NCBI GenBank assembly: GCA_963700145.1
Contig: OY969474.1
Location: 5,312,001-5,376,000, forward strand
Direction: 5' to 3'
Source of the DNA: an uncultured Acidobacteriota bacterium
Lineage (GTDB): Bacteria > Acidobacteriota > Thermoanaerobaculia > Multivoradales > UBA5704
Length of the DNA: 64,000 nt
Position 1 is the first letter of the stretch; each line of letters opens with the position of its first letter. A program made the position numbers and the translations under genes. Positions 1-64,000 of the stretch are shown piece after piece. Under the pieces are notes generated by a model that had not been told where the DNA came from, did no database searches, and saw only the letters and a program-made list of their open reading frames with translations.

Positions 1-2
1 AC

Positions 3-1130
3 GCCGATATCCCGTCGCCCCGCCTGTACATCCAATACCCTATTCACGAAGTCGAGTTGCCGCCTGGCGTACAGGAGGCGGTCGACAGGTTATCGCTCCC
101 GGCACAGGTCGGGACGGTCTTAGATGACGGCTCCGAAGCTAGACACCGTCCCGTCCTCGAACTCGATGTCACACCACCGCCGCCGCCCTTCGCAGGCATT
201 GACTGGGACAACCTGCCGCGTCTGCCCTTCGGCTTCCGTGGCGCCTCGGTAGCTGAGCTCCAGGCCGCCGCCGAAGCCCTCGCGAGCCCCCCACTGCTCC
301 AGGAGTTTGCCGGCACCTCTGTGGACGGGCGCGACCTCTGTGTCAAACGCCAGAGGGACAGCGGCGCGTTCGTCGTGAGCTGGCGGCCGCGAGGCGGCGC
401 CGGCCTGGCGCCCGCTGGGGTCGGGCTCGGCTCCGGAGAGGCTTTAACCGAGCTGTTCGAGGTCTTCGGTCTAAGCGGAGAACAGTGGACTGCGGGCGTG
501 AGCGCCGTCCCGGACGTGCACCCCATCACGCCGCTCGTCAAGGCCCTCACGATGCAAATCGACGGCGTGTCCGAGAGCAATGCGGTGACAGGAGGGCTAG
601 GAGCCGGTGAGATAGACCGTCGCACCAAGTGTTTCTACCTGGCCCTTGAGGGGATCGTTAAGGTTCAAGGCGTTCGATACCCCGTCCTTGGGCAGGGCGC
701 TGAGTGGCTGTTCGCCTATTGTCCACGCGGTGCCGTTCCACCCCCTGCGGCAGCAGATCCTGGGGCTTGCGAGCGTTCGGTCCCGCCCGTCTTGACCGCC
801 GCCTGGGTCGGCCGACGCATTGTCGCTTCCTTACCGGAGGCGACCATCAGCCTGGAGGCTGCGCGGACGCGGGCGCGCGAGGAGCTGGGTGAGCGCGAAC
901 CCGTCGAAGCTTACGAAGAGCAGTCTCACCGCTTCGGATACAAAGCCGCGCCGGTGCACTGCTCTCAGCGCTTCATGTACCTCGTCCACGAGTTCGACTT
1001 CGTCCCCAAGCCGGATGACCGGTTCTCGGACTTCCCGGAGATCACGATCGAGGTGCCGGCGCATCGGATGAACAGCCGGGGGATTGAAGACACGTGGCAA
1101 TGCTCCCCGGAAACGGGGAACAACGGCTAG
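3..1130 (+). CDS. Hypothetical protein, 5'-truncated by window edge
   Basis: Frame is open from position 3 (ADIPSPRLYIQYP...) through the ORF-track 57..1130 to TAG. Protein-like composition; no family recognised. Confidence 0.65.
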   Translation, partial: ADIPSPRLYIQYPIHEVELPPGVQEAVDRLSLPAQVGTVLDDGSEARHRPVLELDVTPPPPPFAGIDWDNLPRLPFGFRGASVAELQAAAEALASPPLLQEFAGTSVDGRDLCVKRQRDSGAFVVSWRPRGGAGLAPAGVGLGSGEALTELFEVFGLSGEQWTAGVSAVPDVHPITPLVKALTMQIDGVSESNAVTGGLGAGEIDRRTKCFYLALEGIVKVQGVRYPVLGQGAEWLFAYCPRGAVPPPAAADPGACERSVPPVLTAAWVGRRIVASLPEATISLEAARTRAREELGEREPVEAYEEQSHRFGYKAAPVHCSQRFMYLVHEFDFVPKPDDRFSDFPEITIEVPAHRMNSRGIEDTWQCSPETGNNG

Positions 1131-1138
1131 AGGGATGC

Positions 1139-2881
1139 TCACCGCGAGGGCGGCAGCTCCGCCGGCGCCCGCTCCAGGTTGGCGCAGCCGAGAGCCTCGC
1201 CGCCTTCGCAGGCGTAGCGATAGAGGGCGGCGGCGCGGCCGTGGTCCTGGATGACGCCGTTGCCTTCGGCGTGCATCGTGCCCAGGTTGACGCAGGCCAG
1301 CAGGTCGCCGGCGTCGCAGGCCCGCTGGTAGAGGTCGGCGGCGCGGTAGGCGTCCTGCGGCAGGCCCAGGCCGTCGGCGTAGCGGACCGCCAGGTTGTAG
1401 CAGCCGCGCGCCTCGCCGCCGTCGCAGGCGCGGCGGTAGAGGGCGACGGCGCGGGCCTCGTCGGCCGGCACGCCGCTCCCCGTCGCCGCCATCACCCCGA
1501 GGTTGACGCAGCCGCGCGCCTCGCCTCCTTCGCACGCAGTCTCGTAGAGCGCCGCCGCCCGCGCCGGGTCGCGCCCGACGCCGGTGCCGTCGTCGTAGAG
1601 CACCGCCAGCTCGTGGCAGGCCTCCGCGTCGCCGGCGTTGCAGGCGCGGCGGAAGCGGGCGGCAACGCCGGAGACGTCGGCGGGCTCTTCGGCGGCGCCC
1701 TCCTCCGAGAGCAGGATCAGGTTGCGGCAGGCCAGCGTGTGGCCCCCCTCGCAGGCGCGGCGGAAGAGCGCGGCGGCGCGGCGCTCGTCCTGGGGAACGC
1801 CGTCGCCGGCCGCCAGGAGATCGGCGAAGTTGGCGCAGCCGAGGGCCTCGCCGGCGGCGCAGCTGCGCTCGAACAGCGCGGCGGCGGCGGCCTTGTCGGC
1901 GGCCATGCCGTGCCCGTCGCGCTGGAAGATCCCGAGGTTGAAGCAGCCCTTGGGATCGCCCGGCCGGCAGGGCGCCCCTTCGCAGCCGCGGCGGTAGAAG
2001 CCCGCGGCCCAGACCTCGTCGCGCGGCGTGCCCACCCCATGTTCGTAGAGGTAGCCCAGGTTGGTGCAGGCGAGCGAGCTGCCGCCTTCGCAGGCGCGGG
2101 TGTAGCCGAGGAGCGCCAGCGCGGGGTCGGCCCGTACGCCGCGCCCCTTCTCGTACATCAGGCCGACGTTGAAGCAGGCCGAGGCGTTGCCGCCGTCGCA
2201 GCCCCGGCGGTAGAGGTCGGTGGCGAGGCGGTCGTCGGCGGGCCCGCCGCGGCCGGTGGCGTGGAGGAAGGCGAGATGGGTGCAGCCGGCGGCGTCGCCG
2301 CCGTCGCAGGCGCGCTCGGCGAGGAGCCGCGCCCGCGGCTCGTCGCGCGGGACGCCCTTGCCGTCGAGAGCGAGGAGGGCGAGGTCGGCGCAGGCCGCGG
2401 CGTGGCCGTCGGTGCAGGCGTCGAAGAAGATCTCGCCGGCGCGCTTGGCGTCCTCGGAGACGCCGCGGCCTTCGAGGTGGAGGTGGCCCAGGCGGTGGCA
2501 GCTTGCGGCGCGGTCGGCGTCGCAGCCGTGGGTGGCGAGGGCGACGGCGTTCGCCAGGCGCACGGTCCTCTCCATGCTCTTGCCGCCGCGCTGCACGGCG
2601 AGCCGCACCTCGTCCCCTGGCCGCCGCTCGGCAAGCGCCTGCTCCAGCTCGCAGACGGTCGCGACCGGCCGCCCGTCGAGGCTCTCGAGGAGGTCCCCGC
2701 CGCGCAGCCCGGCGCGCTCGGCCGGCCCCTCCGCCTCCACCTCCGCCAGCGCCACCCCGCCCCCCTCCTCCAGATCCCGCCCCTCCGCCCCCAACGTCGC
2801 CGGCCCGTCGCCGGACTCCAGCTCACCCCCGGAGCAGGCGAGCGCGAGGAGCAGGCAGAGCGAGAGATGGAAGCGGCTCAT
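1139..2881 (-). CDS. Secreted/lipoprotein with PDZ domain and many Sel1-like repeats
   Basis: N-terminal LLALAC lipobox-like motif. PDZ signature (GPAERAGLRGGDLLESLDG). Repeated 'C-x-NLG-x-Y--G-GV--D---A--LY--AC-GG' Sel1 units. Confidence 0.9.
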   Translation of the reverse strand: MSRFHLSLCLLLALACSGGELESGDGPATLGAEGRDLEEGGGVALAEVEAEGPAERAGLRGGDLLESLDGRPVATVCELEQALAERRPGDEVRLAVQRGGKSMERTVRLANAVALATHGCDADRAASCHRLGHLHLEGRGVSEDAKRAGEIFFDACTDGHAAACADLALLALDGKGVPRDEPRARLLAERACDGGDAAGCTHLAFLHATGRGGPADDRLATDLYRRGCDGGNASACFNVGLMYEKGRGVRADPALALLGYTRACEGGSSLACTNLGYLYEHGVGTPRDEVWAAGFYRRGCEGAPCRPGDPKGCFNLGIFQRDGHGMAADKAAAAALFERSCAAGEALGCANFADLLAAGDGVPQDERRAAALFRRACEGGHTLACRNLILLSEEGAAEEPADVSGVAARFRRACNAGDAEACHELAVLYDDGTGVGRDPARAAALYETACEGGEARGCVNLGVMAATGSGVPADEARAVALYRRACDGGEARGCYNLAVRYADGLGLPQDAYRAADLYQRACDAGDLLACVNLGTMHAEGNGVIQDHGRAAALYRYACEGGEALGCANLERAPAELPPSR

Positions 2882-2950
2882 CGGGTGCCGGGTGGGGTAG
2901 GATCCGTCGCCGGTCCGCTCATCCTACCGAAGGCCCCCCGCGAGAGATCC

Positions 2951-5743
2951 ATGCCGAAACGTAGCTCCGCGTCGATCCTGTTGCTGCCTGCGCTGTTGGT
3001 GGCGCCGGAGATCGCCTGTGCCAACGGAGGCGCGCCGCTCGTGGAGCCGCGGGAGGTGCATCTCGGCGACCTGCGGCAGCTCACGCACGGGGGCGAGAAC
3101 GCCGAGGCGTACTGGTCGCCGGGCGGCAAGGAGCTGGTGTTCCAGGCGCGGGGGCTGGACGAAGGGTGCGACCGGATTTATCGAATGAATGTCGATGGCG
3201 GCGGCGCGCCGGTGCCGGTCTCGAGCGGCGCCGGGCGTACGACCTGCGCTTACTTCACCGCCGACGGCTCGCGCGTCCTCTACTCCTCGACCCACCTCGT
3301 CGCCGGCGACGCCTGCCCCGCTCCTCCCGACCGCGCGCAGGGCTACGTCTGGCCGGTCTACGAGAGCTACGAGATCCTCCTCGCGCGCCCCGACGGCTCC
3401 GAGCCGGTGCGCCTGACCGAGAACGCCGCCTACGACGCCGAGTCGACCGTCTGCGCCAAGGACGGCTCGATCGTCTTCACCTCGACGCGCGACGGCGACC
3501 TCGAGCTCTACCGCATGGACGCCGACGGCAAGAACGTGCGCCGGCTGACCGACGCTCCCGGCTACGACGGCGGCGCCTTCTTCTCGCCCGACTGCTCCAG
3601 GATCGTCTGGCGTGCCTCGCGGCCGCGCGAAGGCGCCGAGCTCGACGACTACCGCGGCCTCCTCGCGCAAGGCCTCGTCCGCCCCGGCAAGCTCGAGCTC
3701 TGGACCGCCGAGGCCGACGGCTCCGAGGCGCGCCAGATCACCTACCTCGGCGCCGCTTCCTTCGCCCCCTCCTTCTTCCCCTCGGGCCAGCGGGTGATCT
3801 TCTCCTCCAACACTGGCGACCCGCAGGGGCGGGAGTTCGACCTCTGGGCGGTCAACCTCGACGGCAGCGGCCTCGAGCGGATCACCTGGACGCCGGGGTT
3901 CGACGGCTTCCCGATGTTCTCGCCGGACGGCACGCGGCTGGCCTTCGCCTCGAACCGCAACCAGGCTAAACCGGGGGAGACGAATGTCTTCGTCGCGCGA
4001 TGGGTTGATCTCACCGCCCCCGGCCCCCCGGGGGCGCCCCCTCCCGGCTCTACGGCAGCCGCTTCGCCTGCCGACCGGTTTGCCGCCGACGTCCGCTGGC
4101 TCGCCGCCGACGCCCGCGAGGGGCGGGGCATCGGCACGCGCGGCCTCGCCGAGGCGGCCGATTGGCTGGCCGCCCGCTTCGCGGCGCTCGGTCTCGAGCC
4201 GGCCGGCGACGAGGGGGGCTTCTTCCACCGCTTCGAGGTGCCGGTCGAGGTCGCGGTGGGGGAGGGAACCGAGGTCGCCATCGACGGCGCCGCCGTCGCG
4301 CGCGCCGATCTCCAGCCGGCCGGCTTCTCGGCCACGCACGCCGTGATCGCGCCGGTGGTCGCTGCCGGCTACGGCATCACCGCCGGCGAGCTGGGGGTCG
4401 ACGATTACACCGGCCTGGACGCGCGCGGCAGGGTGGTCGCCGTCCGCCGCTTCACCCCCGAGAGCGGCCCGTTCGCCGGTGACGAGGCGCAGCGCCGCTA
4501 CGGCGACCTGCGCTACAAGGCCTGGAACGCCCGCGAGCACGGCGCGGTGGCGCTCCTCGTCGTCGATCTTCCGCTTCCCGCCGAGCCCGGCGCCGAGCTG
4601 CCGGCCGAGGCGCCTCTCCCCGAGCCGCGCGTCGAAGGGTTCGGCGCCGAGGGGGACGCGGGCATCCCCGTGGTCTTCCTCTCCCGCGCCGCCGGCGCAC
4701 GCCTCTTCGACTTCGGCGTCGAGCGCGAGGCGCGGGTGGCCGTCGAGCTGGCGCGCCGGACCGAGCCGGCCGTCAACGTGGTCGGCGTGCTGCGCGGCCG
4801 CGAGCGCGCCGCGCCCGTTCTCGTCGGCGCCCACTACGACCATGTCGGCCTCGGCGGCCCGGGGTCGCTGGAGCCCGACGCCAAGGAGCCGCACAACGGC
4901 GCCGACGACAACGCCTCGGGCACCGCCGGGCTGCTCGAGATCGCCCGCCTCCTCGCCGAGCGCCGCGGCGAGCTCGGGCGCGACGTCTGGTTCGTGGCCT
5001 TCTCCGGCGAGGAGCGCGGCGTCCTCGGCTCGACCGCCTTCGTCCGCCGGCCGCCCACCGGGCTGGCGCCGGACGCTCTTCTCGCCATGCTCAACCTCGA
5101 CATGGTGGGGCGGCTGCGCGGCAACAAGCTGACGATCCTGGGCGGCGAGTCGGCCGACGAATGGCCGGCGCTGGTGCCGCCGGTGTGCGAGAAGGCCGGC
5201 CTCGCGTGCAGCCTCTCCGGCGACGGCTACGGGCCCTCGGACCACACGCCGTTCTACGCCGCCGGGGTGCCGATCCTCCATTTCTTCACCGGCACCCACC
5301 CCGACTACCACCGGCCAAGCGACGACGCCGAGCGCGTCAACGCCGCCGGCGGGGCGCGGGTGGCGGCGGTCGTCGCCGACGTCGCCGCCGAGCTCTCCCG
5401 CCGACCCGCCGCGCTGACCTACCGCGCCACTCCGTCGCCGCCGCCGCAAGGCGACGTCCGCAGCTACGGCGCCTCCCTCGGCACCGTCCCCGACTACGCC
5501 GGCGACGGCCGCCCCGGGGTGCTCCTGGCCGGCGTCCGCCCCGGGAGCCCTGCCGAGACGGGGGGTTTGCGCAGGGGCGACCTCCTGGTCGAGCTCCGCG
5601 GCTCGCCGATCCAGACCATCCACGACCTGATGTTCGTGCTCCGCGCCGCCAAGCCGGGGGAGAAGGCGACAGCGGTCGTCGAGCGCGACGGGAAGCGCCT
5701 CAGCTTGGAGGTGGTCTTCGGCGAAGGCCGCCGCATGCGGTAA
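2951..5743 (+). CDS. TolB-like (PD40) propeller + PA + M28 peptidase + PDZ fusion protein
   Basis: ATG at 2951 with signal peptide. PD40 repeats (GENAEAYWSP, GYDGGAFFSPD, GFDGFPMFSPDG). M28 motifs GAHYDH, GADDNASG, FSGEE, SDH. C-terminal PDZ. Confidence 0.92.
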   Translation: MPKRSSASILLLPALLVAPEIACANGGAPLVEPREVHLGDLRQLTHGGENAEAYWSPGGKELVFQARGLDEGCDRIYRMNVDGGGAPVPVSSGAGRTTCAYFTADGSRVLYSSTHLVAGDACPAPPDRAQGYVWPVYESYEILLARPDGSEPVRLTENAAYDAESTVCAKDGSIVFTSTRDGDLELYRMDADGKNVRRLTDAPGYDGGAFFSPDCSRIVWRASRPREGAELDDYRGLLAQGLVRPGKLELWTAEADGSEARQITYLGAASFAPSFFPSGQRVIFSSNTGDPQGREFDLWAVNLDGSGLERITWTPGFDGFPMFSPDGTRLAFASNRNQAKPGETNVFVARWVDLTAPGPPGAPPPGSTAAASPADRFAADVRWLAADAREGRGIGTRGLAEAADWLAARFAALGLEPAGDEGGFFHRFEVPVEVAVGEGTEVAIDGAAVARADLQPAGFSATHAVIAPVVAAGYGITAGELGVDDYTGLDARGRVVAVRRFTPESGPFAGDEAQRRYGDLRYKAWNAREHGAVALLVVDLPLPAEPGAELPAEAPLPEPRVEGFGAEGDAGIPVVFLSRAAGARLFDFGVEREARVAVELARRTEPAVNVVGVLRGRERAAPVLVGAHYDHVGLGGPGSLEPDAKEPHNGADDNASGTAGLLEIARLLAERRGELGRDVWFVAFSGEERGVLGSTAFVRRPPTGLAPDALLAMLNLDMVGRLRGNKLTILGGESADEWPALVPPVCEKAGLACSLSGDGYGPSDHTPFYAAGVPILHFFTGTHPDYHRPSDDAERVNAAGGARVAAVVADVAAELSRRPAALTYRATPSPPPQGDVRSYGASLGTVPDYAGDGRPGVLLAGVRPGSPAETGGLRRGDLLVELRGSPIQTIHDLMFVLRAAKPGEKATAVVERDGKRLSLEVVFGEGRRMR

Positions 5744-5802
5744 ACCCCCCGCCGTTTTCTGCGTATCAAGCTCGCACGCCGCAAACTAGGAGAAGCCTCG
5801 CC

Positions 5803-7662
5803 ATGACGAAGACCCTGCCGCTCGCCTGCGCCCTGTTGCTGGCCGCCGGCGCCGCCGTTGCCGCCCCCCCGCGCACCGTCGCCCCCGAGTTCAAGCCCAA
5901 GCTCGAGCAGTTCATCGCCGCCAAGGGGAGCAAGCCGCCCACTCAATCCGATACCGAGCGCCTTAAGGAGCTGTTCGCGATCTACTGGGACTTCGCGATG
6001 CACGAGCACCCGGAGTTCGCCACTTACGTCGGCTTCCCCGGCCAGAACGACCGCTGGACCGACCAGTCGCTGGCCGCGCAGGAGGCGCGGGACGCCCTCC
6101 TGCCGCTCGCCGCCCGGGCGTTGGAGTCGGTCGACCGCGCCAAGCTCTCGGAGGCCGACCGCGTCAACTACGACCTCTTCCAGCGCGAAGTCCAGAGCGC
6201 CGTCGAGGGGGACCGCTTCCCCGGCGAGTACCTGGCGATCAACCAGATGGGCGGCGTGCAGCAGGGGCCGGCCGACATGCTGGTGCAGATGCCGAAGACC
6301 AACCTGCAGCAGGCCGAGGACATCCTCGCCCGCCTGCGCGAGGTGCCGACGGTCGTCGAGCAGACGCTGGTCCTGCTCGAGAAGGGCCTCGCTGCCGGCG
6401 TCACGCCGCCGCGCGTCACCCTGCGCGACGTGCCGCAGCAGGTGCAGAATCTGTTGACCGACGACCCGGCCGCCAGCCCGCTCCTCGAGGCCTTCAAGGA
6501 GCTGCCCGAATCGATCCCCGCAGCGGATCAGGAGCGCCTCCGGCGCGAGGCCGCCGAGGCCTTCACCACGCGTATCCGCCCGGCCTACGAGAAGCTGCAC
6601 GCGTATCTCGTCGGGACTTACATCCCCGGCTCGCGCGAGACGATCGGCATGAACGCCCTGCCCGACGGCCAGGCTTGGTACGCCTTCAACGCCGAGCAGT
6701 CCACGACCACCGACCTGACGCCGCAGCAGATCCACGAGCTCGGCCTCTCCGAGGTCAAGCGCATCCGCGGCGAGATGGACGCGGTCATCGCCAAGACCGG
6801 CTTCAAGGGGAGCTTCGCGGAGTTCTTGACCTTCCTGCGCACCGACCCGCAGTTCTTCTTCGACAAGCCCGAGGACCTGATCGCCGCCTACCGTGAGGTC
6901 GCCAAGCGCGCCGACCCCGAGCTGATCAAGCTCTTCGGCAAGCTGCCGCGCCTGCCGTACGGCGTCATCCCGGTCCCCGCCTACGCCGAGAAGTCGCAGA
7001 CCACGGCCTACTACAACGCCGGCTCGCTCGACGCCGCGCGCCCGGCCTACTTCTACGCCAACACCTACGACCTCAAGTCGCGCCCGAAGTGGGAGATGGA
7101 GGCGCTGACCCTGCACGAGGCGGTGCCGGGGCACCATCTGCAGATCGCCATCGCGCAGGAGCTCGAGGACGTGCCGGCCTGGCGGCGCTATCAGGGCTAC
7201 ACCGCCTTCGTCGAGGGCTGGGGCCTCTACGCCGAGAGCCTGGGCGAGGAGATGGGCTTCTACAAGGACCCCTACGCCAAGTTCGGGCAGCTCACCTACG
7301 AGATGTGGCGCGCCGTCCGCCTGGTGGTGGACACCGGCATGCACTCCCTGGGCTGGACGCGCGAGCAGGCGATCGACTTCTTCAAGCAGAACGCCGGCAA
7401 AGCCGAGCACGACATCACCGTCGAGGTGGACCGCTACATCGTCTGGCCCGGGCAGGCGCTGGCCTACAAGATCGGCGAGCTCAAGATCAAGGAGCTGCGC
7501 GCCAAGGCCGAGAAGGCGCTGGGGGCGAAGTTCGACGTCCGAGCCTTCCACGACGAGGTGCTGGGCAACGGCGCCGTGCCGCTCGCCGTGCTGGAGAGCA
7601 ACATCGACGAGTGGATCGCCGGCGGCGGCGCGGCGGCCGCCGCCGACGCCTCGGCGCCGTAG
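5803..7662 (+). CDS. DUF885 family secreted protein
   Basis: AGGAG then ATG at 5803, signal peptide. HEAVPGHHLQ, EGWGLYAE, RLVVDTGMH and PGQALAYKIG motifs. Confidence 0.93.
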   Translation: MTKTLPLACALLLAAGAAVAAPPRTVAPEFKPKLEQFIAAKGSKPPTQSDTERLKELFAIYWDFAMHEHPEFATYVGFPGQNDRWTDQSLAAQEARDALLPLAARALESVDRAKLSEADRVNYDLFQREVQSAVEGDRFPGEYLAINQMGGVQQGPADMLVQMPKTNLQQAEDILARLREVPTVVEQTLVLLEKGLAAGVTPPRVTLRDVPQQVQNLLTDDPAASPLLEAFKELPESIPAADQERLRREAAEAFTTRIRPAYEKLHAYLVGTYIPGSRETIGMNALPDGQAWYAFNAEQSTTTDLTPQQIHELGLSEVKRIRGEMDAVIAKTGFKGSFAEFLTFLRTDPQFFFDKPEDLIAAYREVAKRADPELIKLFGKLPRLPYGVIPVPAYAEKSQTTAYYNAGSLDAARPAYFYANTYDLKSRPKWEMEALTLHEAVPGHHLQIAIAQELEDVPAWRRYQGYTAFVEGWGLYAESLGEEMGFYKDPYAKFGQLTYEMWRAVRLVVDTGMHSLGWTREQAIDFFKQNAGKAEHDITVEVDRYIVWPGQALAYKIGELKIKELRAKAEKALGAKFDVRAFHDEVLGNGAVPLAVLESNIDEWIAGGGAAAAADASAP

Positions 7663-7680
7663 GGCCGCGCGCCTGCGGCC
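7659..7680 (+). repeat. Short GTAG-type REP-like hairpin between convergent genes
   Basis: GTAG-GGCCGC-gcgcct-GCGGCC. Confidence 0.4.
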
Positions 7681-8174
7681 TAGTGGAAGCGGAGACCGAC
7701 GGCGATGACCGCCTCGGTCTCGTCGGCGATCACGAACTTCCCCTGCACGTAGGGGCGGATCGCGCCGCGCTTGGCGCCCGCCCCGGCGATCAGGTTGAGG
7801 CCGATCTCGGTGTCGTCCTCGTTGAGGCGCTGCAGGCGGGGGTCGTCGAACTCGCGGAAGATCACCGCCAGGCCGCCGCCGGCCCAGATCGCCAGCGGGG
7901 TCTCGACGTCGAAGTCGTAGTGCGCGTCGGCGTTGAGCGTCCAGAGCGAGCCGTCGTTGACGAAGACGTACTCGAGGTTGGGGTTGAAGAACCACTTGCG
8001 GCTGATGTCGGTGAGCAGCTCGACGCCGATGAACCCCTCTTCCACGTCGGTGTAGAGGCCGGCGCGGACGCCGGGGTCGATGTCGGCGGCGGCGGGCCCG
8101 GGCAGCAAGCACGCCGCGGCCGCGGCGAGCGCCAGGGCCAGGGCGAAGCCTTTCGATCTCTCTCTCGCTCTCAT
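7680..8174 (-). CDS. Small outer-membrane beta-barrel protein
   Basis: AGGAG upstream of ATG 8174. Signal peptide, alternating beta strands, C-terminal VGLRF-H. Confidence 0.8.
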   Translation of the reverse strand: MRARERSKGFALALALAAAAACLLPGPAAADIDPGVRAGLYTDVEEGFIGVELLTDISRKWFFNPNLEYVFVNDGSLWTLNADAHYDFDVETPLAIWAGGGLAVIFREFDDPRLQRLNEDDTEIGLNLIAGAGAKRGAIRPYVQGKFVIADETEAVIAVGLRFH

Positions 8175-8281
8175 CGCAGGTCTCCTTGTCGGTTCGGCTG
8201 CCGGACCGTGCAAGGGGGCTGCCACCCTTATGGCTATTCGTCACTTGAACAGGACGGGGCCGGGGTAGCATCCCCGCCGCC

Positions 8282-9205
8282 GTGGACCTCCACGCCCACT
8301 ACTGGACCGTCGCGCCGCGCCTGCACCACCGCTGGCGGCCGCAGGAGCCGCCGCCCTCGCGGCCCTGGGAGGCGTTCGTCGACGACCCGGCGGTGGGACA
8401 GGTGCGGCTGAGCGGGAGGCTGGCGGCGGAGGACGGGGACGGCGGCGACCTGCTCGTCATCCTCCACGGCATCTCCGGCTGCTGCGACAGCCCCGGCGTG
8501 ATCCGGACGGCGCGCGCCGCGCAGGCGGCCGGGCTCGCGACGCTGCGGCTCAACCTCCGCGGCTCGGACCGGCGGGAGCGCGACTTCTACCACGCCGGCT
8601 TGACCTCCGACCTCCACGCGGCGCTGGCGAGCCCGGAGGTCGCGGGCTTCCGGCGCATCCTGCTGCTCGGCTGGTCGCTCGGCGGTCACCTGGCGCTACG
8701 GCTGGCGACCGAGGACGCGGACCCGCGCCTCGCGGCGGTGGCGGCGGTGTGCGCCCCGCTCGATCTCGCGGTCGCCGTCGAAGCGATCGACCGGCCGGCG
8801 CTCTGGGCCTATCGGCGCTCGGTGCTCGGCGGCCTCAAGGAGATCTATGCCGCCTGCGCCGCCCGCCGGCCGGGGCCGCTGCCGCCGCGCGAAGCGGCGC
8901 GGATCGGCCACCTCAGGGAGTGGGACGAGCGGATCGTGGCGCCGCGCCACGGCTTCGCCGGCGCTTCCGACTACTACGCGCGGACGAGCGTCGGGCCCAT
9001 CCTGGGGAAGCTGCGGCTGCCGGCGCTCTGGCTCGGCGCCGCGCGCGACCCGATGGTGCCGGCGGCGGCGGTGCGGCCGAGCCTCGAGCGCTTCGCCGAC
9101 GGGCGGGTGGACGTGCGCTGGCGCGCGGTCGGCGGCCACTGCGGCTTTCCCGAGCCGGTCGAGGCCGAGGTCATCGCCTGGCTGCGCGGCGCCGGGTCAG
9201 CCTGA
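8282..9205 (+). CDS. YheT-like alpha/beta hydrolase
   Basis: LHGISG, FYHAGLTSDL, GWSLGG nucleophile motif, DPMVP and GGHCGF. Confidence 0.88.
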   Translation: MDLHAHYWTVAPRLHHRWRPQEPPPSRPWEAFVDDPAVGQVRLSGRLAAEDGDGGDLLVILHGISGCCDSPGVIRTARAAQAAGLATLRLNLRGSDRRERDFYHAGLTSDLHAALASPEVAGFRRILLLGWSLGGHLALRLATEDADPRLAAVAAVCAPLDLAVAVEAIDRPALWAYRRSVLGGLKEIYAACAARRPGPLPPREAARIGHLREWDERIVAPRHGFAGASDYYARTSVGPILGKLRLPALWLGAARDPMVPAAAVRPSLERFADGRVDVRWRAVGGHCGFPEPVEAEVIAWLRGAGSA

Positions 9206-10060
9206 GCGGAGCAGCGCCGCCAGCGTCTCGATGCCGTCCACCAGTCGCGGGCCGGGGCGGCTGAAGCAGCCGTTGGCGTCGACCGGGAAGACCCGCCCGG
9301 CGCGCACCGCCCGCAGCTCTTCCCACTCCGGCCGGCCGCTCATCGCCGCGATCTGCGCCCGGGCGCCCTCCTCGTCGAAGCCGCAGGGCATCGCCACGAT
9401 GACGTCGGGGTCGGTGGCGCGGACCTCCTCCCAGGTCAGCCGCCGCGACGGGCCGCCGGGAGAGGCGGCGGCGTCGCTGCCGCCGGCGAGAGCGACCATC
9501 TCCGGCACCCAGTGGCCGCCGGCGAACGGCGGGTCGAGCCATTCGAGCGCCAGGACGCGCGGCCTGGGGCGGCCGGCCGCCATGGCGCGGAGCGCGGCGA
9601 GCCGTTCTTCGAGCTGCCCGACCAGCGCCGCGGCCTCCGCCGCGCGCCCGACGGCGGCGCCGACGCGGCGGATGTCGGCGAAGACCTCGGCGAGCGTCCG
9701 CGGATCGAGCGACAGCAGCTCCGGGCAGCGGGGGAGGGGCTGGATGGCGCCGTCCACCTGCGCCGTCGAGACGGCGCAGACCGGGCAGAGCTCCTGCGTG
9801 ACGATGAGGTCGGGGGCGAGGTCGGCGATCCGCGCCTCGTCGAGCGTGTAGAGGCTGGCGCCGCTCCCCACCTGCGCCGACACCGCCTGGTCCACCTCCG
9901 CGGCGGACATCCCGGCGGCCAGCGCGCTGCCGGTGAGCGCCGGCCGCCGCCGCGCCTCGGCGGGGTAGTCGCACTCGTGGCTCACCCCAACGACCATGTC
10001 GCCGGCGCCGACCGCGAAGAGGATCTCCGTGCCGTTGGGCACCAGCGAGACGATGCGCAC
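9197..10060 (-). CDS. Cobalamin/Fe-siderophore ABC substrate-binding protein (BtuF-like)
   Basis: MRIVSLVP-TEILFA, GVSHECDYP, TQELCPVCAV, LEWLDPPF-GGHWVPEM and FSRPGPRL. Confidence 0.88.
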   Translation of the reverse strand: MRIVSLVPNGTEILFAVGAGDMVVGVSHECDYPAEARRRPALTGSALAAGMSAAEVDQAVSAQVGSGASLYTLDEARIADLAPDLIVTQELCPVCAVSTAQVDGAIQPLPRCPELLSLDPRTLAEVFADIRRVGAAVGRAAEAAALVGQLEERLAALRAMAAGRPRPRVLALEWLDPPFAGGHWVPEMVALAGGSDAAASPGGPSRRLTWEEVRATDPDVIVAMPCGFDEEGARAQIAAMSGRPEWEELRAVRAGRVFPVDANGCFSRPGPRLVDGIETLAALLRSG

Positions 10061-10114
10061 GGCGGCGGAGCATAGCCGCTCCGGCGGGCGGCCCTGGTAC
10101 GATCGCGACCTCTC

Positions 10115-11746
10115 ATGGGACGCGGCCGATCACGTGCCGCGGGGAAGCCCGCTCCCCGCCACCGCGCCGCGGCCGCCCCTCCGCCCGCGGTCGCTTCCCC
10201 CGTCCGTGCCGCTGTCGCCGCGGTCGCGCTCGCCGCCGCCCTCGCCGTCTACGCCGCCGGCTGCTGGCTGGTCTGGCGCGAGACGCCGATCGACGACGCC
10301 TACATCAGCTTCCGCTACGCGCAGAACTTGGCGGTCGGCGAAGGGCTCGTCTTCAACCCCGGCGAGCGGGTGGAGGGCTACAGCGGCCTCTCCTGGGTGC
10401 TGCTCCTCGCGGCCGGCGACGCCCTCGGCGCGCCGCCGCCCGTGCTGGCGAAGGTGCTGGGCGCTCTGCTCGGCGCCGGCACGGTGCTCCTGGTCGGCGC
10501 GCGGCGGCGCCTGTCGGACCTCCTCGCCGCCGGCCTCCTCGCGCTCTCGTTCCCCTTCGTCTACCACTCCGTCAACGGCCTCGAGACCGCCCTGGCGGCG
10601 TTCCTCGTCGCCGCGCTGGTCCTGGTGCCGCCGGACTCGGCGGCGCGCCGCGCCGGCCGGCACGCCGCGGCGGGGCTCCTCGTCCTGACCCGGCCGGAGG
10701 GGCTCCTGGCGGTGCTCCTCTGGACCGGGGCGCTGCGTGTCGCGCGGCGCGCCCCGCTCGGCCGGCACCATCGGCTGGTGCCCGTCACCGCCGCCGGCGC
10801 CTTCCTCCTGCAGCTCGCCTTCCGCGGGCTCTACCACGGCGACTGGATCGCCAACTCGGCGCGCGCCAAGCTCCTGCCGCTCGACTTCGCGCTGCCGGCG
10901 GGGCTCGCCGACCTCACCCGCTTCGTCTGGAACGCGGGAGGGTGGGGGGTGCTGCTCGCGGCGGCCGTGCTCGCCGCCGTGCGCCCCGCGCCCGAGGACG
11001 GCGCGGAGGACGCGGGCGCGGCATGGCCGCCCGTGCGCGCCGCCGGCCTCTTCCTCCTCGCCTTTGCGCTCGCCCTGGCGGCGAGCGGCGGCGACAGCTT
11101 CCCGCTCTGGCGCTTCTACGTGCCGCTGCTGCCGTCGTTCTGCCACCTCGCCGGCCGCGGCCTCGCGCGGCTCGCCCCGGCGGCCGGCGCACGCCGCGAG
11201 CGGCCGGCACGCCTCCTCGCGGCCGCCGCCGCGGCGCTGGTCGTCGCCGCCAGCCTCGCCGCGACGGTCCCCGCGCAGCGTCGCGCCGTCGCCGCCGAAG
11301 GGACCTGGGTGAGGTTCTGGTCCGAGGTGGGCTCGGCGCTGCGCGCCGCCGTCCCCCCCGGCACCCGCATCGCGCTCTGCCCGGTCGGCGCCCTGCCGTA
11401 CCGGTCGGGGCTGCCGGTCGTCGACATGCTGGGGCTGACCGACCGCCACATCGCGCGCGCCGCGCCGGACCGCAGCTACGTCTACCCCGGCCACCAGCGC
11501 CACGACGGCGCCTACGTGCTGGCGCGCCGGCCCGAGCTCGTCCTGCTCGCCAACGGGCCGCGGGTGGCCGCGCCGGGCGACCGTTTCCCCTGGCACCTGG
11601 TCCGCTCCTACGAGCGCGACCTCGCCCGCAGCGACCGCTTCCGCCGCGACTACCGGCTGGCGCACCTGCGCCTACCCTCCGGCGACTACGTCCAGCTCTT
11701 CGTGCGGCGGGGCGCGGCGAGGCAGGTCTCCGCGCTCCTCTCGTAA
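10115..11746 (+). CDS. Polytopic membrane protein, GT-C-like glycosyltransferase
   Basis: [38 protein letters not shown] and DMLGLTD motifs; many hydrophobic segments. Confidence 0.8.
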
Positions 11747-11754
11747 AAGCCGCT

Positions 11755-14481
11755 TTATAGCGGCGGGGAGGCCGCGAACCTCGGCAGCCGGAAGAGCTCG
11801 TAGCCGGTCGCCGGGCGGCCGGCGTTGAAGACGATCCACTTCCCGACGGCCGCGAAATCGCGCGGCGACGACGAGCGCGGCCCGGCGAGCACGTCGCCGA
11901 GGAGGTAGGTGCCGCCGAAGGTGCCGTCGCTGCGCCAGGGCTCGAGGCCGTGCACGCCGTCGTCGGCGGCGAAGACGAGGTTGCCGGTCCCCACACTCAG
12001 CGCCTGCGGTAGCGACGAGCGGTAGCCCGGGCGGAGGTCGCGCACCATCCGGGTGCCCTCCGCCGTGCCGTCGCTGACCCACAGCTCGCGGCCGTGTACG
12101 CCGTCGTCGGCGGTGAAGTAGACGCTGTGACCGAGAGGCGTGATGAAGGCCGGCGCCGAGGAGTCCGGACCGGGACGGAGGTCGGCCACCAGATACGCCC
12201 CCTCCGGCGTGCCGTCGCTGGTCCACAGCTCCGCACCGTGATCGAGATCCTCGACGACGAAGAATGCGCGCACCGCGAACTCGAGCGCCACGAGCTGACG
12301 GATCGCCAGCAAGGGTCCGTCGAAGTCGGCCGCCGCCAGGAGCCGGCGCGTGCCGGCGGGGGTGAGGTCGCTGGTCCAGAGCTCGCCCTTGAGCTGGCCG
12401 TCGCGGTCGTCGTCGGCCAGGTAGAAGAGGCGGCCGAGGTGCCCGACCGGGCGCAGCGAGTGGAGGGACGGGCAGCCGCCGCAGGGATCGGGCACCGCCT
12501 CGAAGGTGCCGGCGGCGGTGCCGTTGGAGATCCAGAGGCCGCCGGCGCGGTCGACGAAGTCGAGGACGTAGTGCGGGACGAAGTAGACGCGGGCGAAGTC
12601 CGTGGCGGAGACGGCGAAAAAATCGGCGCCGATGTCGGAGGGATGCTCGGTCTGCACCACCGTCTTCATGGGGTGGGTTCCCTGGGGCGTGCCGTCGCTC
12701 CGCCAGACGACGAGCGACAGCGCGCCGTCGCGGTACTCGCTGCCGAAGAAGACCCCGTTGCCGAACACCAGCTGGAGGCCGTGGAGGAAACGCTGGCCTC
12801 CGCGCAACAGGCGGGCGTCGCCGGGGAACCCCCGGGTCGACCAGATCGCCTTGCCGCCGCCGGTGAAGAACATGGCTTTGTCGAAAAACGGGGCAGTCAG
12901 CTCGGTCGGGCCGATCCCGAAGTCGCCCGGATCGAGATCGCCGAGGATCGCCGTCCCGATGCGGAGGCCGTCGCTCGTCCAGGGCTCCGGACCGTGCACG
13001 CCGTCGTCGGCCACGAAGACGACGCGGCCCCCGAGCGTGGTGAGCTGCTGCGGATCGCTCGAGCCGGCCCCTTTGCCGATCTCGGCCACGACGCGGGTCG
13101 AGGCCGGATCGCCGGCGCTCACGCCTAGGCGGGTTGACCCGCCGCCCGGGCGGGTGAAGGCGAAGAGGATCCGGTCGCGCACCGCGTGGAGCCGCCCGAA
13201 GATCGTGCCGGTGGCCCCCGGATGGAGGTCGGCGGCGCGGCGGGTGCCCGCGGGGGTGCCGTCCGTCCGCCAGAGCTCACGGCCGGCCGCCGGCGTCTCG
13301 GCGGCGAAGTAGAGAAGCCCGCCCGCCGCGGCGCCCACGACCAGGAAGTTGACCGAGCCCGCCGCCCCTGGCTGGAGGTCGCCGAGCCGGACGACGGCGC
13401 CGTGCGGCGCGATCACCCTTGGCTCCATGCCGCGCACGCCGTCGTCGGCGGCGAAGAGCAAGCGGCCGCGGGCGGAAGCGAGGATGAACGGCGTCGACGA
13501 CTGGGGCCCGGGGCGGAGGTCGGCGACGAGCCGCGTCCCCGCCGTCGTGCCGTCGGTTCGCCAAAGCTCGCGGCCGGTGGCCGCGGTCTCCGCGGTGAAG
13601 ACGACCTCGCCGTCGCGCACGGTGAAGGAGAAGGGGAGCGAAGAGTCGGCCCCGGGAGCGAGGTCGGCCAGGCGGCGCGTTCCCGCGGCAGTGCCGTCGG
13701 TCGTCCACGGCTCCCAGCCGGTGAGCCCGTCGTTGCCCGTGAAGTAGAGCCTGCCACCGGCCGCGAGGGGCGCGAAGCCCGAGGGCTCGACACCGTCGCT
13801 GAAGCCGGGGTTGATGTCCGCCACCGGCCCGGTGCCCGCCGCGGTGCCGTTGGTGCGCCAGAGCTCGTACCCCTGTCCGGGGACGAAATGGGCGAAGAGG
13901 AGGGCGCCCCCCGCGACCGCCGGGCTCTGGGGCCGCGCGACGACGCCCTCGACGTCGGTGAAGGGTTGTGTCCCCGCGCGCGTGCCGTCGCTCGTCCAGA
14001 GGCTCCAGCTCGCTTCGCCCGCCGGCGTCGCGAAGACGAGGCGAGGGCCGAGACGCGCGAAGAAGGCGTAGTCGCCCGGGTCCGGCCCCGGCGCGGCGTC
14101 GAGCAGGGGGAAAGTGCCGGCCGCCGTGCCGTCGCTGCGCCAGAGCTCCGTGCCCTGAGCCGGGTCCCAGGCGGTGAAGAAGAGGAGCCCTCCGGCGGCG
14201 GTGAAGCGCGTGGGCAGGCCGTCGCAGCGGCCGGGGCAGAGGTCGGCGACGAGCGCCGTGCCCGCGGCGGTGCCGTCGCTCCGCCAGAGCTCGGAGCCGA
14301 AGAACCCGTCGTTGCCCCGGAAGTAGAGGAAGCCGCCGAGGGGCACGGCGTCGGAAAGGTGGTCGGGCAGCGCGGAGCCCGGACCCGGCGCCGTCCGGAT
14401 GTCCTTGACCAGGACCGGTTGTGCAGCGAGGGGAACGGACGCGGCGATCAGGGCGAGCGCGAGCAGAGTGGCCTTTCGCAT
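11755..14481 (-). CDS. Secreted ELWxxDGT repeat protein
   Basis: Signal peptide plus more than 10 'G-ELW-(S/T)DGT--GT--V-D' repeats. Confidence 0.93.
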   Translation of the reverse strand: MRKATLLALALIAASVPLAAQPVLVKDIRTAPGPGSALPDHLSDAVPLGGFLYFRGNDGFFGSELWRSDGTAAGTALVADLCPGRCDGLPTRFTAAGGLLFFTAWDPAQGTELWRSDGTAAGTFPLLDAAPGPDPGDYAFFARLGPRLVFATPAGEASWSLWTSDGTRAGTQPFTDVEGVVARPQSPAVAGGALLFAHFVPGQGYELWRTNGTAAGTGPVADINPGFSDGVEPSGFAPLAAGGRLYFTGNDGLTGWEPWTTDGTAAGTRRLADLAPGADSSLPFSFTVRDGEVVFTAETAATGRELWRTDGTTAGTRLVADLRPGPQSSTPFILASARGRLLFAADDGVRGMEPRVIAPHGAVVRLGDLQPGAAGSVNFLVVGAAAGGLLYFAAETPAAGRELWRTDGTPAGTRRAADLHPGATGTIFGRLHAVRDRILFAFTRPGGGSTRLGVSAGDPASTRVVAEIGKGAGSSDPQQLTTLGGRVVFVADDGVHGPEPWTSDGLRIGTAILGDLDPGDFGIGPTELTAPFFDKAMFFTGGGKAIWSTRGFPGDARLLRGGQRFLHGLQLVFGNGVFFGSEYRDGALSLVVWRSDGTPQGTHPMKTVVQTEHPSDIGADFFAVSATDFARVYFVPHYVLDFVDRAGGLWISNGTAAGTFEAVPDPCGGCPSLHSLRPVGHLGRLFYLADDDRDGQLKGELWTSDLTPAGTRRLLAAADFDGPLLAIRQLVALEFAVRAFFVVEDLDHGAELWTSDGTPEGAYLVADLRPGPDSSAPAFITPLGHSVYFTADDGVHGRELWVSDGTAEGTRMVRDLRPGYRSSLPQALSVGTGNLVFAADDGVHGLEPWRSDGTFGGTYLLGDVLAGPRSSSPRDFAAVGKWIVFNAGRPATGYELFRLPRFAASPPL

Positions 14482-14500
14482 GCTGCTACGCTTCTATCAC

Positions 14501-15490
14501 ATGAAACTCGTGTCAACTCTGATCGCCGGCCTCGTCGCGGCCGCCCTGTTCGGCACCGCCCCGGCGGCGCTGCCAACCGACCCGCCGGACGCGCGGCCCG
14601 GCACCGCCGGCGCGCCGCGGCTGGTGGCGCTCGGCACGGTGCAAGACGGCGGCCTGCCCCACGTCGCCTGCACCTGCGTGCGCTGCGAGCGGGCGCGGCG
14701 CGAGCCGGGCTTCAGCCGGCACGTCGCCAGCCTCGCCCTCCACCTCCCGGCGAGCGACAAGGTGTACCTGCTCGACGCCACGCCCGACCTCGGCGAGCAG
14801 CTCGACCAAGTGGCCCGGCTGCGCGGGCGCCCCGCCGCGGGGCGCGTCGACCGCGCGCCGGTGGACGGCGTCTTCCTGACCCACGCCCACGTCGGCCACT
14901 ACCTCGGGCTCGCCTTCTTCGGCTTCGAGACGGTCCACACCCGGCGCCTCCCGGTCTGGGCCTCGCCGCGCATGGCCGACTTCCTGCGCGGCAACGGCCC
15001 CTGGAGCCAGCTCGTGAAGCTGGAGAACGTCGAGCTGCGCGCGCTGCGCGCCGGCGAGCCGGTGGCGCTGGAGGACGGGGTCTCGGTGACGCCGCTCCAG
15101 GTGCCGCACCGCGACGAGTACAGCGACACGCTCGGCTTCCTCGTCCGCGGCCCGCGGCGCACCGTCCTCTACGTGCCGGACACCGACTCCTGGCGCGCCT
15201 GGACGCGGCCGCTGCCGGAGCTGCTCGCCGGCGTCGACGAGGCGCTCCTCGACGGCACCTTCTACTCCCTCGACGAGCTGCCGGGGCGCGACGTGGCGTC
15301 GATCGGCCACCCCTTGATCGCCGACACGATGGACCTCCTCGCGCCGCTGGTGAAGGCGGGCAGGCTGCGCGTCGCCTTCACCCACCTCAACCACTCGAAC
15401 CCGGCCCTCGAGCCCGAGAGCGCGGCGCGCAAGACGATCGAGGCGCGCGGCTTCCGGGTGCTCGCGGAGGAGGAAGAGATCGGATTGTAG
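14501..15490 (+). CDS. PqqB-like metallo-beta-lactamase-fold hydrolase
   Basis: LGTVQDGGLPHVACTCVRC, DATPD, THAHVGHYLGL, VPHRDE, DGTF and THLNHSN; N-terminal signal-like segment. Confidence 0.87.
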   Translation: MKLVSTLIAGLVAAALFGTAPAALPTDPPDARPGTAGAPRLVALGTVQDGGLPHVACTCVRCERARREPGFSRHVASLALHLPASDKVYLLDATPDLGEQLDQVARLRGRPAAGRVDRAPVDGVFLTHAHVGHYLGLAFFGFETVHTRRLPVWASPRMADFLRGNGPWSQLVKLENVELRALRAGEPVALEDGVSVTPLQVPHRDEYSDTLGFLVRGPRRTVLYVPDTDSWRAWTRPLPELLAGVDEALLDGTFYSLDELPGRDVASIGHPLIADTMDLLAPLVKAGRLRVAFTHLNHSNPALEPESAARKTIEARGFRVLAEEEEIGL

Positions 15491-15593
15491 ATGGCGAGGC
15501 GGCTCGGGGCCATCCTGGGATAAACTGCGATTTCAGTCTTAACTTAGACGGTGCTCGGGACGGGCGCGAGCTCTCCTGCGCGAGGGTTTGGAC

Positions 15594-17189
15594 ATGCGTG
15601 TAGGCGTCTTGGAAGTGCTCAGAGACGAGGTCGCGAGCGAATGGATCGTGCGGCAGTACGACCGCTGGTTCAGGCGGCAGTACGCCAGCATCACGCCGCA
15701 GGCGGTCGCTGTCTGGTGCCGGCAGCTCGGGCACGAGGTCCACTACGCCACCTTCTACGGCCAGGCGCCGCCCGAGGAGCTGCTGCCGGACGACCTGGAC
15801 GTCGTCTTCGTGGCGACCTACACCCAGGCGAGCGCGCTCGCCTACGCGCTCGGCAGGCTCTACCGTCGGCGCGGGACGCTCACCGTCCTCGGCGGTCCCC
15901 ACGCCACCTCCTTCCCGACCGACAGTCTCCGTTTCTTCGACCTCGTCGTCCACGACTGCGACAAGCCGCTGGTCGCGAGCATCCTGCGCGGGGAGTTCGC
16001 CCCCGGCAGCGTGGTCTCCAGCGGCCACCTCCTCGAGGAGGTCCCGAGCGTCGAGGAGCGGATGCCGGAGATCGCGACCGCCTGCTTCACCCGCGGGCGG
16101 CCGTCCTGGTTGAGCAACGTCTCGCTGCTGACCAGCCTCGGCTGCCCCTACCGCTGCGACTTCTGCATCGACTGGAAGAACGACTACACGATGCTGCCGC
16201 GCGAGCGGCTCCTGGCGGACCTCCGCTACGTCTCCGAACACCTGCCGGGGGTGCTGGTGGCGTTCCACGACCCGAACTTCGGCGTCAAGTTCGACGAACT
16301 GATGGACCTGATGGAGGAGATCCCCGCGGGGCGGCGCAACCCCTACCTCATGGAGAGCTCGCTCTCGGTCCTGCGCGGCTCCCGTCTGCAGCGGCTGCGG
16401 GAGACGAACTGCGTCTACGTCGCGCCCGGCGTCGAGTCGTGGTCGGACTACTCGAACAAGGCCGGCGTCGGCCGCACGACCGGGCGCGAGAAGCTCGAGA
16501 GTGTCGTCGAGCACTTCGCGGAGCTGCACCGCTACGTCCCCGGGCTCCAGGCCAACTTCATCTTCGGCACCGACGGTGATCAGGGCGAGGAGCCGGCGGC
16601 GCTGACCCGGGAGTTCATCCGCCGCCTCCCCTTCGTCTGGCCGACGGTCAACATCCCGGTTCCCTTCGGCGGCACTCCGCTCTACGACCGCTACCTGGCC
16701 GAGGAGCGGGTCTTGCGGGAGGTGCCCTTCGCCTTCTACTACGCGCCCTACACGGTCATCCGGCCGCGGCACTACGATCCGATCACCTACTACGACCTGC
16801 TGATCGGGCTCTACCGCGCGATGGTCGCGGGCGCGCTCCTGGTGCGCCGGGTGCGCAGCGCCCGGCATCCGATCCTGCGGACCCTGCACGTCCTGCGCAG
16901 CCTGGGGATGCGCGCGGAGCTCGTCGAGCTGCGCCGCATCCGGGAGCGGCTCGCCCGCGACCCGGAGCTCCTCGCCTTTGCGGCAGGGCGCCGCGAGAAG
17001 TTGCCGGACTTCTACCGCGAGAACCTCAGAAGGCGGCTGGGGCGGTACGCCGAGCTGCTCTCCGAGGCCGACCTCAGGCCCGAGCTGGAAGCGGCCGGCG
17101 CCGCGGACCCGCCGCGGCGAGCGCGGGCCGTCCCCCCGTCCCGCCCGAGCCTGCCCTCTCTAGCGCCGGTACAGGGGCCGGCCCTGTAG
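15594..17189 (+). CDS. B12-binding-domain radical SAM protein
   Basis: LGGPHAT in the N-terminal domain; TSLGCPYRCDFC (CxxxCxxC); GVES; NFIFG. Confidence 0.88.
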   Translation: MRVGVLEVLRDEVASEWIVRQYDRWFRRQYASITPQAVAVWCRQLGHEVHYATFYGQAPPEELLPDDLDVVFVATYTQASALAYALGRLYRRRGTLTVLGGPHATSFPTDSLRFFDLVVHDCDKPLVASILRGEFAPGSVVSSGHLLEEVPSVEERMPEIATACFTRGRPSWLSNVSLLTSLGCPYRCDFCIDWKNDYTMLPRERLLADLRYVSEHLPGVLVAFHDPNFGVKFDELMDLMEEIPAGRRNPYLMESSLSVLRGSRLQRLRETNCVYVAPGVESWSDYSNKAGVGRTTGREKLESVVEHFAELHRYVPGLQANFIFGTDGDQGEEPAALTREFIRRLPFVWPTVNIPVPFGGTPLYDRYLAEERVLREVPFAFYYAPYTVIRPRHYDPITYYDLLIGLYRAMVAGALLVRRVRSARHPILRTLHVLRSLGMRAELVELRRIRERLARDPELLAFAAGRREKLPDFYRENLRRRLGRYAELLSEADLRPELEAAGAADPPRRARAVPPSRPSLPSLAPVQGPAL

Positions 17190-18134
17190 CGGGTTGGCGA
17201 AGCCGTGGGCGCCGGCGCGCTCGAGGACCTCGGAGGTCGTGTAGACGCTCTCGCCGGGGACGCCGTCCACGGTCTCGGCGACGGCGCACTCGCGGGTGGT
17301 CTGGCCGCCCAAAGTCGAGAAGTGGACGACGAGGCTCTTGCGCGTGCGCTCCGGCTCGGTCGGCTGCGCGCCGCCGTGCATCAGCGCCGAGTGCCAGACC
17401 AGGACCTCGCCGCGGCGGGCGGTGAAGTGCTCGACCGGCAGCCCGCTCCGCGCCAGCTCCCGGTCGTAGAAGGCCACCGCCGCCTCGACGTCCGAGCCCG
17501 AGTGCGCCGCCGGGTTGTAGACGCGCTCGCCGGGGCGGAACTCGTAGAACGGGAAGCGCTGCGAGCCCGGGACGTAGGCCAGCGGCCCCGAGGTCGGCGC
17601 GATGTCCTCGAGCGCGATCCAGGCCGCCACGAGCTTGCCGAACTGCGGCGTCGGCACCACGACCGAGTCGCGGTGCAGCGCCTGCTGGCTGCCGTACTCG
17701 AAGTAGAGCGACTGGTTGGCCACCGCCGTGCCGCCGAGGATCAGCGCCGCGTAGCGGTGGATCGTCGGATCAAGGTAGAGCCGCAGCGCGGTCTCCGACG
17801 CCGAGTGCAGCTCGTGGATGCGGTAGCGCGGCTTGCGGTCGCGGGCGGGGTCGGCGTCGCTGAAGCGGCGGGGCGGCGAGTCGTAGGCGAAGGCGACGTC
17901 GGCGGGCCGCGTCTCCCACAGCCGGTCGACGTCGCGGTCGATCGCCGCCGCGTCCGCCGCCGTAAGGTCGATGCGGGTGATGAAGTAGCCGTCGGCGGCG
18001 AACTTGCGGAGGTTGGCCTCCTCCTCGCCGCTCAGCTCCCCGGCGCGCGCCCGCTCGGCGATGGCGCGCTGGGCGTCCGCTTCGTCGAGCCAGATCAGGC
18101 CGGGATTGACACGGACGTCGGACGACGGCTGCAC
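17160..18134 (-). CDS. Phytanoyl-CoA dioxygenase (PhyH) family Fe/2OG enzyme
   Basis: QALHRD (HxD), AWIALEDI--SGPL-YVPGS, GEVLVWHSALMHGG and RKS. GTG start at 18134 inferred. Confidence 0.87.
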   Translation of the reverse strand: MQPSSDVRVNPGLIWLDEADAQRAIAERARAGELSGEEEANLRKFAADGYFITRIDLTAADAAAIDRDVDRLWETRPADVAFAYDSPPRRFSDADPARDRKPRYRIHELHSASETALRLYLDPTIHRYAALILGGTAVANQSLYFEYGSQQALHRDSVVVPTPQFGKLVAAWIALEDIAPTSGPLAYVPGSQRFPFYEFRPGERVYNPAAHSGSDVEAAVAFYDRELARSGLPVEHFTARRGEVLVWHSALMHGGAQPTEPERTRKSLVVHFSTLGGQTTRECAVAETVDGVPGESVYTTSEVLERAGAHGFANPLQGRPLYRR

Positions 18135-18158
18135 GGCGCGAAAGTATAGTTGCCGGCC

Positions 18159-19610
18159 GTGCCGCGCGCGAAGGCGTCCAGGCTGCCGGCCGTCGCCGCG
18201 GCCGCCTACGTCGTCGCCGCGGCGGCGGCGGCGGCGGTGGGTTTCCGCTTCTGGGTGCCGTGGGTCGTCGTGCAGCTCCTCGACCAGACCGCGCTGGCGC
18301 GCGAGCCGGTGCGCGCGCTGCTGGCGCTGCACGCGCAGCCGCCGGCGCTCAACGCCGTCCTCGCCGCGGCGCTCCGCCTGGCGGCCCTCGCCGGCCGCGG
18401 CCCCGAGCTCCTCCTCGCGCCGCTCTTCTTCCTGTTCGGCGGGCTCGTCGTCGTCCTCCTGGCGCTCCTCGTGCGGCGTCTCACCGGCTCCTCGGCGCTG
18501 GCGCTCGGCGCGGCCCTCCTCGCCGCCGCCGACCCGGCGCTCCACGTCTACGGCACGGTCTACTTCTACGAGCTGCCGCTCGCCGCTCTGCTGCTCGTGG
18601 CGCTCGCCGCCGCCCTGCGCTACCTCGAGAGCGGCCGCGAGCGGCACCTCGCGGCCTTCGTCCTGGCGGTGGGCGGGATGAGCCTGCTGCGCAGCCTCTA
18701 CCACCCGCTCTGGGCGGCGGCGATGCTGGCACTCCTGCTCCGGGGCCGGGCGCGGCTCGCCCCCGGCGCGCCGCGGCGCGCCGCCTGGCGCGGCGCCGCG
18801 CTCCTCGCGGTCCTGGTCGCGGCCTGGCCGCTCAAGAACGCGCTCCTCTTCGGCGCGCCGGTGACGAGCTCGTGGGGCGGCTATAACCTCTCGCGCGGCA
18901 CGCCGGTCAAGCACCCGGCCCTCTGGCAGTACATCGAGACCGGGACGGTGCCGCCGGCGCTGGAGCGCGCGTGGCGGCGGCGGGCGCCGGCGTTCCTGCG
19001 CGACGCGCCGGTGCTCGTCGCCCCGGTCAAGACGACCGGCCACCGCAACTGGAACCACTACAGCTTCCTGCTCACCTCGCGCGAGCTGGCGCGGGAGGCG
19101 CTGCGCTGGCGGCGCGAGCACCCGCGGGACTGGCTGCGGCAGGCGGCGGTCAACTATCTGCTGTGGGGGCGGGCGAGCTACCTCGACTCGTACTGGGGGC
19201 GCCCGCGCGGGCCGGACCACCCGCTCTACCAAGGCTACGTCCGCTGGCACGAGCGGCTGCTCTTCCCCGACCTGCGCGGGCCTGTCGAGCGGCTGACTCG
19301 CGGCGCCCCGGTGCACGGGCTGACCACGGTCTGGGGCGGACCGGCGCCCTACACCCTCTTCGCCGTCGCCGGCCTGCCCCTCCTCCTCGCCGCGGCGGCG
19401 CTCCTGCTGCCGCGGCGGCTGCGCGCCGGCCCCGAGGCCTGGGTCGCGCTCCTCGCCCTGGCGGCGCTGCTCTGGGTGCTGCTCGTCCCCTGCCTGACGG
19501 ACGGAACGGAGGGCAACCGGATGCGCTACCCGGTGAGCCCGTGCGTCCTGCTCCTCGCGGCGTGGATCGCCGCGGCCGCGGTGCCTAAGGCGCCGGTTCC
19601 GGAGAAGTGA
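18159..19610 (+). CDS. Polytopic membrane protein, unknown function (possibly GT-C-like)
   Basis: Multiple transmembrane segments; [14 protein letters not shown] and EGNRMRYP motifs. Confidence 0.72.
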
Positions 19611-20337
19611 AAACGCTGTCGGGCAGCGTGTCGGTGACGGCGATGTCGCGCAGCTCGATCTTGCGCTCGCCGCCGACTTGCGCGCGCGTCGGCGCGAGCT
19701 GGATCCGGCCGTGGGTCTGCCATCCCTGCCAGAGCCAGGCGGTCGGCGCGGCGTCGCGCGGCTGGTCCTCGAGCCGGTAGGCCCAGCGGTCCATCAGGCC
19801 GGTCGCGCGGTTGACCCAGGCCCAGTACATGTCGCCGGGCGTCAGCCCGACCCCCTGGAAGGTGAGCAGCAGCCTGTCGTAGGTCTGGCCGTCGAGCGTC
19901 TCCTCGCCGTCGTAGGCGAGCGTCACGCCCGGGTCGCGCAGCTTGTAGGGCATCAGCAGCCAGTAGGTGTCGTTGACCCAGGCGGCGTGGGCGCGGTCGA
20001 GGAGCTGCTTCGCCTCCTCGCCTTGCAGCTCCTGGCCGTCGAGCCAGGCGCGTCCCTCGCGCGTCACCACGTTGTGCAGCACGAGGAAGCGCTTCCCCTC
20101 CGGCGTCTGCCCCTCGACGCGGTGCCGGCCGGTGTGCTTGTCCCAGGCGTGCGTGCGGCGGCCGTTGAAGTCGAAGCGGATGAAGCGCGTGGCCTCCCAG
20201 GCCTCGCGCCCGCCGAGCGCGGTGAGGAGACGCTCCGCGACCTCGGCGGCGCGCGGGTCGGCCTGCCCCTGCGGTTGCGCGGCGGCGGCGGCGACGACGT
20301 GGACGAGGACGAGGACCGCGAAAGCATTGCGGAGCAT
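19585..20337 (-). CDS. Secreted hypothetical protein (DUF6503-like)
   Basis: GGAGG upstream of ATG, signal peptide. [25 protein letters not shown] and VGLTPGD-Y motifs. Confidence 0.8.
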
Positions 20338-20382
20338 CGGCGCACCTCCGAGAGCGGTCGGATGATACCTTGGGCTCCGGCC

Positions 20383-22617
20383 ATGACGGACGACGCCGCA
20401 TCGACCACGACTGCAAACGCCAACCGCCTGGCGCGCGAGAGCAGCCCCTACCTCCTGCTCCACGCCCACAACCCGGTCGACTGGTACGCCTGGGGCGAGG
20501 AGGCGCTCGCCCGCGCGCGCGCCGAGGACAAGCCGATCTTCCTCTCGGTCGGCTACTCGACCTGCTACTGGTGCCACGTCATGGAGCGGGAGTCGTTCTC
20601 CTCGCCCGAGACCGCGGCGCTCATGAACCGCGACTTCGTCAACGTCAAGCTCGACCGCGAGGAGCGGCCGGACCTCGACGAGATCTACATGGCCGCGACC
20701 CAGATCCTGACCGGCCAGGGCGGCTGGCCCAACTCGCTCTTCCTGACGCCGGACTTGAAGCCCTTCTACGCCGGCACCTACTTCCCGCCCGAGGACCGCT
20801 ACGGCCGCCCCGGCTTCGCCACCGTCCTCGACGGGCTCGCCGAGTCCTGGCGCACGCGGCGCGGCGAGGTCGAGGAGCAGGCCGAGGAGCTGGCGGCGGC
20901 GATGCAGCGCTACCTGGAGCAGCGCGGGCGGGGGGCGGAGGCGCCGCCGCCGCCGGCGGTGGCGCGCCGCGCGCTCGACTCGCTCGCCCGCCGCTACGAC
21001 GCCCGCTGGGGGGGCTTCGGCGAGGCGCCCAAGTTCCCGACGCCCTCGAACCTCTTCCTCCTCCTCCAGTTCGCGGAGCGGGTGCTGGAGGCCGAGAACA
21101 TGCTGGCGGCGACCCTCGACCAGATGGCGCGCGGCGGCCTCTACGACCAGCTCGCCGGCGGCTTCCACCGCTACGCGACCGACCGCGAGTGGAAGGTGCC
21201 GCACTTCGAGAAGATGCTCTACGACAACGGCTTGCTGCTCGAGGTCTACGCCCGCGGCTACGCGCGCAGCGGCGACCCCGAGGCGGCGCGGATCGCGCGC
21301 GAGACCGCGGCCTTCCTGGGGCGCGAGATGAGCGCGCTGGAAGGCGCCTTCTGGAGCGCCATCGACGCCGAGACCGACGGCCACGAGGGCGCCTACTACG
21401 TCTGGACGCGGCCGGAGCTGGAGGCGGCGCTGGGGGCGGAGGACGCCGCCTTCCTGGCGCCGCTCTACGGCTTCGACGGGCCGCCGTTTTTCGAAGGGGA
21501 CAGCTACGTGTTGCACCTGCCCGAGCCGGTTGCGGAGCTGGCTCGGCGGCGGCAGCTCGCGCCCGACGCGCTGCTGGCCGAGATGGCGCGGCTGCGCGAG
21601 CGCCTCCTCGCGGCGCGCGACCGGCGCAAGCGCCCGGCGACCGACGACAAGGTGCTCGCCGACTGGAACGGCACCGCGATCGCCGGGCTGGCGGTGGCGG
21701 GGGAGGCGCTCGGGGAGCCGGAGCTGACGGCGCGGGCGGCGCGGGCGGCGGAGTTCCTGCTCGCGGCGCTGCGGCCGGCAGGCGGGCCGCTCCTCCACGC
21801 CTGGCGCGGCGGCGCGGCGAAGATCCCGGCGATGCTCTCCGACTACGCCTTCCTGGTGCACGGGCTTCTGGCCCTCCACAAGGCGAGCGGGGAAGCGCGG
21901 TGGCTGGATGCGGCGGCCGAGCTGACGCGCGAGCAGATCGCGCGGCTCGGGGACGCGGAGGAGGGCGGCTTCTTCACCGCCGGCGCGAGCCTGGACGTCC
22001 TCTTCCGCAGCAAGGACGTCTTCGACGGTGCGCTGCCGGGGGCCAACGCGGTGGCGGCGCTCAACCTGATCGAGCTGGCGGAGCGGACCGAGGAGCCGGA
22101 GTGGCTGGACGAGGCGCGGCGGACGCTCCAGGCGTTCGGGGGGCTGGTCGAGTCGTTCCCGGAGGGCGCGCGGATGATGGCGATGGCCGCCGAGCGCTAC
22201 GCGGAGGCGACCGGCGCGGCGGCACGGCAGGATGTCGCGGTGGCGACGCCGTCGGCGGTCGGCGAGCTGGAAGAGCTGGGCAGGAGGTCGGTGACGGCGC
22301 GGCTGGACGTGGGGGAGGCGGACGCGGACGGCTGGCGCCCGTTCCGCTTGACGCTCCGGATCGCCCCGGGCTGGCACCTCAACGCCAACCCGCCCGCCGC
22401 CCTCGGGCTGGTCCCCACCACGGTCGCCGCCGAAGGCGCCCGGCTGCGCGACATCGCCTACCCAACGGGCGCCGAGCCGTTCTACGAGGGAGAGGTGCAA
22501 ATCGCCGGCGCCCTCGCCGCCGACGCGCCCGACGCTCGGCTTCTCGTCACGTACCAGCCGTGCGACGAGTCCCGTTGTTTGCCGCCGGTGCGGATGGAGC
22601 TCATGGTGCCGCGATGA
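20383..22617 (+). CDS. yyaL: YyaL/SSP411 thioredoxin-domain protein with C-terminal DsbD-N-like domain
   Basis: [48 protein letters not shown]-terminal [10 protein letters not shown]...[12 protein letters not shown]. Confidence 0.93.
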
Positions 22618-22631
22618 GCGCGGTTCGAGCG

Positions 22632-22913
22632 GCGAACCCAGTCGGTCGAGGCGCGAACCCAGTAGATTGCGGCGCGAACCCAGTAGGTCCGGGCGTGAAC
22701 CGAGTGGGTCCAGCGCCGAACCGAGTGGGTCAGCGGCGGAACCGATTGGATCCGCGGGCGAATCGAGTGGATCCAGCGGCGAACCGAGTGGGTCTGGCCG
22801 CGAACCGAGTGGGTCCAGCGCGGAACCGAGTGGGTCGGCGGCTGAATGGAGTGGGTTGACGGCCGAACCGGGTGGGTCGGCGGCCGAACCCGGTGGGTTC
22901 GGCACCGAATCGA
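22632..22913 (+). repeat. 21-bp tandem repeat array, 13 full units plus a partial
   Basis: Units start every 21 nt from 22632; core approximates GAACCGAGTGGGT with variable flanks. Confidence 0.93.
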
Positions 22914-22916
22914 GCC

Positions 22917-23219
22917 ATGAAGAAGACGGCCCGCCAGCTCCTGGACTCGCCGGAGTTCCGGCGCCTGGTGGCGCGGCGCTGGGCGGTCTCGCTCGCGCTC
23001 ACCGCCGCGCTCTTCGCCGCCTACTACGGCTTCATCCTGCTCGTCGCCCTCGACAAGGCGCTGCTGGCGCGGCGGATCGGCGCCGTGACGACCCTCGGCA
23101 TCCCGCTCGGGGTCGGGGTGATTCTGGTCGCCTGGGTGCTGACCGCGGTGTACGTCGTGTGGGCGAACCGGGTCTACGACCCGGCCGTGCGGCGGCTCCG
23201 CGACAGCCTGGAAGACTGA
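22917..23219 (+). CDS. yjcH: DUF485 small membrane protein (YjcH-like)
   Basis: SPEFRRLVARR, YYGFILLVA and YVVWANRVYD; canonical position upstream of actP. Confidence 0.9.
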   Translation: MKKTARQLLDSPEFRRLVARRWAVSLALTAALFAAYYGFILLVALDKALLARRIGAVTTLGIPLGVGVILVAWVLTAVYVVWANRVYDPAVRRLRDSLED

Positions 23220-23228
23220 GCCCGCGGC

Positions 23229-24767
23229 GTGGAGACCACTCTCGGCCGGCCCACCCTCTCGGCGATCCTCTTCTTCGTCGTCATCGTCGCGCTCACCCTG
23301 GCGGTCACCTGGTGGGCGGCCAAGCGCACCCGCTCGGCGCGCGAGTTCTACGCCGCCGGCCGCAGCGTCTCGGCGCTCCAGAACGGCCTGGCGCTCGCCG
23401 GCGACTACATGAGCGCGGCGTCGTTCCTGGGCATCGCCGGGCTCGTCGCCCTCAAGGGCTACGACGGGATGATCTACGCCACTGGCTGGCTGGTGGGGTG
23501 GCCGGCGCTGATGTTCCTCATCGCCGAGCCGCTGCGCAACCTCGGCAAGTACACCTTCGCCGACGTCGTCGCCTTCCGCCTGCGCCAGCGCCCGGTGCGC
23601 ATCGCCTCGGCCGTCGGCGGCATCCTCACCGTTCTCCTCTACACCATCGCGCAGATGGTGGGCTCGGGCAACCTGATCAAGCTCATGTTCGGCATCTCCT
23701 ACGAGCTGGCGGTCGTGCTGGTCGGCTCGGTGATGCTGGCCTACGTGCTCTTCGGCGGCATGATCGCCACCACCTGGGTGCAGATCATCAAGGCCGTGCT
23801 GCTGCTGGTGGGAGTGACGGTGCTCACCGTCCTCGTCCTCGCTCGCTTTGGCTTCGACCCCGGAAACCTCTACGCCGCCGTCGCCGGCCGCTACGGACAG
23901 GCGGCGCTCGAGCCGGGCGGCCTGGTCACCAGCCCGCTCGACGCGGTCTCCTTGGGGCTCGCCCTGATGCTGGGCCTCCTCGGCCTGCCGCACATCCTGA
24001 TGCGCTTCTACACCGTCCCGGACGCGCGCGCGGCGCGCACCTCGGTGCTCTACGCGACGGGCTTCATCGGCTACTTCTACATGATCATCCCGCTCGTCGG
24101 CTTCGGCGCTGCCGCCCTCGTCGGCCGCGAGGCGATCGAAGCCATCGACAAGGGGGGGAACATGGCGGCGCCGCTGCTCGCCGAGCGGCTCGGCGGCACG
24201 CCCTTCCTCGGCTTCATCGCCGCGGTCGCCTTCGCCACCATCCTGGCGGTCGTGGCGGGCCTGACCCTGGCCGGCGCCTCCGCCCTCTCGCACGACATCT
24301 ACGTGCACGTCGTCAAGGGCGGGCAGGCGACCGAGCGGGAGCAGGTGCGCGTGGCGCGGCGCGCCACCGTCGTCTTCGGCGTCGCCGCGGTCCTCCTCGG
24401 CGTCCTCTTCAAGGGCCAGAACGTCGCCTTCATGGTCGGCCTCGCCTTCGCCATCGCCTGCAGCGCCAACTTCCCGGCGCTCCTCCTGTCGATCGTCTGG
24501 CGGCGCTTCACCACGCGCGGCGCGGTGGCGTCGATCCTGACGGGGGCGGTGCTCACCGTAGTGCTGATCGTCCTGAGCCCGACGGTGTGGGTCGACCTCC
24601 TCGGCAACGCGACCGCCCCCTTCCCGCTGCGCAACCCGGCCATCGTCTCGATGACGGTCTCGATCCTGGTCGGCGTCGTCGTGTCCCTCCTGCGCCGCGA
24701 GCCGAGCGCCGAGGCCAAGTTCGACGACGAGAAGCTGCGGACCTACCTCGGAGTGGGGGCTGAGTAG
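23229..24767 (+). CDS. actP: Cation/acetate symporter (SSS family)
   Basis: QNGLALAGDYMSAASFLG, LPHILMRFYTVPD, AVAFATILAVVAGL and SANFP. Confidence 0.93.
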   Translation: METTLGRPTLSAILFFVVIVALTLAVTWWAAKRTRSAREFYAAGRSVSALQNGLALAGDYMSAASFLGIAGLVALKGYDGMIYATGWLVGWPALMFLIAEPLRNLGKYTFADVVAFRLRQRPVRIASAVGGILTVLLYTIAQMVGSGNLIKLMFGISYELAVVLVGSVMLAYVLFGGMIATTWVQIIKAVLLLVGVTVLTVLVLARFGFDPGNLYAAVAGRYGQAALEPGGLVTSPLDAVSLGLALMLGLLGLPHILMRFYTVPDARAARTSVLYATGFIGYFYMIIPLVGFGAAALVGREAIEAIDKGGNMAAPLLAERLGGTPFLGFIAAVAFATILAVVAGLTLAGASALSHDIYVHVVKGGQATEREQVRVARRATVVFGVAAVLLGVLFKGQNVAFMVGLAFAIACSANFPALLLSIVWRRFTTRGAVASILTGAVLTVVLIVLSPTVWVDLLGNATAPFPLRNPAIVSMTVSILVGVVVSLLRREPSAEAKFDDEKLRTYLGVGAE

Positions 24768-24976
24768 GCCCCGACGCAGCGCATCCTCGCCAGATTCTGC
24801 GCTGTCACGTTGGAGCGCAGGCAAGACACTTAGGAGATAGAGAGATTGAGTTGCATCGATGTGCTCCCGCACGCTGGCCCTCTCGTGCCGCTCCCCGCCG
24901 CACCTCCCGGTGTCGAGAAAGCCCTCTGATCGTCACCGCGCTCCAACGACAAAGCTCAATCAGGAGGAGGTGTATC

Positions 24977-26500
24977 GTGAACAAGGTTTCGATGGCAGGG
25001 CTGTGGCTGCTCCTCGTCGCGGCGCCGGCGTTCGCGGCGCCGCCGACGAAGATAGCCCCCATTCCAATCGGCGAGCCGGCGGAACCGCCTTCCTACGTCG
25101 TCACCGTCGCCGACGGCGTCCGGCCCGCCGACGTCGTCGCCGGCATCAAGGGCAGGGTCCTCTTCATCTACGAGAAGGCGTTGAACGGTTTCGCGGCTGA
25201 GCTGGACGCGGACGACCTCGCCACCCTGGAGGCCGACGGCCGCGTCACCCTCATCGAGAGGAACATGGTCTACGAGCACGCCGCCAACGTGCAGCAGGCG
25301 GCGGTGCCGACGTGGGGCCTCGACCGCGTCGACCAGCGGTACCTCGCGCTCAGCACCGACTACTGGTGGTACACGAGCGGCAGCGACGCCTCCCAGGTCC
25401 ATGCCTACGTCCTCGACACCGGCATCCGCCCCGACCACGTGGAGTTCGGCGGCCGGGTGGCCACCGGGCCGGGGCAGTGGTTCGACGCCATCCTGGACGG
25501 CTGCCCCAACAACGGGTGCTCCGGCGGCCCCTTCGCCTTCTGCACCAACTTCGGCATCGGCGGCCACGGGACGCACGTGGCCGGCACGATCGGGGCCGCC
25601 AACTACGGCGTCGCCAAGAAGGTGACCCTCCACAACGTCCGCGTCCTCGTCTGCAGCGGCTCCGGGACCACCGCCGGCGTGATCGCCGGCATCAACTGGG
25701 TGGCCGCCAACCACGTCAAGCCGGCGGTCGCCAACATGAGCATCCAGGGACCGCTCTCGGTGGCGATGAACAACGCCGTCAACAGCGCGGTCGCGCAAGG
25801 CGTCGTCTTCGCCGTCGCCGCCGGGAACTTCAACAGCAACGCCTGCAACTTCTCACCCTCCAGCGCGGCCTCGGCCCTCACCGTCGCCGCCTCGACGATC
25901 ACCGACGCGCGCGCCGGCTTCTCCAACTTCGGCACCTGCGTCGATCTCTTCGCTCCGGGCGACGCCATCCCCTCGACCTGGAACTCCAGCACGACGGCCA
26001 TCGCCACCCTCAGCGGCACATCGATGGCCACGCCGCACGTCGCGGGGGCCGCGGCGCTCTCCTTCTACGAGTACCCCACCGCCACCTCGGCGGAGGTTAA
26101 CGCGGGCATCGTCGGCGTCACCACCCCCGGGGTGATCACCAACCCCGGGGCCGGCTCGCCGAACCTGCTGCTCTACTCGCGGCTGCGCAGCCGTCTCAAC
26201 ACCGAGACGGGCAGCCTGAGCAACACGGGCGCCGAGGGCATCCACCCGCTCGGCGTCGGCCGCTTCTACTTCCAGCGCCACGCCGGGCCGCTGGAGGCCC
26301 GCCTCACCGGCACGGGCACCAACTTCGACCTGCGGCTGTTCTACCGCGACCCGGTGTTCAGCTGGCTGCTGGTGGCCTCCTCCACCGGACCGAGCTCTTC
26401 GGAGCGCGTCCTGTACCAGGGCCCGGAGGGGGACTACTACTGGAGCGTGCTCTCGGTGAACGGCTCCGGGACCTACACGCTGAACTGGAGCCAGCCGTAA
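24977..26500 (+). CDS. Secreted S8 subtilisin/proteinase K-like serine protease
   Basis: AGGAGG then GTG. I9-like propeptide, WGLDRVDQ, LDTG, HGTHVAGT, AAGN and SGTSMATPHVAG; C-terminal beta domain. Confidence 0.94.
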   Translation: MNKVSMAGLWLLLVAAPAFAAPPTKIAPIPIGEPAEPPSYVVTVADGVRPADVVAGIKGRVLFIYEKALNGFAAELDADDLATLEADGRVTLIERNMVYEHAANVQQAAVPTWGLDRVDQRYLALSTDYWWYTSGSDASQVHAYVLDTGIRPDHVEFGGRVATGPGQWFDAILDGCPNNGCSGGPFAFCTNFGIGGHGTHVAGTIGAANYGVAKKVTLHNVRVLVCSGSGTTAGVIAGINWVAANHVKPAVANMSIQGPLSVAMNNAVNSAVAQGVVFAVAAGNFNSNACNFSPSSAASALTVAASTITDARAGFSNFGTCVDLFAPGDAIPSTWNSSTTAIATLSGTSMATPHVAGAAALSFYEYPTATSAEVNAGIVGVTTPGVITNPGAGSPNLLLYSRLRSRLNTETGSLSNTGAEGIHPLGVGRFYFQRHAGPLEARLTGTGTNFDLRLFYRDPVFSWLLVASSTGPSSSERVLYQGPEGDYYWSVLSVNGSGTYTLNWSQP

Positions 26501-26506
26501 GGCTCG

Positions 26507-26548
26507 CGCGCCGGGCAGGGTCGGCGGTTCTCTACCCTGCCCGGCGCG
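26507..26548. terminator. Strong hairpin after S8 gene
   Basis: Perfect 15-bp stem CGCGCCGGGCAGGGT/ACCCTGCCCGGCGCG with a 12-nt loop; no clear U tract. Confidence 0.6.
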
Positions 26549-26583
26549 GCTTGTGCGCTGTAGCCTCGCTCTCGAGCTGACTC

Positions 26584-26631
26584 AGTTTCGACGAGAAAGG
26601 CTGCACACCTACCTGAGGTGGGGCGGAGTAG
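26584..26631 (+). pseudogene. Degenerate duplicate of the actP 3' end
   Basis: AGTTTCGACGAGAAAGGCTGCACACCTACCTGAGGTGGGGCGGAGTAG aligns by eye to 24718-24767 (FDDEKLRTYLGVGAE*) with small indels. Confidence 0.75.
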
Positions 26632-27555
26632 ACCTAGTGACGCGCTTGGCCATCTTGCTAACAGGCGCACCTGCCTTGAAACTACTCCGGCATACGCCGT
26701 TGGCAGCACTTCTTGTACTTTCTGCCCGAGCCACATGGGCAAGGATCATTTCGTCCCACCCTCATTGCATCGACATTGTGCGAAGACTCGGCGAACGACT
26801 GCCTACTAGGTTCCATCAGGGTGCCAGAATACATCGCCGGTTCGGTAGATTCCATGTCCACAGGTGGACCGCCGTAGTGCAGATGGAAATAGATTCTGTC
26901 GAAAATGTTCGAGTACGACGGCTTCAAGGGTATTTCCAATGGGGCGCCTCTGAGAAGAGACCCCAACCCCCTATGGCGGATGAAGAACCCGGCGATGTCG
27001 AGTTCATCGTCGCAAAACACTCTGCCGTGAAGTTTGAGACGCTGGGCGAGATAATCGCCCAGCTGCTTGGCCCCCCACCCGAAGTATTTCCAGGCTTCTG
27101 CCAGATTTTCCAAGTCTAGTACGTTGACTGCCCAAGGATACGGGTCCTCGCCCCTCCTATCGAGGAGGAGAGCTAGATCCGCCGCTAGTGGGCCGAAGTC
27201 GTCTCGAGTAACACAGACGCAATACGTATAGCGAAGCGTTGCTGGGGGAATCTCAAGGGCGACCTTCCCTCGCTCGTCGTAGAGTGTAATCGTTTCCCCT
27301 GCTCTGAGGCGACGCCAAACTCTGAGTGCTTGTTCATACGCCCCCTGAATCCCGGTGTCTGCGCCAAACGCCTGTCGGAGCCGCACAAAGGCCTTATCTG
27401 GGTCGCGGAACGGCTCTGGGGGGAGGGCTTGCCTTCATCTCAACGATCAGGCACAAGTCATCGCTCATAACGACAAGATCATGCTCGTGGTGATGATTTG
27501 GAGTCTCAAAGAGGTTCGCGTGAAGAGTGCCGGTTCCTCCGAGTAGGCTCTCTAG

Positions 27556-28825
27556 CAGGCTGCTGAAAAACCCCGGTTCGCGCTACCCTTGCAGGCCATG
27601 CGAGGGAAAGCGCGCGAGCAGAGGACGTTGTTGATGGTGGGGTCGTTGGAGGAGCGGATTCCGGCGGCGCATCCGATCCGGCGGATCAAGGGGCTGGCCG
27701 ACCGGGCTCTCGGGCAGTTGAGTGAGGTGTTTGCGGTGATGTACGCCGAGACGGGGCGGCCGTCGGTGCCGCCGGAGCGGCTGCTCAAGGCGCAGCTGCT
27801 GATCGCGCTGTTTTCGGTGCGGAGCGACCGGCAGTTTTGCGAGCAGCTCGAGTACAACCTGCTGTTTCGCTGGTTTTTGGATCTGGAGCTCGACGAGCCG
27901 TCGTTTGACGCGAGCACGTTTTCACGCAACCGGGAGCGGCTGATCCGGCACGAGGTGGCCGAGCGGTTTTTGGCGGCGATCGTGGCTGAGGCGAGCGTGC
28001 AGCGGCTGCTGTCGAGCGAGCACTTCTCGGTGGATGGGACGCTGATCGAGGCCTGGGCGTCGATGAAGAGCTTCCGGCCCAAGGACGGGCCGCCGGGCGG
28101 AGACGCCAACGGCTGGAGCGATTTCACGGGGACGAAGCGGAGCAACGAGACGCACGCCTCGACGACCGACCCGGAAGCGCGCCTGGCCCGCAAGGGGGAT
28201 GGGCACGAGGCGAAGCTCTCGTTTTCCGGCCACGCTCTGATGGAGAACCGCAACGGATTGTTGGTGGACTTCGTGGTGGCCCAGGCCGATGGGTTCGCCG
28301 AGCGCCGCGAAGCTCTGGGTCTGCTCGCGCGGCTCGAAGGCTCGCGGCGCAAGACGGTGGGCGCCGATAAGAGCTACGACACCAAGGGCTTCGTGGCTGC
28401 CTGCCGAGAGCTCGGCGTCACCCCCCACGTCACCCAGAATGCCCACCGGCGCAGGCGCTCGGCAATCGACCGGCGAACAACGCGCCGTCCCGGCTACCGG
28501 ATCAGTCAGGTCGTACGGCGGCGAATCGAGACGATCTTCGGCTGGCTCAAGACCTGCGCAGGGCTGCACCGGACCAGGGTCCGAGGCGTGGCGAGGACGC
28601 AGCTGGCCGCCCGCCTCGCCGCCGCAGCGTACAACCTGCTCCGATTAAGTCGCCTGCTTGTGCCGGCATAGCCCAAAAAGGTCCTGCCCAGCAAAACCAG
28701 CGGCGCTCAAACGCGCCCACAAGGCGCCTGTTGCCCTCCCCTTCCACCCGCGCACGCGACATCGCCCGCTCCCAGATCGCTGTCAGCCTCGCACCCGCCG
28801 TTGAAGGCCGTTTCTCAGCGGCCTG
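27556..28825 (+). mobile_element. IS5-family insertion sequence, 1270 bp
   Basis: Terminal inverted repeats CAGGCTGCTGAAAAAC / GTTTCTCAGCGGCCTG, flanked by CTAG at 27552-27555 and 28826-28829. Confidence 0.93.
27598..28671 (+). CDS. IS5-family DDE transposase
   Basis: GRPSVPPERLLKA, RSDRQ, SVDGTLIEAWAS, GADKSYD and RRRIETIFGWLK. Confidence 0.94.
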   Translation: MRGKAREQRTLLMVGSLEERIPAAHPIRRIKGLADRALGQLSEVFAVMYAETGRPSVPPERLLKAQLLIALFSVRSDRQFCEQLEYNLLFRWFLDLELDEPSFDASTFSRNRERLIRHEVAERFLAAIVAEASVQRLLSSEHFSVDGTLIEAWASMKSFRPKDGPPGGDANGWSDFTGTKRSNETHASTTDPEARLARKGDGHEAKLSFSGHALMENRNGLLVDFVVAQADGFAERREALGLLARLEGSRRKTVGADKSYDTKGFVAACRELGVTPHVTQNAHRRRRSAIDRRTTRRPGYRISQVVRRRIETIFGWLKTCAGLHRTRVRGVARTQLAARLAAAAYNLLRLSRLLVPA

Positions 28826-29942
28826 CTAGAGGCTTGCGAGCCTCGTCCTCCAATGTCTTGTCGCGAGCGCGGAAGAACGATGCTCTGTGTGACCCTTCAC
28901 CAAGGCATCGCTCCGAGACCTCCAACACCGCAAGCAAGAGCTCCCCGAATGACGGGCAAACTGCTTCCCCTTGCGAAAGCCTTATCAACGGCCGTTCGTT
29001 GGATATGCTTCGCTCGGTGGGATACTCGATGTGTGGGCCCTCTCCGCGACCAACCGAAAATCTCTGCCAAAAAATCTCAGCCGTGCTCGGGAATGCTTCC
29101 CTCAGGTCATCAAGAGAAACCTTGCCTGCCGAGCTTATCTCCTTCAGTAAAGTCCTGAGCTTTGCGGAGTAGGCGGGCCGTGTCGCAGCGGCTCGGACCT
29201 CTTGCAATCCCCATCGCTGCTGTGCCGCTTCAGCGAGCAGGATGGCTCGGGCCTCGCTTTCTGCTTTGACGGCATGGGTCGCATCGTCGAGGGCTTGCTG
29301 AAGTCGTTGGCCAATCCACTGGCAGATCGCTAAGGCAGAAGAACCACTGACACCGAGCTGGTCAGCTACAGCCGCATCGAATGGAACGACGTACTTCCTG
29401 ATTCGTGCAACGATCTGGTCATCAGATGCAAGGAAACCAGTGCCAACGAAATGCAGGAACGCCGGCATGGCGACAGCTCGCGCCTGCCACCATTTGTCGT
29501 TGAGGTTCGCCTGCTCCTCAGGCGACGGGTAGTAGAGTAGCTCGTAGGCTGAAAACGCCGTATTAAGAAGCTCTTTAGCCCGCTCCAAGTCACCTGCGCA
29601 AAAGTCTTTGGCAACGCGGGGCTCTGGGGTTTCTAGTAGCAGTCCGAGCAGAAATGACCACTGCTTTGCCGGTGAGTGAAGGGTCTGAGATTCCTCAGCT
29701 TGGTTTGCGCGCTTTAGTTCGTGGACAAAACATGCGCCAGCTATAGCTTCGGTGGAGACTGACGAGACCAACAGCCGAAGCTCCTCAACAGCCTTCTTGA
29801 TCGTCTCGATAGAGAGTTCGCGCGGAGTCATGTATGGCTCGGTGCTACGGATCGATGTGCGCCAGTGGGACACCGTGTGCTCCGTCCTGCACTCCAGATG
29901 CGCCCGCAACTTCGCGTAGTCGAATTTCGCCTCGGTAGTGAG

Positions 29943-30362
29943 CTACGGCTCCGTCGGATCGATGAGACGCAGCCCTTCGAAATGACCGCGGAAGAAGCCC
30001 CGGTCGCGGCTTAGGAGAGCCTCCGCTTGCAGCTGAGCGTGGGCGCCGATGAGGAAGTCTGCTACCAACCGATCCCGTTCACGCTGGCGGCGGATTGCAA
30101 GGCAGTACTGCCGCCAGTGCTCGCCCGCTAGTGCGGCGGCCTCCTGCCGCAGGGGTTCGTAGACCACGCCCAGCGTGGCAAGCGCCTCGGCGAACGCAGT
30201 CTCTTCCGGGAAGTGGGCCCGCACCTCGCCCCAGACGACGTCGCAAGCTATGAGAGCGCCTGCGTCGTAGGCGCGGCGAAGAGCTTCTCGCGACGCCAGT
30301 CCAAAGTCGGGGTCGCCCGCCAAGACATCCAGGAGCACCGACGAATCGACCGCGGTCCTCAC
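29943..30362 (-). CDS. vapC: PIN-domain toxin (VapC-like)
   Basis: MRTAVDSSVLLD...VWGE...VADFLIGAHA...LLSRDRGF; GTGA overlap with the antitoxin stop. Confidence 0.88.
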   Translation of the reverse strand: MRTAVDSSVLLDVLAGDPDFGLASREALRRAYDAGALIACDVVWGEVRAHFPEETAFAEALATLGVVYEPLRQEAAALAGEHWRQYCLAIRRQRERDRLVADFLIGAHAQLQAEALLSRDRGFFRGHFEGLRLIDPTEP

Positions 30363-30595
30363 TTTTTCCTCGGCCGAGGCCCTCGCATCTCGTCGAGGAT
30401 CTGGTCGACTGGGCGTGGGAGGCGGAGCGTCGCCCACACTCTGTCGACCGGGTGGTCGCCGGAGATCCCCTTGCGGAGCAGGACGCCCTCTTCCTTCAGC
30501 TCGAACTCGACCGGCGTCCCCGGAACCAGCCCCAGTTGCTCCCGGACCTCGACGGGCACCGTAACCTGACCCTTGGAGGAAATGGTGCTTCTCAT
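30359..30595 (-). CDS. AbrB/MazE/SpoVT-family antitoxin
   Basis: STISSKGQVTVPVEVREQLGLVPG. Confidence 0.9.
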   Translation of the reverse strand: MRSTISSKGQVTVPVEVREQLGLVPGTPVEFELKEEGVLLRKGISGDHPVDRVWATLRLPRPVDQILDEMRGPRPRKK

Positions 30596-30643
30596 GGGTA
30601 AAGCGTACGGCGCTTTACCTCGGAGGTCAATCCGCCTATCCTG

Positions 30644-31642
30644 ATGTCAGGGGAGGTCCGAGTGATGAGCGCGGTCGTCAATTGCGTCGCCTATGCTGAG
30701 GGCCAGCGGGACAAGAGCGTCGACATCGAGGAGATCAGCGAGGTCCTCCAGCAGCCCGATCGCTTCGTCTGGGTCGGGCTCCACGAGCCGAGCGAGGAGC
30801 TGCTCCGCCAGGTCCAGAAGGAGTTCGGCCTCCACGACCTCGCGATCGAGGACGCTCACAGCGCCCATCAGCGGCCCAAGATCGAGATGTACGGCGACTC
30901 GCTCTTCATCGTGCTTCGCACCGCGCAAGTCCAGAGCGAAGGACGAGGGATCGAGTTCGGCGAAACGCACTTCTTCATGGGCTCGCGGTACCTCGTATCC
31001 ATCCGCCACGGCTCGTCGTTGTCCTATACCGAGGTTCGCGCGCGATGCGAAGCCAAGCCGGCACTGCTCCGTAACGGACCGGCGTTCGCGCTCTACGCGC
31101 TGATGGATTCCATCGTCGACCAATACTTCCTGATCGTCGATGCGCTCGAGCAGCAGCTGCAAGCGCTCGAAGAGAAGATCTTCAGCGAGTCGTTTAGTCG
31201 CGAGACCACGGCGGACATCTACAACCTCAAACGCGAGCTGCTCGAAGTCAAGCGCTCCGTCTCGCCGCTCATCGACATCTGCAATCGTTTGATGCGCTTC
31301 GATCTCGAGCTGATCCCCGAGGGCACCCGGCCGTACTTCCGGGACGTCTACGACCACGCCGTCCGGATCAACGAGATGGTGGACATCCTGCGCGAGCTGC
31401 TGACGACGGCGCTGGAAGCGAATTTCTCGCTCATCTCCATCTCGCAGAACGAGGTGACGAAGAGGTTCGCCGGATGGGCCGCGATCATCGCGGTGCCGAC
31501 CATGATCGCCGGCATTTACGGGATGAACTTCCGGAGCATGCCGGAGTTGAGCTGGCAGTACGGCTACCCGGTGGTCCTCTCCTTGACCATCGGGTCGTGC
31601 GTCCTCCTGTACGCGCACTTCAAGCGCTCGGGCTGGCTCTGA
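30644..31642 (+). CDS. corA: Mg/Co transporter CorA
   Basis: LHDLAIED, HQRPK, YFRDVYDH, GIYGMNF--MPEL. Start may instead be the GTG/ATG at 30662/30665. Confidence 0.93.
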   Translation: MSGEVRVMSAVVNCVAYAEGQRDKSVDIEEISEVLQQPDRFVWVGLHEPSEELLRQVQKEFGLHDLAIEDAHSAHQRPKIEMYGDSLFIVLRTAQVQSEGRGIEFGETHFFMGSRYLVSIRHGSSLSYTEVRARCEAKPALLRNGPAFALYALMDSIVDQYFLIVDALEQQLQALEEKIFSESFSRETTADIYNLKRELLEVKRSVSPLIDICNRLMRFDLELIPEGTRPYFRDVYDHAVRINEMVDILRELLTTALEANFSLISISQNEVTKRFAGWAAIIAVPTMIAGIYGMNFRSMPELSWQYGYPVVLSLTIGSCVLLYAHFKRSGWL

Positions 31643-31713
31643 CCTTCCGGGCTGACCAGCGGCGCCTCGGCCTCGTGGGCTGTACTACGATGTGGCATAG
31701 AGGGTATGGGGCG

Positions 31714-31932
31714 ATGCGGGAGAGCATCTCGATCAGCCTGCCTGACGGCGTCAAGACCGAGCTCGATCGCTTCATCGAGCGGCGTGGGATCACGCGCAGC
31801 GAAGCGGTGCGCGAGGCAGTCACGGACTACCTGTTCATGCAGAGACTGCGCGACCTGCGGGGGCAATTGATGCCCAGCGCGGCAGCTCAGGGAGTCTGCA
31901 CCGACGAGGACGTCTTCCGCCTCGTCTCGTGA
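31714..31932 (+). CDS. CopG/ribbon-helix-helix antitoxin
   Basis: SISISLPD...TRSEAVREAV...TDEDVFRLVS. Confidence 0.82.
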   Translation: MRESISISLPDGVKTELDRFIERRGITRSEAVREAVTDYLFMQRLRDLRGQLMPSAAAQGVCTDEDVFRLVS

Positions 31933-32036
31933 GGCTCGTCCTCGACACCACGTCCCTGATCGCGGCGTTTTGGCGACTCGAAGCCGTCGTCGAGCATGGC
32001 GCCGAGAGCAACCCCGAGAGCGCACAGCCCGAATGA
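31929..32036 (+). pseudogene. Truncated PIN toxin remnant
   Basis: GTGA-coupled start MRLVLDTTSLIAAF, resembling the PIN N-terminus MRVVLDTNVL; stops after 35 aa. Confidence 0.7.
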
Positions 32037-32047
32037 AGGAGACCGCC

Positions 32048-32773
32048 ATGGACCTCTGGGCCGGCACCAGCGGCTTCGCCTACGACGAGTGGAAGGGCGG
32101 GTTCTATCCGGAGGACCTGCCGGCGGCGGCGCGGCTGGGGTTCTACGCCGAGCGCCTGCCGGCGGTCGAGATCAACAACACCTTTTACCGGCTGCCGAAG
32201 GCGAGCGTCCTCCAGGGGTGGGCGGAGCAGGTGCCGGCGCGGTTCCGGTTCGCGCTCAAGGCGTCGCAGAAGATCACCCACTTCCGCCGGCTGGCCGGGG
32301 CCGAGGACGAGACCTCCTACCTCTTCCGCACCGTCGGCGTCCTCGGCGCGCGCCTGGGCCCGGTGCTCTTCGGCCTGCCGCCCAACCTGAAGTTGGACCT
32401 GCCGCGCCTGGAGGCCTTCCTCGACTTCCTGGCCCGCGAGGCCGTCTCGGCGCCGGTCGCCTTCGAGTTCCGCAACCCGACCTGGCACGACGAGTCCGTC
32501 TACGAAGCGCTCCGCGCCCGCGGCTGCGCCCTCTGCCAAGCCGACACCGACGAGGAGCCGCTCGCCGCGCTCGTGCCGACCGCGCCCTTCGGCTACCTCC
32601 GCCTGCGTCGCGCCGAGTACGGCGAGGAGGACCTCGCGCGCTGGGCCGCGACGCTCCACGCGCAGCCCTGGCGGGAGGTCTACGTCTTCTTCAAGCACGA
32701 GGACGCCACCGGCCCGCTCACCGCCCGGCGCTTCGGCGAGCTGTTCGCGGCGGCAGCGCCGGCCGGGGCTTAG
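32048..32773 (+). CDS. DUF72 family protein
   Basis: GTSGF-Y-EW-G-FYP, VEINNTFY, KASQKITH, EFRN and VYVFFKHE. Confidence 0.92.
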   Translation: MDLWAGTSGFAYDEWKGGFYPEDLPAAARLGFYAERLPAVEINNTFYRLPKASVLQGWAEQVPARFRFALKASQKITHFRRLAGAEDETSYLFRTVGVLGARLGPVLFGLPPNLKLDLPRLEAFLDFLAREAVSAPVAFEFRNPTWHDESVYEALRARGCALCQADTDEEPLAALVPTAPFGYLRLRRAEYGEEDLARWAATLHAQPWREVYVFFKHEDATGPLTARRFGELFAAAAPAGA

Positions 32774-32801
32774 CCCGCAAGCTATACTCGGCGCAGCCGT
32801 T

Positions 32802-34157
32802 ATGCGCCGCTTCGCGCCCTCCGCGCCCCACCGCCGACCGCGGCCGATCCGGCTCGCCGCGGCCCTGCTGCTGGCGGCCGGCGGCGCGCTCCTCGCCGCC
32901 CCGCCGGAGGGGCCGCGCCCCGCGACGGGCGCCCGCCCGGAGGTGCTCCACCTCCGCGTCCGCTCGATCATCCACCCGATCGCCGCCGAGTACGTGCGCG
33001 ACGGGCTGGCGGAGGCCGACGCTGCCGGCGCCGCGGCGGTGGTCCTGGAGCTCGACACGCCCGGCGGCCTCCTCACCTCGACGCGCGAGATCTTCACCGC
33101 CATGCTCGGGGCCAAGACGCCGGTCGTCGTCTGGGTGGGTCCGAGCGGCGCGCAGGCCGCGTCGGCCGGCTTCTTCATCCTGATGGCGGCCGACGTCGCC
33201 GCCATGGCCCCCGGCACCAACACCGGCGCCGCCCATCCGGTCGGGGGCCAGGGCGAGGACATCCCCGGCGTCCTCGGCGCCAAGGCGGAGCAGGACGCGG
33301 CGGCCACCATCCGCTCGCTCGCCGCCCGCCACGGCCGCAATCCCAAGCTGGCCGAGGAGGCCGTGGTCAAGAGCCGCTCCTTTACCGCCCGCGAGGCGCT
33401 GGAAGCGAAGCTCGTCGAGTTCGTGGCGCCGAGCCTGCCGCGTCTCCTCGCCGCGGTGGACGGCCGCGAAGTGGTGCGCGGCGAGCGCCGCGTCCGCCTC
33501 GCCACCGCCGGCGCCCCCGTGCGCGCCCTCGAGATGTCGACCTTCGAGCGGGTCCTGTCGGCGATCGCCCACCCCAACATCGCCTACCTGCTGCTGACCT
33601 TCGGCGCGCTCGGGCTCTACTTCGAGCTGATGCACCCGGGGGCGGTGCTGCCGGGGGTGGTCGGCGGGATCGCCCTCCTCCTCGCCTTCTTCGCCCTCTC
33701 GGTCCTGCCGGTCGACTACGCCGGGCTCGGCCTCCTGCTCCTCGCCCTGATCCTCTTCATCGCCGAGATCAAGGTGACGAGCTACGGCCTGCTGACGGTG
33801 GCCGGGCTGATCTCGCTGGTCCTGGGGTCGCTGATGCTCTTCGACAGCCCGGAGCCGGCGCTGCGGGTGAGCCGGCAGGTGATCGCGGCGCTCGCCGTCA
33901 CCGCGGCGCTGGTCGTGGGGTTCCTGACGGCGATGGTGCTGCGCGTCCACCGCATGCGAGTGCGGACGGGGGCCGAAGGATTGGTGCACGAGCAAGGCAC
34001 GGCGCGCTCGCCGCTGGCGCCGCGCGGCAAGGTCTTCGTGCACGGCGAGATCTGGGAGGCGGTGGCCGAGGAGCCGGTGGCGGCGGGGGAGCCGGTCGAG
34101 GTGCTGGGAATCGAAGGGCTGACGCTCAAGGTGCGCCGCGCGCCCGCGGCCGCCTAG
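32802..34157 (+). CDS. nfeD: NfeD membrane-bound serine protease
   Basis: LDTPGG, AASAG, AMAPGTNTGAAHPV; TM region; C-terminal OB fold GKVFVHGEIWEA. Confidence 0.92.
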   Translation: MRRFAPSAPHRRPRPIRLAAALLLAAGGALLAAPPEGPRPATGARPEVLHLRVRSIIHPIAAEYVRDGLAEADAAGAAAVVLELDTPGGLLTSTREIFTAMLGAKTPVVVWVGPSGAQAASAGFFILMAADVAAMAPGTNTGAAHPVGGQGEDIPGVLGAKAEQDAAATIRSLAARHGRNPKLAEEAVVKSRSFTAREALEAKLVEFVAPSLPRLLAAVDGREVVRGERRVRLATAGAPVRALEMSTFERVLSAIAHPNIAYLLLTFGALGLYFELMHPGAVLPGVVGGIALLLAFFALSVLPVDYAGLGLLLLALILFIAEIKVTSYGLLTVAGLISLVLGSLMLFDSPEPALRVSRQVIAALAVTAALVVGFLTAMVLRVHRMRVRTGAEGLVHEQGTARSPLAPRGKVFVHGEIWEAVAEEPVAAGEPVEVLGIEGLTLKVRRAPAAA

Positions 34158-34172
34158 GAGCGAGGAGAGATC

Positions 34173-34934
34173 ATGGACCTGCTGCCGATCGCGGTCGTCG
34201 TTTTCATCGTCTTGGTCCTGCTGCTCAAGTGGATCAACGTCCTCAACGAGTACGAGCGGGCGGTGACCTTCTGGCTGGGCCGTCTCGCCGACCGGCCGAA
34301 GGGGCCGGGGCTGGTGCTCATCTTCTGGCCGTTCGAGAAGATGATCCGCATCCCGCTGCGCACGGTGGTGCTCGACGTGCCGTCGCAGGACATCATCACC
34401 CGCGACAACGTGTCGGTGAAGGTCAACGCGGTGGTCTACTTCCGCGTCGTCGATCCGGCGAGGGCGGTGGTCGAGGTCGAGAACTACCTCTACGCCACGA
34501 GCCAGCTCGCCCAGACGACGCTGCGCTCGGTCCTCGGCCAGGCCGAGCTCGACGAGCTGCTCTCCGAGCGCGAGAAGCTCAACGATCGCCTGCAGGAGAT
34601 CATCGACCACCAGACCGACCCCTGGGGGATCAAGGTGTCGATGGTCGAGCTCAAGCACGTCGACCTGCCGCAGGAGATGCAGCGGGCGATGGCGCGGCAG
34701 GCTGAGGCCGAGCGGGAGAAGCGCGGCAAGATCATCCACGCCCAGGGGGAGCTCGAGGCCTCGAAGGCGCTGGCTGAGGCGGCGGTCATCATCGCCGCCA
34801 ACCCCGTCACCCTCCAGCTGCGCTACCTCCAGACGCTGACCGAGGTCGCCACCGAGAAGAACTCGACGATCATTTTCCCGCTGCCCATCGACCTGATCCG
34901 GGCCTTCCTCCCCTCGCCCGACGCACGGACCTGA
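34173..34934 (+). CDS. SPFH/stomatin (slipin) protein
   Basis: [35 protein letters not shown] and LQLRYLQTL; paired with nfeD. Confidence 0.94.
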
Positions 34935-34947
34935 ACCGGAGCGCGAC

Positions 34948-35628
34948 GTGACCGAGCCGCACCACGAGCCGAGCTACTACGAGATCGCCCTCACGAACCG
35001 GCAGGTGGTGGTCGCCTTCGCGATCCTCCTGGTCTGCCTGCTCGCCGCCTTCCTCTCCGGCGTCTGGGTCGGGCGGGAGGGCGTGGGGTCCGGCGACGAG
35101 GAGCCGCAGGTCGCGGCGCGGACCGCGCCGCAGCCGGGAGCGGCGCTCGACGAGTTCGAGTTCTTCGAGGAGGGGGAGGAGGGAAGCGCGCCGGCCGCCC
35201 CGCCGCAGACCGAGGTGGGCGCGCCGCAGCCGCAGGGCCCGACGACGCTGCGCGAGGACCTCGAGGAGCCGGCTCCGGACGACGAGCCCGGTGCCGGCGA
35301 GCCCGCGGACGAGGGTGAGGCGGAGGGCGAGGAGGAGCCGGCCGCCCCCGCACCGGAGCCTCGTCCACAGCCGCCGGCCGAGCCGGCGCGCGCCCCCGCC
35401 GGCACCGCCGTCATCCAGGTCTTCTCCTCGGCCGAGCAGAGCCAGGCCAGCGACATCCGCGACCGCCTCACCGCCGCCGGCTACAAGGCCTACCTCTCGC
35501 CGGTCGACGTCGGCGGCCGCACCATGTACCGCGTGCGCATCGGCCCCTTCACCTCCCGCGCCAAGGCGCAGGAGGTCGCCGAGCGGGTGCGGAAGTCCCA
35601 CCGCCTGGATACGTGGGTCACCGAGTAG
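34948..35628 (+). CDS. SPOR-domain cell division/envelope protein
   Basis: N-terminal TM segment, acidic Pro-rich linker, IQVFS...YRVRIGPF. Confidence 0.87.
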   Translation: MTEPHHEPSYYEIALTNRQVVVAFAILLVCLLAAFLSGVWVGREGVGSGDEEPQVAARTAPQPGAALDEFEFFEEGEEGSAPAAPPQTEVGAPQPQGPTTLREDLEEPAPDDEPGAGEPADEGEAEGEEEPAAPAPEPRPQPPAEPARAPAGTAVIQVFSSAEQSQASDIRDRLTAAGYKAYLSPVDVGGRTMYRVRIGPFTSRAKAQEVAERVRKSHRLDTWVTE

Positions 35629-37139
35629 GGGCCCTCCTCGTCGCCGCCCTGGGCGGCGCGGTCTGGGGGCTGTGCTTCGGGCGCGAGACGCTGCCGCTCG
35701 CCTCGTGGGCGGCGCTGGCGCCGCTGGTGCTGCTCCTCGGGCACCGCCGCGCGCCGCTCCTCGGCTGGCTGCACGGCACCGTCTTCTGGGCGGTCTCGAT
35801 CTCCTGGATCGCGCCGACCCTCGAGACCTACGGCGGCCTGCCGCGGCCGCTGGCGATTGTCTTGACCGCCGCGCTCTGCCTCTTCCTCGGGCTCTACCAC
35901 CTCGTCTTCGCCTGGCTCGGGCGGTCGTTCTGGCGGCGCGGCGGCGCGCTGCCGCTCGTCGCGCTGCCAGCGCTCTGGGTGACGCTGGAGTGGCTCCGCA
36001 CCTACGCCGTCTCGGGCTTCCCCTGGAACCTAGCCGGCTACGCCTGGATCGACGTCCCCGGCGTCCTGCCGCTCGCCGCCTGGGTCGGCGTCTTCGGCAT
36101 CTCCTACCTCCTGGTGCTGGCGAACACCGGCATCGCGGCCGCGGTGGCGCGCCGGCGCTGGACCGCCGCGGCGGTCCCCGTCCTCCTGCCGCTCCTGCTG
36201 CTGCCCGTCGCCGGCCGCTGGAGTCGGAGCTGGAGTGCCGACGCCGCCGATGCCTCCCCCTTCGCCGCTGCCGGCGAGACCGGGCGGCCCTTCCGCCTCC
36301 TGCAGCCGAACATCGCGAACCTCGTCGCCTTCGAGCGCGCCGCGGTCGAGCGGAACTACCGCAAGGTGCTCGCCCTCTCCTCCGCCGCCTGCGACCCTGG
36401 GAGCCTCCTCGTCTGGCCGGAGAGCGCCGCCTGGCCGTTCAGCTACGCGCGCGACCCGCTCCTCGCCCGCGACCTCGCGGCGCTGGCGCGGCGCGGTTGC
36501 ACGGTCCTCTTCAACTCGGTCCACGAGGAGGGGGAGAGCTACTACAACTCGGCCTTCCTGGTCGCCGAGGGGCGGCCCGTGGTGCGCTACGACAAGCGGC
36601 ACCTCGTCCCGTTCGGCGAGTACGTGCCGCTGCAAGGGGTCTTTACTTTCATGGACTCGCTGGCGCGCAACGCCGGCGACTTCCGCGCCGCCGAGCGGCT
36701 GGTCCTCCTGCCCTGGGAGGACGAGCTGCTCGGGGTGGCGATCTGCTTCGAGGTGATCTTCCCGGCCGAGGTGGCCGAGCTGGCGCGCGCCGGGGCGACG
36801 ATCCTCGTCACCGTCACCAACGACGCCTGGTACGGCGACACCTTCGCCCCCTGGCAGCACTTCCGGATGGCCCGCTTCCGCGCCGCCGAGACCCGCCGCC
36901 CGCTGCTGCGCGCCGCGATCACCGGCGTCTCGGCCGTCATCGCCCCCGACGGCTCGGTCCGCGCCCAGCTCGGCGTCTTCGAGGAGGGCGTCATCCGCGG
37001 CACCGTCGCCGGCCGCCGCGGCGTCACGCCGTTCGCCCGCCGGCCCTGGCTCGTGCCGGCGGCGTCCACGCTGCTCGCCGCCCTCGCGATCGTCTGGGCA
37101 CGCCGCTCCCCAGCGCGGCCGCGCGCGCCGAAGTCCTAG
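35613..37139 (+). CDS. lnt: Apolipoprotein N-acyltransferase
   Basis: GFPW, QPNI, WPESA, YDKRHLVPFGEYVP, ICFE and TNDAWYG. Start uncertain. Confidence 0.93.
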   Translation: MGHRVGALLVAALGGAVWGLCFGRETLPLASWAALAPLVLLLGHRRAPLLGWLHGTVFWAVSISWIAPTLETYGGLPRPLAIVLTAALCLFLGLYHLVFAWLGRSFWRRGGALPLVALPALWVTLEWLRTYAVSGFPWNLAGYAWIDVPGVLPLAAWVGVFGISYLLVLANTGIAAAVARRRWTAAAVPVLLPLLLLPVAGRWSRSWSADAADASPFAAAGETGRPFRLLQPNIANLVAFERAAVERNYRKVLALSSAACDPGSLLVWPESAAWPFSYARDPLLARDLAALARRGCTVLFNSVHEEGESYYNSAFLVAEGRPVVRYDKRHLVPFGEYVPLQGVFTFMDSLARNAGDFRAAERLVLLPWEDELLGVAICFEVIFPAEVAELARAGATILVTVTNDAWYGDTFAPWQHFRMARFRAAETRRPLLRAAITGVSAVIAPDGSVRAQLGVFEEGVIRGTVAGRRGVTPFARRPWLVPAASTLLAALAIVWARRSPARPRAPKS

Positions 37140-37148
37140 CGGACGGCC

Positions 37149-38036
37149 ATGCTCTGGCTCGGCGAAGAACGCGGCTACCTGTCGGACTGGGTCACGCAGG
37201 GCTGGGTGAAGCTCACCGGCCGGCGTGTCGACCTGTCGCGAGAGGACTGGCTGAGCGGCCCCAGCGGTCCGACGCGCGGGATCGGCGACTCCTTCTTCCA
37301 AGAGCTCGCTGCGCGCTCGGGCTGCAATGTGCAACCCTCCTCACCGCACGCCGGCCTGCTCGCTTCGACCGCGGAGCTGGCCGGGCCGGACTTCGCGGCC
37401 GGGCAGGTCGCGCCGAGCGTGGCGCACTTCTACGAGCGCACCGGCGCGTACGAGCTCGACGCATGGTCGCAGTGGTGCGGGGTGTTCCGCCCGTTCGGCC
37501 GCCTGCTCGCCGCCCTCTTCAGCCGCCGGCTGCAGCAGCTCAACGTCCCCCTCTCGCCGCTGGACACGAGCCGCGGCATGACCAGCGAGGTGCTGCGCCT
37601 GACGGACCGCGAGACCGGCGCCGTCCGCTACACCGCGTGGGTGCGGAAGCTGCTCGGGAGCGGCGACCTGCTCTACGCCGGCACCTACGACCCCTGCCGG
37701 GTACCCTGCTTCCCGGGCACCTGCCTGAAAGTGGCGTTCCCGCTGCCGAACGGGCGCGCGCTCGTCATCATGCGTCCCGAATCGGACGCCGACGGCTCGC
37801 TGACGCTGGTCTCGGCCGGCAAGCGGTGGGGCGATCCCGGCTTCTACTTCGTCGTCGAAGACCGCCGCGGGCGTGCGTGGGCCCGCGCCGTGCGCTCGCT
37901 GCGCGAGAGCATCCGCGTCTACCCCGCCGGCGAGGAGGTCCGGGCCGACCACGTCCTGACGTTGTGGGGCGCCACCTTCCTCCGCCTCCACTACCGGCTC
38001 CGACCGGTCGCGGCCTCCTCCGAGTCACGGCGCTAA
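37149..38036 (+). CDS. Conserved-looking hypothetical protein
   Basis: 295-aa ORF (FYERT, FSRRLQQLNVP, VAFPLPNG, GDPGFY); function not recognised. Confidence 0.75.
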   Translation: MLWLGEERGYLSDWVTQGWVKLTGRRVDLSREDWLSGPSGPTRGIGDSFFQELAARSGCNVQPSSPHAGLLASTAELAGPDFAAGQVAPSVAHFYERTGAYELDAWSQWCGVFRPFGRLLAALFSRRLQQLNVPLSPLDTSRGMTSEVLRLTDRETGAVRYTAWVRKLLGSGDLLYAGTYDPCRVPCFPGTCLKVAFPLPNGRALVIMRPESDADGSLTLVSAGKRWGDPGFYFVVEDRRGRAWARAVRSLRESIRVYPAGEEVRADHVLTLWGATFLRLHYRLRPVAASSESRR

Positions 38037-38073
38037 GATTCATTCGACAGCAGATGAGAGGAGACGAGACAGC

Positions 38074-38325
38074 ATGAAAACCTGGCGAGCGCTCCTGCTA
38101 TCCGCCGCATGCCTCCTGGTCACCGCCTGCACGAACCACACGAGCCACACGGACCCCAGGCCCGCCGACTGTCCGCCGCCGCGGCAGTCCGACGAGGTCT
38201 GCCCTCAGGTCGTCGTCTGGGCCAAGGATCCGCAAACCGGAACCTGCTGCCAGTACGGGACGCCGTGCAACGCGCCGGAAGGCTGGGAGACCTACTACTC
38301 GGAGGCCGAATGCCGGGCGGACTAG
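38074..38325 (+). CDS. Small Cys-rich lipoprotein
   Basis: GAGGAG SD, lipobox LVTAC, six further Cys (CPQV...GTCCQYGTPC...EC). Confidence 0.75.
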   Translation: MKTWRALLLSAACLLVTACTNHTSHTDPRPADCPPPRQSDEVCPQVVVWAKDPQTGTCCQYGTPCNAPEGWETYYSEAECRAD

Positions 38326-38336
38326 AATCCCCGCCC

Positions 38337-39459
38337 ATGATCGCCTCCGACGTCCAGCAGCGCATCGACCGGCTCGCCGAGCAGCTCGGGGGGCTCCGGG
38401 GGTACCTTTGAGGACGCCCGGCTGGAGGAGCAGCTCGCCGAGATCGACCGGCAGATGGAGCAGCCGGGCTTCTGGGACGCTCCGGCGCGGAGCGCGCCTC
38501 TGTTGCAGCGCCGGCGTGCTCTCGCCCGCCGCTTCGACACTCTGAAGCGCCTGCGCGCCGACGCCTCGGAGCTCGAGGCCTGGGGCGAGCTCCTCGCCGA
38601 AGGGGAGACCGACCCCGAAGCCGCCCGCTTCCTCGACCGCCTCGAAGAGGACCTCCACAAGCTCGAGCTGCAGCTCAAGCTCTCCGGCGAGGACGACGAC
38701 AAGAACGCCATCCTGGTCATCCACCCCGGCGCCGGCGGCACCGAGTCGCAGGACTGGGCCGAGATGCTCTTGCGCATGTACCTGCGCTGGGGGGAGCAGA
38801 ACGGCTACGACGTGGAGCTGCTCGACCGCCTCGACGGCGAGGAGGCGGGGATCAAGAGCGCCACGGTGGCGCTCCGCGGCCAGTACGCCTACGGCTACCT
38901 CCAGGGCGAGACCGGCGTCCACCGCCTGGTGCGGATCAGCCCCTACGACTTCCAGGGGCGCCGCCACACCTCGTTCGCCTCGGTCTACGTCGTGCCCGAA
39001 GTGGACGACGACGTGGACATCCAGATCGAGGACAAAGACCTGCGCATCGACACCTATCGCTCCTCCGGCGCCGGCGGCCAGCACGTCAACAAGACCGAGT
39101 CGGCGGTGCGCATCACCCACATGCCCAGCGGCCTCGTGGTCAACTGCCAGAACGAGCGCAGCCAGATCAAGAACCGCGCGACGGCGATGAAGGTGCTGCG
39201 CGCCCGCCTCTACGACCTCGAGATGAAGAAGCGCAAGGCCGAGCAGGCCGAGCGCGAGGGGAAGAAGAAAGACATCGCCTGGGGGAGCCAGATCCGCAGC
39301 TACGTGCTCCACCCCTACCGGCTGGTCAAGGACCACCGCACCGGCGCCGAGATGGGGGACGCCGACCGGGTGCTCGACGGCGACCTGGACCTCTTCGTCG
39401 AGGCGTTCCTGAAGGGTCAGATGGCCGAGCCCGGAGCGCGGGACGAGCTGCCGGCGTAG
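38337..39459 (+). CDS. prfB: Peptide chain release factor 2 with programmed +1 frameshift
   Basis: 24 codons ending RGYL, then CTT TGA at 38406-38411 after GGGGG. The +1 frame carries GAGGTESQDW, the SPY (SPF-like) motif and GGQ. Confidence 0.96.
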
Positions 39460-39482
39460 CCGCCGCCACTGCCGAGCGGCCC

Positions 39483-41096
39483 GTGCCCGCCTCCGACCTC
39501 CGCCTCGACGTCGTCTCCCCGCTGCCGCCCGTCCGCTCGGGGATCGCCGACTACACGCTCGACCTGCTGCCCGAGCTGGCGGCGCGGGCCGACGTGCGGC
39601 TGGTGCGCCTGCCCGGCCAGCCGGTGGCGCCGGAGGTCGAGGCACGCTGGCGCCCGGTGCCGGCCGAGGAGGCCGGCGCCGACGGCCGCCTCCCCCTCTA
39701 CCAGATGGGCAACAACCACCACCACGCGGCCGTGCTGGCGCTGGCGCTCCAGCGGCCCGGCGTGCTGACCCTCCACGACCTCGTCCTCCACCACCTCCTC
39801 CTCGACCAGACGCTCGGCCGCGGCGAGTACGAGCCCTACGAAGAGCGGCTGACGGCCGACCACGGCTGGATCGGCCGCGCGACGGCGCGCGGCAAGCGCT
39901 GGGGGGCCTATGGCGAGGCGCCGACCTTCGCCCTGCCGGCGCAGCGCGCGCTCCTGCGGCGGCAGCGCGGCGTCCTGGTGCACAGCGCCTGGGCGGCGGC
40001 GGTGGTGCGCGAGGACGATCCGGAGCTGCGGGTGCGGCAGGTGCCGATGGGGATCCCGCTGCCGCCGCGGGCCGACCGCGCGGCCGGATTGGCGGTGCGC
40101 CGCCGCTTCGGGGTGCCCGACGACGCGCCCGTCGCCGGCTCCTTCGGCTTCCAGACCCCGATCAAGCGGACGGAGGCGGCGATCGCGGCGCTCGCCGCGC
40201 CGGGGCTCGAGCGGCTCCACCTGCTGGTCGTCGGCGAGATGGCCTGGCAGGTGGACCTGACGGGCGCGGCGCGCGCGGCGGGCGTCGCCGACCGGGTGCA
40301 CGTCACCGGCTTCGTCGAGTACGCGGAGTTCGAGGCGGCGATCGCCGCGACTGACCTCTGCCTGAACCTGCGCTACCCGACGGCGGGGGAGACCTCGGCG
40401 TCGCTGCTGCGGGTGCTCGCCGCCGGGAGGCCGGCCGTGGTCTCGGACTACGCGCAGTTCGTGGACCTGCCGAACGACGTGGCGGTGCACGTGCCGCTCG
40501 GCGACGGCGAGACCGAGGCGCTGGCGGCGCGCCTGCGCGAGCTGCTCGCGGACCCGGCGCGGCTGGCGGCGATGGGGGAGGCGGCGCGCGAGCACGTGCG
40601 GCGCGAGCACGACCCGGCGCGGGCCGCCGAGGCGGTCGTCGAGGCCTGCCGCGCGTTTCGCGCGCTGCCGCCGCTCGCCGAGCGGCCGGCCGCGCCGCCG
40701 CCGCCGAGCAGCCTGACCTGGCACGCGCTGCCGGGGCGGCTGGAGGTCGAGGGTGCCGAGGGCCCGTGGGCGCCTGGAGAGCGGCGGCGCCTGCGCCTGC
40801 GTTTGGCCAACACCGGCTTCGCCCGCTGGCTGGCGGGCACCAGCGGGCCGGGCGGGGTGGCGGTCGTCGTGCGGCTCTACGTCGAAGGGCCGGAAGGGCG
40901 GCGCGACCTCCTCGGCGACCGCCGCTGGCTGCCGCTACCGCGCGACCTCGCGCCGGGCGAGGAAACGGTCCTCGAGACCGAGGTGCGGCGGCCGCCGGGC
41001 CCGGCCGAGCTCTGGGTCGAGCCGCACGTCTTCCAGAGCCTCGACGGCCGCGGCTTCTCCGAGCTCGGCGGCCCCTGGTGGGCGCGGGAGATCTAG
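39483..41096 (+). CDS. Glycosyltransferase family 4
   Basis: SPLPPVRSGIADY, YQMGNN, LHDLVLHH and LNLRYPTAGETS. Confidence 0.88.
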   Translation: MPASDLRLDVVSPLPPVRSGIADYTLDLLPELAARADVRLVRLPGQPVAPEVEARWRPVPAEEAGADGRLPLYQMGNNHHHAAVLALALQRPGVLTLHDLVLHHLLLDQTLGRGEYEPYEERLTADHGWIGRATARGKRWGAYGEAPTFALPAQRALLRRQRGVLVHSAWAAAVVREDDPELRVRQVPMGIPLPPRADRAAGLAVRRRFGVPDDAPVAGSFGFQTPIKRTEAAIAALAAPGLERLHLLVVGEMAWQVDLTGAARAAGVADRVHVTGFVEYAEFEAAIAATDLCLNLRYPTAGETSASLLRVLAAGRPAVVSDYAQFVDLPNDVAVHVPLGDGETEALAARLRELLADPARLAAMGEAAREHVRREHDPARAAEAVVEACRAFRALPPLAERPAAPPPPSSLTWHALPGRLEVEGAEGPWAPGERRRLRLRLANTGFARWLAGTSGPGGVAVVVRLYVEGPEGRRDLLGDRRWLPLPRDLAPGEETVLETEVRRPPGPAELWVEPHVFQSLDGRGFSELGGPWWAREI

Positions 41097-41110
41097 GGGA
41101 CACTCAGCGA

Positions 41111-41202
41111 TGTCATCCTGAGCGAAGCGAAGGATCTGGGCGGGGGCAGGCCGACATCACGCCACCCTGCCCCCAGATCCCTCGCTCACGCTCGGGATGA
41201 CA
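41111..41202. repeat. Long palindromic REP/MITE-like element (GTCATCCTGAGCGAAGCGAAGGATCT type)
   Basis: TGTCATCCTGAGCGAAGCGAAGGATCTGGG...CCCAGATCCCTCGCTCACGCTCGGGATGACA, an imperfect inverted repeat. Confidence 0.85.
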
Positions 41203-43008
41203 AGTCACAGAGAGGTGCCACCACTGCTACGCAATGCGAGTTGGCTCGTCCTCGCGCTCCTACTGGTCGCCCTCCTCGCCGGCGTCGTCACCTTCGACCG
41301 CGCCGGCCGCCCCGGCCTGGTGGGCGACGAGGCGACCTACGCGATGCAGGCGGCGAGCCTCGCCTTCGACCTCGACCTCCGCTACGGCCGCGCGGACTAC
41401 GACCGCTTCGTCGCGCAGTGGGGCGGGCCGCCGGACGGGCTCATCCTGCAGAGCCGCGACGGCGGCGCCCGCATCACCTACGGCAAGCCGCCGCTCTACG
41501 CGCTCTTCGCGGCGCCCTTCGCGCGTGTCGCGCCGGTGCGCGGGCCGCTCCTCGCCAACGCGATCCTCCTGGCGCTCGCCGCGGCGCTCGCGGCGCGGGT
41601 GCTCTCCCGCCACGTCGGCCCCGCGGCGCCGCTCTGGGTGGCCTGCTTCCTCTACGCCTCGGTCGCCTTCGGGTACGTCTTCTGGGTCCACGCCGACCTC
41701 TTCCTGCTGGCTTGCGTCGCCGCCGGCTTCGCGCTGGTCTACGAGGGGGAGCGGCCGCGGAGCGGGCCGCTGCCGGAGATCTACGACGGCGAGGAGCTGG
41801 CGCCGCGCTGGCGGTTCGCCCTGCGCTGGGCGGCGGCCGGCGCGCTCCTCGCCGCGCCCGCCGCCTACCGGCCGTTCTATCTCGCGCTCCTCGTGCCGGC
41901 GCTCCTCGCCGCGCTCTCACACCCCGCCGGGCGCGGCCGCGGGCGGCAGGCGGCCGCGGCGCTCCTCGCCGGCGCCCTCCTCCTCCTCGCCGCCACCTCG
42001 GCGGCGCAGTGGCTCGCCGGCGGCTCCTGGAGCGGCTACGGTGGCGAGCGGCAGGGCTTCTACCCGCGCACGGGGTACCCCGAGGTGGACTTCCCGGCCA
42101 GCGAGTGGCCCGAGTCGGTCCGGCGCTGGGGCAATACGTCCTGGCTCCAGGAGGGGGCGCTCGAGCCGCGGTTCGACGCCCGCCTGACCGCCTGGAACGC
42201 GCTCTACTTCCTGGCTGGCGAGAACGTCGGCGTGCTGCCCTATTTCCTGCCGCTCGTCTTGGGCTTCCTCGCCTACCGCGGCGAGCGCGGGCGCTGGGTG
42301 ATCGTGCCGGCGGTGGCGCTCGCCGCGCTCGGCCTCTTCCTGGTTCGGCCGTTCAACTTCTACGGCGGCGGCGGGGCGCTGGCCAACCGCTACTTCCTGC
42401 CGCTCTACCCGGCCCTCTGGTTCCTCGCCGCGCGGCCGCGCCGCGCCGCGTGGGTCGTGGCGATCGCGGCGCTGGCGGCGCCTTTCCTCTGGCCGCTCTG
42501 GACTCACCCGCGCGCCTTCCCGGTGGGGGAGGACGGCCGCTACGCCTCCGTCTCGGAGATCGCCCGCCGCCTGCTGCCCTACGAGACGACGCAGAGCCAC
42601 ATCCCCGGCGGGCGCGACGTGACCCACCACGGGCTGTGGGTCAAGTCGCTGACGCCGGCGGTGGGGCCGGTGGGGCAGGGGCGGTCGCTGCGCCTCGCCG
42701 CCGATGGCCCGGGCGAGCTCCTGGTCGGCAGCCCCGAGCCGCTCGGGGCCGTCGTCCTCCGCTTCGGCGCCGGGGCGCCGTCGCGGATCGAGATCGACGG
42801 CGGCACGGTCGGCGGCCGGATGTTCGGCGCCGACGGCTCGATCGCCTTCGAGGTCAAGCTCGACCGGCCACGCGCCGTCCACCCGATGTGGTGGACCTGG
42901 GACGATGTCCATCTCTACTGGCTGCGCTTGTCCTTGCCCCCCGGCGCCGCCCCCGTGCGGCTCGAGATCACGCCGGGCCCCGATCTGGTACAAAAGGCGG
43001 CGCGATGA
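41197..43008 (+). CDS. Polytopic membrane protein (GT-C-like)
   Basis: GDEATY-MQA-SL--D-DLRY, GGGGALANRYFL; many TM segments. Start uncertain. Confidence 0.75.
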   Translation: MTSHREVPPLLRNASWLVLALLLVALLAGVVTFDRAGRPGLVGDEATYAMQAASLAFDLDLRYGRADYDRFVAQWGGPPDGLILQSRDGGARITYGKPPLYALFAAPFARVAPVRGPLLANAILLALAAALAARVLSRHVGPAAPLWVACFLYASVAFGYVFWVHADLFLLACVAAGFALVYEGERPRSGPLPEIYDGEELAPRWRFALRWAAAGALLAAPAAYRPFYLALLVPALLAALSHPAGRGRGRQAAAALLAGALLLLAATSAAQWLAGGSWSGYGGERQGFYPRTGYPEVDFPASEWPESVRRWGNTSWLQEGALEPRFDARLTAWNALYFLAGENVGVLPYFLPLVLGFLAYRGERGRWVIVPAVALAALGLFLVRPFNFYGGGGALANRYFLPLYPALWFLAARPRRAAWVVAIAALAAPFLWPLWTHPRAFPVGEDGRYASVSEIARRLLPYETTQSHIPGGRDVTHHGLWVKSLTPAVGPVGQGRSLRLAADGPGELLVGSPEPLGAVVLRFGAGAPSRIEIDGGTVGGRMFGADGSIAFEVKLDRPRAVHPMWWTWDDVHLYWLRLSLPPGAAPVRLEITPGPDLVQKAAR

Positions 43009-43616
43009 GCGAGACGCAGCAGGCGGAGGCGCCCCCCCGGAGCTGGCTGCTGGCGGTGCGCGAGCGGCTCGCCTCGCCGCCGCCGCGGCGGCTGCCGCCC
43101 GGCGAGCAGCGGCGGGCCTCGGTCCTGGTGCCGCTCTTCGTCCAGTCGGGAGAGCTGTGGACGGTCCTCACCAAGCGCACCGACACCCTCCCCACCCACC
43201 GCAGCCAGATCGCCTTCCCTGGCGGCGCGCTCGACCTCGGCGAGGACCCGTGGGCGGCGGCGTTGCGCGAGGCCGAGGAGGAGGTGGGGATCGAGCCCGG
43301 CAAGGTGCTGCGCCTGGGGCAGCTCGACGAGGTGGAGACGCCGATGGGCTTCCGCGTCGTCCCCTGCGTCGGCGCCGTGCCCTACCCCTACGAGGCGCGC
43401 CCCAACGAGGCCGAGATCGCCGAGGTCTTCAGCCTGCCGCTCACCGCCTTCGCCAATCCGCGGATGGTGGAGGACCGGACGGTGAAGATCGACGGCGTGC
43501 CGCGCCAGCTCCGCATCTACCACGTCGGCAACCGCCAGGTCTGGGGCCTGACGGCGCGGGTGCTGCAGAACCTGCTGGCGCGGCTGGGACTCGACGTGCC
43601 GGGCGAGGCCGGCTGA
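43005..43616 (+). CDS. CoA pyrophosphatase (Nudix, NudL-like)
   Basis: ASVLVPL, HRSQIAFPGG, AALREAEEEVG and VWGLTA; ATGA overlap with upstream gene. Confidence 0.9.
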   Translation: MSETQQAEAPPRSWLLAVRERLASPPPRRLPPGEQRRASVLVPLFVQSGELWTVLTKRTDTLPTHRSQIAFPGGALDLGEDPWAAALREAEEEVGIEPGKVLRLGQLDEVETPMGFRVVPCVGAVPYPYEARPNEAEIAEVFSLPLTAFANPRMVEDRTVKIDGVPRQLRIYHVGNRQVWGLTARVLQNLLARLGLDVPGEAG

Positions 43617-43619
43617 GGC

Positions 43620-44516
43620 GTGCTCCGCGGCGCCCGCCTCCTCGTTCTCGTCGCGCTCCTCCCGCTCCTCGCCTGTGCTTCCGCGGCGCCCGCGCCGGCG
43701 GCGCTGGAGCGCCGGCTCGACGAGCTTCTCGCCGGCGCCGGCGGCACCGTGGCCGTCGCCTATTACGACCTGGGGACGGGCGCCACCGTCCTGCGCGACG
43801 AGCGCCTCTCGTTGCACGCCGCCAGCACGATGAAGGTGCCGGTGATGCTCGCCCTCTTCCGCGAGGTGGATCGCGGCACCCTCCGCCGCGACCAGCCGGT
43901 CTTGATGAAGAACGAGTTCACGAGCATCGCCGACGGCTCGCCCTTCGCCCTCGACCCGGCCGAGGACGGCGACCCCGACCTGTACCAGGCGCTGGGGGAG
44001 ACGCGGCCCCTCGAGGAGCTGATGCGGCGGATGATCGTCCGCAGCTCGAACTTGGCCACCAACCTGCTCATCGAGCTGGCCCGCCCGGAGCGGGTGATGG
44101 AGCTGATGCGCACGCTCGGAGCGCGCGACATCCGCGTCCTGCGCGGCGTCGAGGACGAGAAAGCCTACGAAGCCGGCCTCAACAACACGACGACCGCCTA
44201 CGACCTGATGCTGGTGCTGCGCGCCATCGCCGAGCGGTGGGCGGTGACTCCGGCGGCGAGCGAGGCGATGCTCGCGATCCTCGCCGCCCAGGAGTTCAAG
44301 GAGAAGATCCCGGCCGGCCTCCCCGCCGGCGTCGCGGTCGCCAACAAGACCGGCGACATCACCGGCATCCATCACGACGCGGCGATCGTGCTGCCGGCCG
44401 GCGAGCCGCCCTACGTCCTCGTCGTCCTCACCAAGGGCTTCGCCGACGAGGCGACGGCCAACGCGCTGATCGCCGCGGTCTCGCGCGCCGTCTGGGAGGC
44501 GCGGCGAGTAGAATGA
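43620..44516 (+). CDS. Class A beta-lactamase-like serine hydrolase, lipoprotein
   Basis: Lipobox LLAC; STMK (SxxK), SSN and KTG motifs. Confidence 0.87.
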   Translation: MLRGARLLVLVALLPLLACASAAPAPAALERRLDELLAGAGGTVAVAYYDLGTGATVLRDERLSLHAASTMKVPVMLALFREVDRGTLRRDQPVLMKNEFTSIADGSPFALDPAEDGDPDLYQALGETRPLEELMRRMIVRSSNLATNLLIELARPERVMELMRTLGARDIRVLRGVEDEKAYEAGLNNTTTAYDLMLVLRAIAERWAVTPAASEAMLAILAAQEFKEKIPAGLPAGVAVANKTGDITGIHHDAAIVLPAGEPPYVLVVLTKGFADEATANALIAAVSRAVWEARRVE

Positions 44517-44570
44517 GTGCCTCGGCGACCGCCGACATCTTCCATCCGACCTTTCCATGGAGAGCCCCTC

Positions 44571-45272
44571 ATGTCCCAGCCTCTGACTCCGTCCACACCG
44601 CCGCCGCCGCCGCCCGTCCAGCCGCAGAAGCGCAGCCCGCTGTTCTGGGTGGCGATCGGCTGCGGCGTGATTGTCCTCCTCGGCCTCCTCGCCATGGGCA
44701 CCTGCGGCTGGTTCGTCAAGAAACAGGTGGCCAAGTTCGAGAGCAACCCGGCCATCGCCGCCGCCGAGCTGGCGGTGCGGGCCAACCCCGACATGGAGGT
44801 CGTCGAGTCCGACCCCGAGAAGGGCACGATCACCGTCCGCAACAAGAAGACCGGCGAGGTCGTGACCTGGGACGCGGCGAAGATCGAGAGCGGCCAGTGG
44901 ACGGTCGAGACCGACGAGGGCACCGCGACCTTCGGCGGCGGCCCCGGCGGGCCGGCGAACCTGCCGTCCTGGGTGCCGACCTATCCCAATGGCAGCGTGC
45001 AGGGGACCTTCGACTCGACCTCCTCCGAGGGGCGCTCGGCGGCCTTCACGGTCACCACCTCGGACCCGGTCGCGGCGGTGCTGGAGTTCTACGAAAGCCA
45101 GCTCAAAGGCGCGGGCCTGGAGGTGCAGAAGACCACCTACGAGGCGGCCGGCGCGGGGCCGGGCGGCACCGTCAGCGGCACCAGCGCGGACAACAAGCGG
45201 ACCGTCGGCGTCATGGTCTCGACCGGCGACGGCCAGACCTCGGCGATCGTCAGCTTCACCGAGAAGCCCTGA
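44571..45272 (+). CDS. Hypothetical membrane-anchored protein
   Basis: Pro-rich N-terminus, TM segment (WVAIGCG...), LPSWVPTYP domain. Confidence 0.78.
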   Translation: MSQPLTPSTPPPPPPVQPQKRSPLFWVAIGCGVIVLLGLLAMGTCGWFVKKQVAKFESNPAIAAAELAVRANPDMEVVESDPEKGTITVRNKKTGEVVTWDAAKIESGQWTVETDEGTATFGGGPGGPANLPSWVPTYPNGSVQGTFDSTSSEGRSAAFTVTTSDPVAAVLEFYESQLKGAGLEVQKTTYEAAGAGPGGTVSGTSADNKRTVGVMVSTGDGQTSAIVSFTEKP

Positions 45273-45319
45273 GTGAGATAGAGGTAGCATTCGCCCCGGA
45301 GCCGTAGAGGAGGAGCGCC

Positions 45320-46402
45320 ATGGCCACGGCCGTCGCGAGCAGCAGCACCTTCGACCGCATCGTCGAGTCTCTCGGCGACGAGGCGGACAACCTGCTGTCG
45401 TTCACCTGCAAGGGCATCCCGAAGGAGCAGCTCGTCCTCCCCGGGCCGGACCACACCGATCACGCCTGGGGGCCCTCCGACCGCAAGCCCGCGGTGCTGG
45501 TCAACCTCCAGCGCCTCCACGACCACGGCCGCCTGGGCGGCACCGGCTACCTCTCGATCCTGCCCGTGGACCAGGGGGTCGAGCACTCCGGCGCCGCCTC
45601 CTTCGCACCCAACCCGATCTACTTCGACCCCGAGAACATCGTCCAGCTCGCTCTCGAGGGCGGCTGCAACGCGGTGGCCTCGACGGTCGGCGTGCTCGGG
45701 GCGCTGTCGCGCAAGTACGCCCACCGCATCCCCTTCATCGCCAAGATCAACCACAACGAGCTGCTGACCCTGCCGAGCAAGTTCGAGCAGATCCTCTTCG
45801 GCGGCGTCGAGCAGGCGTGGGGGATGGGGGCGGCGGCGGTGGGCGCCACCATCTACTTCGGCAGCGACGACGCCGGGCGCGAGATCGTCGAGATCGCCGA
45901 GGCCTTCCAGCACGCCCACGAGCTGGGGATGGCGACGATCCTCTGGGCCTACCTGCGCAACAGCGGCTTCAAGAAGGAAGGGGTGGACTACCACGAGGCC
46001 GCCGACCTGACCGCGCAGGCCAACCACCTGGCGGTGACGATCCAGGCCGACATCGTCAAGCAAAAGCAGGCCACCCGCAACGGCGGCTATCCGGCGCTCG
46101 GCTTCGGCAAGACCCACCCGCGGGTCTACAGCGAGCTGGTGGCCGACCATCCGGTCGACTGGGCGCGCTGGCAGGTCGCCAACTGCTACATGGGCCGCGC
46201 CGGCCTGATCAACTCGGGCGGCGAGTCGAAGGGCAAGGGGGACACGGCGCAGGCGGTGCGCACCGCCGTCATCAACAAGCGCGGCGCCGGCACCGGCCTG
46301 ATCTCCGGCCGCAAGGCCTTCCAGCGCCCGATGAAGGACGGCGTGGACCTCCTCCACGCGATCCAGGACGTCTATCTCTGTGACGAGGTGACGATCGCGT
46401 AG
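45320..46402 (+). CDS. fbaB: Class I fructose-bisphosphate aldolase
   Basis: [28 protein letters not shown] and [10 protein letters not shown]; GAGGAGG SD. Confidence 0.95.
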
Positions 46403-46408
46403 GAAGAA

Positions 46409-46470
46409 CGCCCGGCACGTAGGCCGGGCGCTACGCCGCCGTTCGTAGCGGCGGGCCTACGTGCCCGCCG
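46409..46470. repeat. Inverted pair of GTAG-type REP hairpins
   Basis: (-) GTAG-CGCCCGGC-CTACGT-GCCGGGCG and (+) GTAG-CGGCGGGC-CTACGT-GCCCGCCG, 10 nt apart, followed by a T-run. Confidence 0.82.
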
Positions 46471-47641
46471 TTTTTTCTTCGCCTCCCAACAGCTTCCGGA
46501 TCTCGGGCAGCCGCGCCTCGGCGTCCCGCTCGCCGATCTCCATCAGCTTCGTCAGGTAGTCGGGCTGGAAGGAGAGGTAGGAGAGGAAGTCGCCGCTCTT
46601 CGTCTCGCGGGTCCCCAGGCTGCGCGTCAGGTAGCGGAAGGCCCTGGGCAGCTGCGGCTCGAACTCGCGCGCCAGGGCTCCGATGTCCACGCTCGGGCGG
46701 AGCACCAGGAGCTCGAGCGGCTTGAGCCCATCCCACTCCTCGGGCGGCAAGCGGCGGAGCAGAGAGTTGAGCCGCTCCATCTGCGCCGAGTCGTAGTCCA
46801 GCATGTCGAGGAAGATCGAGTTGAGGAGGTGGTTGAGGATCTGCGCCGGCGGCGGATAGCCGCGCACTTTCCGCCGCTCGGCCTCCTCCTTGGTCGGCTG
46901 GTAGCGCGGCGACACCGCCAGGATGCGCCGCGCCCCGAGGTGGAGGGCGGGGGCGAGCGGCGTGTGCAGGCGGATGCCGCCGTCGCCGTACCAGGACTCG
47001 CCGAGGCGGACGGCGGGGAAGAAGATCGGCAGGGCCGCGGAGGCCATGACGTGCTCGACGCCGATCCGCGCCGGCAGGCTCACTCGCCGCGGCCGCTCCC
47101 AGGCGGCGAGGTCGCCGCCGCCCTGCGTCCAGGTGATCGTCTGGCCGGTCGAGTAGTTGAGGGTGGTGAGGGCCAGCGCCTGCAGGACGCCCCGCTCCAG
47201 GTTGCGCGCGATACCGATGATCTCGCCGTCCACGGTGGCGACCGCGCGCTGGATCGTGGCGCGCAGCGGCTGGCTGTCGACGAGGCCGCGCACCTCCGGG
47301 GCGCGCGGGTCGCCGCCGGAGACCAGGTGGGCGCCCCAGCGCGCCAGGTTGCGGGCGAGCCAGGGGACGTCGACGCGGAAGATGTCCTCGACCTGCAGCT
47401 CGCCCCAGAGCGCGGAGAGGGCGGGCGCCGACTCGCCGAGCGCCCCGGCGTGGGCGGCGAGGTAGGTGGCGTTGATGGCGCCGGCCGAGACGCCGGCGAT
47501 GATCGGGAAGCGCAGCTCGGGGAAGGCGGCGCCGAGGCAGCGCAGCATTCCCACCTGGTAGGCGGCGCGCGCGCCACCGCCGGTGAGGACGATGGCGAGG
47601 TCGCTCGGCTCGGGCGCGGGGGTGTCTTGGGCGGCGCTCAC
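46457..47641 (-). CDS. Patatin-like phospholipase
   Basis: TGGGARAAYQVG, GVSAG, ASAALP and GDGG. Start is GTG 47641 or ATG 47653. Confidence 0.92.
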   Translation of the reverse strand: MSAAQDTPAPEPSDLAIVLTGGGARAAYQVGMLRCLGAAFPELRFPIIAGVSAGAINATYLAAHAGALGESAPALSALWGELQVEDIFRVDVPWLARNLARWGAHLVSGGDPRAPEVRGLVDSQPLRATIQRAVATVDGEIIGIARNLERGVLQALALTTLNYSTGQTITWTQGGGDLAAWERPRRVSLPARIGVEHVMASAALPIFFPAVRLGESWYGDGGIRLHTPLAPALHLGARRILAVSPRYQPTKEEAERRKVRGYPPPAQILNHLLNSIFLDMLDYDSAQMERLNSLLRRLPPEEWDGLKPLELLVLRPSVDIGALAREFEPQLPRAFRYLTRSLGTRETKSGDFLSYLSFQPDYLTKLMEIGERDAEARLPEIRKLLGGEEKTAGT

Positions 47642-47688
47642 TCTGCGTGGCATTATCGCCGCGCTTCGCTCGACAGGGAGACCGGCCC

Positions 47689-48285
47689 ATGAAGATCCTG
47701 CTGACGGCGGTGGCGATCCTGGTGCTGCTCGCCGCGCTCGCGCTCGGCGTCATCTACAGCGGCGCCTACGACGTGGCCGCCACCTCGCCGGACGAGGGCC
47801 TCGTGGGGTGGGCGCTCGAGACGGCTCAGGAGCGGTCGGTCGAGCGGCGGGCGAAGGCGGTCAAGGTGCCGGCGCTCGAGGGCCCCGAGCTGCTGGCCAC
47901 CGGTCTTATCCACTACCACGAGATGTGCGTCACCTGCCACGGCGCGCCGGGCGTGCCCGCCTCCGAGATCGGCGCCGGGCTCAACCCGTTCCCGCCGGAG
48001 ATGGCCGAGGAGCTCGGGCCGGCGGAGCTCTTCTGGGTGGTCAAGAACGGCATCAAGATGACCGGCATGCCCGCCTTCGGCCCGACCCACAGTGACGAGG
48101 AGCTGTGGGCGATCGTCGCCTTCGTCGAGACGCTGCCGGAGATGTCCGGCGAAGACTACGCCGCGGCGGTGCGCGAGGCCGGGCTAGGCGGCATGGCCGG
48201 AGAGGCCGCGGAGCCCACCGGCGCCGCCGGCGAGGAGCACTCCCACGCCCCCGGCACGAAGCCGCACTCTCACGACGGCCGGTAG
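47689..48285 (+). CDS. Monoheme cytochrome c with His-rich C-terminal tail
   Basis: N-terminal TM segment, CVTCHGAPG, FWVVKNGIKMTGMPAF; tail EEHSHAPGTKPHSHDGR. Confidence 0.9.
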   Translation: MKILLTAVAILVLLAALALGVIYSGAYDVAATSPDEGLVGWALETAQERSVERRAKAVKVPALEGPELLATGLIHYHEMCVTCHGAPGVPASEIGAGLNPFPPEMAEELGPAELFWVVKNGIKMTGMPAFGPTHSDEELWAIVAFVETLPEMSGEDYAAAVREAGLGGMAGEAAEPTGAAGEEHSHAPGTKPHSHDGR

Positions 48286-48338
48286 CGCCTCGGAGCGCCC
48301 AGTCAGTAAAACCGAGACAGAAGCCGGTAGGGGGCACA

Positions 48339-49763
48339 GTGTCGAAGATTCTGAGTTTGTTGATGGGTTCATGCGTTGTTGCCGCGGCGGTCTTTCAGAC
48401 CGCGTGTACAACTTCCGGCGGCGGCCCCGGCACCGTGACGTTGCCCGTCGATCCGACCTGCACCATCCTCGCTGTCAGTTCGCTCAAGAACAACACCATC
48501 GACACGGTGATGGAATCCAGGCGTTCCCTCACCAATTCTTCCGCGATCGGGGGCTTCACGCCATTCAGAAGTCTTAGCGGGCCGCGCAGCAATCCACCCG
48601 TCGCCGGTAACGTAAACGTCGATGTGTATGGCATCAGCGAGGCGTGGTTCCGCCGTCCCAGCAACGCGACGGTGGTGCTCGCGCAGGCGCACGGCGCGCC
48701 GCGCCAGGGCGCGACGGATTCGCTCGCGAGCGCCTGGAGCATACGCGCACAGGATGCCGCGGGTAGCTGGAGTCCGGTGTTCGCCGGGGGCTCGGCCAAC
48801 CGGGGCGACGAGATCGACGATTCCGCGGCCGGTGCCCTCACCGTGCCACAGCTCATGACCGTCGGAACGGCCAATCTGCAGATGTTCGCATGCGCCGGCT
48901 GGCGTACCCAGGACAACACGGGTCGCAGCACCTGGCTCATCGAGATAATCCCGCCCAATACCGCCGCAGGCTTGGGCGGGAGCGCCGCGCCGGTACAGGA
49001 CGTGCTCTACGGCGACGATCGATTCGTGCCGAACGCGACAGGTGGCCCGCTGATCGGCCCGGCCAATCCACCTTCACCGCGTGTGAGCGGGCCGGGCGAC
49101 CAGGCGCGCAATGGCCATGCGCAATGCGCCATGACGCAGCTGAACGACGATCTCACGACGCGCGAGCTGCACATGATGGTCGTGGATCGCGGACGCCTCT
49201 ATCACAGCATGGCAAGTGGTTTCGGTCCTGCGCACGATGACAACGGTCTCGTCATCTCTAATCGGTTCAGCTCGATTTCGGGATGGGCGGATGTCAGCAC
49301 CGCGCTCGGCGTCAACTTCGGCAACATCGAAAGCGCCACGCTCGTTGCATCGCGCCCTACCGCCATCAGCATCATCTTCGAGGCAGAAAACGGCGGTCGC
49401 CATCGCCTCTGGCACACCGTCAGACTGTCGACGGGCGGCGGTTCGTGGCGGCCGGCGGATGACGTGACGACTGCCTCGGGCGCATCGCTCAACGGCCTCG
49501 TCGAGTCGTGGAACGTCGCGGCCGGGATCTGTCCGTCTTTCGACAATTCGCCAAACGCGCCCGACGAGCTCGTCTACATCACCTGGAACAACTCCGGCAC
49601 GTTTGTCGGACGCGTTGTGTCGACGCCGCGCACCTGGGCGCCCGGCATCACGGGCCTTTACTCCCCCCTTACCTCCATCCCCGGCATCCTCGTCTTTCCG
49701 AATAACCCCAATCGCCAGAACGTCGCCCAGAGCGTGCGGCTCTTCACCAGGCCCTTCCAGTGA
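48339..49763 (+). CDS. Hypothetical lipoprotein (lower-GC cargo)
   Basis: GTG start, lipobox-like FQTAC, 474-aa ORF rich in N/S/T/G, visibly different codon style. Confidence 0.72.
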   Translation: MSKILSLLMGSCVVAAAVFQTACTTSGGGPGTVTLPVDPTCTILAVSSLKNNTIDTVMESRRSLTNSSAIGGFTPFRSLSGPRSNPPVAGNVNVDVYGISEAWFRRPSNATVVLAQAHGAPRQGATDSLASAWSIRAQDAAGSWSPVFAGGSANRGDEIDDSAAGALTVPQLMTVGTANLQMFACAGWRTQDNTGRSTWLIEIIPPNTAAGLGGSAAPVQDVLYGDDRFVPNATGGPLIGPANPPSPRVSGPGDQARNGHAQCAMTQLNDDLTTRELHMMVVDRGRLYHSMASGFGPAHDDNGLVISNRFSSISGWADVSTALGVNFGNIESATLVASRPTAISIIFEAENGGRHRLWHTVRLSTGGGSWRPADDVTTASGASLNGLVESWNVAAGICPSFDNSPNAPDELVYITWNNSGTFVGRVVSTPRTWAPGITGLYSPLTSIPGILVFPNNPNRQNVAQSVRLFTRPFQ

Positions 49764-49779
49764 TGTCTCGCTGCGGCCC

Positions 49780-49811
49780 ACGATCCGTAACGCAGCCCAG
49801 GGCGCCGCGCC
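49780..49811 (+). repeat. 32-bp perfect direct repeat, copy 1
   Basis: ACGATCCGTAACGCAGCCCAGGGCGCCGCGCC, identical to 54179-54210. Confidence 0.95.
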
Positions 49812-49812
49812 G

Positions 49813-49923
49813 CTCGGCGGAATGGCAGGCGAGGCGGCCGAGCCCACCGGCGCCGCCGGCGAGGAGCACTCCCACTCCCACGCGGACCCGCCGGGCGCCG
49901 CGCCGCACCGACACGACGGCTGA
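49813..49923 (+). pseudogene. Second copy of the cytochrome c 3' end
   Basis: LGGMAGEAAEPTGAAGEEHSH identical to 48184-48246 at protein level, then SHADPPGAAPHRHDG*. Confidence 0.92.
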
Positions 49924-49942
49924 TCCTTTCCGAGCGAAGAGA

Positions 49943-50263
49943 TCAGGCAGTAAGCCGCAAGACCTGGCCTGGCACGAGGGTGTCGATCAGCGGCCGCAGT
50001 TTGGCCAACACGGGCTGCACGTCCGCGTAATCGTTGGACTTTGCCAGGAGCACGACGACAGCAAGCTGCAAGTCCGCGATGCGCTGCTGATGAGGCAGGT
50101 GCCGGTCCGTGGTGACGAGCACGTCGAAGTGGGGCTCCGCGAGGCGGAGCAGCTCCCCGTTCTTCTTCCCCGCCCAGCGGATCTCCGCGACGGTTCGAAC
50201 GTCATGACCGGGAAGCTCCTCCTTGAGACGCCGCGGGAGCGACTCGTCAAGGAGTACGCGCAT
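49943..50263 (-). CDS. DUF5615 PIN-like toxin
   Basis: MRVLLDESLP, W-GKKNGELL and FDVLVTTD. Confidence 0.88.
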   Translation of the reverse strand: MRVLLDESLPRRLKEELPGHDVRTVAEIRWAGKKNGELLRLAEPHFDVLVTTDRHLPHQQRIADLQLAVVVLLAKSNDYADVQPVLAKLRPLIDTLVPGQVLRLTA

Positions 50264-50480
50264 TGGCGAGGACCGCCGCGCCGGCTTCTTCGAGGGCTGC
50301 CACAGCCTGCTCGCGAGTGACCGAGGGGAAGTCGTCCAGAAACTCCGCCAACGGATGTCCTGCCTCGAGATAGTCGAGTAGTGCCTGGAAGGGCACGCGA
50401 GTGCCGATGAAGACCGGCGTCCCGCTCATGATTTCGGGGTCGCTGTGAACGACGGAGCTCGGCTTCCTGAGGGAGTTCAT
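50247..50480 (-). CDS. DUF433 antitoxin
   Basis: SDPEIMSGTPVFIGTRVP...FLDDFPSV. Confidence 0.9.
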   Translation of the reverse strand: MNSLRKPSSVVHSDPEIMSGTPVFIGTRVPFQALLDYLEAGHPLAEFLDDFPSVTREQAVAALEEAGAAVLANARTP

Positions 50481-50499
50481 CGCCGCTGATTCTACGCCC

Positions 50500-50865
50500 C
50501 ATCGGCGGCAGGGCGAGTCGGGCACCACCTCCAACCCGCACGCCGAACCGGGCGGCGAAGCAACGAGCCGCCACCTCTCCTGGTCTCAACTCATCCGCAA
50601 GGTCTACGAGATCGACCCGCTGCTGTGCACCTTCTGCGGCGCCGCGATGCGCATCGTCGCCTTCATCGTCGAGCTTTCCTCGCTCCGTCGCATCCTCCAA
50701 CACCTCGACGTCCGCTGCCAGCAGCCCGAGCCTCTCGCTCCCTCGCCTCCCGCCGGGGTCGGGCTCGTCTACGCTCCCGCCTGGTCGGGGCCCGGCCCGC
50801 CGAGGCGACAGGCCGGCCAAGCCAGGGGTGTGCGCTCAGCGCCTTCCCATCGGGTACGATCGTGA
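50500..50865 (+). pseudogene. C-terminal remnant of an IS91/ISCR-like transposase
   Basis: SWSQLIRKVYEIDPLLCTFCGAAMRIVAFI...RRILQHL; no catalytic domain or start upstream. Confidence 0.72.
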
Positions 50866-51672
50866 CAGTGACACGGAGAGGCGGCTCTCCGCCAGCGCAA
50901 GCATGGCGCGAGCGCCGGAAGCCGGCGTCCCCCCGGGAGAGCATGACACCGCGGGAGGCGGGGTGCAGCTCTCCGCCACCAGGGTCACCTCGCCCGCGAA
51001 GGTCAGAGGTGAGAAGACCCGGCACTTGGTGCGCACCGGGGCTTCTCTGGCGACGGCGACGACCTGGCGCGTGGACTCCTCCCGGTCAGCGTTCTCCAGG
51101 CGGAAGAGACGCGCGAGCAGGGAGGGCTCCGGCGGCCTCTGGGGGCTCTTCACGACGAACTCGAAGCCTCTGGCGAAGTAGTCCTTCGCGTCCTCCAGAC
51201 GGAGCTTCAGGATCTGCCGGACTTCCCCCTCTCCCCGCTCGAGTATGAGCACGTAGTGCTGGTCGGCCAGTCTGTCCCCCGCGCCCGCGGAAAGCCAGCG
51301 GTCGGTGAAGACCACGTTCCTCTTGTCGGACACGATTCGAATCCCGCCGTTGTACTCGATGGCCTGGAAAAGGCCGGTCCGGTAGATCAGGCATCCGTCG
51401 CGGGCCGTGTACCGAAGGGGGCCCAGCAGGTCCGCCCGGCGGCCGCGGAAGATCCGCAGGCGCAAGGCTTTCGCGCCCCCCGCATTCTTCAGATCCGTGG
51501 GGTTCAGATTCACCTTGAACAGGTCGCCGAGCCCGTACTCCTGGTACTGCGCGTCCAGGAACTTGATCGGCGGAATCGTGATGGCGGGCTCGGACTGCGC
51601 ATACGCCAACCCTGCCGGGACGGCCCAGGCCAGCAGAGCCCAGGCCTTGATGAACGTGCGGCGGAACGTCAT
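50836..51672 (-). CDS. Secreted hypothetical protein, 3' end possibly truncated
   Basis: AAGGAG SD; signal MTFRRTFIKAWALLAW...AYA; C-terminus runs into the transposase remnant. Confidence 0.68.
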   Translation of the reverse strand: MTFRRTFIKAWALLAWAVPAGLAYAQSEPAITIPPIKFLDAQYQEYGLGDLFKVNLNPTDLKNAGGAKALRLRIFRGRRADLLGPLRYTARDGCLIYRTGLFQAIEYNGGIRIVSDKRNVVFTDRWLSAGAGDRLADQHYVLILERGEGEVRQILKLRLEDAKDYFARGFEFVVKSPQRPPEPSLLARLFRLENADREESTRQVVAVAREAPVRTKCRVFSPLTFAGEVTLVAESCTPPPAVSCSPGGTPASGARAMLALAESRLSVSLSRSYPMGRR

Positions 51673-51710
51673 GACCGTCTCCTTTCGTCGGGCTGATGCC
51701 CCTCCCTGTT

Positions 51711-52772
51711 CTATGGAAACGAGCTGCTCGCGTCGGATTCCGGGGCGGCTTCGAGTCTCTTGTTGATGAAGAATGTGACCACGTCTTTCTCGCTCTCGAT
51801 GCGCATCAGGCCGACGTCCTTCGCCGGGATGACCCAGATGTGGAGCTCGTTTTTCTCGAACACGACGAGCGCATCCGAAGACCTTTGGAGGAGGTAGCCG
51901 TGGACGGATTCCTCCTGCGGCTTGTGGCTCAGCACCACCTCGCCGACCCAGGTCGACCGCATCGACTTGCCATAGGAGTAGGGGAGCAGCAGGAGGTCGA
52001 GGGTCGCGAGCAGGACGAGGGCGCTCGCTCCGCGGCGCGCTGCCGCGCCTTGGCCTCGCTGCCGCTGGACGCGGCCGTACGCCCAGCTCGCGAGGGCCAC
52101 CGTGAGGAAGAGGTTCAGGGCGAAGCGGTCCTTGAGCCGCTGCCGGTACGCATTCCGCGGGAGCGGGCACCGGATCAAGAGCTTTTGCAGGCTCTCCCGA
52201 TAGTTCTCATCCGCGCGGGAGCAGACCTCGTCCAGCCAGGCTTGCTTCGCCAGCATGCCGAGCACGACCCGCCGACGAAGGTCGTCCGGAGGCTGCAGGC
52301 CATGGATGAGCATCCCGTGGAGGCTCATGACGGGGAGGTCAAGCAGCCCGATCTCCAGCAGGAGCAAAGCCGGGAGGAGCCAGGGGAGCAGGGGCTTGGG
52401 GATCCGGGGCGAGAGCCGACTGCGCAGCTTGGACCCAATGCGGCGCCCGGGGCCGGTCAGCGCCAGCGCCGCCAGGACGATTACGGTCCCCGTGATCACG
52501 AGGTGGTCCGCCACGGCCGTGAAGCTGATGAGCAGCAGGTCGACGAAGAACCGGCCCGCCTCAACGGACAGATGGAGGATCTCTCCCGACGTCCCCGCGT
52601 CGTAGCCGAGGCGAGCCTGGTAAGCGGTATCGACGAGAAAGCCGGTGGCGAGGAAGAGGCCCGAGATGCCGATGGAAGTGAGCAGCCACTTCAGAGCTGT
52701 GAGTAGCCGCAGCGGCACGACCTGAGCCTCGCCTGCCTTCCGGGCCTCACCTTCCTGTCGATCGACCTGCAT
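51711..52772 (-). CDS. Hypothetical multi-TM protein
   Basis: 353-aa ORF with several hydrophobic helices; AGGAGAG upstream. Confidence 0.72.
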   Translation of the reverse strand: MQVDRQEGEARKAGEAQVVPLRLLTALKWLLTSIGISGLFLATGFLVDTAYQARLGYDAGTSGEILHLSVEAGRFFVDLLLISFTAVADHLVITGTVIVLAALALTGPGRRIGSKLRSRLSPRIPKPLLPWLLPALLLLEIGLLDLPVMSLHGMLIHGLQPPDDLRRRVVLGMLAKQAWLDEVCSRADENYRESLQKLLIRCPLPRNAYRQRLKDRFALNLFLTVALASWAYGRVQRQRGQGAAARRGASALVLLATLDLLLLPYSYGKSMRSTWVGEVVLSHKPQEESVHGYLLQRSSDALVVFEKNELHIWVIPAKDVGLMRIESEKDVVTFFINKRLEAAPESDASSSFP

Positions 52773-53789
52773 GCCGTCTCTCTCCTGGGAGGCCAGCGCA
52801 GTCGTGCTCTTTTCTGGATTGCAGAAAGTATAGCAGAGCTCAGGGCTGCTGCGGCTGCTTGAGTACCAACGGGCGTGAGGTGCCCCGGGAAAGTGCCTCG
52901 CGCCAGGCTAAGCCTGGGAAGGGAGGAAGGATGAAGTAAGAACCAGAAACCGTTCGTCGTGGACCCAGTAGGTCCGAATCCTAGCCGGCAAGGGTTGGCC
53001 ACCCACGGAGAGCGCAGAGCGGTGCCGGGCGCCTCGTTGAAGGGAAGGCTTAAGGAGTGCCAGGAAGCGGTGCCAGGTGCCTGGAGAAAAGAAGAAGGGC
53101 GTCGGGGCCTACGAGCGCCTTCGTAGTCGATCTAGAAAGGTGAACGGACGACCGAAACCTCGATTGGGTCTTGCCAGCGTTCGAACTGCGTCGTTGACGA
53201 CCCGCCACCGCCACCTCCCAGGCCCTTCATCAAGGTCTCCGGAAACACCTTGACCGTGGTCACCGCGACTTTCGAGTAGAAAGCAGTCAGTTGTTGGAGG
53301 GCTGACTATTGACTGTCACCCGCCGACGAAGGGTAAGGCGGGCGGAAAACTTCCTGCGGGGAAAGGAGCAGCGCGGTCTCCGGCTCACAGCTTCTCGGCG
53401 GCTGAGCGGAACCCCAGGACGAACCAGGCATAGACGTCGTAAAGCGTCCGCCACATGATGTAGCTCGCCGCCAGAAACCATAGAAGACGGAAAATCTTCG
53501 GCGTTCTTGCAAATCCGTGCCAGGCTTGAGTTTGCGGGCGGGGTTTTGGCTCATTTCGGGTTCTAGAAGAGTTCTGTGACTCTGACCGCCCCGAGAGCGT
53601 TGGGCAACCTGAAGAAGCAGCGGCGTACCCGCAGTGCGGTTCGGCAGGAAGACCGGCACTTCGTGAAGTGCCTGGGCAAGGACGAGCGATGAGAAAAGGA
53701 GGAGCGTCGGGGAGATGACGACATACTCCAGCGGAGGATCTACCTCATGAGAGGCCTCTCCGACCACCGAACGTCTTCCATTCAGCACG

Positions 53790-53935
53790 GTCGATGCCTC
53801 ATCGACCTTGGTCGACGGGCCGTTTACTTAAGTCGATCCTACATCGACTCGAGTCGATGAGCCGTTTACCTAAGTCGATCCTAAATCAACCGAGGTCAAT
53901 GCGCCATGCACCCTCGAGTTGATGCCTCATCGATC
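53790..53935. repeat. Degenerate 21-bp tandem array with alternating (42-bp) super-period
   Basis: Units starting GTCGA/GTCAA at 53790, 53811, 53832, 53853, 53874 and 53895; units 2 and 4, and 3 and 5, resemble each other. Confidence 0.8.
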
Positions 53936-53944
53936 GACCGCGGC

Positions 53945-54094
53945 TCAAGTGAATTCAATCAGCGTGCTCCAGTAGAGCTTGATGAGGTCCACACCCAGCT
54001 CCGCCTGTCGTTTGCCTTCGGCCCGCATGTCCGCACGGTGGCGGTGTACGGTGTAGGACATCGCTTGCACGGCGACGGTGTACCCGATGCGACC
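53945..54094 (-). pseudogene. Possible orphan C-terminal gene fragment
   Basis: GRIGYTVAVQAMSY...LGVDLIKLYWSTLIEFT* looks protein-like and abuts tail copy 3. Confidence 0.3.
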
Positions 54095-54096
54095 GA

Positions 54097-54189
54097 GATG
54101 AATCGTCCGAGCCGGAGATCGGCGCCGGCGAGGAGCATACCCACACCCACCCCGAGGGGATGCCGCAGCACTCTCACGACGATCCGTAA
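54097..54189 (+). pseudogene. Third, more diverged copy of the cytochrome c 3' end
   Basis: DESSEPEIGAGEEHTHTHPEGMPQHSHDDP* versus GEAAEPTGAAGEEHSH...PHSHDGR*. Confidence 0.8.
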
Positions 54190-54210
54190 CGCAGCCCAGG
54201 GCGCCGCGCC
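54179..54210 (+). repeat. 32-bp perfect direct repeat, copy 2
   Basis: Identical to 49780-49811; spans the stop codon of tail copy 3. Confidence 0.95.
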
Positions 54211-54232
54211 CCATCGGATAGACTCCCCGCCC

Positions 54233-55105
54233 ATGCGGCTGGGCGATCTGGAGCTGACCGTGGTGGGGGACGGGGAGTTCGGGCTGGACGGCGGGGCGAT
54301 GTTCGGGGTGGTGCCGAAGACGCTCTGGGAGAGGGTCAAGCCGCCGGACGCCAGGAACCGCATCCGCATGGCCACCAACTGTCTGCTGGTGGAGCGCGGG
54401 AGCGACCTGCTGCTCGTCGACAGCGGGATCGGCGACAAGCACGACGCCAGGTTCCGCGCCAACTACGCGATGGACGAGACGGCCGAGCGGCTGCCGGACG
54501 CGATCTGGCGCGCCGGCCACGCGCCCGAGGACGTCACCCACGTCCTCCTCTCGCACCTCCACTTCGACCACTGCGGCTGGAACACCCGCTACGACGGCGG
54601 GACCCTCGTCCCCACCTTCCCGCGCGCCCGTTACTGGCTGGAGCGCGGCGAGGTGGAGCACGCGCGCGCGCCCAACGAGCGGGACCGCGCGAGCTACGAC
54701 CCGCGCAACTGGGAGCCGCTGTTCGAAGCCGGCGTCGTCGAGCTCTTCGACGGCGAGGCCGAGCCGATGCCCGGCGTGCGCGCCGTCAAAGCGCCGGGAC
54801 ACAACGCCGACATGTGTATCGTGCTTTTGGACGGAGGAAGCAACGAGCGCGGCGTCTACTGGGCCGACCTCGTCCCCACCGCCGCCCACGTCCCGTATCC
54901 ATGGATCATGGGCTACGACCTCTACCCCCTGACCACCCTGGAGACCAAGAAGCGGTGGCTGCCGCGCGCCGCCGCCGAGGGGTGGCTCTGCGTCTTCGAG
55001 CACGACGCCGAGACGCCGCTCGCGCGCCTGGTCGAGGAGAAGCCCGGGCGTTTCGCCGCGGCGGCCGTCGAGGAGATGGAATGCCTGACCAAGACTTCGA
55101 CCTGA
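54233..55105 (+). CDS. MBL-fold metallo-hydrolase (YtnP-like)
   Basis: LDGGAMFGVVPK-LW, SHLHFDHCG, PGH, WIMGYDLYP and FEHD. Confidence 0.92.
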   Translation: MRLGDLELTVVGDGEFGLDGGAMFGVVPKTLWERVKPPDARNRIRMATNCLLVERGSDLLLVDSGIGDKHDARFRANYAMDETAERLPDAIWRAGHAPEDVTHVLLSHLHFDHCGWNTRYDGGTLVPTFPRARYWLERGEVEHARAPNERDRASYDPRNWEPLFEAGVVELFDGEAEPMPGVRAVKAPGHNADMCIVLLDGGSNERGVYWADLVPTAAHVPYPWIMGYDLYPLTTLETKKRWLPRAAAEGWLCVFEHDAETPLARLVEEKPGRFAAAAVEEMECLTKTST

Positions 55106-56475
55106 TCATCCTCGGCAGCGGCCCCGGGGGGTACGTCGCCGGCATCCGCGCCGGCCAGCTCGGCCTGAAGACCGCGCTGGTCGAGAAGGACCCGAAGCTG
55201 GGCGGCACCTGCACGCTGCGCGGCTGCATCCCGACCAAGGCCCTCCTCCACACCGCGGCCGTGCTCGACGAGATCCGCGACGCCGGCGTCCACGGCATCC
55301 AGGTCCCCGCGCCGCAGCTCGACGTCGCCAAGGCGCAGGCGCGGAAGCGCTCGATCGTGGACAAGAACTCGAAGGGGATCGAGTTCCTGCTCAAGAAAAA
55401 CAAGGTCACGGGCCTGCACGGCCGCGGCCGCCTCACCGGCCCCAACCAGGTCGAAGTGGACGGCCCGCAGGGAAAGAAGACCTACTCGGCGAAGAACATC
55501 CTCATCGCCACCGGCTCGGTGCCGCGCGACATCCCGATCGCCCCGGCAGACGGCCAGCGCATTTTGAACTCCGACCACGTTCTGGAGCTCGAGCGGGTGC
55601 CGCAGAGCCTGGCGGTCCTGGGCGCCGGCGCCGTCGGCACCGAGTTCGCCTCGATCTACGCCTCCTTCGGCGCCAAGGTGACGCTCGTCGAGATGCTGCC
55701 ACGCATCCTGCCGATCGAGGACGAAGAGGTCTCGGCGGAGCTCGAGAAGGCGCTCAGGAAGCGCGGCATCGACGTCCTGACCGGGACGAAGCTCACCGCG
55801 GTGGAGCAGACCGAGGGCGGCGTCCGCCTCAGCCTGGAAGGCGGCAAGAAGCCGACCGTCGAGGCCGAGCTGCTGCTCGTCGCCATCGGCCGCCGGCCGG
55901 TGACCGAGGACCTCGGGCTCGAAGCCCTCGGCATCCAGCTCGACCGCGGCTACGTCCAAGTCAATGGGACCATGCAGACGGCGGCGCCGCACATCTATGC
56001 CATCGGCGACGTCGTCCCCACCCCGTGGCTCGCCCACGTCGCCTCGTCCGAGGGGATCCTGGCGGTCGAGCACATGGCCGGCCAGCCGGTGAAGCCCCTC
56101 AACTACGACCGCGTCCCCTCCTGCACCTACTGCGACCCGGAGGTGGGGAGCGTCGGCTTGACCGAGGCCAAGGCGCGCGAGCGCGGCTACGCGGTGCAGA
56201 CCGGCAAGTTCCCCTTCTCGGCGCTCGGCAAGGCGCGCATCCTGGGGCGCAGCGAGGGGTTCGTGAAGGTGGTCCGCGAGACCAAGTACGACGAGCTGCT
56301 GGGGGTGCACATCGTCGGCGCCCACGCCACGGACCTGATCGCCGAGGCCTGCGTGGCGCTGCAGATGGAAGCCACCAACGAGGAGCTGTTCCGCACCATG
56401 CACGCCCACCCGACCCTCGCCGAGGGGGTGGCCGAGGCGGCCCACGCCGCCACCGGCCACGCGATCCACATCTAG
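55081..56475 (+). CDS. lpdA: Dihydrolipoyl dehydrogenase (E3)
   Basis: GSGPGGYVA, GGTCTLRGCIPTK, GAGAVG-E and HAHPTLAE. Confidence 0.95.
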   Translation: MPDQDFDLIILGSGPGGYVAGIRAGQLGLKTALVEKDPKLGGTCTLRGCIPTKALLHTAAVLDEIRDAGVHGIQVPAPQLDVAKAQARKRSIVDKNSKGIEFLLKKNKVTGLHGRGRLTGPNQVEVDGPQGKKTYSAKNILIATGSVPRDIPIAPADGQRILNSDHVLELERVPQSLAVLGAGAVGTEFASIYASFGAKVTLVEMLPRILPIEDEEVSAELEKALRKRGIDVLTGTKLTAVEQTEGGVRLSLEGGKKPTVEAELLLVAIGRRPVTEDLGLEALGIQLDRGYVQVNGTMQTAAPHIYAIGDVVPTPWLAHVASSEGILAVEHMAGQPVKPLNYDRVPSCTYCDPEVGSVGLTEAKARERGYAVQTGKFPFSALGKARILGRSEGFVKVVRETKYDELLGVHIVGAHATDLIAEACVALQMEATNEELFRTMHAHPTLAEGVAEAAHAATGHAIHI

Positions 56476-56490
56476 GCGGCCGCCGGCGCG

Positions 56491-57570
56491 ATGGCCAAGA
56501 CGAGCCGGGGGCTCGGGCCCCTCCATCCGCAGGCGGCGCCGGCCGCCGCCGACCGGCTGGCCCGCACCTCGCTCGCGCGCGAGCAGCAGCTCGAGCTCTA
56601 CCGCTACCTCCAGCTCACCCGCATGACCGAGGCGCGCCTCGGCAACCTCTACCGCCAGGGGAAGGTGGTCGGCGGGCTCTATTCGAGCCGCGGCCAGGAG
56701 GCGGTCTCGGTGGGGAGCGCCTACGCGCTGGCGCCGCAGGACGTGATCGGCCCGATCATTCGCAACCTGGGCGCGATGCTGGTCCGCGGCGTCCAGCCGC
56801 GCGAGGTGATGATGCAGTACATGGCGCGCGCCGACAGCCCGACCGGCGGCAAGGACGCCAACACCCACTTCGGCGACCTCTCGCGCGGTCTGGTGGCGCC
56901 GATCTCGATGCTCGGCGCGCTGATCCCGGTGATGGCCGGGGTCGCCCTCGCCGGGCGCATGCTCGGCAAAGACCTCGTCGCCATGACCTGGATCGGCGAC
57001 GGCGGCACCTCGACGGGCGACTTCCACGAGGGGTTGAACCTGGCCGCGGTGCTCAACGTGCCGTTCGTCCTCATCGCCGAGAACAACGGCTACGCCTACT
57101 CGACCCCGACCGAGCGGCAGATGCGGATCAAGAACATCGCCGTGCGCGCCGCCGGCTACGGCATCCCCGGCGAGGTGGTGGACGGCAACGACGTGCTGGC
57201 GGTCTACGAGGTGACCAAGCGCGCCGTGGACCGCGCCCGCGCCGGCGGCGGTCCCACTCTCGTCGAGGCCAAGACCTTCCGCATGAAGGGGCACGCCGAG
57301 CACGACGACGCCGGCTACGTGCCGCCGGAGCTCTTCGAGCAGTGGCGGCTGCGCGACCCGATCGACCGCTTCCACCGCCACCTGCTGGCCGAAGGCCTGG
57401 CGAGCGAGGAGGAGCTGGCGGCGGTCGCGGCGGAGATCGACAAGGTCCTCGACGCCGAGGTGGACCGCGCCCTCGCTTCCCCCTTTCCGCCGCCCGAGCG
57501 GGCGCTCGAAGGGGTCTACGAAGAGGGGCCGCCGGCCGAGGCCGAAGCCGGCGGCGTGGGAGCGCCCTGA
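56491..57570 (+). CDS. 2-oxoacid dehydrogenase E1 alpha
   Basis: GQEA; TPP motif GDGGTSTGDFHEGLN...ENN; GHAEHDD. Confidence 0.92.
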   Translation: MAKTSRGLGPLHPQAAPAAADRLARTSLAREQQLELYRYLQLTRMTEARLGNLYRQGKVVGGLYSSRGQEAVSVGSAYALAPQDVIGPIIRNLGAMLVRGVQPREVMMQYMARADSPTGGKDANTHFGDLSRGLVAPISMLGALIPVMAGVALAGRMLGKDLVAMTWIGDGGTSTGDFHEGLNLAAVLNVPFVLIAENNGYAYSTPTERQMRIKNIAVRAAGYGIPGEVVDGNDVLAVYEVTKRAVDRARAGGGPTLVEAKTFRMKGHAEHDDAGYVPPELFEQWRLRDPIDRFHRHLLAEGLASEEELAAVAAEIDKVLDAEVDRALASPFPPPERALEGVYEEGPPAEAEAGGVGAP

Positions 57571-57575
57571 CGCCG

Positions 57576-58553
57576 ATGGCCGAGACGGTCACCTACCTCG
57601 AGGCGATCCGCCAGGGGCTGTGGGAGGAGATGGAGGCCGACCCGCGGGTCTTCATGCTCGGCCAGGACATCGGCACCTACGGCGGCGCCTTCCGCGTCAC
57701 CGCCGGCTTCCTCGATCGCTTCGGTCCCGAGCGGGTAATCGACACGCCGATCAGCGAGTCGGCGATGGTGGGAGCGGCGATCGGCGCCGGCATGATGGGC
57801 CTGCGGCCGGTCGTCGAGATGCAGTTCATCGACTTCATCGCCTGCGCCTTCAACCAGATCGTCAACTTCGCCGCCACCTGCCGCTACCGCTGGGGGCAGG
57901 CGGTGCCGATCGTCATCCGCGGCCCTTCCGGCGGCAACGTCCGCGGCTCGGCTTTCCACAGTCAGAACCCGGAGGGGTACTTCCAGCGCGCGCCGGGGCT
58001 CAAGATCGTGGCCCCGGCCACCGTCGCCGACGCCAAGGGGCTCATCAAGGCGGCGATCCGCGACCCCAACCCGATCCTCTTCTTCGAGCACAAGTACCTC
58101 TACCGGCGGATCAAGGAGGAGCTGCCGGCGGGGGACGGCGTGGTGCCGATCGGCCAAGCGCGCCTGGCGCGCGCCGGCCGCGACCTCACGGTCGTCACCT
58201 GGGGTGCTATGGTCCACGTCGCGCTCGAAGCGGCCGGGCGCCTCGAGGCGGAAGGCATCGAGCTCGAGGTCCTCGACCTGCGCACCCTCAAGCCGCTGGA
58301 CGAGGAGGCCTTCCTCGCCTCGGCGCGCAAGACCAACCGGGTCCTGGTGTTGACCGAAGAGCCGCTCACCGGCTCGGTCGGGGGGGAGGTGGCGGCGCGC
58401 ATCGCCGAGAAGGCGTTCGACTGGCTCGACGCGCCGGTCGCCCGCCTCGGCGGTCCCGACACCCCGGTGCCCTACAGCCCGACGCTCGAGGACGCCTGGC
58501 TACCCAACGTCGACAAGCTCGTGGCCCGGGTGCGCGAGCTCTTGAGCCATTGA
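57576..58553 (+). CDS. 2-oxoacid dehydrogenase E1 beta
   Basis: DTPISE, EMQFIDF, FHSQ, FFEHK and DLRTLKPLD. Confidence 0.93.
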   Translation: MAETVTYLEAIRQGLWEEMEADPRVFMLGQDIGTYGGAFRVTAGFLDRFGPERVIDTPISESAMVGAAIGAGMMGLRPVVEMQFIDFIACAFNQIVNFAATCRYRWGQAVPIVIRGPSGGNVRGSAFHSQNPEGYFQRAPGLKIVAPATVADAKGLIKAAIRDPNPILFFEHKYLYRRIKEELPAGDGVVPIGQARLARAGRDLTVVTWGAMVHVALEAAGRLEAEGIELEVLDLRTLKPLDEEAFLASARKTNRVLVLTEEPLTGSVGGEVAARIAEKAFDWLDAPVARLGGPDTPVPYSPTLEDAWLPNVDKLVARVRELLSH

Positions 58554-58570
58554 CCGCGAGGGATTGAACG

Positions 58571-60004
58571 ATGCCGACCGAAGTCGTGATGCCGCAGATG
58601 GGCGAGTCGATCGCCGAGGGGACGATCACCAAGTGGCTGGTCAAGGTGGGGGACAAGGTGGAGCGCGACCAGCCGCTGTTCGAGATCTCGACCGACAAGG
58701 TGGACGCCGAGATCCCCAGCCCGGCGGCCGGGGTGCTCCTCGAGATCCGCAACAAGGAAGGGGAGACGGTCCCGGTCAACCAGGTCGTGGCGCTGATCGG
58801 GGCAGAGGGCGAGGCCGGGAAGGCCGCCGAGCCGGCCGCCGCGGCGCCGAAGGAGGAGGCCGCGCCGAAGGAAGAGGCGCCGGCTGCGGCGGCCGAGGCG
58901 GCGCCCACGCCGGCCTCGCCGGAGCCCGCGCCCGCACCCGCGGCGGACGGCGAGGAGAAGCCCGAGGCCGCCGAGCCGCCCGCCGCCGAGGCGGAGGCGA
59001 AGCCGGGGTCGGAAGAGGAGCGGCTGCGGAAGTTCTCGAGCCCGCTGGTGCGCAGCATCGCGGCCAAGGAAGGGGTCGACATCGGACAGGTCGAGGGGAC
59101 CGGCGCCCAGGGGCGGGTCACCAAGCAGGACATCCTGAGCTTCATCGATCAGCGGCAGAAGCCCGCCGCGGCGGCGCCGCCAGCGGCTGCCGCGCCCGCC
59201 GGGCCGCGTCCGGCGCCGGTCCCGGCGCCCGCGCCGGCCGCACGGCCCGCCGGCACGTTCCACGTCCCCGCCTACGCCGAAGGCGAGAACGTCGAGATCG
59301 AGCCGATGAGCAAGATCCGGCAGATCACCGCCGCGCACATGACCTACTCGAAGGCCACCTCGGCGCACGTCACCACGGTCTTCCACATGGACATGTCGCG
59401 CGTCGCCCGCGCCCGCGCCCGCGCCAAGGACGGCTTCCTCAAGAAGGAGGGGACGAAGCTCACCTACATGCCCTTCATCTTCAAGGCGGTGGTCAACGGC
59501 CTGAAGGCGCACAAGAAGCTCAACGCCGCGATCGACGGCACCAACGTCGTCTACAAGAAGGACATCAACCTCGGCATCGCGGTGGACCTCGGGCACGGCC
59601 TCATCGTGCCGGTCATCAAGCACGCCGACCAGCTCTCTCTCGTCGGGCTCGCCAAGACCGCCAACGACCTCGCCGAGCGGGCGCGGTCGAAGAAGCTCAA
59701 GCCGGAAGAAGCGCAGGGCGGGACCTTCACCATCACCAACCCGGGCGTCTTCGGCAGTCTCTTCGGCACCCCGATCATCAACCAGCCGCAGGTGGCGATC
59801 CTGGGGATCGGCGTGGTCGAGAAGCGCCCGGTGGTGATCCAGGACGCCGACGGCAACGACGCGATCGCCATCAAGACGATGTCCTACTTCGGCATCTCCT
59901 ACGACCACCGCCTGGTGGACGGCGCCGACGCCGACCGTTTCATGATCGAGGTCAAGCGCACCCTCGAAGAGGACACCTGGACGGAGCTGGAGCCGTACAG
60001 CTAG
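58571..60004 (+). CDS. Dihydrolipoamide acyltransferase (E2)
   Basis: Single lipoyl domain (EISTDKVDAEIP), E3-binding GTG--GRVTK, catalytic YDHRLVDG. Confidence 0.94.
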   Translation: MPTEVVMPQMGESIAEGTITKWLVKVGDKVERDQPLFEISTDKVDAEIPSPAAGVLLEIRNKEGETVPVNQVVALIGAEGEAGKAAEPAAAAPKEEAAPKEEAPAAAAEAAPTPASPEPAPAPAADGEEKPEAAEPPAAEAEAKPGSEEERLRKFSSPLVRSIAAKEGVDIGQVEGTGAQGRVTKQDILSFIDQRQKPAAAAPPAAAAPAGPRPAPVPAPAPAARPAGTFHVPAYAEGENVEIEPMSKIRQITAAHMTYSKATSAHVTTVFHMDMSRVARARARAKDGFLKKEGTKLTYMPFIFKAVVNGLKAHKKLNAAIDGTNVVYKKDINLGIAVDLGHGLIVPVIKHADQLSLVGLAKTANDLAERARSKKLKPEEAQGGTFTITNPGVFGSLFGTPIINQPQVAILGIGVVEKRPVVIQDADGNDAIAIKTMSYFGISYDHRLVDGADADRFMIEVKRTLEEDTWTELEPYS

Positions 60005-60008
60005 ACAG

Positions 60009-62027
60009 TCAGGGCGGCGCAGCCGCCGCGGCGAGCTCCGCGAGCGCTTCCCGCAGCCGCGCCGGGTCGCGCGCGGCCTCCGCGCCGTGGCGCCAGGTGC
60101 GCTCGGCCTCGGCCCGGTCGCCCGCCGCCAGCAGCGCCCGACCGAGCTCGAGGTAGGCGTCGGTTGCCGCGGGCTCGATCGCCAGCGCCCGCTGCAGCCG
60201 CGCGGCGGCCTCCCGCGGCCGTCCGCGCCGGCTCTCCACCCTCCCCAGGTCCACCCACGCCGCCACCAGCACCGGGCGGACGGCGACCGCCCGCTCGAGC
60301 GGCGGCACGGCCTCCTCGATCCGTCCGGCGACGAGCAGCAGGTGGCCGAGGTTGGCGAGCGCCTCCGGCCGGTCGGGGTCGCGCGCCAGCAGCCGGCGCA
60401 GCGTGCCGATCGCCTCCTCCCGCCGCCCCTGTCCGGCCTGTGCGACGGCCAGCCACTCCTCGGCGAGCGCGTGCCCGGGGTCGAGCGCGAGGACGCTGGC
60501 CAGCGTCCGCTCCGCCGCCGCGAAGGAGCGGTGCGCGAGCTGCCCGCGCGCCAGGTCGAGCGCCGGCTCGACCGCCGCCGGCTGGAAGCGCGGCAGCGCC
60601 TTCTCGAGGTGCTCGACCGCGGCGCGCGTGGTGCTGACGCGGAGGAGGGCGGCGGCGCGGTAGATCTCCCCGAGCGGCTGGGCCGGAGCCACGGCGGGGT
60701 CGAGCCAGCGGAGGTCGACCAGCGACGGCTCGCGCTCGGCGCGCGGTGCCAGGAGCTCGGGGCCGCCGGGGCGGCGGGCGATCTTGTGGTCGGTCATGAC
60801 GACGTGCACCACGTCCTGGGTGCGCCGCTTGGGCATGTGGCAGGAGACGCAGTCGGCGGTCGCGGCCTGCATAGCGGCCTCTCCGGCCCCGCCGCCGCCG
60901 TGCGCCAAGCCGGTGCAGGCCTCGGCGCCGTGGCAGGTGAGGCAGGCGGCGCGGAAGTGCGCCGCCCGCTCCGGCTCCGCCACCTTGCGGTGCGGGTCGT
61001 GGCAGGTGAGGCAGCTCAGCCTCGTCCCGCTGGCCTGGAAGCACTTGCTCTGGCGCAGCCGGTAGGGGTGGTGGTTGATCTCGAAGCGCTCCTCGGGCCG
61101 CTGGTCCTCTTCCTCGACTTCGAGCTCCAGGCGGTGCGCGGCGAGCGGCTCCCCAGGGCGAAAGGCGTAGTCGCCGCGCCCGAAGCGGAGCACGCCCGGG
61201 ACCACGACCGAGGGCTGCATGTGGCACTGGAAGCAGACGTCGTCGCGCCGCTCCGGCGGCAGGCGCCCCGGGTTGACGACCGCGGCGCGCACCGCGTCCG
61301 CCTCGGCGCCGGCAAAGGCGCGGCGGACGTGCTCGGCGCCCGGCCCGTGGCAGCGCTGGCAGCCGATCCCCTCCGGCAGCTCGCTCGGGAAGACCTGCGG
61401 CGCCGCGTGGGCGTCGCTCCCGGCCGGGACGTCGGGGTAGGCGTTGTGGCAGACCATGCACTCCCGCCGCACCCGCCGGAGGACCCCTTCGTGGTCCGGG
61501 CGGTCGAAGCCGGGGGCCATGCCCCAGCTCTTGGCCTGCGTGTACCAGGCGAGCGGGAGCTGGTAGAGCTCGCCGCCGGGGGTGCGATAGAGGTAGGTGC
61601 GGGCGTGGTTGCCCGAGCCGAGCACCCAGTCCACCTCCTGCTCGAAGACGTTGATCGGCTGGCCGTCGGCGGCGACCTGGTCGCGGCGAAAGAGGAGCCG
61701 GTCGCCGCTCCGCCGCAGCGCGAAGCGCTGGCGCGAGGCGGCGTGGACGAAGGGCGGCGCCGTGAAGTCCTCGACGTCGGTTTGCGGGCGCGGGCGGTAG
61801 AACGACCGCGCCATCCCGACCTCCTGGAAGGAGCGTGCGAGGTCGCGGTGGCAGTTGGCGCAGACGCGGTCCTCGAGGTAACCCGGCGCGGCGCCGGCGG
61901 TGACCCGGTAGCCCAGCTCGGCGAGGGGATCGGGGGGCGGAGGGTCGGCCGCGGCGGCTGTCCACGCGAGCGCGGCCGCCGCCAGCCCGGACGCGAGGAG
62001 CAAGGCTCCGCGGTGGGAGATCGCCAT
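60009..62027 (-). CDS. Secreted heptaheme cytochrome c with C-terminal TPR repeats
   Basis: Signal peptide; seven CxxCH motifs (CANCH, CMVCH, CQRCH, CFQCH, CLTCH x2, CVSCH); TPR-like helices. Confidence 0.9.
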   Translation of the reverse strand: MAISHRGALLLASGLAAAALAWTAAAADPPPPDPLAELGYRVTAGAAPGYLEDRVCANCHRDLARSFQEVGMARSFYRPRPQTDVEDFTAPPFVHAASRQRFALRRSGDRLLFRRDQVAADGQPINVFEQEVDWVLGSGNHARTYLYRTPGGELYQLPLAWYTQAKSWGMAPGFDRPDHEGVLRRVRRECMVCHNAYPDVPAGSDAHAAPQVFPSELPEGIGCQRCHGPGAEHVRRAFAGAEADAVRAAVVNPGRLPPERRDDVCFQCHMQPSVVVPGVLRFGRGDYAFRPGEPLAAHRLELEVEEEDQRPEERFEINHHPYRLRQSKCFQASGTRLSCLTCHDPHRKVAEPERAAHFRAACLTCHGAEACTGLAHGGGGAGEAAMQAATADCVSCHMPKRRTQDVVHVVMTDHKIARRPGGPELLAPRAEREPSLVDLRWLDPAVAPAQPLGEIYRAAALLRVSTTRAAVEHLEKALPRFQPAAVEPALDLARGQLAHRSFAAAERTLASVLALDPGHALAEEWLAVAQAGQGRREEAIGTLRRLLARDPDRPEALANLGHLLLVAGRIEEAVPPLERAVAVRPVLVAAWVDLGRVESRRGRPREAAARLQRALAIEPAATDAYLELGRALLAAGDRAEAERTWRHGAEAARDPARLREALAELAAAAAPP

Positions 62028-62041
62028 CTAGAATCCGCCCG

Positions 62042-62719
62042 ATGATAGCCCCGGCCGCGAGCTCGCCGCGCGTCACCCGCTGGGCCTTCCTCGGGCGGGT
62101 TCCCTACGCCGAGGCCGTGGCGCTCCAGCTCGCGGCGCGCGAGGGGGTCAAGCGCGGCACCGGCGACGAGCGGCTCCTCCTCCTCGAGCACCCGCACGTC
62201 TACACGCTCGGCCGCAACGCCAGCGCCGCGGACGTCCTCGGCGGCGAGGAGTGGCTGCGCGCCCGCGGCATCGAGGTGGCGGAGTGCGACCGGGGCGGCC
62301 AGGTCACCTACCACGGGCCCGGCCAGCTCGTCGGCTACCCGGTGATCGACCTCAACCCCGATCGCCGCGACATCCGCCGCTACGTGCGCGACCTGCAGGA
62401 GGTGCTGGTGCGGACGCTGGCCGACTCCGGCGTCGCCGCCGAGGCGCGGAGCGAGCAGTCGGCCATCGGGGTGTGGGTGGGGAAGGAGAAGATCGCTTCG
62501 ATCGGCGTCCACCTGTCGCGCTGGGTGACGACCCACGGCTTCGCGCTCAACGTGGCGACCGACCTCTCCTACTTCGCCGGCATCGTCCCCTGCGGCCTCT
62601 CCGGCGTCGGCATCACCTCGGTCGAGCGGCTGACCGGCCGGCGCGAGGAGGTCGCCGCCGTCGCCGCCCGCTGCGCGCGTCACTTCGGAGAGGTCTTCGG
62701 GCGGACGATGCTGCCGTGA
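62042..62719 (+). CDS. lipB: Lipoyl(octanoyl) transferase
   Basis: LEHPHVYTLG, DRGGQVTYHGPGQLVGY, KIASIG, HGFALNV and VPCG. Confidence 0.95.
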   Translation: MIAPAASSPRVTRWAFLGRVPYAEAVALQLAAREGVKRGTGDERLLLLEHPHVYTLGRNASAADVLGGEEWLRARGIEVAECDRGGQVTYHGPGQLVGYPVIDLNPDRRDIRRYVRDLQEVLVRTLADSGVAAEARSEQSAIGVWVGKEKIASIGVHLSRWVTTHGFALNVATDLSYFAGIVPCGLSGVGITSVERLTGRREEVAAVAARCARHFGEVFGRTMLP

Positions 62720-63699
62720 AGCCGCCGCAGCAGATCGCCATCGGACTGAACGCGGTGATCGTGGCGGTCACCGCCGAGGTGCCGCGCATCCTGACCGTGC
62801 GCGCGCCGGGACCGGCGCCCGCTCTCGACGCTCTCCCCTTCGGCCCGCTGGAGCCGGCCACCGACCGCACTCTCGACCGCGCCCTGCGCCGCTGGGTGCG
62901 CGAGCAGACCGGCGTCGGGCTCGGCTACGTCGAGCAGCTCTACACCTTCGGCGACCGCGAGCGCGACCCGCGCGAAGCGCGCGGCGGAGCGCGTCTCGTC
63001 TCGGTCGCCTACCTGGCCCTGGTGCAGGAGCGCGCCGCCTCGGCCGCCGGCGCCGAGTGGCGCGGGTGGTACGAGTTCTTTCCCTGGGAGGACTGGCGCA
63101 CCGGCCGGCCGCCGGTGCTGAGCGAGGCGATCGAGCCGGCTCTGGAGCGCTGGATCGCGGGCGCGCCGGACGCCGCCGCGCGGCGCGACCGCCGGGAGCG
63201 GGCCGACATCGCCTTCGGCCTGCGCGGCGTCGGCTGGGACGGCGACCGCGTGCTGGAGCGCTACGAGCTGCTCTACGAGGCCGGCCTGGTCGAGGAGGCC
63301 TGGCGCGATCGGGCGGAACGGGAGGGACGGGCCGCCGGCCGCGACCAGGCTGCGGCCACGCTGCTGCCGAGCCGCTCGATGGTGCTCGACCACCGGCGCA
63401 TCCTGGCCACCGCCCTGGGCCGCCTGCGCGGCAAGCTCAAGTACCGCCCGGTGGTCTTCGAGCTGCTGCCCCCGAGCTTCACGCTGCTCCAGCTCCAGCG
63501 GGTGGTCGAGGCCCTGGCCGGCATCCGCCTGCACAAGCAGAACTTCCGCCGGCTGGTGGAGACCGCCGGGCTGGTCGAGGGGACCGGCCGGCAGGAAACG
63601 GAGACCGGCGGCCGGCCGGCCGAGCTGTTCAGCTTCCGGCGCGAGGTGCTGCGCGAGCGGCCGGCACCCGGCATTTTCGCCGCGCCGCGGAGGTTGTAG
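62716..63699 (+). CDS. NadQ/NrtR-type NAD biosynthesis regulator
   Basis: LPFGP, GYVEQLYTFGDR, VLERYELLYEAGL, RLRGKLKYRPVVFEL, HKQNFRR and GGRPA. Confidence 0.9.
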   Translation: MKPPQQIAIGLNAVIVAVTAEVPRILTVRAPGPAPALDALPFGPLEPATDRTLDRALRRWVREQTGVGLGYVEQLYTFGDRERDPREARGGARLVSVAYLALVQERAASAAGAEWRGWYEFFPWEDWRTGRPPVLSEAIEPALERWIAGAPDAAARRDRRERADIAFGLRGVGWDGDRVLERYELLYEAGLVEEAWRDRAEREGRAAGRDQAAATLLPSRSMVLDHRRILATALGRLRGKLKYRPVVFELLPPSFTLLQLQRVVEALAGIRLHKQNFRRLVETAGLVEGTGRQETETGGRPAELFSFRREVLRERPAPGIFAAPRRL

Positions 63700-63720
63700 A
63701 GGTCGGATGAGGCCGAGTTG

Positions 63721-63746
63721 CGGAGCCCGGTTATGGGCTCCGCTAC
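63721..63746 (-). repeat. GTAG-type REP-like hairpin
   Basis: (-) GTAG-CGGAGCCC-ATAACC-GGGCTCCG. Confidence 0.6.
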
Positions 63747-63791
63747 CGGCAGGGTCGCCGGCCGGAACCGGCGATTGATCTGGAAGGCCGG

Positions 63792-63823
63792 TTGACAGCG
63801 GCAAATGCTCATCCGTAGCATAA
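63792..63823 (+). promoter_or_regulatory. Sigma70-type promoter overlapped by a weaker NadQ-like box
   Basis: TTGACA (63792), 18-nt spacer, TAGCAT (63816); AAATGCTCATCCGTAGCATAA at 63803-63823. Confidence 0.75.
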
Positions 63824-63863
63824 GCGTCCAGGCCGGCTTGGCCGGCCTTTCTTCATCCCCTTG

Positions 63864-63884
63864 TTATGCTCAGAGTGAGCATTA
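63864..63884. promoter_or_regulatory. NadQ operator palindrome
   Basis: TTATGCTCAGAGTGAGCATTA matches ttATRCTC-N5-GAGYATaa; lies between the regulator and nadA. Confidence 0.85.
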
Positions 63885-63903
63885 TCGGGCGAGAGGAGAC
63901 GAG

Positions 63904-64000
63904 ATGACCTCGACGGAGATCCGCACGGCGCTGCCGGTGCTCGACTACACGCCGGAGGTCGCGCGCGCCACCGCGCCGACCTACGAGCGGGTCCGCTCGG
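63904..64000 (+). CDS. nadA: Probable quinolinate synthase, 5' part only
   Basis: GAGGAG SD; LDYTPEVARATAPTYERV resembles a NadA N-terminus; context of regulator and operator. Confidence 0.65.
   Translation, partial: MTSTEIRTALPVLDYTPEVARATAPTYERVRS

What the first reader, a model, noticed from the sequence alone, without database searches (positions are those of the whole stretch)
48184..54210. Tandem cassette array built on the 3' end of a cytochrome c gene: three alternative His-rich tails and a 32-bp direct repeat
Seen: unit 1 (48184-49811) is tail 1, a lipoprotein and the 32-bp repeat. Unit 2 starts at 49813, one spacer base after that repeat, with tail 2. It carries a TA pair, an IS91-like remnant and orphan genes, and ends with tail 3 and the identical 32-bp repeat. 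The two units therefore share both boundaries but have unrelated cargo. No integrase lies in the window. Inference: a hotspot where cargo enters by repeatedly replacing the host gene's 3' end. This resembles phage attB sites inside coding genes, but here involves small integrase-less cassettes, possibly via circular intermediates.
Basis: partly seen in the sequence, partly recalled or inferred. Interest (0 to 1): 0.85.

Follow-up and report, generated by a model that had tools for sequence, protein, structure and literature searches.

The report
Displaced cytochrome c tails array
Between a cytochrome c gene and its normal neighbour, a soil bacterium has stacked two blocks of foreign genes, each behind a leftover copy of the gene's end, much as toxin genes pile up displaced ends, and most likely through ordinary recombination between strain variants.

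Summary
The 32-mer occurs exactly twice in the 5.46-Mb genome. There are three cytochrome c 3' tails, a DUF433/DUF5615 pair and an IS91/ISCR transposase remnant. No integrase or resolvase lies in the window.

In 19 of 29 relatives the cytochrome c gene directly abuts the MBL-fold gene, so about 5.9 kb is inserted here. Tail 3 plus the 21-nt spacer is the native gene end.

Metagenome contigs show unit A without B, B's right part without A, and the TA pair directly next to MBL. A 237-nt contig crosses the A/B joint without a difference.

The "shared boundaries" come from one novel joint: the end of the intergenic spacer fused to the tail start. Tail relics start at four different positions. Other joints show 3-10-nt microhomology. 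Unit B is a patchwork of mobile-element debris.

Best reading (0.6): C-terminal displacement, that is, alleles of one hypervariable locus concatenated by recombination that is not site-specific. Rhs and T6SS loci are the known parallel. Integrase-less site-specific cassettes are not excluded (about 0.1).

This is a modest new instance of a known kind.

The parts
46457..47653 (-). Patatin-like phospholipase gene, the conserved left flank of the locus
   Evidence: PF01734, 1.3e-22. It lies beside the cytochrome c gene in most relatives.
47689..48285 (+). Cytochrome c gene. Its current His-rich end is tail 1 (48184-48285).
   Evidence: PF13442, 4.5e-16. Orthologues were found in 41 of 60 relatives at E <= 1e-10. 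The same type of tail 1 ends the gene in G004 and in G001 contig C663.
48286..48336 (+). Two-unit remnant of a 21-bp repeat array with a CAGTA core
   Evidence: It matches the roughly 370-bp array that follows the cytochrome c stop codon in G001 C663 and that lies inside the G004 island (read by eye).
48339..49763 (+). Predicted lipoprotein of 474 aa, the only cargo of unit A
   Evidence: It has a signal peptide and a Cys lipobox-like N-terminus, read from the translation. No Pfam or NCBIfam family matches. No match in 60 relatives. It is present in metagenome runs X3 and X4.
49780..49811 (+). 32-mer, copy 1: the last 11 nt of a cytochrome c tail including the stop codon, plus the 21-nt native intergenic spacer
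   Evidence: Identical to 54179-54210. The second copy sits in its native context: the end of tail 3, the spacer, then the MBL upstream sequence.
49812..49923 (+). Tail 2, a displaced and probably silent 3' end of a cytochrome c allele
   Evidence: 88.7% identical to tail 1 over 71 nt. 86% identical to the tail in G001 C420. The only ORF over it starts at a TTG inside the lipoprotein gene.
49943..50534 (-). Toxin-antitoxin-like pair: DUF5615/PIN-like (49943-50263) and DUF433 (50247-50534)
   Evidence: The same pair, 96% identical at nucleotide level, lies directly next to MBL in G004. The same arrangement appears in contigs of X2 (a joint from 50464 to 54214) and X3.
50495..50505 (+). CGCCCCATCGG, an 11-nt copy of the MBL upstream sequence (54207-54217). 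It marks the joint between the TA allele and the IS91 remnant.
   Evidence: G004 reads ...CTGATTCTACGCCCCATCGGATAGACTCC-MBL. The window reads the same up to ...CATCGG and then continues with the IS91 remnant. The BLAST matches to G004 and to G001 overlap by 3 nt, 50503-50505.
50506..50917 (+). IS91/ISCR-family transposase C-terminal remnant plus part of the element's 3' non-coding end, cut off on both sides
   Evidence: G001 C663 keeps more of the 5' side. Copies elsewhere in this genome and the G004 copy continue about 130 nt beyond the equivalent of 50917.
50836..52772 (-). Two-gene module of unknown function: a 353-aa membrane protein (51711-52772) and a secreted protein (50836-51654) whose last 40 or so residues are read from the IS remnant
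   Evidence: No family matches. The same pair occurs at other loci in G018 (78% nucleotide identity over 50965-52724), G013 and G008. The G018 homologue matches only residues 1-230 of the 272-aa secreted protein.
52884..53014 (+). Fragment of the 5' end of a group II intron (about 130 nt)
   Evidence: 84-87% identical to multi-copy sequences in other genera. In L146 and L140 that sequence runs on into Rfam RF02005 and an RVT_1 ORF; L146 also has RF00029 at 39.2 bits, just under its 40-bit gathering score. Rfam found nothing in the window itself.
53315..53568 (.). The two ends of a multi-copy element joined without its ORF. It is a miniature derivative, possibly of the IS200/IS605 type.
   Evidence: 53315-53456 and 53484-53568 match the flanks of a 307-aa ORF in G025. 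That ORF has only weak Y1_Tnp likeness, 1.7e-4, below the family cut-off.
53790..53894 (+). 42-bp tandem repeat, 2.5 copies
   Evidence: It lies inside a 241-nt stretch (53758-53998) that a contig of X2 lacks. That stretch is flanked by CTCCG on both sides.
54107..54210 (+). Tail 3 (about 54107-54189), the displaced native 3' end of the gene, followed by the native 21-nt spacer. The second 32-mer copy is 54179-54210.
   Evidence: Collinear with the 'empty' alleles of G001 C420 and G003.
54211..55105 (+). Conserved upstream motif (CCATCGGATAGACTCC) and the MBL-fold gene, YtnP-lactonase-like. This is the conserved right flank.
   Evidence: PF00753, 2e-15. NF047919, 1e-57, below its cut-off. The motif is shared with G001, G003 and G004.

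Best explanation
This is a strain-variable islet between two conserved neighbours, the cytochrome c gene and an MBL-fold gene. It was built by C-terminal displacement.

The proposed mechanism is as follows. DNA from another strain's version of the same locus recombines in. That DNA may be a linear fragment or a circle. One side is held by homology, either in the cytochrome c gene or on the MBL side. The other side is joined illegitimately, often at a few shared bases. Each event leaves part of the resident allele behind.

What each piece is under this reading:
- Tail 3 plus the spacer is the original gene end.
- Tail 2 plus the TA pair is a former 'cytochrome c-TA-MBL' allele.
- The block from the IS91 remnant to the low-GC stretch is a former allele full of mobile-element debris.
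- The lipoprotein unit is a further allele.
- The 32-mer repeat is the native end of the gene plus the spacer, present once in each of two concatenated alleles.
- The single novel joint (49811|49812) fuses the end of one allele to the tail start of the next.

Shown: the anatomy, the separate alleles in nature, the differing joint positions, and the absence of a recombinase gene. Inferred: the recombination mechanism and the order of events.
For: 1. Ancestral state. MBL starts within 246 bp or less of the cytochrome c stop codon in 19 of 29 relatives' loci. The gap is 737 bp in 1 locus. In 7 loci no MBL lies within at least 986 bp. Two loci are uninformative. Same-genus G003 and G001 C420 are 'empty' and show tail, spacer and CATCGGATAGAC in that order, as around tail 3.

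2. Separate alleles exist.
- X4: one 2627-nt contig runs from the lipoprotein (48211-49765), through 14 other letters, to 54190-55200.
- X2: contigs cover 50645-54298 at depth about 8-10, while the lipoprotein region is covered at depth 0-3.
- X2 also has a joint from 50464 to 54214, and G004 has the TA pair directly next to MBL.

3. Window 50480-50505 keeps the TA|MBL-upstream junction of G004 and then continues into the IS91 remnant. This shows that an entire former allele was embedded.

4. The joints are not at one site. Tail relics start at 49812, at about 54107, and at the equivalent of about 49886 in G004, and there is an 11-nt relic at 49780.

5. Microhomology at the joints. It is 3 nt (CGG) at 50503-50505. 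It is 8-10 nt (CCCATCGG) at the left joint of the G004 island. A 241-nt indel is flanked by 5 nt (CTCCG).

6. No tyrosine or serine recombinase lies in the window. None was found in the G004 island either, among the 28 ORFs scanned.

7. The IS91 remnant is cut on both sides by the joints, so it is a passenger.

8. There is a published parallel. [quoted passage not shown]
Against: - Unit B is flanked by a perfect 32-bp direct repeat, which is also what att sites of an integrated circle look like.
- The spacer evolves fast. It is only about 60-65% alike between this genome and G001 C420 (my count by eye on alignment A1). Identity of the two copies therefore needs closely related parents or a recent event.
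- Two independent joints (49811|49812 and 50505|50506) involve donor ends only 6 nt apart in the MBL upstream sequence (54210 and 54217). The motif CATCGGRTA occurs 3 times within 3.4 kb of the island against 32 in the whole genome. That clustering is not explained by random illegitimate joining.
- The joint 49811|49812 shows no clear microhomology.
- The order of events cannot be derived. A is shared with a roughly 96%-identical strain that lacks B, which does not fit a simple 'newest next to the gene' series.
- All population evidence is from metagenome contigs, which drop rare variants and give no raw reads.
Confidence: 0.6

Rival explanations
1. Integrase-less, site-specific cassettes. Units A and B would be small circles that a recombinase encoded elsewhere in the genome inserts at a fixed site, either at the cytochrome c tail/spacer (the 32-mer) or at CCATCGG. 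This is essentially the first reader's idea.
For: - A perfect 32-bp direct repeat flanks exactly 4399 bp.
- A and B assort independently among strains.
- Two joints cluster within 6 nt of the MBL upstream motif, and the motif is enriched in the island.
- The genome encodes 6 tyrosine and 2 serine recombinases elsewhere.
Against: - The 32-mer is absent from the left boundary of unit A and occurs nowhere else in the genome.
- Tail relics begin at four different positions.
- The right ends of A and B, upstream of the repeat, share no sequence.
- The A-only allele in X4 has a different spacer and lacks the 11-nt relic.
- The G004 island has other joints.
- Run X1 gave no joint contig for excision or a circle. 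This is weak evidence, because contigs drop rare forms.
Confidence: 0.12
2. IS91/ISCR rolling-circle capture. An ISCR-like element next to the cytochrome c gene over-replicated into flanking DNA. The resulting circle re-entered by homologous recombination in the tail or spacer, duplicating the flank. This is the way complex class 1 integrons acquire a second 3'-conserved segment (mechanism recalled, not read here).
For: - An ISCR/IS91 transposase remnant lies in unit B in the same orientation as the cytochrome c gene, with tail 2 and the TA pair on its upstream side.
- Decayed copies of the same element exist elsewhere in the genome.
- The flank is duplicated on both sides of the unit.
Against: - Only about 120 C-terminal residues remain.
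- PF04986 finds nothing in the genome, although the control genomes did not ring either, so this says little.
- The remnant is truncated inside the transposase ORF by one joint and inside its 3' end by another, so those joints are later than the element.
- The cargo to the right of it lies beyond where its origin end would be.
Confidence: 0.12
3. Tandem accretion of decayed integrative elements (CIME-like). Each unit would once have had an integrase that targeted the 3' end of the cytochrome c gene and supplied a replacement end. The integrases have since been deleted.
For: - Replacement of a target gene's 3' end and tandem arrays at one gene end are typical of such elements (PMC5704250, passages read).
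- A TA pair is common cargo on them.
- Unit B ends in a low-GC stretch with no intact gene.
Against: - No integrase fragment was detected in 52700-54208 by Pfam at E up to 10, nor by tblastn of the ORF next to tail 3 against plasmids.
- The low-GC stretch is accounted for in part by a group II intron fragment and a miniature insertion element.
- The crossover positions differ between relics, and there is no common core at the three boundaries.
Confidence: 0.08
4. Assembly artefact: two strain haplotypes joined head to tail by the assembler.
For: The genome comes from a soil metagenome in which related strains with other alleles exist.
Against: - The joint 49811|49812 is a novel sequence that neither allele contains, so an overlap-based merge could not create it.
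- An independent k-mer contig of run X1 covers 49633-49869 with 0 differences.
- The genome is a single 5.46-Mb contig.
Confidence: 0.02

Closest known systems
C-terminal displacement arrays of Rhs genes (Jackson et al. 2009, PMC2935791; abstract and section 10 read)
   Same: - A full-length gene is followed downstream by silent fragments.
- Those fragments repeat the gene's 3' part over varying lengths.
- The ancestral end is pushed downstream by incoming ends.
- Related strains at the same locus show the intermediate states.
- No dedicated recombinase is involved. The authors propose homologous recombination with circular intermediates.
   Different: - Here the gene is a small cytochrome c, not a polymorphic toxin.
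- The three tails are variants of one His-rich tail (73-89% alike), not unrelated tips.
- What travels behind each tail is unrelated cargo (a lipoprotein, a TA pair, mobile-element debris), not a cognate immunity gene.
Sequential displacement of T6SS effector-immunity modules in Vibrio cholerae (Kirchberger et al. 2017, PMC5361080; passages read)
   Same: - Arrays grow by insertion next to a conserved upstream anchor.
- Older material, including the 3' ends of former genes, is shifted downstream.
- Homology-facilitated illegitimate recombination is the proposed mechanism.
- An integron-like appearance is noted, but no integrase is found.
   Different: - No selective logic such as immunity retention is evident here.
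- The order 'newest nearest the gene' is not established here.
Tandem accretion of ICE/IME/CIME elements at the 3' end of a gene (review by Guedon et al. 2017, PMC5704250; passages read)
   Same: - Integrase-less units sit in tandem at the 3' end of a protein gene.
- They are separated by repeats that include the gene end.
   Different: - CIMEs keep attL and attR with one common core and are moved by a related element's integrase.
- Here the core is missing at one boundary, the crossover points differ, and no related integrase-bearing element was found.
Integron cassette arrays
   Same: - Small promoter-less units are stacked in one orientation.
- The units are found singly or together in different strains.
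   Different: - There is no intI, no attI, and no attC-like imperfect palindrome at the unit ends.
- Only one repeat pair is present.

Membership tests
C-terminal displacement array (Rhs / T6SS type) | An intact gene followed downstream by fragments that repeat its 3' part over varying lengths | tested here: met
   Tail 2 is 112 nt, tail 3 about 83 nt, and the relic at 49780 is 11 nt. G004 keeps about 40 nt of tail 2.
C-terminal displacement array (Rhs / T6SS type) | Related strains at the same locus show the undisplaced end and intermediate arrangements | tested here: met
   Empty alleles: G003 and G001 C420. TA-only next to MBL: G004, X2, X3. A only: X4. B's right part without A: X2.
C-terminal displacement array (Rhs / T6SS type) | The displaced ends are unrelated, polymorphic tips, each followed by a cognate immunity gene | tested here: not met
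   The tails are 73-89% alike. The cargo is a lipoprotein, a TA pair and mobile-element debris.
Site-specific integrative elements in tandem (ICE/IME/CIME accretion) | An integrase (tyrosine or serine) in the array, or a recognisable remnant | tested here: not met
   No PF00589 or PF00239 match in the window. No match for the ORFs of 52700-54208 at E up to 10. No tblastn match for 53948-54130. DDE recombinases were not searched.
Site-specific integrative elements in tandem (ICE/IME/CIME accretion) | The same att core at every boundary (attL, the inner att, attR) | tested here: not met
   The 32-mer is present at 2 of 3 boundaries and has only 2 copies in the genome with up to 3 mismatches.
Site-specific integrative elements in tandem (ICE/IME/CIME accretion) | Independent insertions cross over at the same nucleotide of the target gene | tested here: not met
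   There are four different relic start points.
Integron | An intI gene with an adjacent attI site and attC sites at the cassette ends | tested here: not met
   No PF00589 match in the window. No attC-specific search was run. The listed inverted repeats include none at the unit ends.
IS91/ISCR transposition unit | An intact Y2 HUH transposase, with the origin end of the element at a unit boundary | tested here: not met
   Only profile positions 431-491 of 509 are matched. The 3' end is cut at about 50917, while paralogues continue about 130 nt further.
Xer-dependent integrative elements (IMEX) | A dif-like site at the element boundaries | not tested
   No dif model was available. By eye, the 32-mer has no AT-rich centre between inverted arms.
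Homology-facilitated illegitimate recombination (a mechanism, not a family) | One side in continuous homology, the other joined at a short GC-rich microhomology | tested here: inconclusive
   Microhomology is 3 nt at 50503-50505 and 8-10 nt at the left joint of G004, but 0-1 nt at 49811|49812. The true parent sequences are unknown.

The most novel reading that the evidence does not exclude
The cytochrome c tail and spacer would act as the attachment site of a cassette system that has no recombinase of its own. Units such as A (1629 bp) and B (4399 bp) would leave and enter as circles through a host-encoded recombinase acting at the 32-mer or at CCATCGG. Each would bring a spare gene end, so the host gene stays intact.
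Probability: 0.1. Interest if true: 0.75.

Novelty: new member of a known kind. Interest (0 to 1): 0.35.

Why it matters
It shows that stacking of displaced gene ends, so far described for polymorphic toxin loci, also happens at an ordinary redox gene in uncultured soil Thermoanaerobaculia. It also leaves a readable record of successive allele mergers. That makes the locus a convenient natural marker for how recombinase-free islets grow, and a strain marker for this group. It does not reveal a new mobility machine unless circles or a dedicated recombinase are found.

Tried and rejected
- Integrase remnant next to tail 3. The minus-strand ORF 53948-54208 looked to me like the C-terminus of a tyrosine recombinase. 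There was no Pfam match at E up to 10 and no tblastn match in plasmids, so I dropped the idea.
- Pfam Y2_Tnp search of the genome. It found nothing, but the control genomes did not ring either, so the result is uninformative.
- Rfam and tRNA scans of the island: nothing found.
- Metagenome contig scan with the cytochrome c protein. It kept 80 loci, all at 65% identity or less. Only 9 of the 80 have MBL downstream of the cytochrome c gene, so no close alleles were gained.
- Tail duplicates in the islands of other genera (G002, G013, G015, G029, G035): none found. Their downstream genes are ordinary, and no recombinase was among the 21 ORFs scanned. These are best read as synteny differences.
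- A duplicated gene end beside the CAGTA repeat array downstream of the apt gene in this genome: none found.
- The 241-nt stretch missing in X2, considered as a miniature transposon: I saw no terminal inverted repeats by eye. It is better read as a microhomology indel.
- Run X1 gave no excision or circle joint. Contigs drop rare forms, so this is not evidence of absence.
- The ESM Atlas lookup for the lipoprotein gave only weak leads, beta-propeller or lectin-like, with scores of 0.87 or less.

Full report
**1. What is in the sequence**

- The 32-mer lies at 49780-49811 and 54179-54210. The copies are identical, and they are the only two in the 5.46-Mb single-contig genome even with three mismatches allowed.
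- The cytochrome c gene (47689-48285; PF13442) ends in a His-rich tail.
- A second copy of that tail starts at 49812. It is 88.7% identical over 71 nt, E 2.8e-18.
- A third, shorter and more diverged copy ends at 54189.

Between the tails lie the following:

- An orphan lipoprotein gene (48339-49763). It matches no family and nothing in 60 relatives.
- A DUF5615/DUF433 pair.
- The last 120 or so residues of an IS91/ISCR-type transposase.
- A two-gene module of unknown function (50836-52772).
- 1.3 kb of lower G+C DNA without a convincing ORF.

None of the genome's six Phage_integrase matches or two Resolvase matches lies in the window.

**2. What the locus looked like before**

I took 29 relatives' loci around the orthologous cytochrome c gene.

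| MBL-fold gene relative to the stop codon | Loci |
|---|---|
| Starts 12-246 bp after it | 19 |
| Starts 737 bp after it | 1 |
| Not within at least 986 bp | 7 |
| Contig ends too early to tell | 2 |

Same-genus G003 and contig C420 of G001 are 'empty'. They show the tail, the stop codon, a spacer of 11-24 nt, then CATCGGATAGAC and the MBL start.

Tail 3 with its 21-nt spacer has exactly this layout. From 54120 onward it is collinear with G001 C420 at 93%. Tail 3 plus the spacer is therefore the native end of the gene, and about 5.9 kb has come between the gene body and it.

**3. The pieces are former alleles of the same locus**

*G004 (same genus).* It carries a 9.4-kb island of biosynthetic genes. 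The same TA pair sits at its right end, directly against the MBL upstream sequence...CTGATTCTACG|CCCCATCGGATAGACTCC.

*The window.* It keeps that very junction up to ...CCCCATCGG (50495-50505) and then switches into the IS91 remnant. The two homologies overlap by three bases. So 49812-50505 is a whole former 'cytochrome c-tail 2-TA-MBL' allele, cut at both ends.

*G001 contig C663.* Its order is cytochrome c, tail 1, a 370-bp array of 21-bp repeats, a longer IS91 remnant, then the secreted-protein gene. It is 97.8% identical to window 50503-50949. This shows the allele into which the TA allele was joined.

*The low-G+C stretch.* It is mobile-element debris.

- 52884-53014 is the first 130 nt of a group II intron. 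The intron is multi-copy in other genera of the family, where the same sequence continues into Rfam RF02005 and a reverse-transcriptase ORF. In L146 it also continues into domains V-VI, just under the Rfam gathering score.
- 53315-53568 consists of the two ends of another multi-copy element with its ORF missing.

*The IS91 remnant.* It is cut inside its ORF on the left and inside its 3' end on the right. The secreted protein's last 40 or so residues are read from it. The insertion sequence is therefore a passenger, older than the joints.

**4. Alleles in other samples**

All runs found are metagenome contigs, not raw reads.

- **X4.** One 2627-nt contig (depth 11.9) runs through the lipoprotein gene (48211-49765, 52 differences). 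It then has 14 other letters and continues at 54190 into MBL. This is unit A without unit B.
- **X2.** Contigs cover 50645-54298 at depth 8-10, with a 241-nt gap at 53758-53998 flanked by CTCCG. The lipoprotein region has depth 0-3. This is the right part of unit B without unit A. X2 also holds a joint from 50464 to 54214, which puts the TA pair next to MBL.
- **X1.** This run is the best holder and possibly the source sample. A 237-nt contig crosses the A/B joint (49633-49869) without a difference.

The joint is a sequence that neither parental allele contains, so an assembler could not have made it by overlap. The artefact reading is therefore very unlikely.

**5. Why the 'shared boundaries' do not imply cassettes**

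Tail 1 is simply the end of the gene, and the second 32-mer simply runs on into the native MBL upstream sequence. Only one joint is new: the last base of the spacer (49811) fused to the start of a tail (49812). Any single fusion of a downstream point to an upstream point of two copies of a locus produces two units that begin and end alike.

The first 32-mer is the end of the A allele. It consists of an 11-nt relic of an older tail plus the spacer, followed in the parent by MBL, as in X4.

Relics of tails start at four different positions:

- 49812
- about 54107
- about 49886 in window coordinates, in G004
- 49780

The A-only allele in X4 has a different 14-nt spacer without the 11-nt relic.

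Joints that can be compared with a parent show short shared bases:

- CGG at 50503-50505
- CCCATCGG at the left end of the G004 island
- CTCCG around the 241-nt indel

This is the pattern expected from recombination held by homology on one side and closed illegitimately on the other, or from a circle re-entering by short homology. It is not the pattern of a site-specific enzyme.

**6. What does not fit neatly**

- The two 32-mers are identical, although the spacer differs strongly between this genome and G001 C420.
- Two independent joints use donor ends only 6 nt apart in the MBL upstream sequence.
- The motif CATCGGRTA occurs three times in 3.4 kb of the island, once inverted at 54080-54089 just left of tail 3. 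The whole genome has 32 occurrences.
- Unit A is shared with a roughly 96%-identical strain that lacks B, so B may have entered downstream of A rather than next to the gene.

These points keep a site-preferring process alive at about one chance in ten. I could not test for circles or precise excision, because only contigs were available and the read tool is capped at one call.

**7. Comparison with what is known**

The closest description is C-terminal displacement at Rhs loci. [quoted passage not shown] The authors propose homologous recombination with circular intermediates (PMC2935791, abstract and section 10 read).

The same picture was drawn for T6SS effector-immunity arrays. Homology-facilitated illegitimate recombination is the suggested mechanism there, and a resemblance to integrons without an integrase is noted (PMC5361080, passages read).

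The present locus shares the architecture and the population pattern. It differs in three ways:

- The gene is a cytochrome c.
- The tails are variants of one sequence.
- The cargo is unrelated to the gene.

Membership in integrase-driven tandem accretion (CIME; PMC5704250, passages read), in integrons, or in an active IS91/ISCR unit fails on the features tested.

**8. Verdict**

The locus is a hotspot, the tails are displaced gene ends and the units are modular. A dedicated cassette mechanism is not supported.
- Best explanation: allele concatenation by C-terminal displacement through recombination that is not site-specific (0.6).
- Novelty: a new instance of a known kind.
- Interest: 0.35.

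Noticed in passing
L005 (G001 C663) about 1965-2330; L033 (G004) reverse strand about 9610-9975; window 48286-48336; own genome C1:1752100-1752289 and C1:485400-485484: A family of phased 21-bp repeats with a CAGTA(C/G)GT core sits directly after stop codons. It follows the cytochrome c gene in G001. In this genome it lies between the apt gene and a convergent HTH-type ORF.
   Followed up: partly
window 53758-53998: A 241-nt stretch holding a 42-bp tandem repeat with GTCGAT...ATCGAC motifs is missing in a related strain (run X2). It is flanked by CTCCG on both sides. Function unknown.
   Followed up: partly
window 52884-53014: An isolated 130-nt fragment of the 5' end of a group II intron. Full copies, with reverse transcriptase, are multi-copy in other genera of the family, but none was found in the four same-genus genomes or elsewhere in this genome.
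   Followed up: yes
window 54080-54089 (minus strand), 50848-50857 and 54212-54221: The 10-mer CATCGGGTAC / CATCGGATAG occurs three times near island joints, once inverted. Only 32 matches to CATCGGRTA exist in the whole genome. Unexplained.
   Followed up: partly
window 50836-50960: The secreted-protein ORF ends in sequence read from the opposite strand of the IS91 remnant, so its C-terminus is chimeric and the gene may be damaged.
   Followed up: partly
window 46397-46482: A 39-nt-arm inverted repeat (82% complementary) lies between the convergent DeoC-like aldolase and patatin genes. It is probably a bidirectional terminator.
   Followed up: no
L030 (G006 C3:413731-414902): Two cytochrome c paralogues lie in tandem before the MBL gene in another genus. 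This is a whole-gene duplication at the same locus.
   Followed up: no
L034:16840-18954: A radical SAM ORF in G002 with LAGLIDADG and intein-splicing matches, that is, a probable intein.
   Followed up: no
L039 (G001 C420) 1-434 compared with L005 (G001 C663): The G001 assembly holds two different 3' parts of the cytochrome c gene, 86-96% alike. One is followed by the island and the other by MBL. This is either two strains in one bin or a displaced partial gene copy of at least 434 nt.
   Followed up: partly
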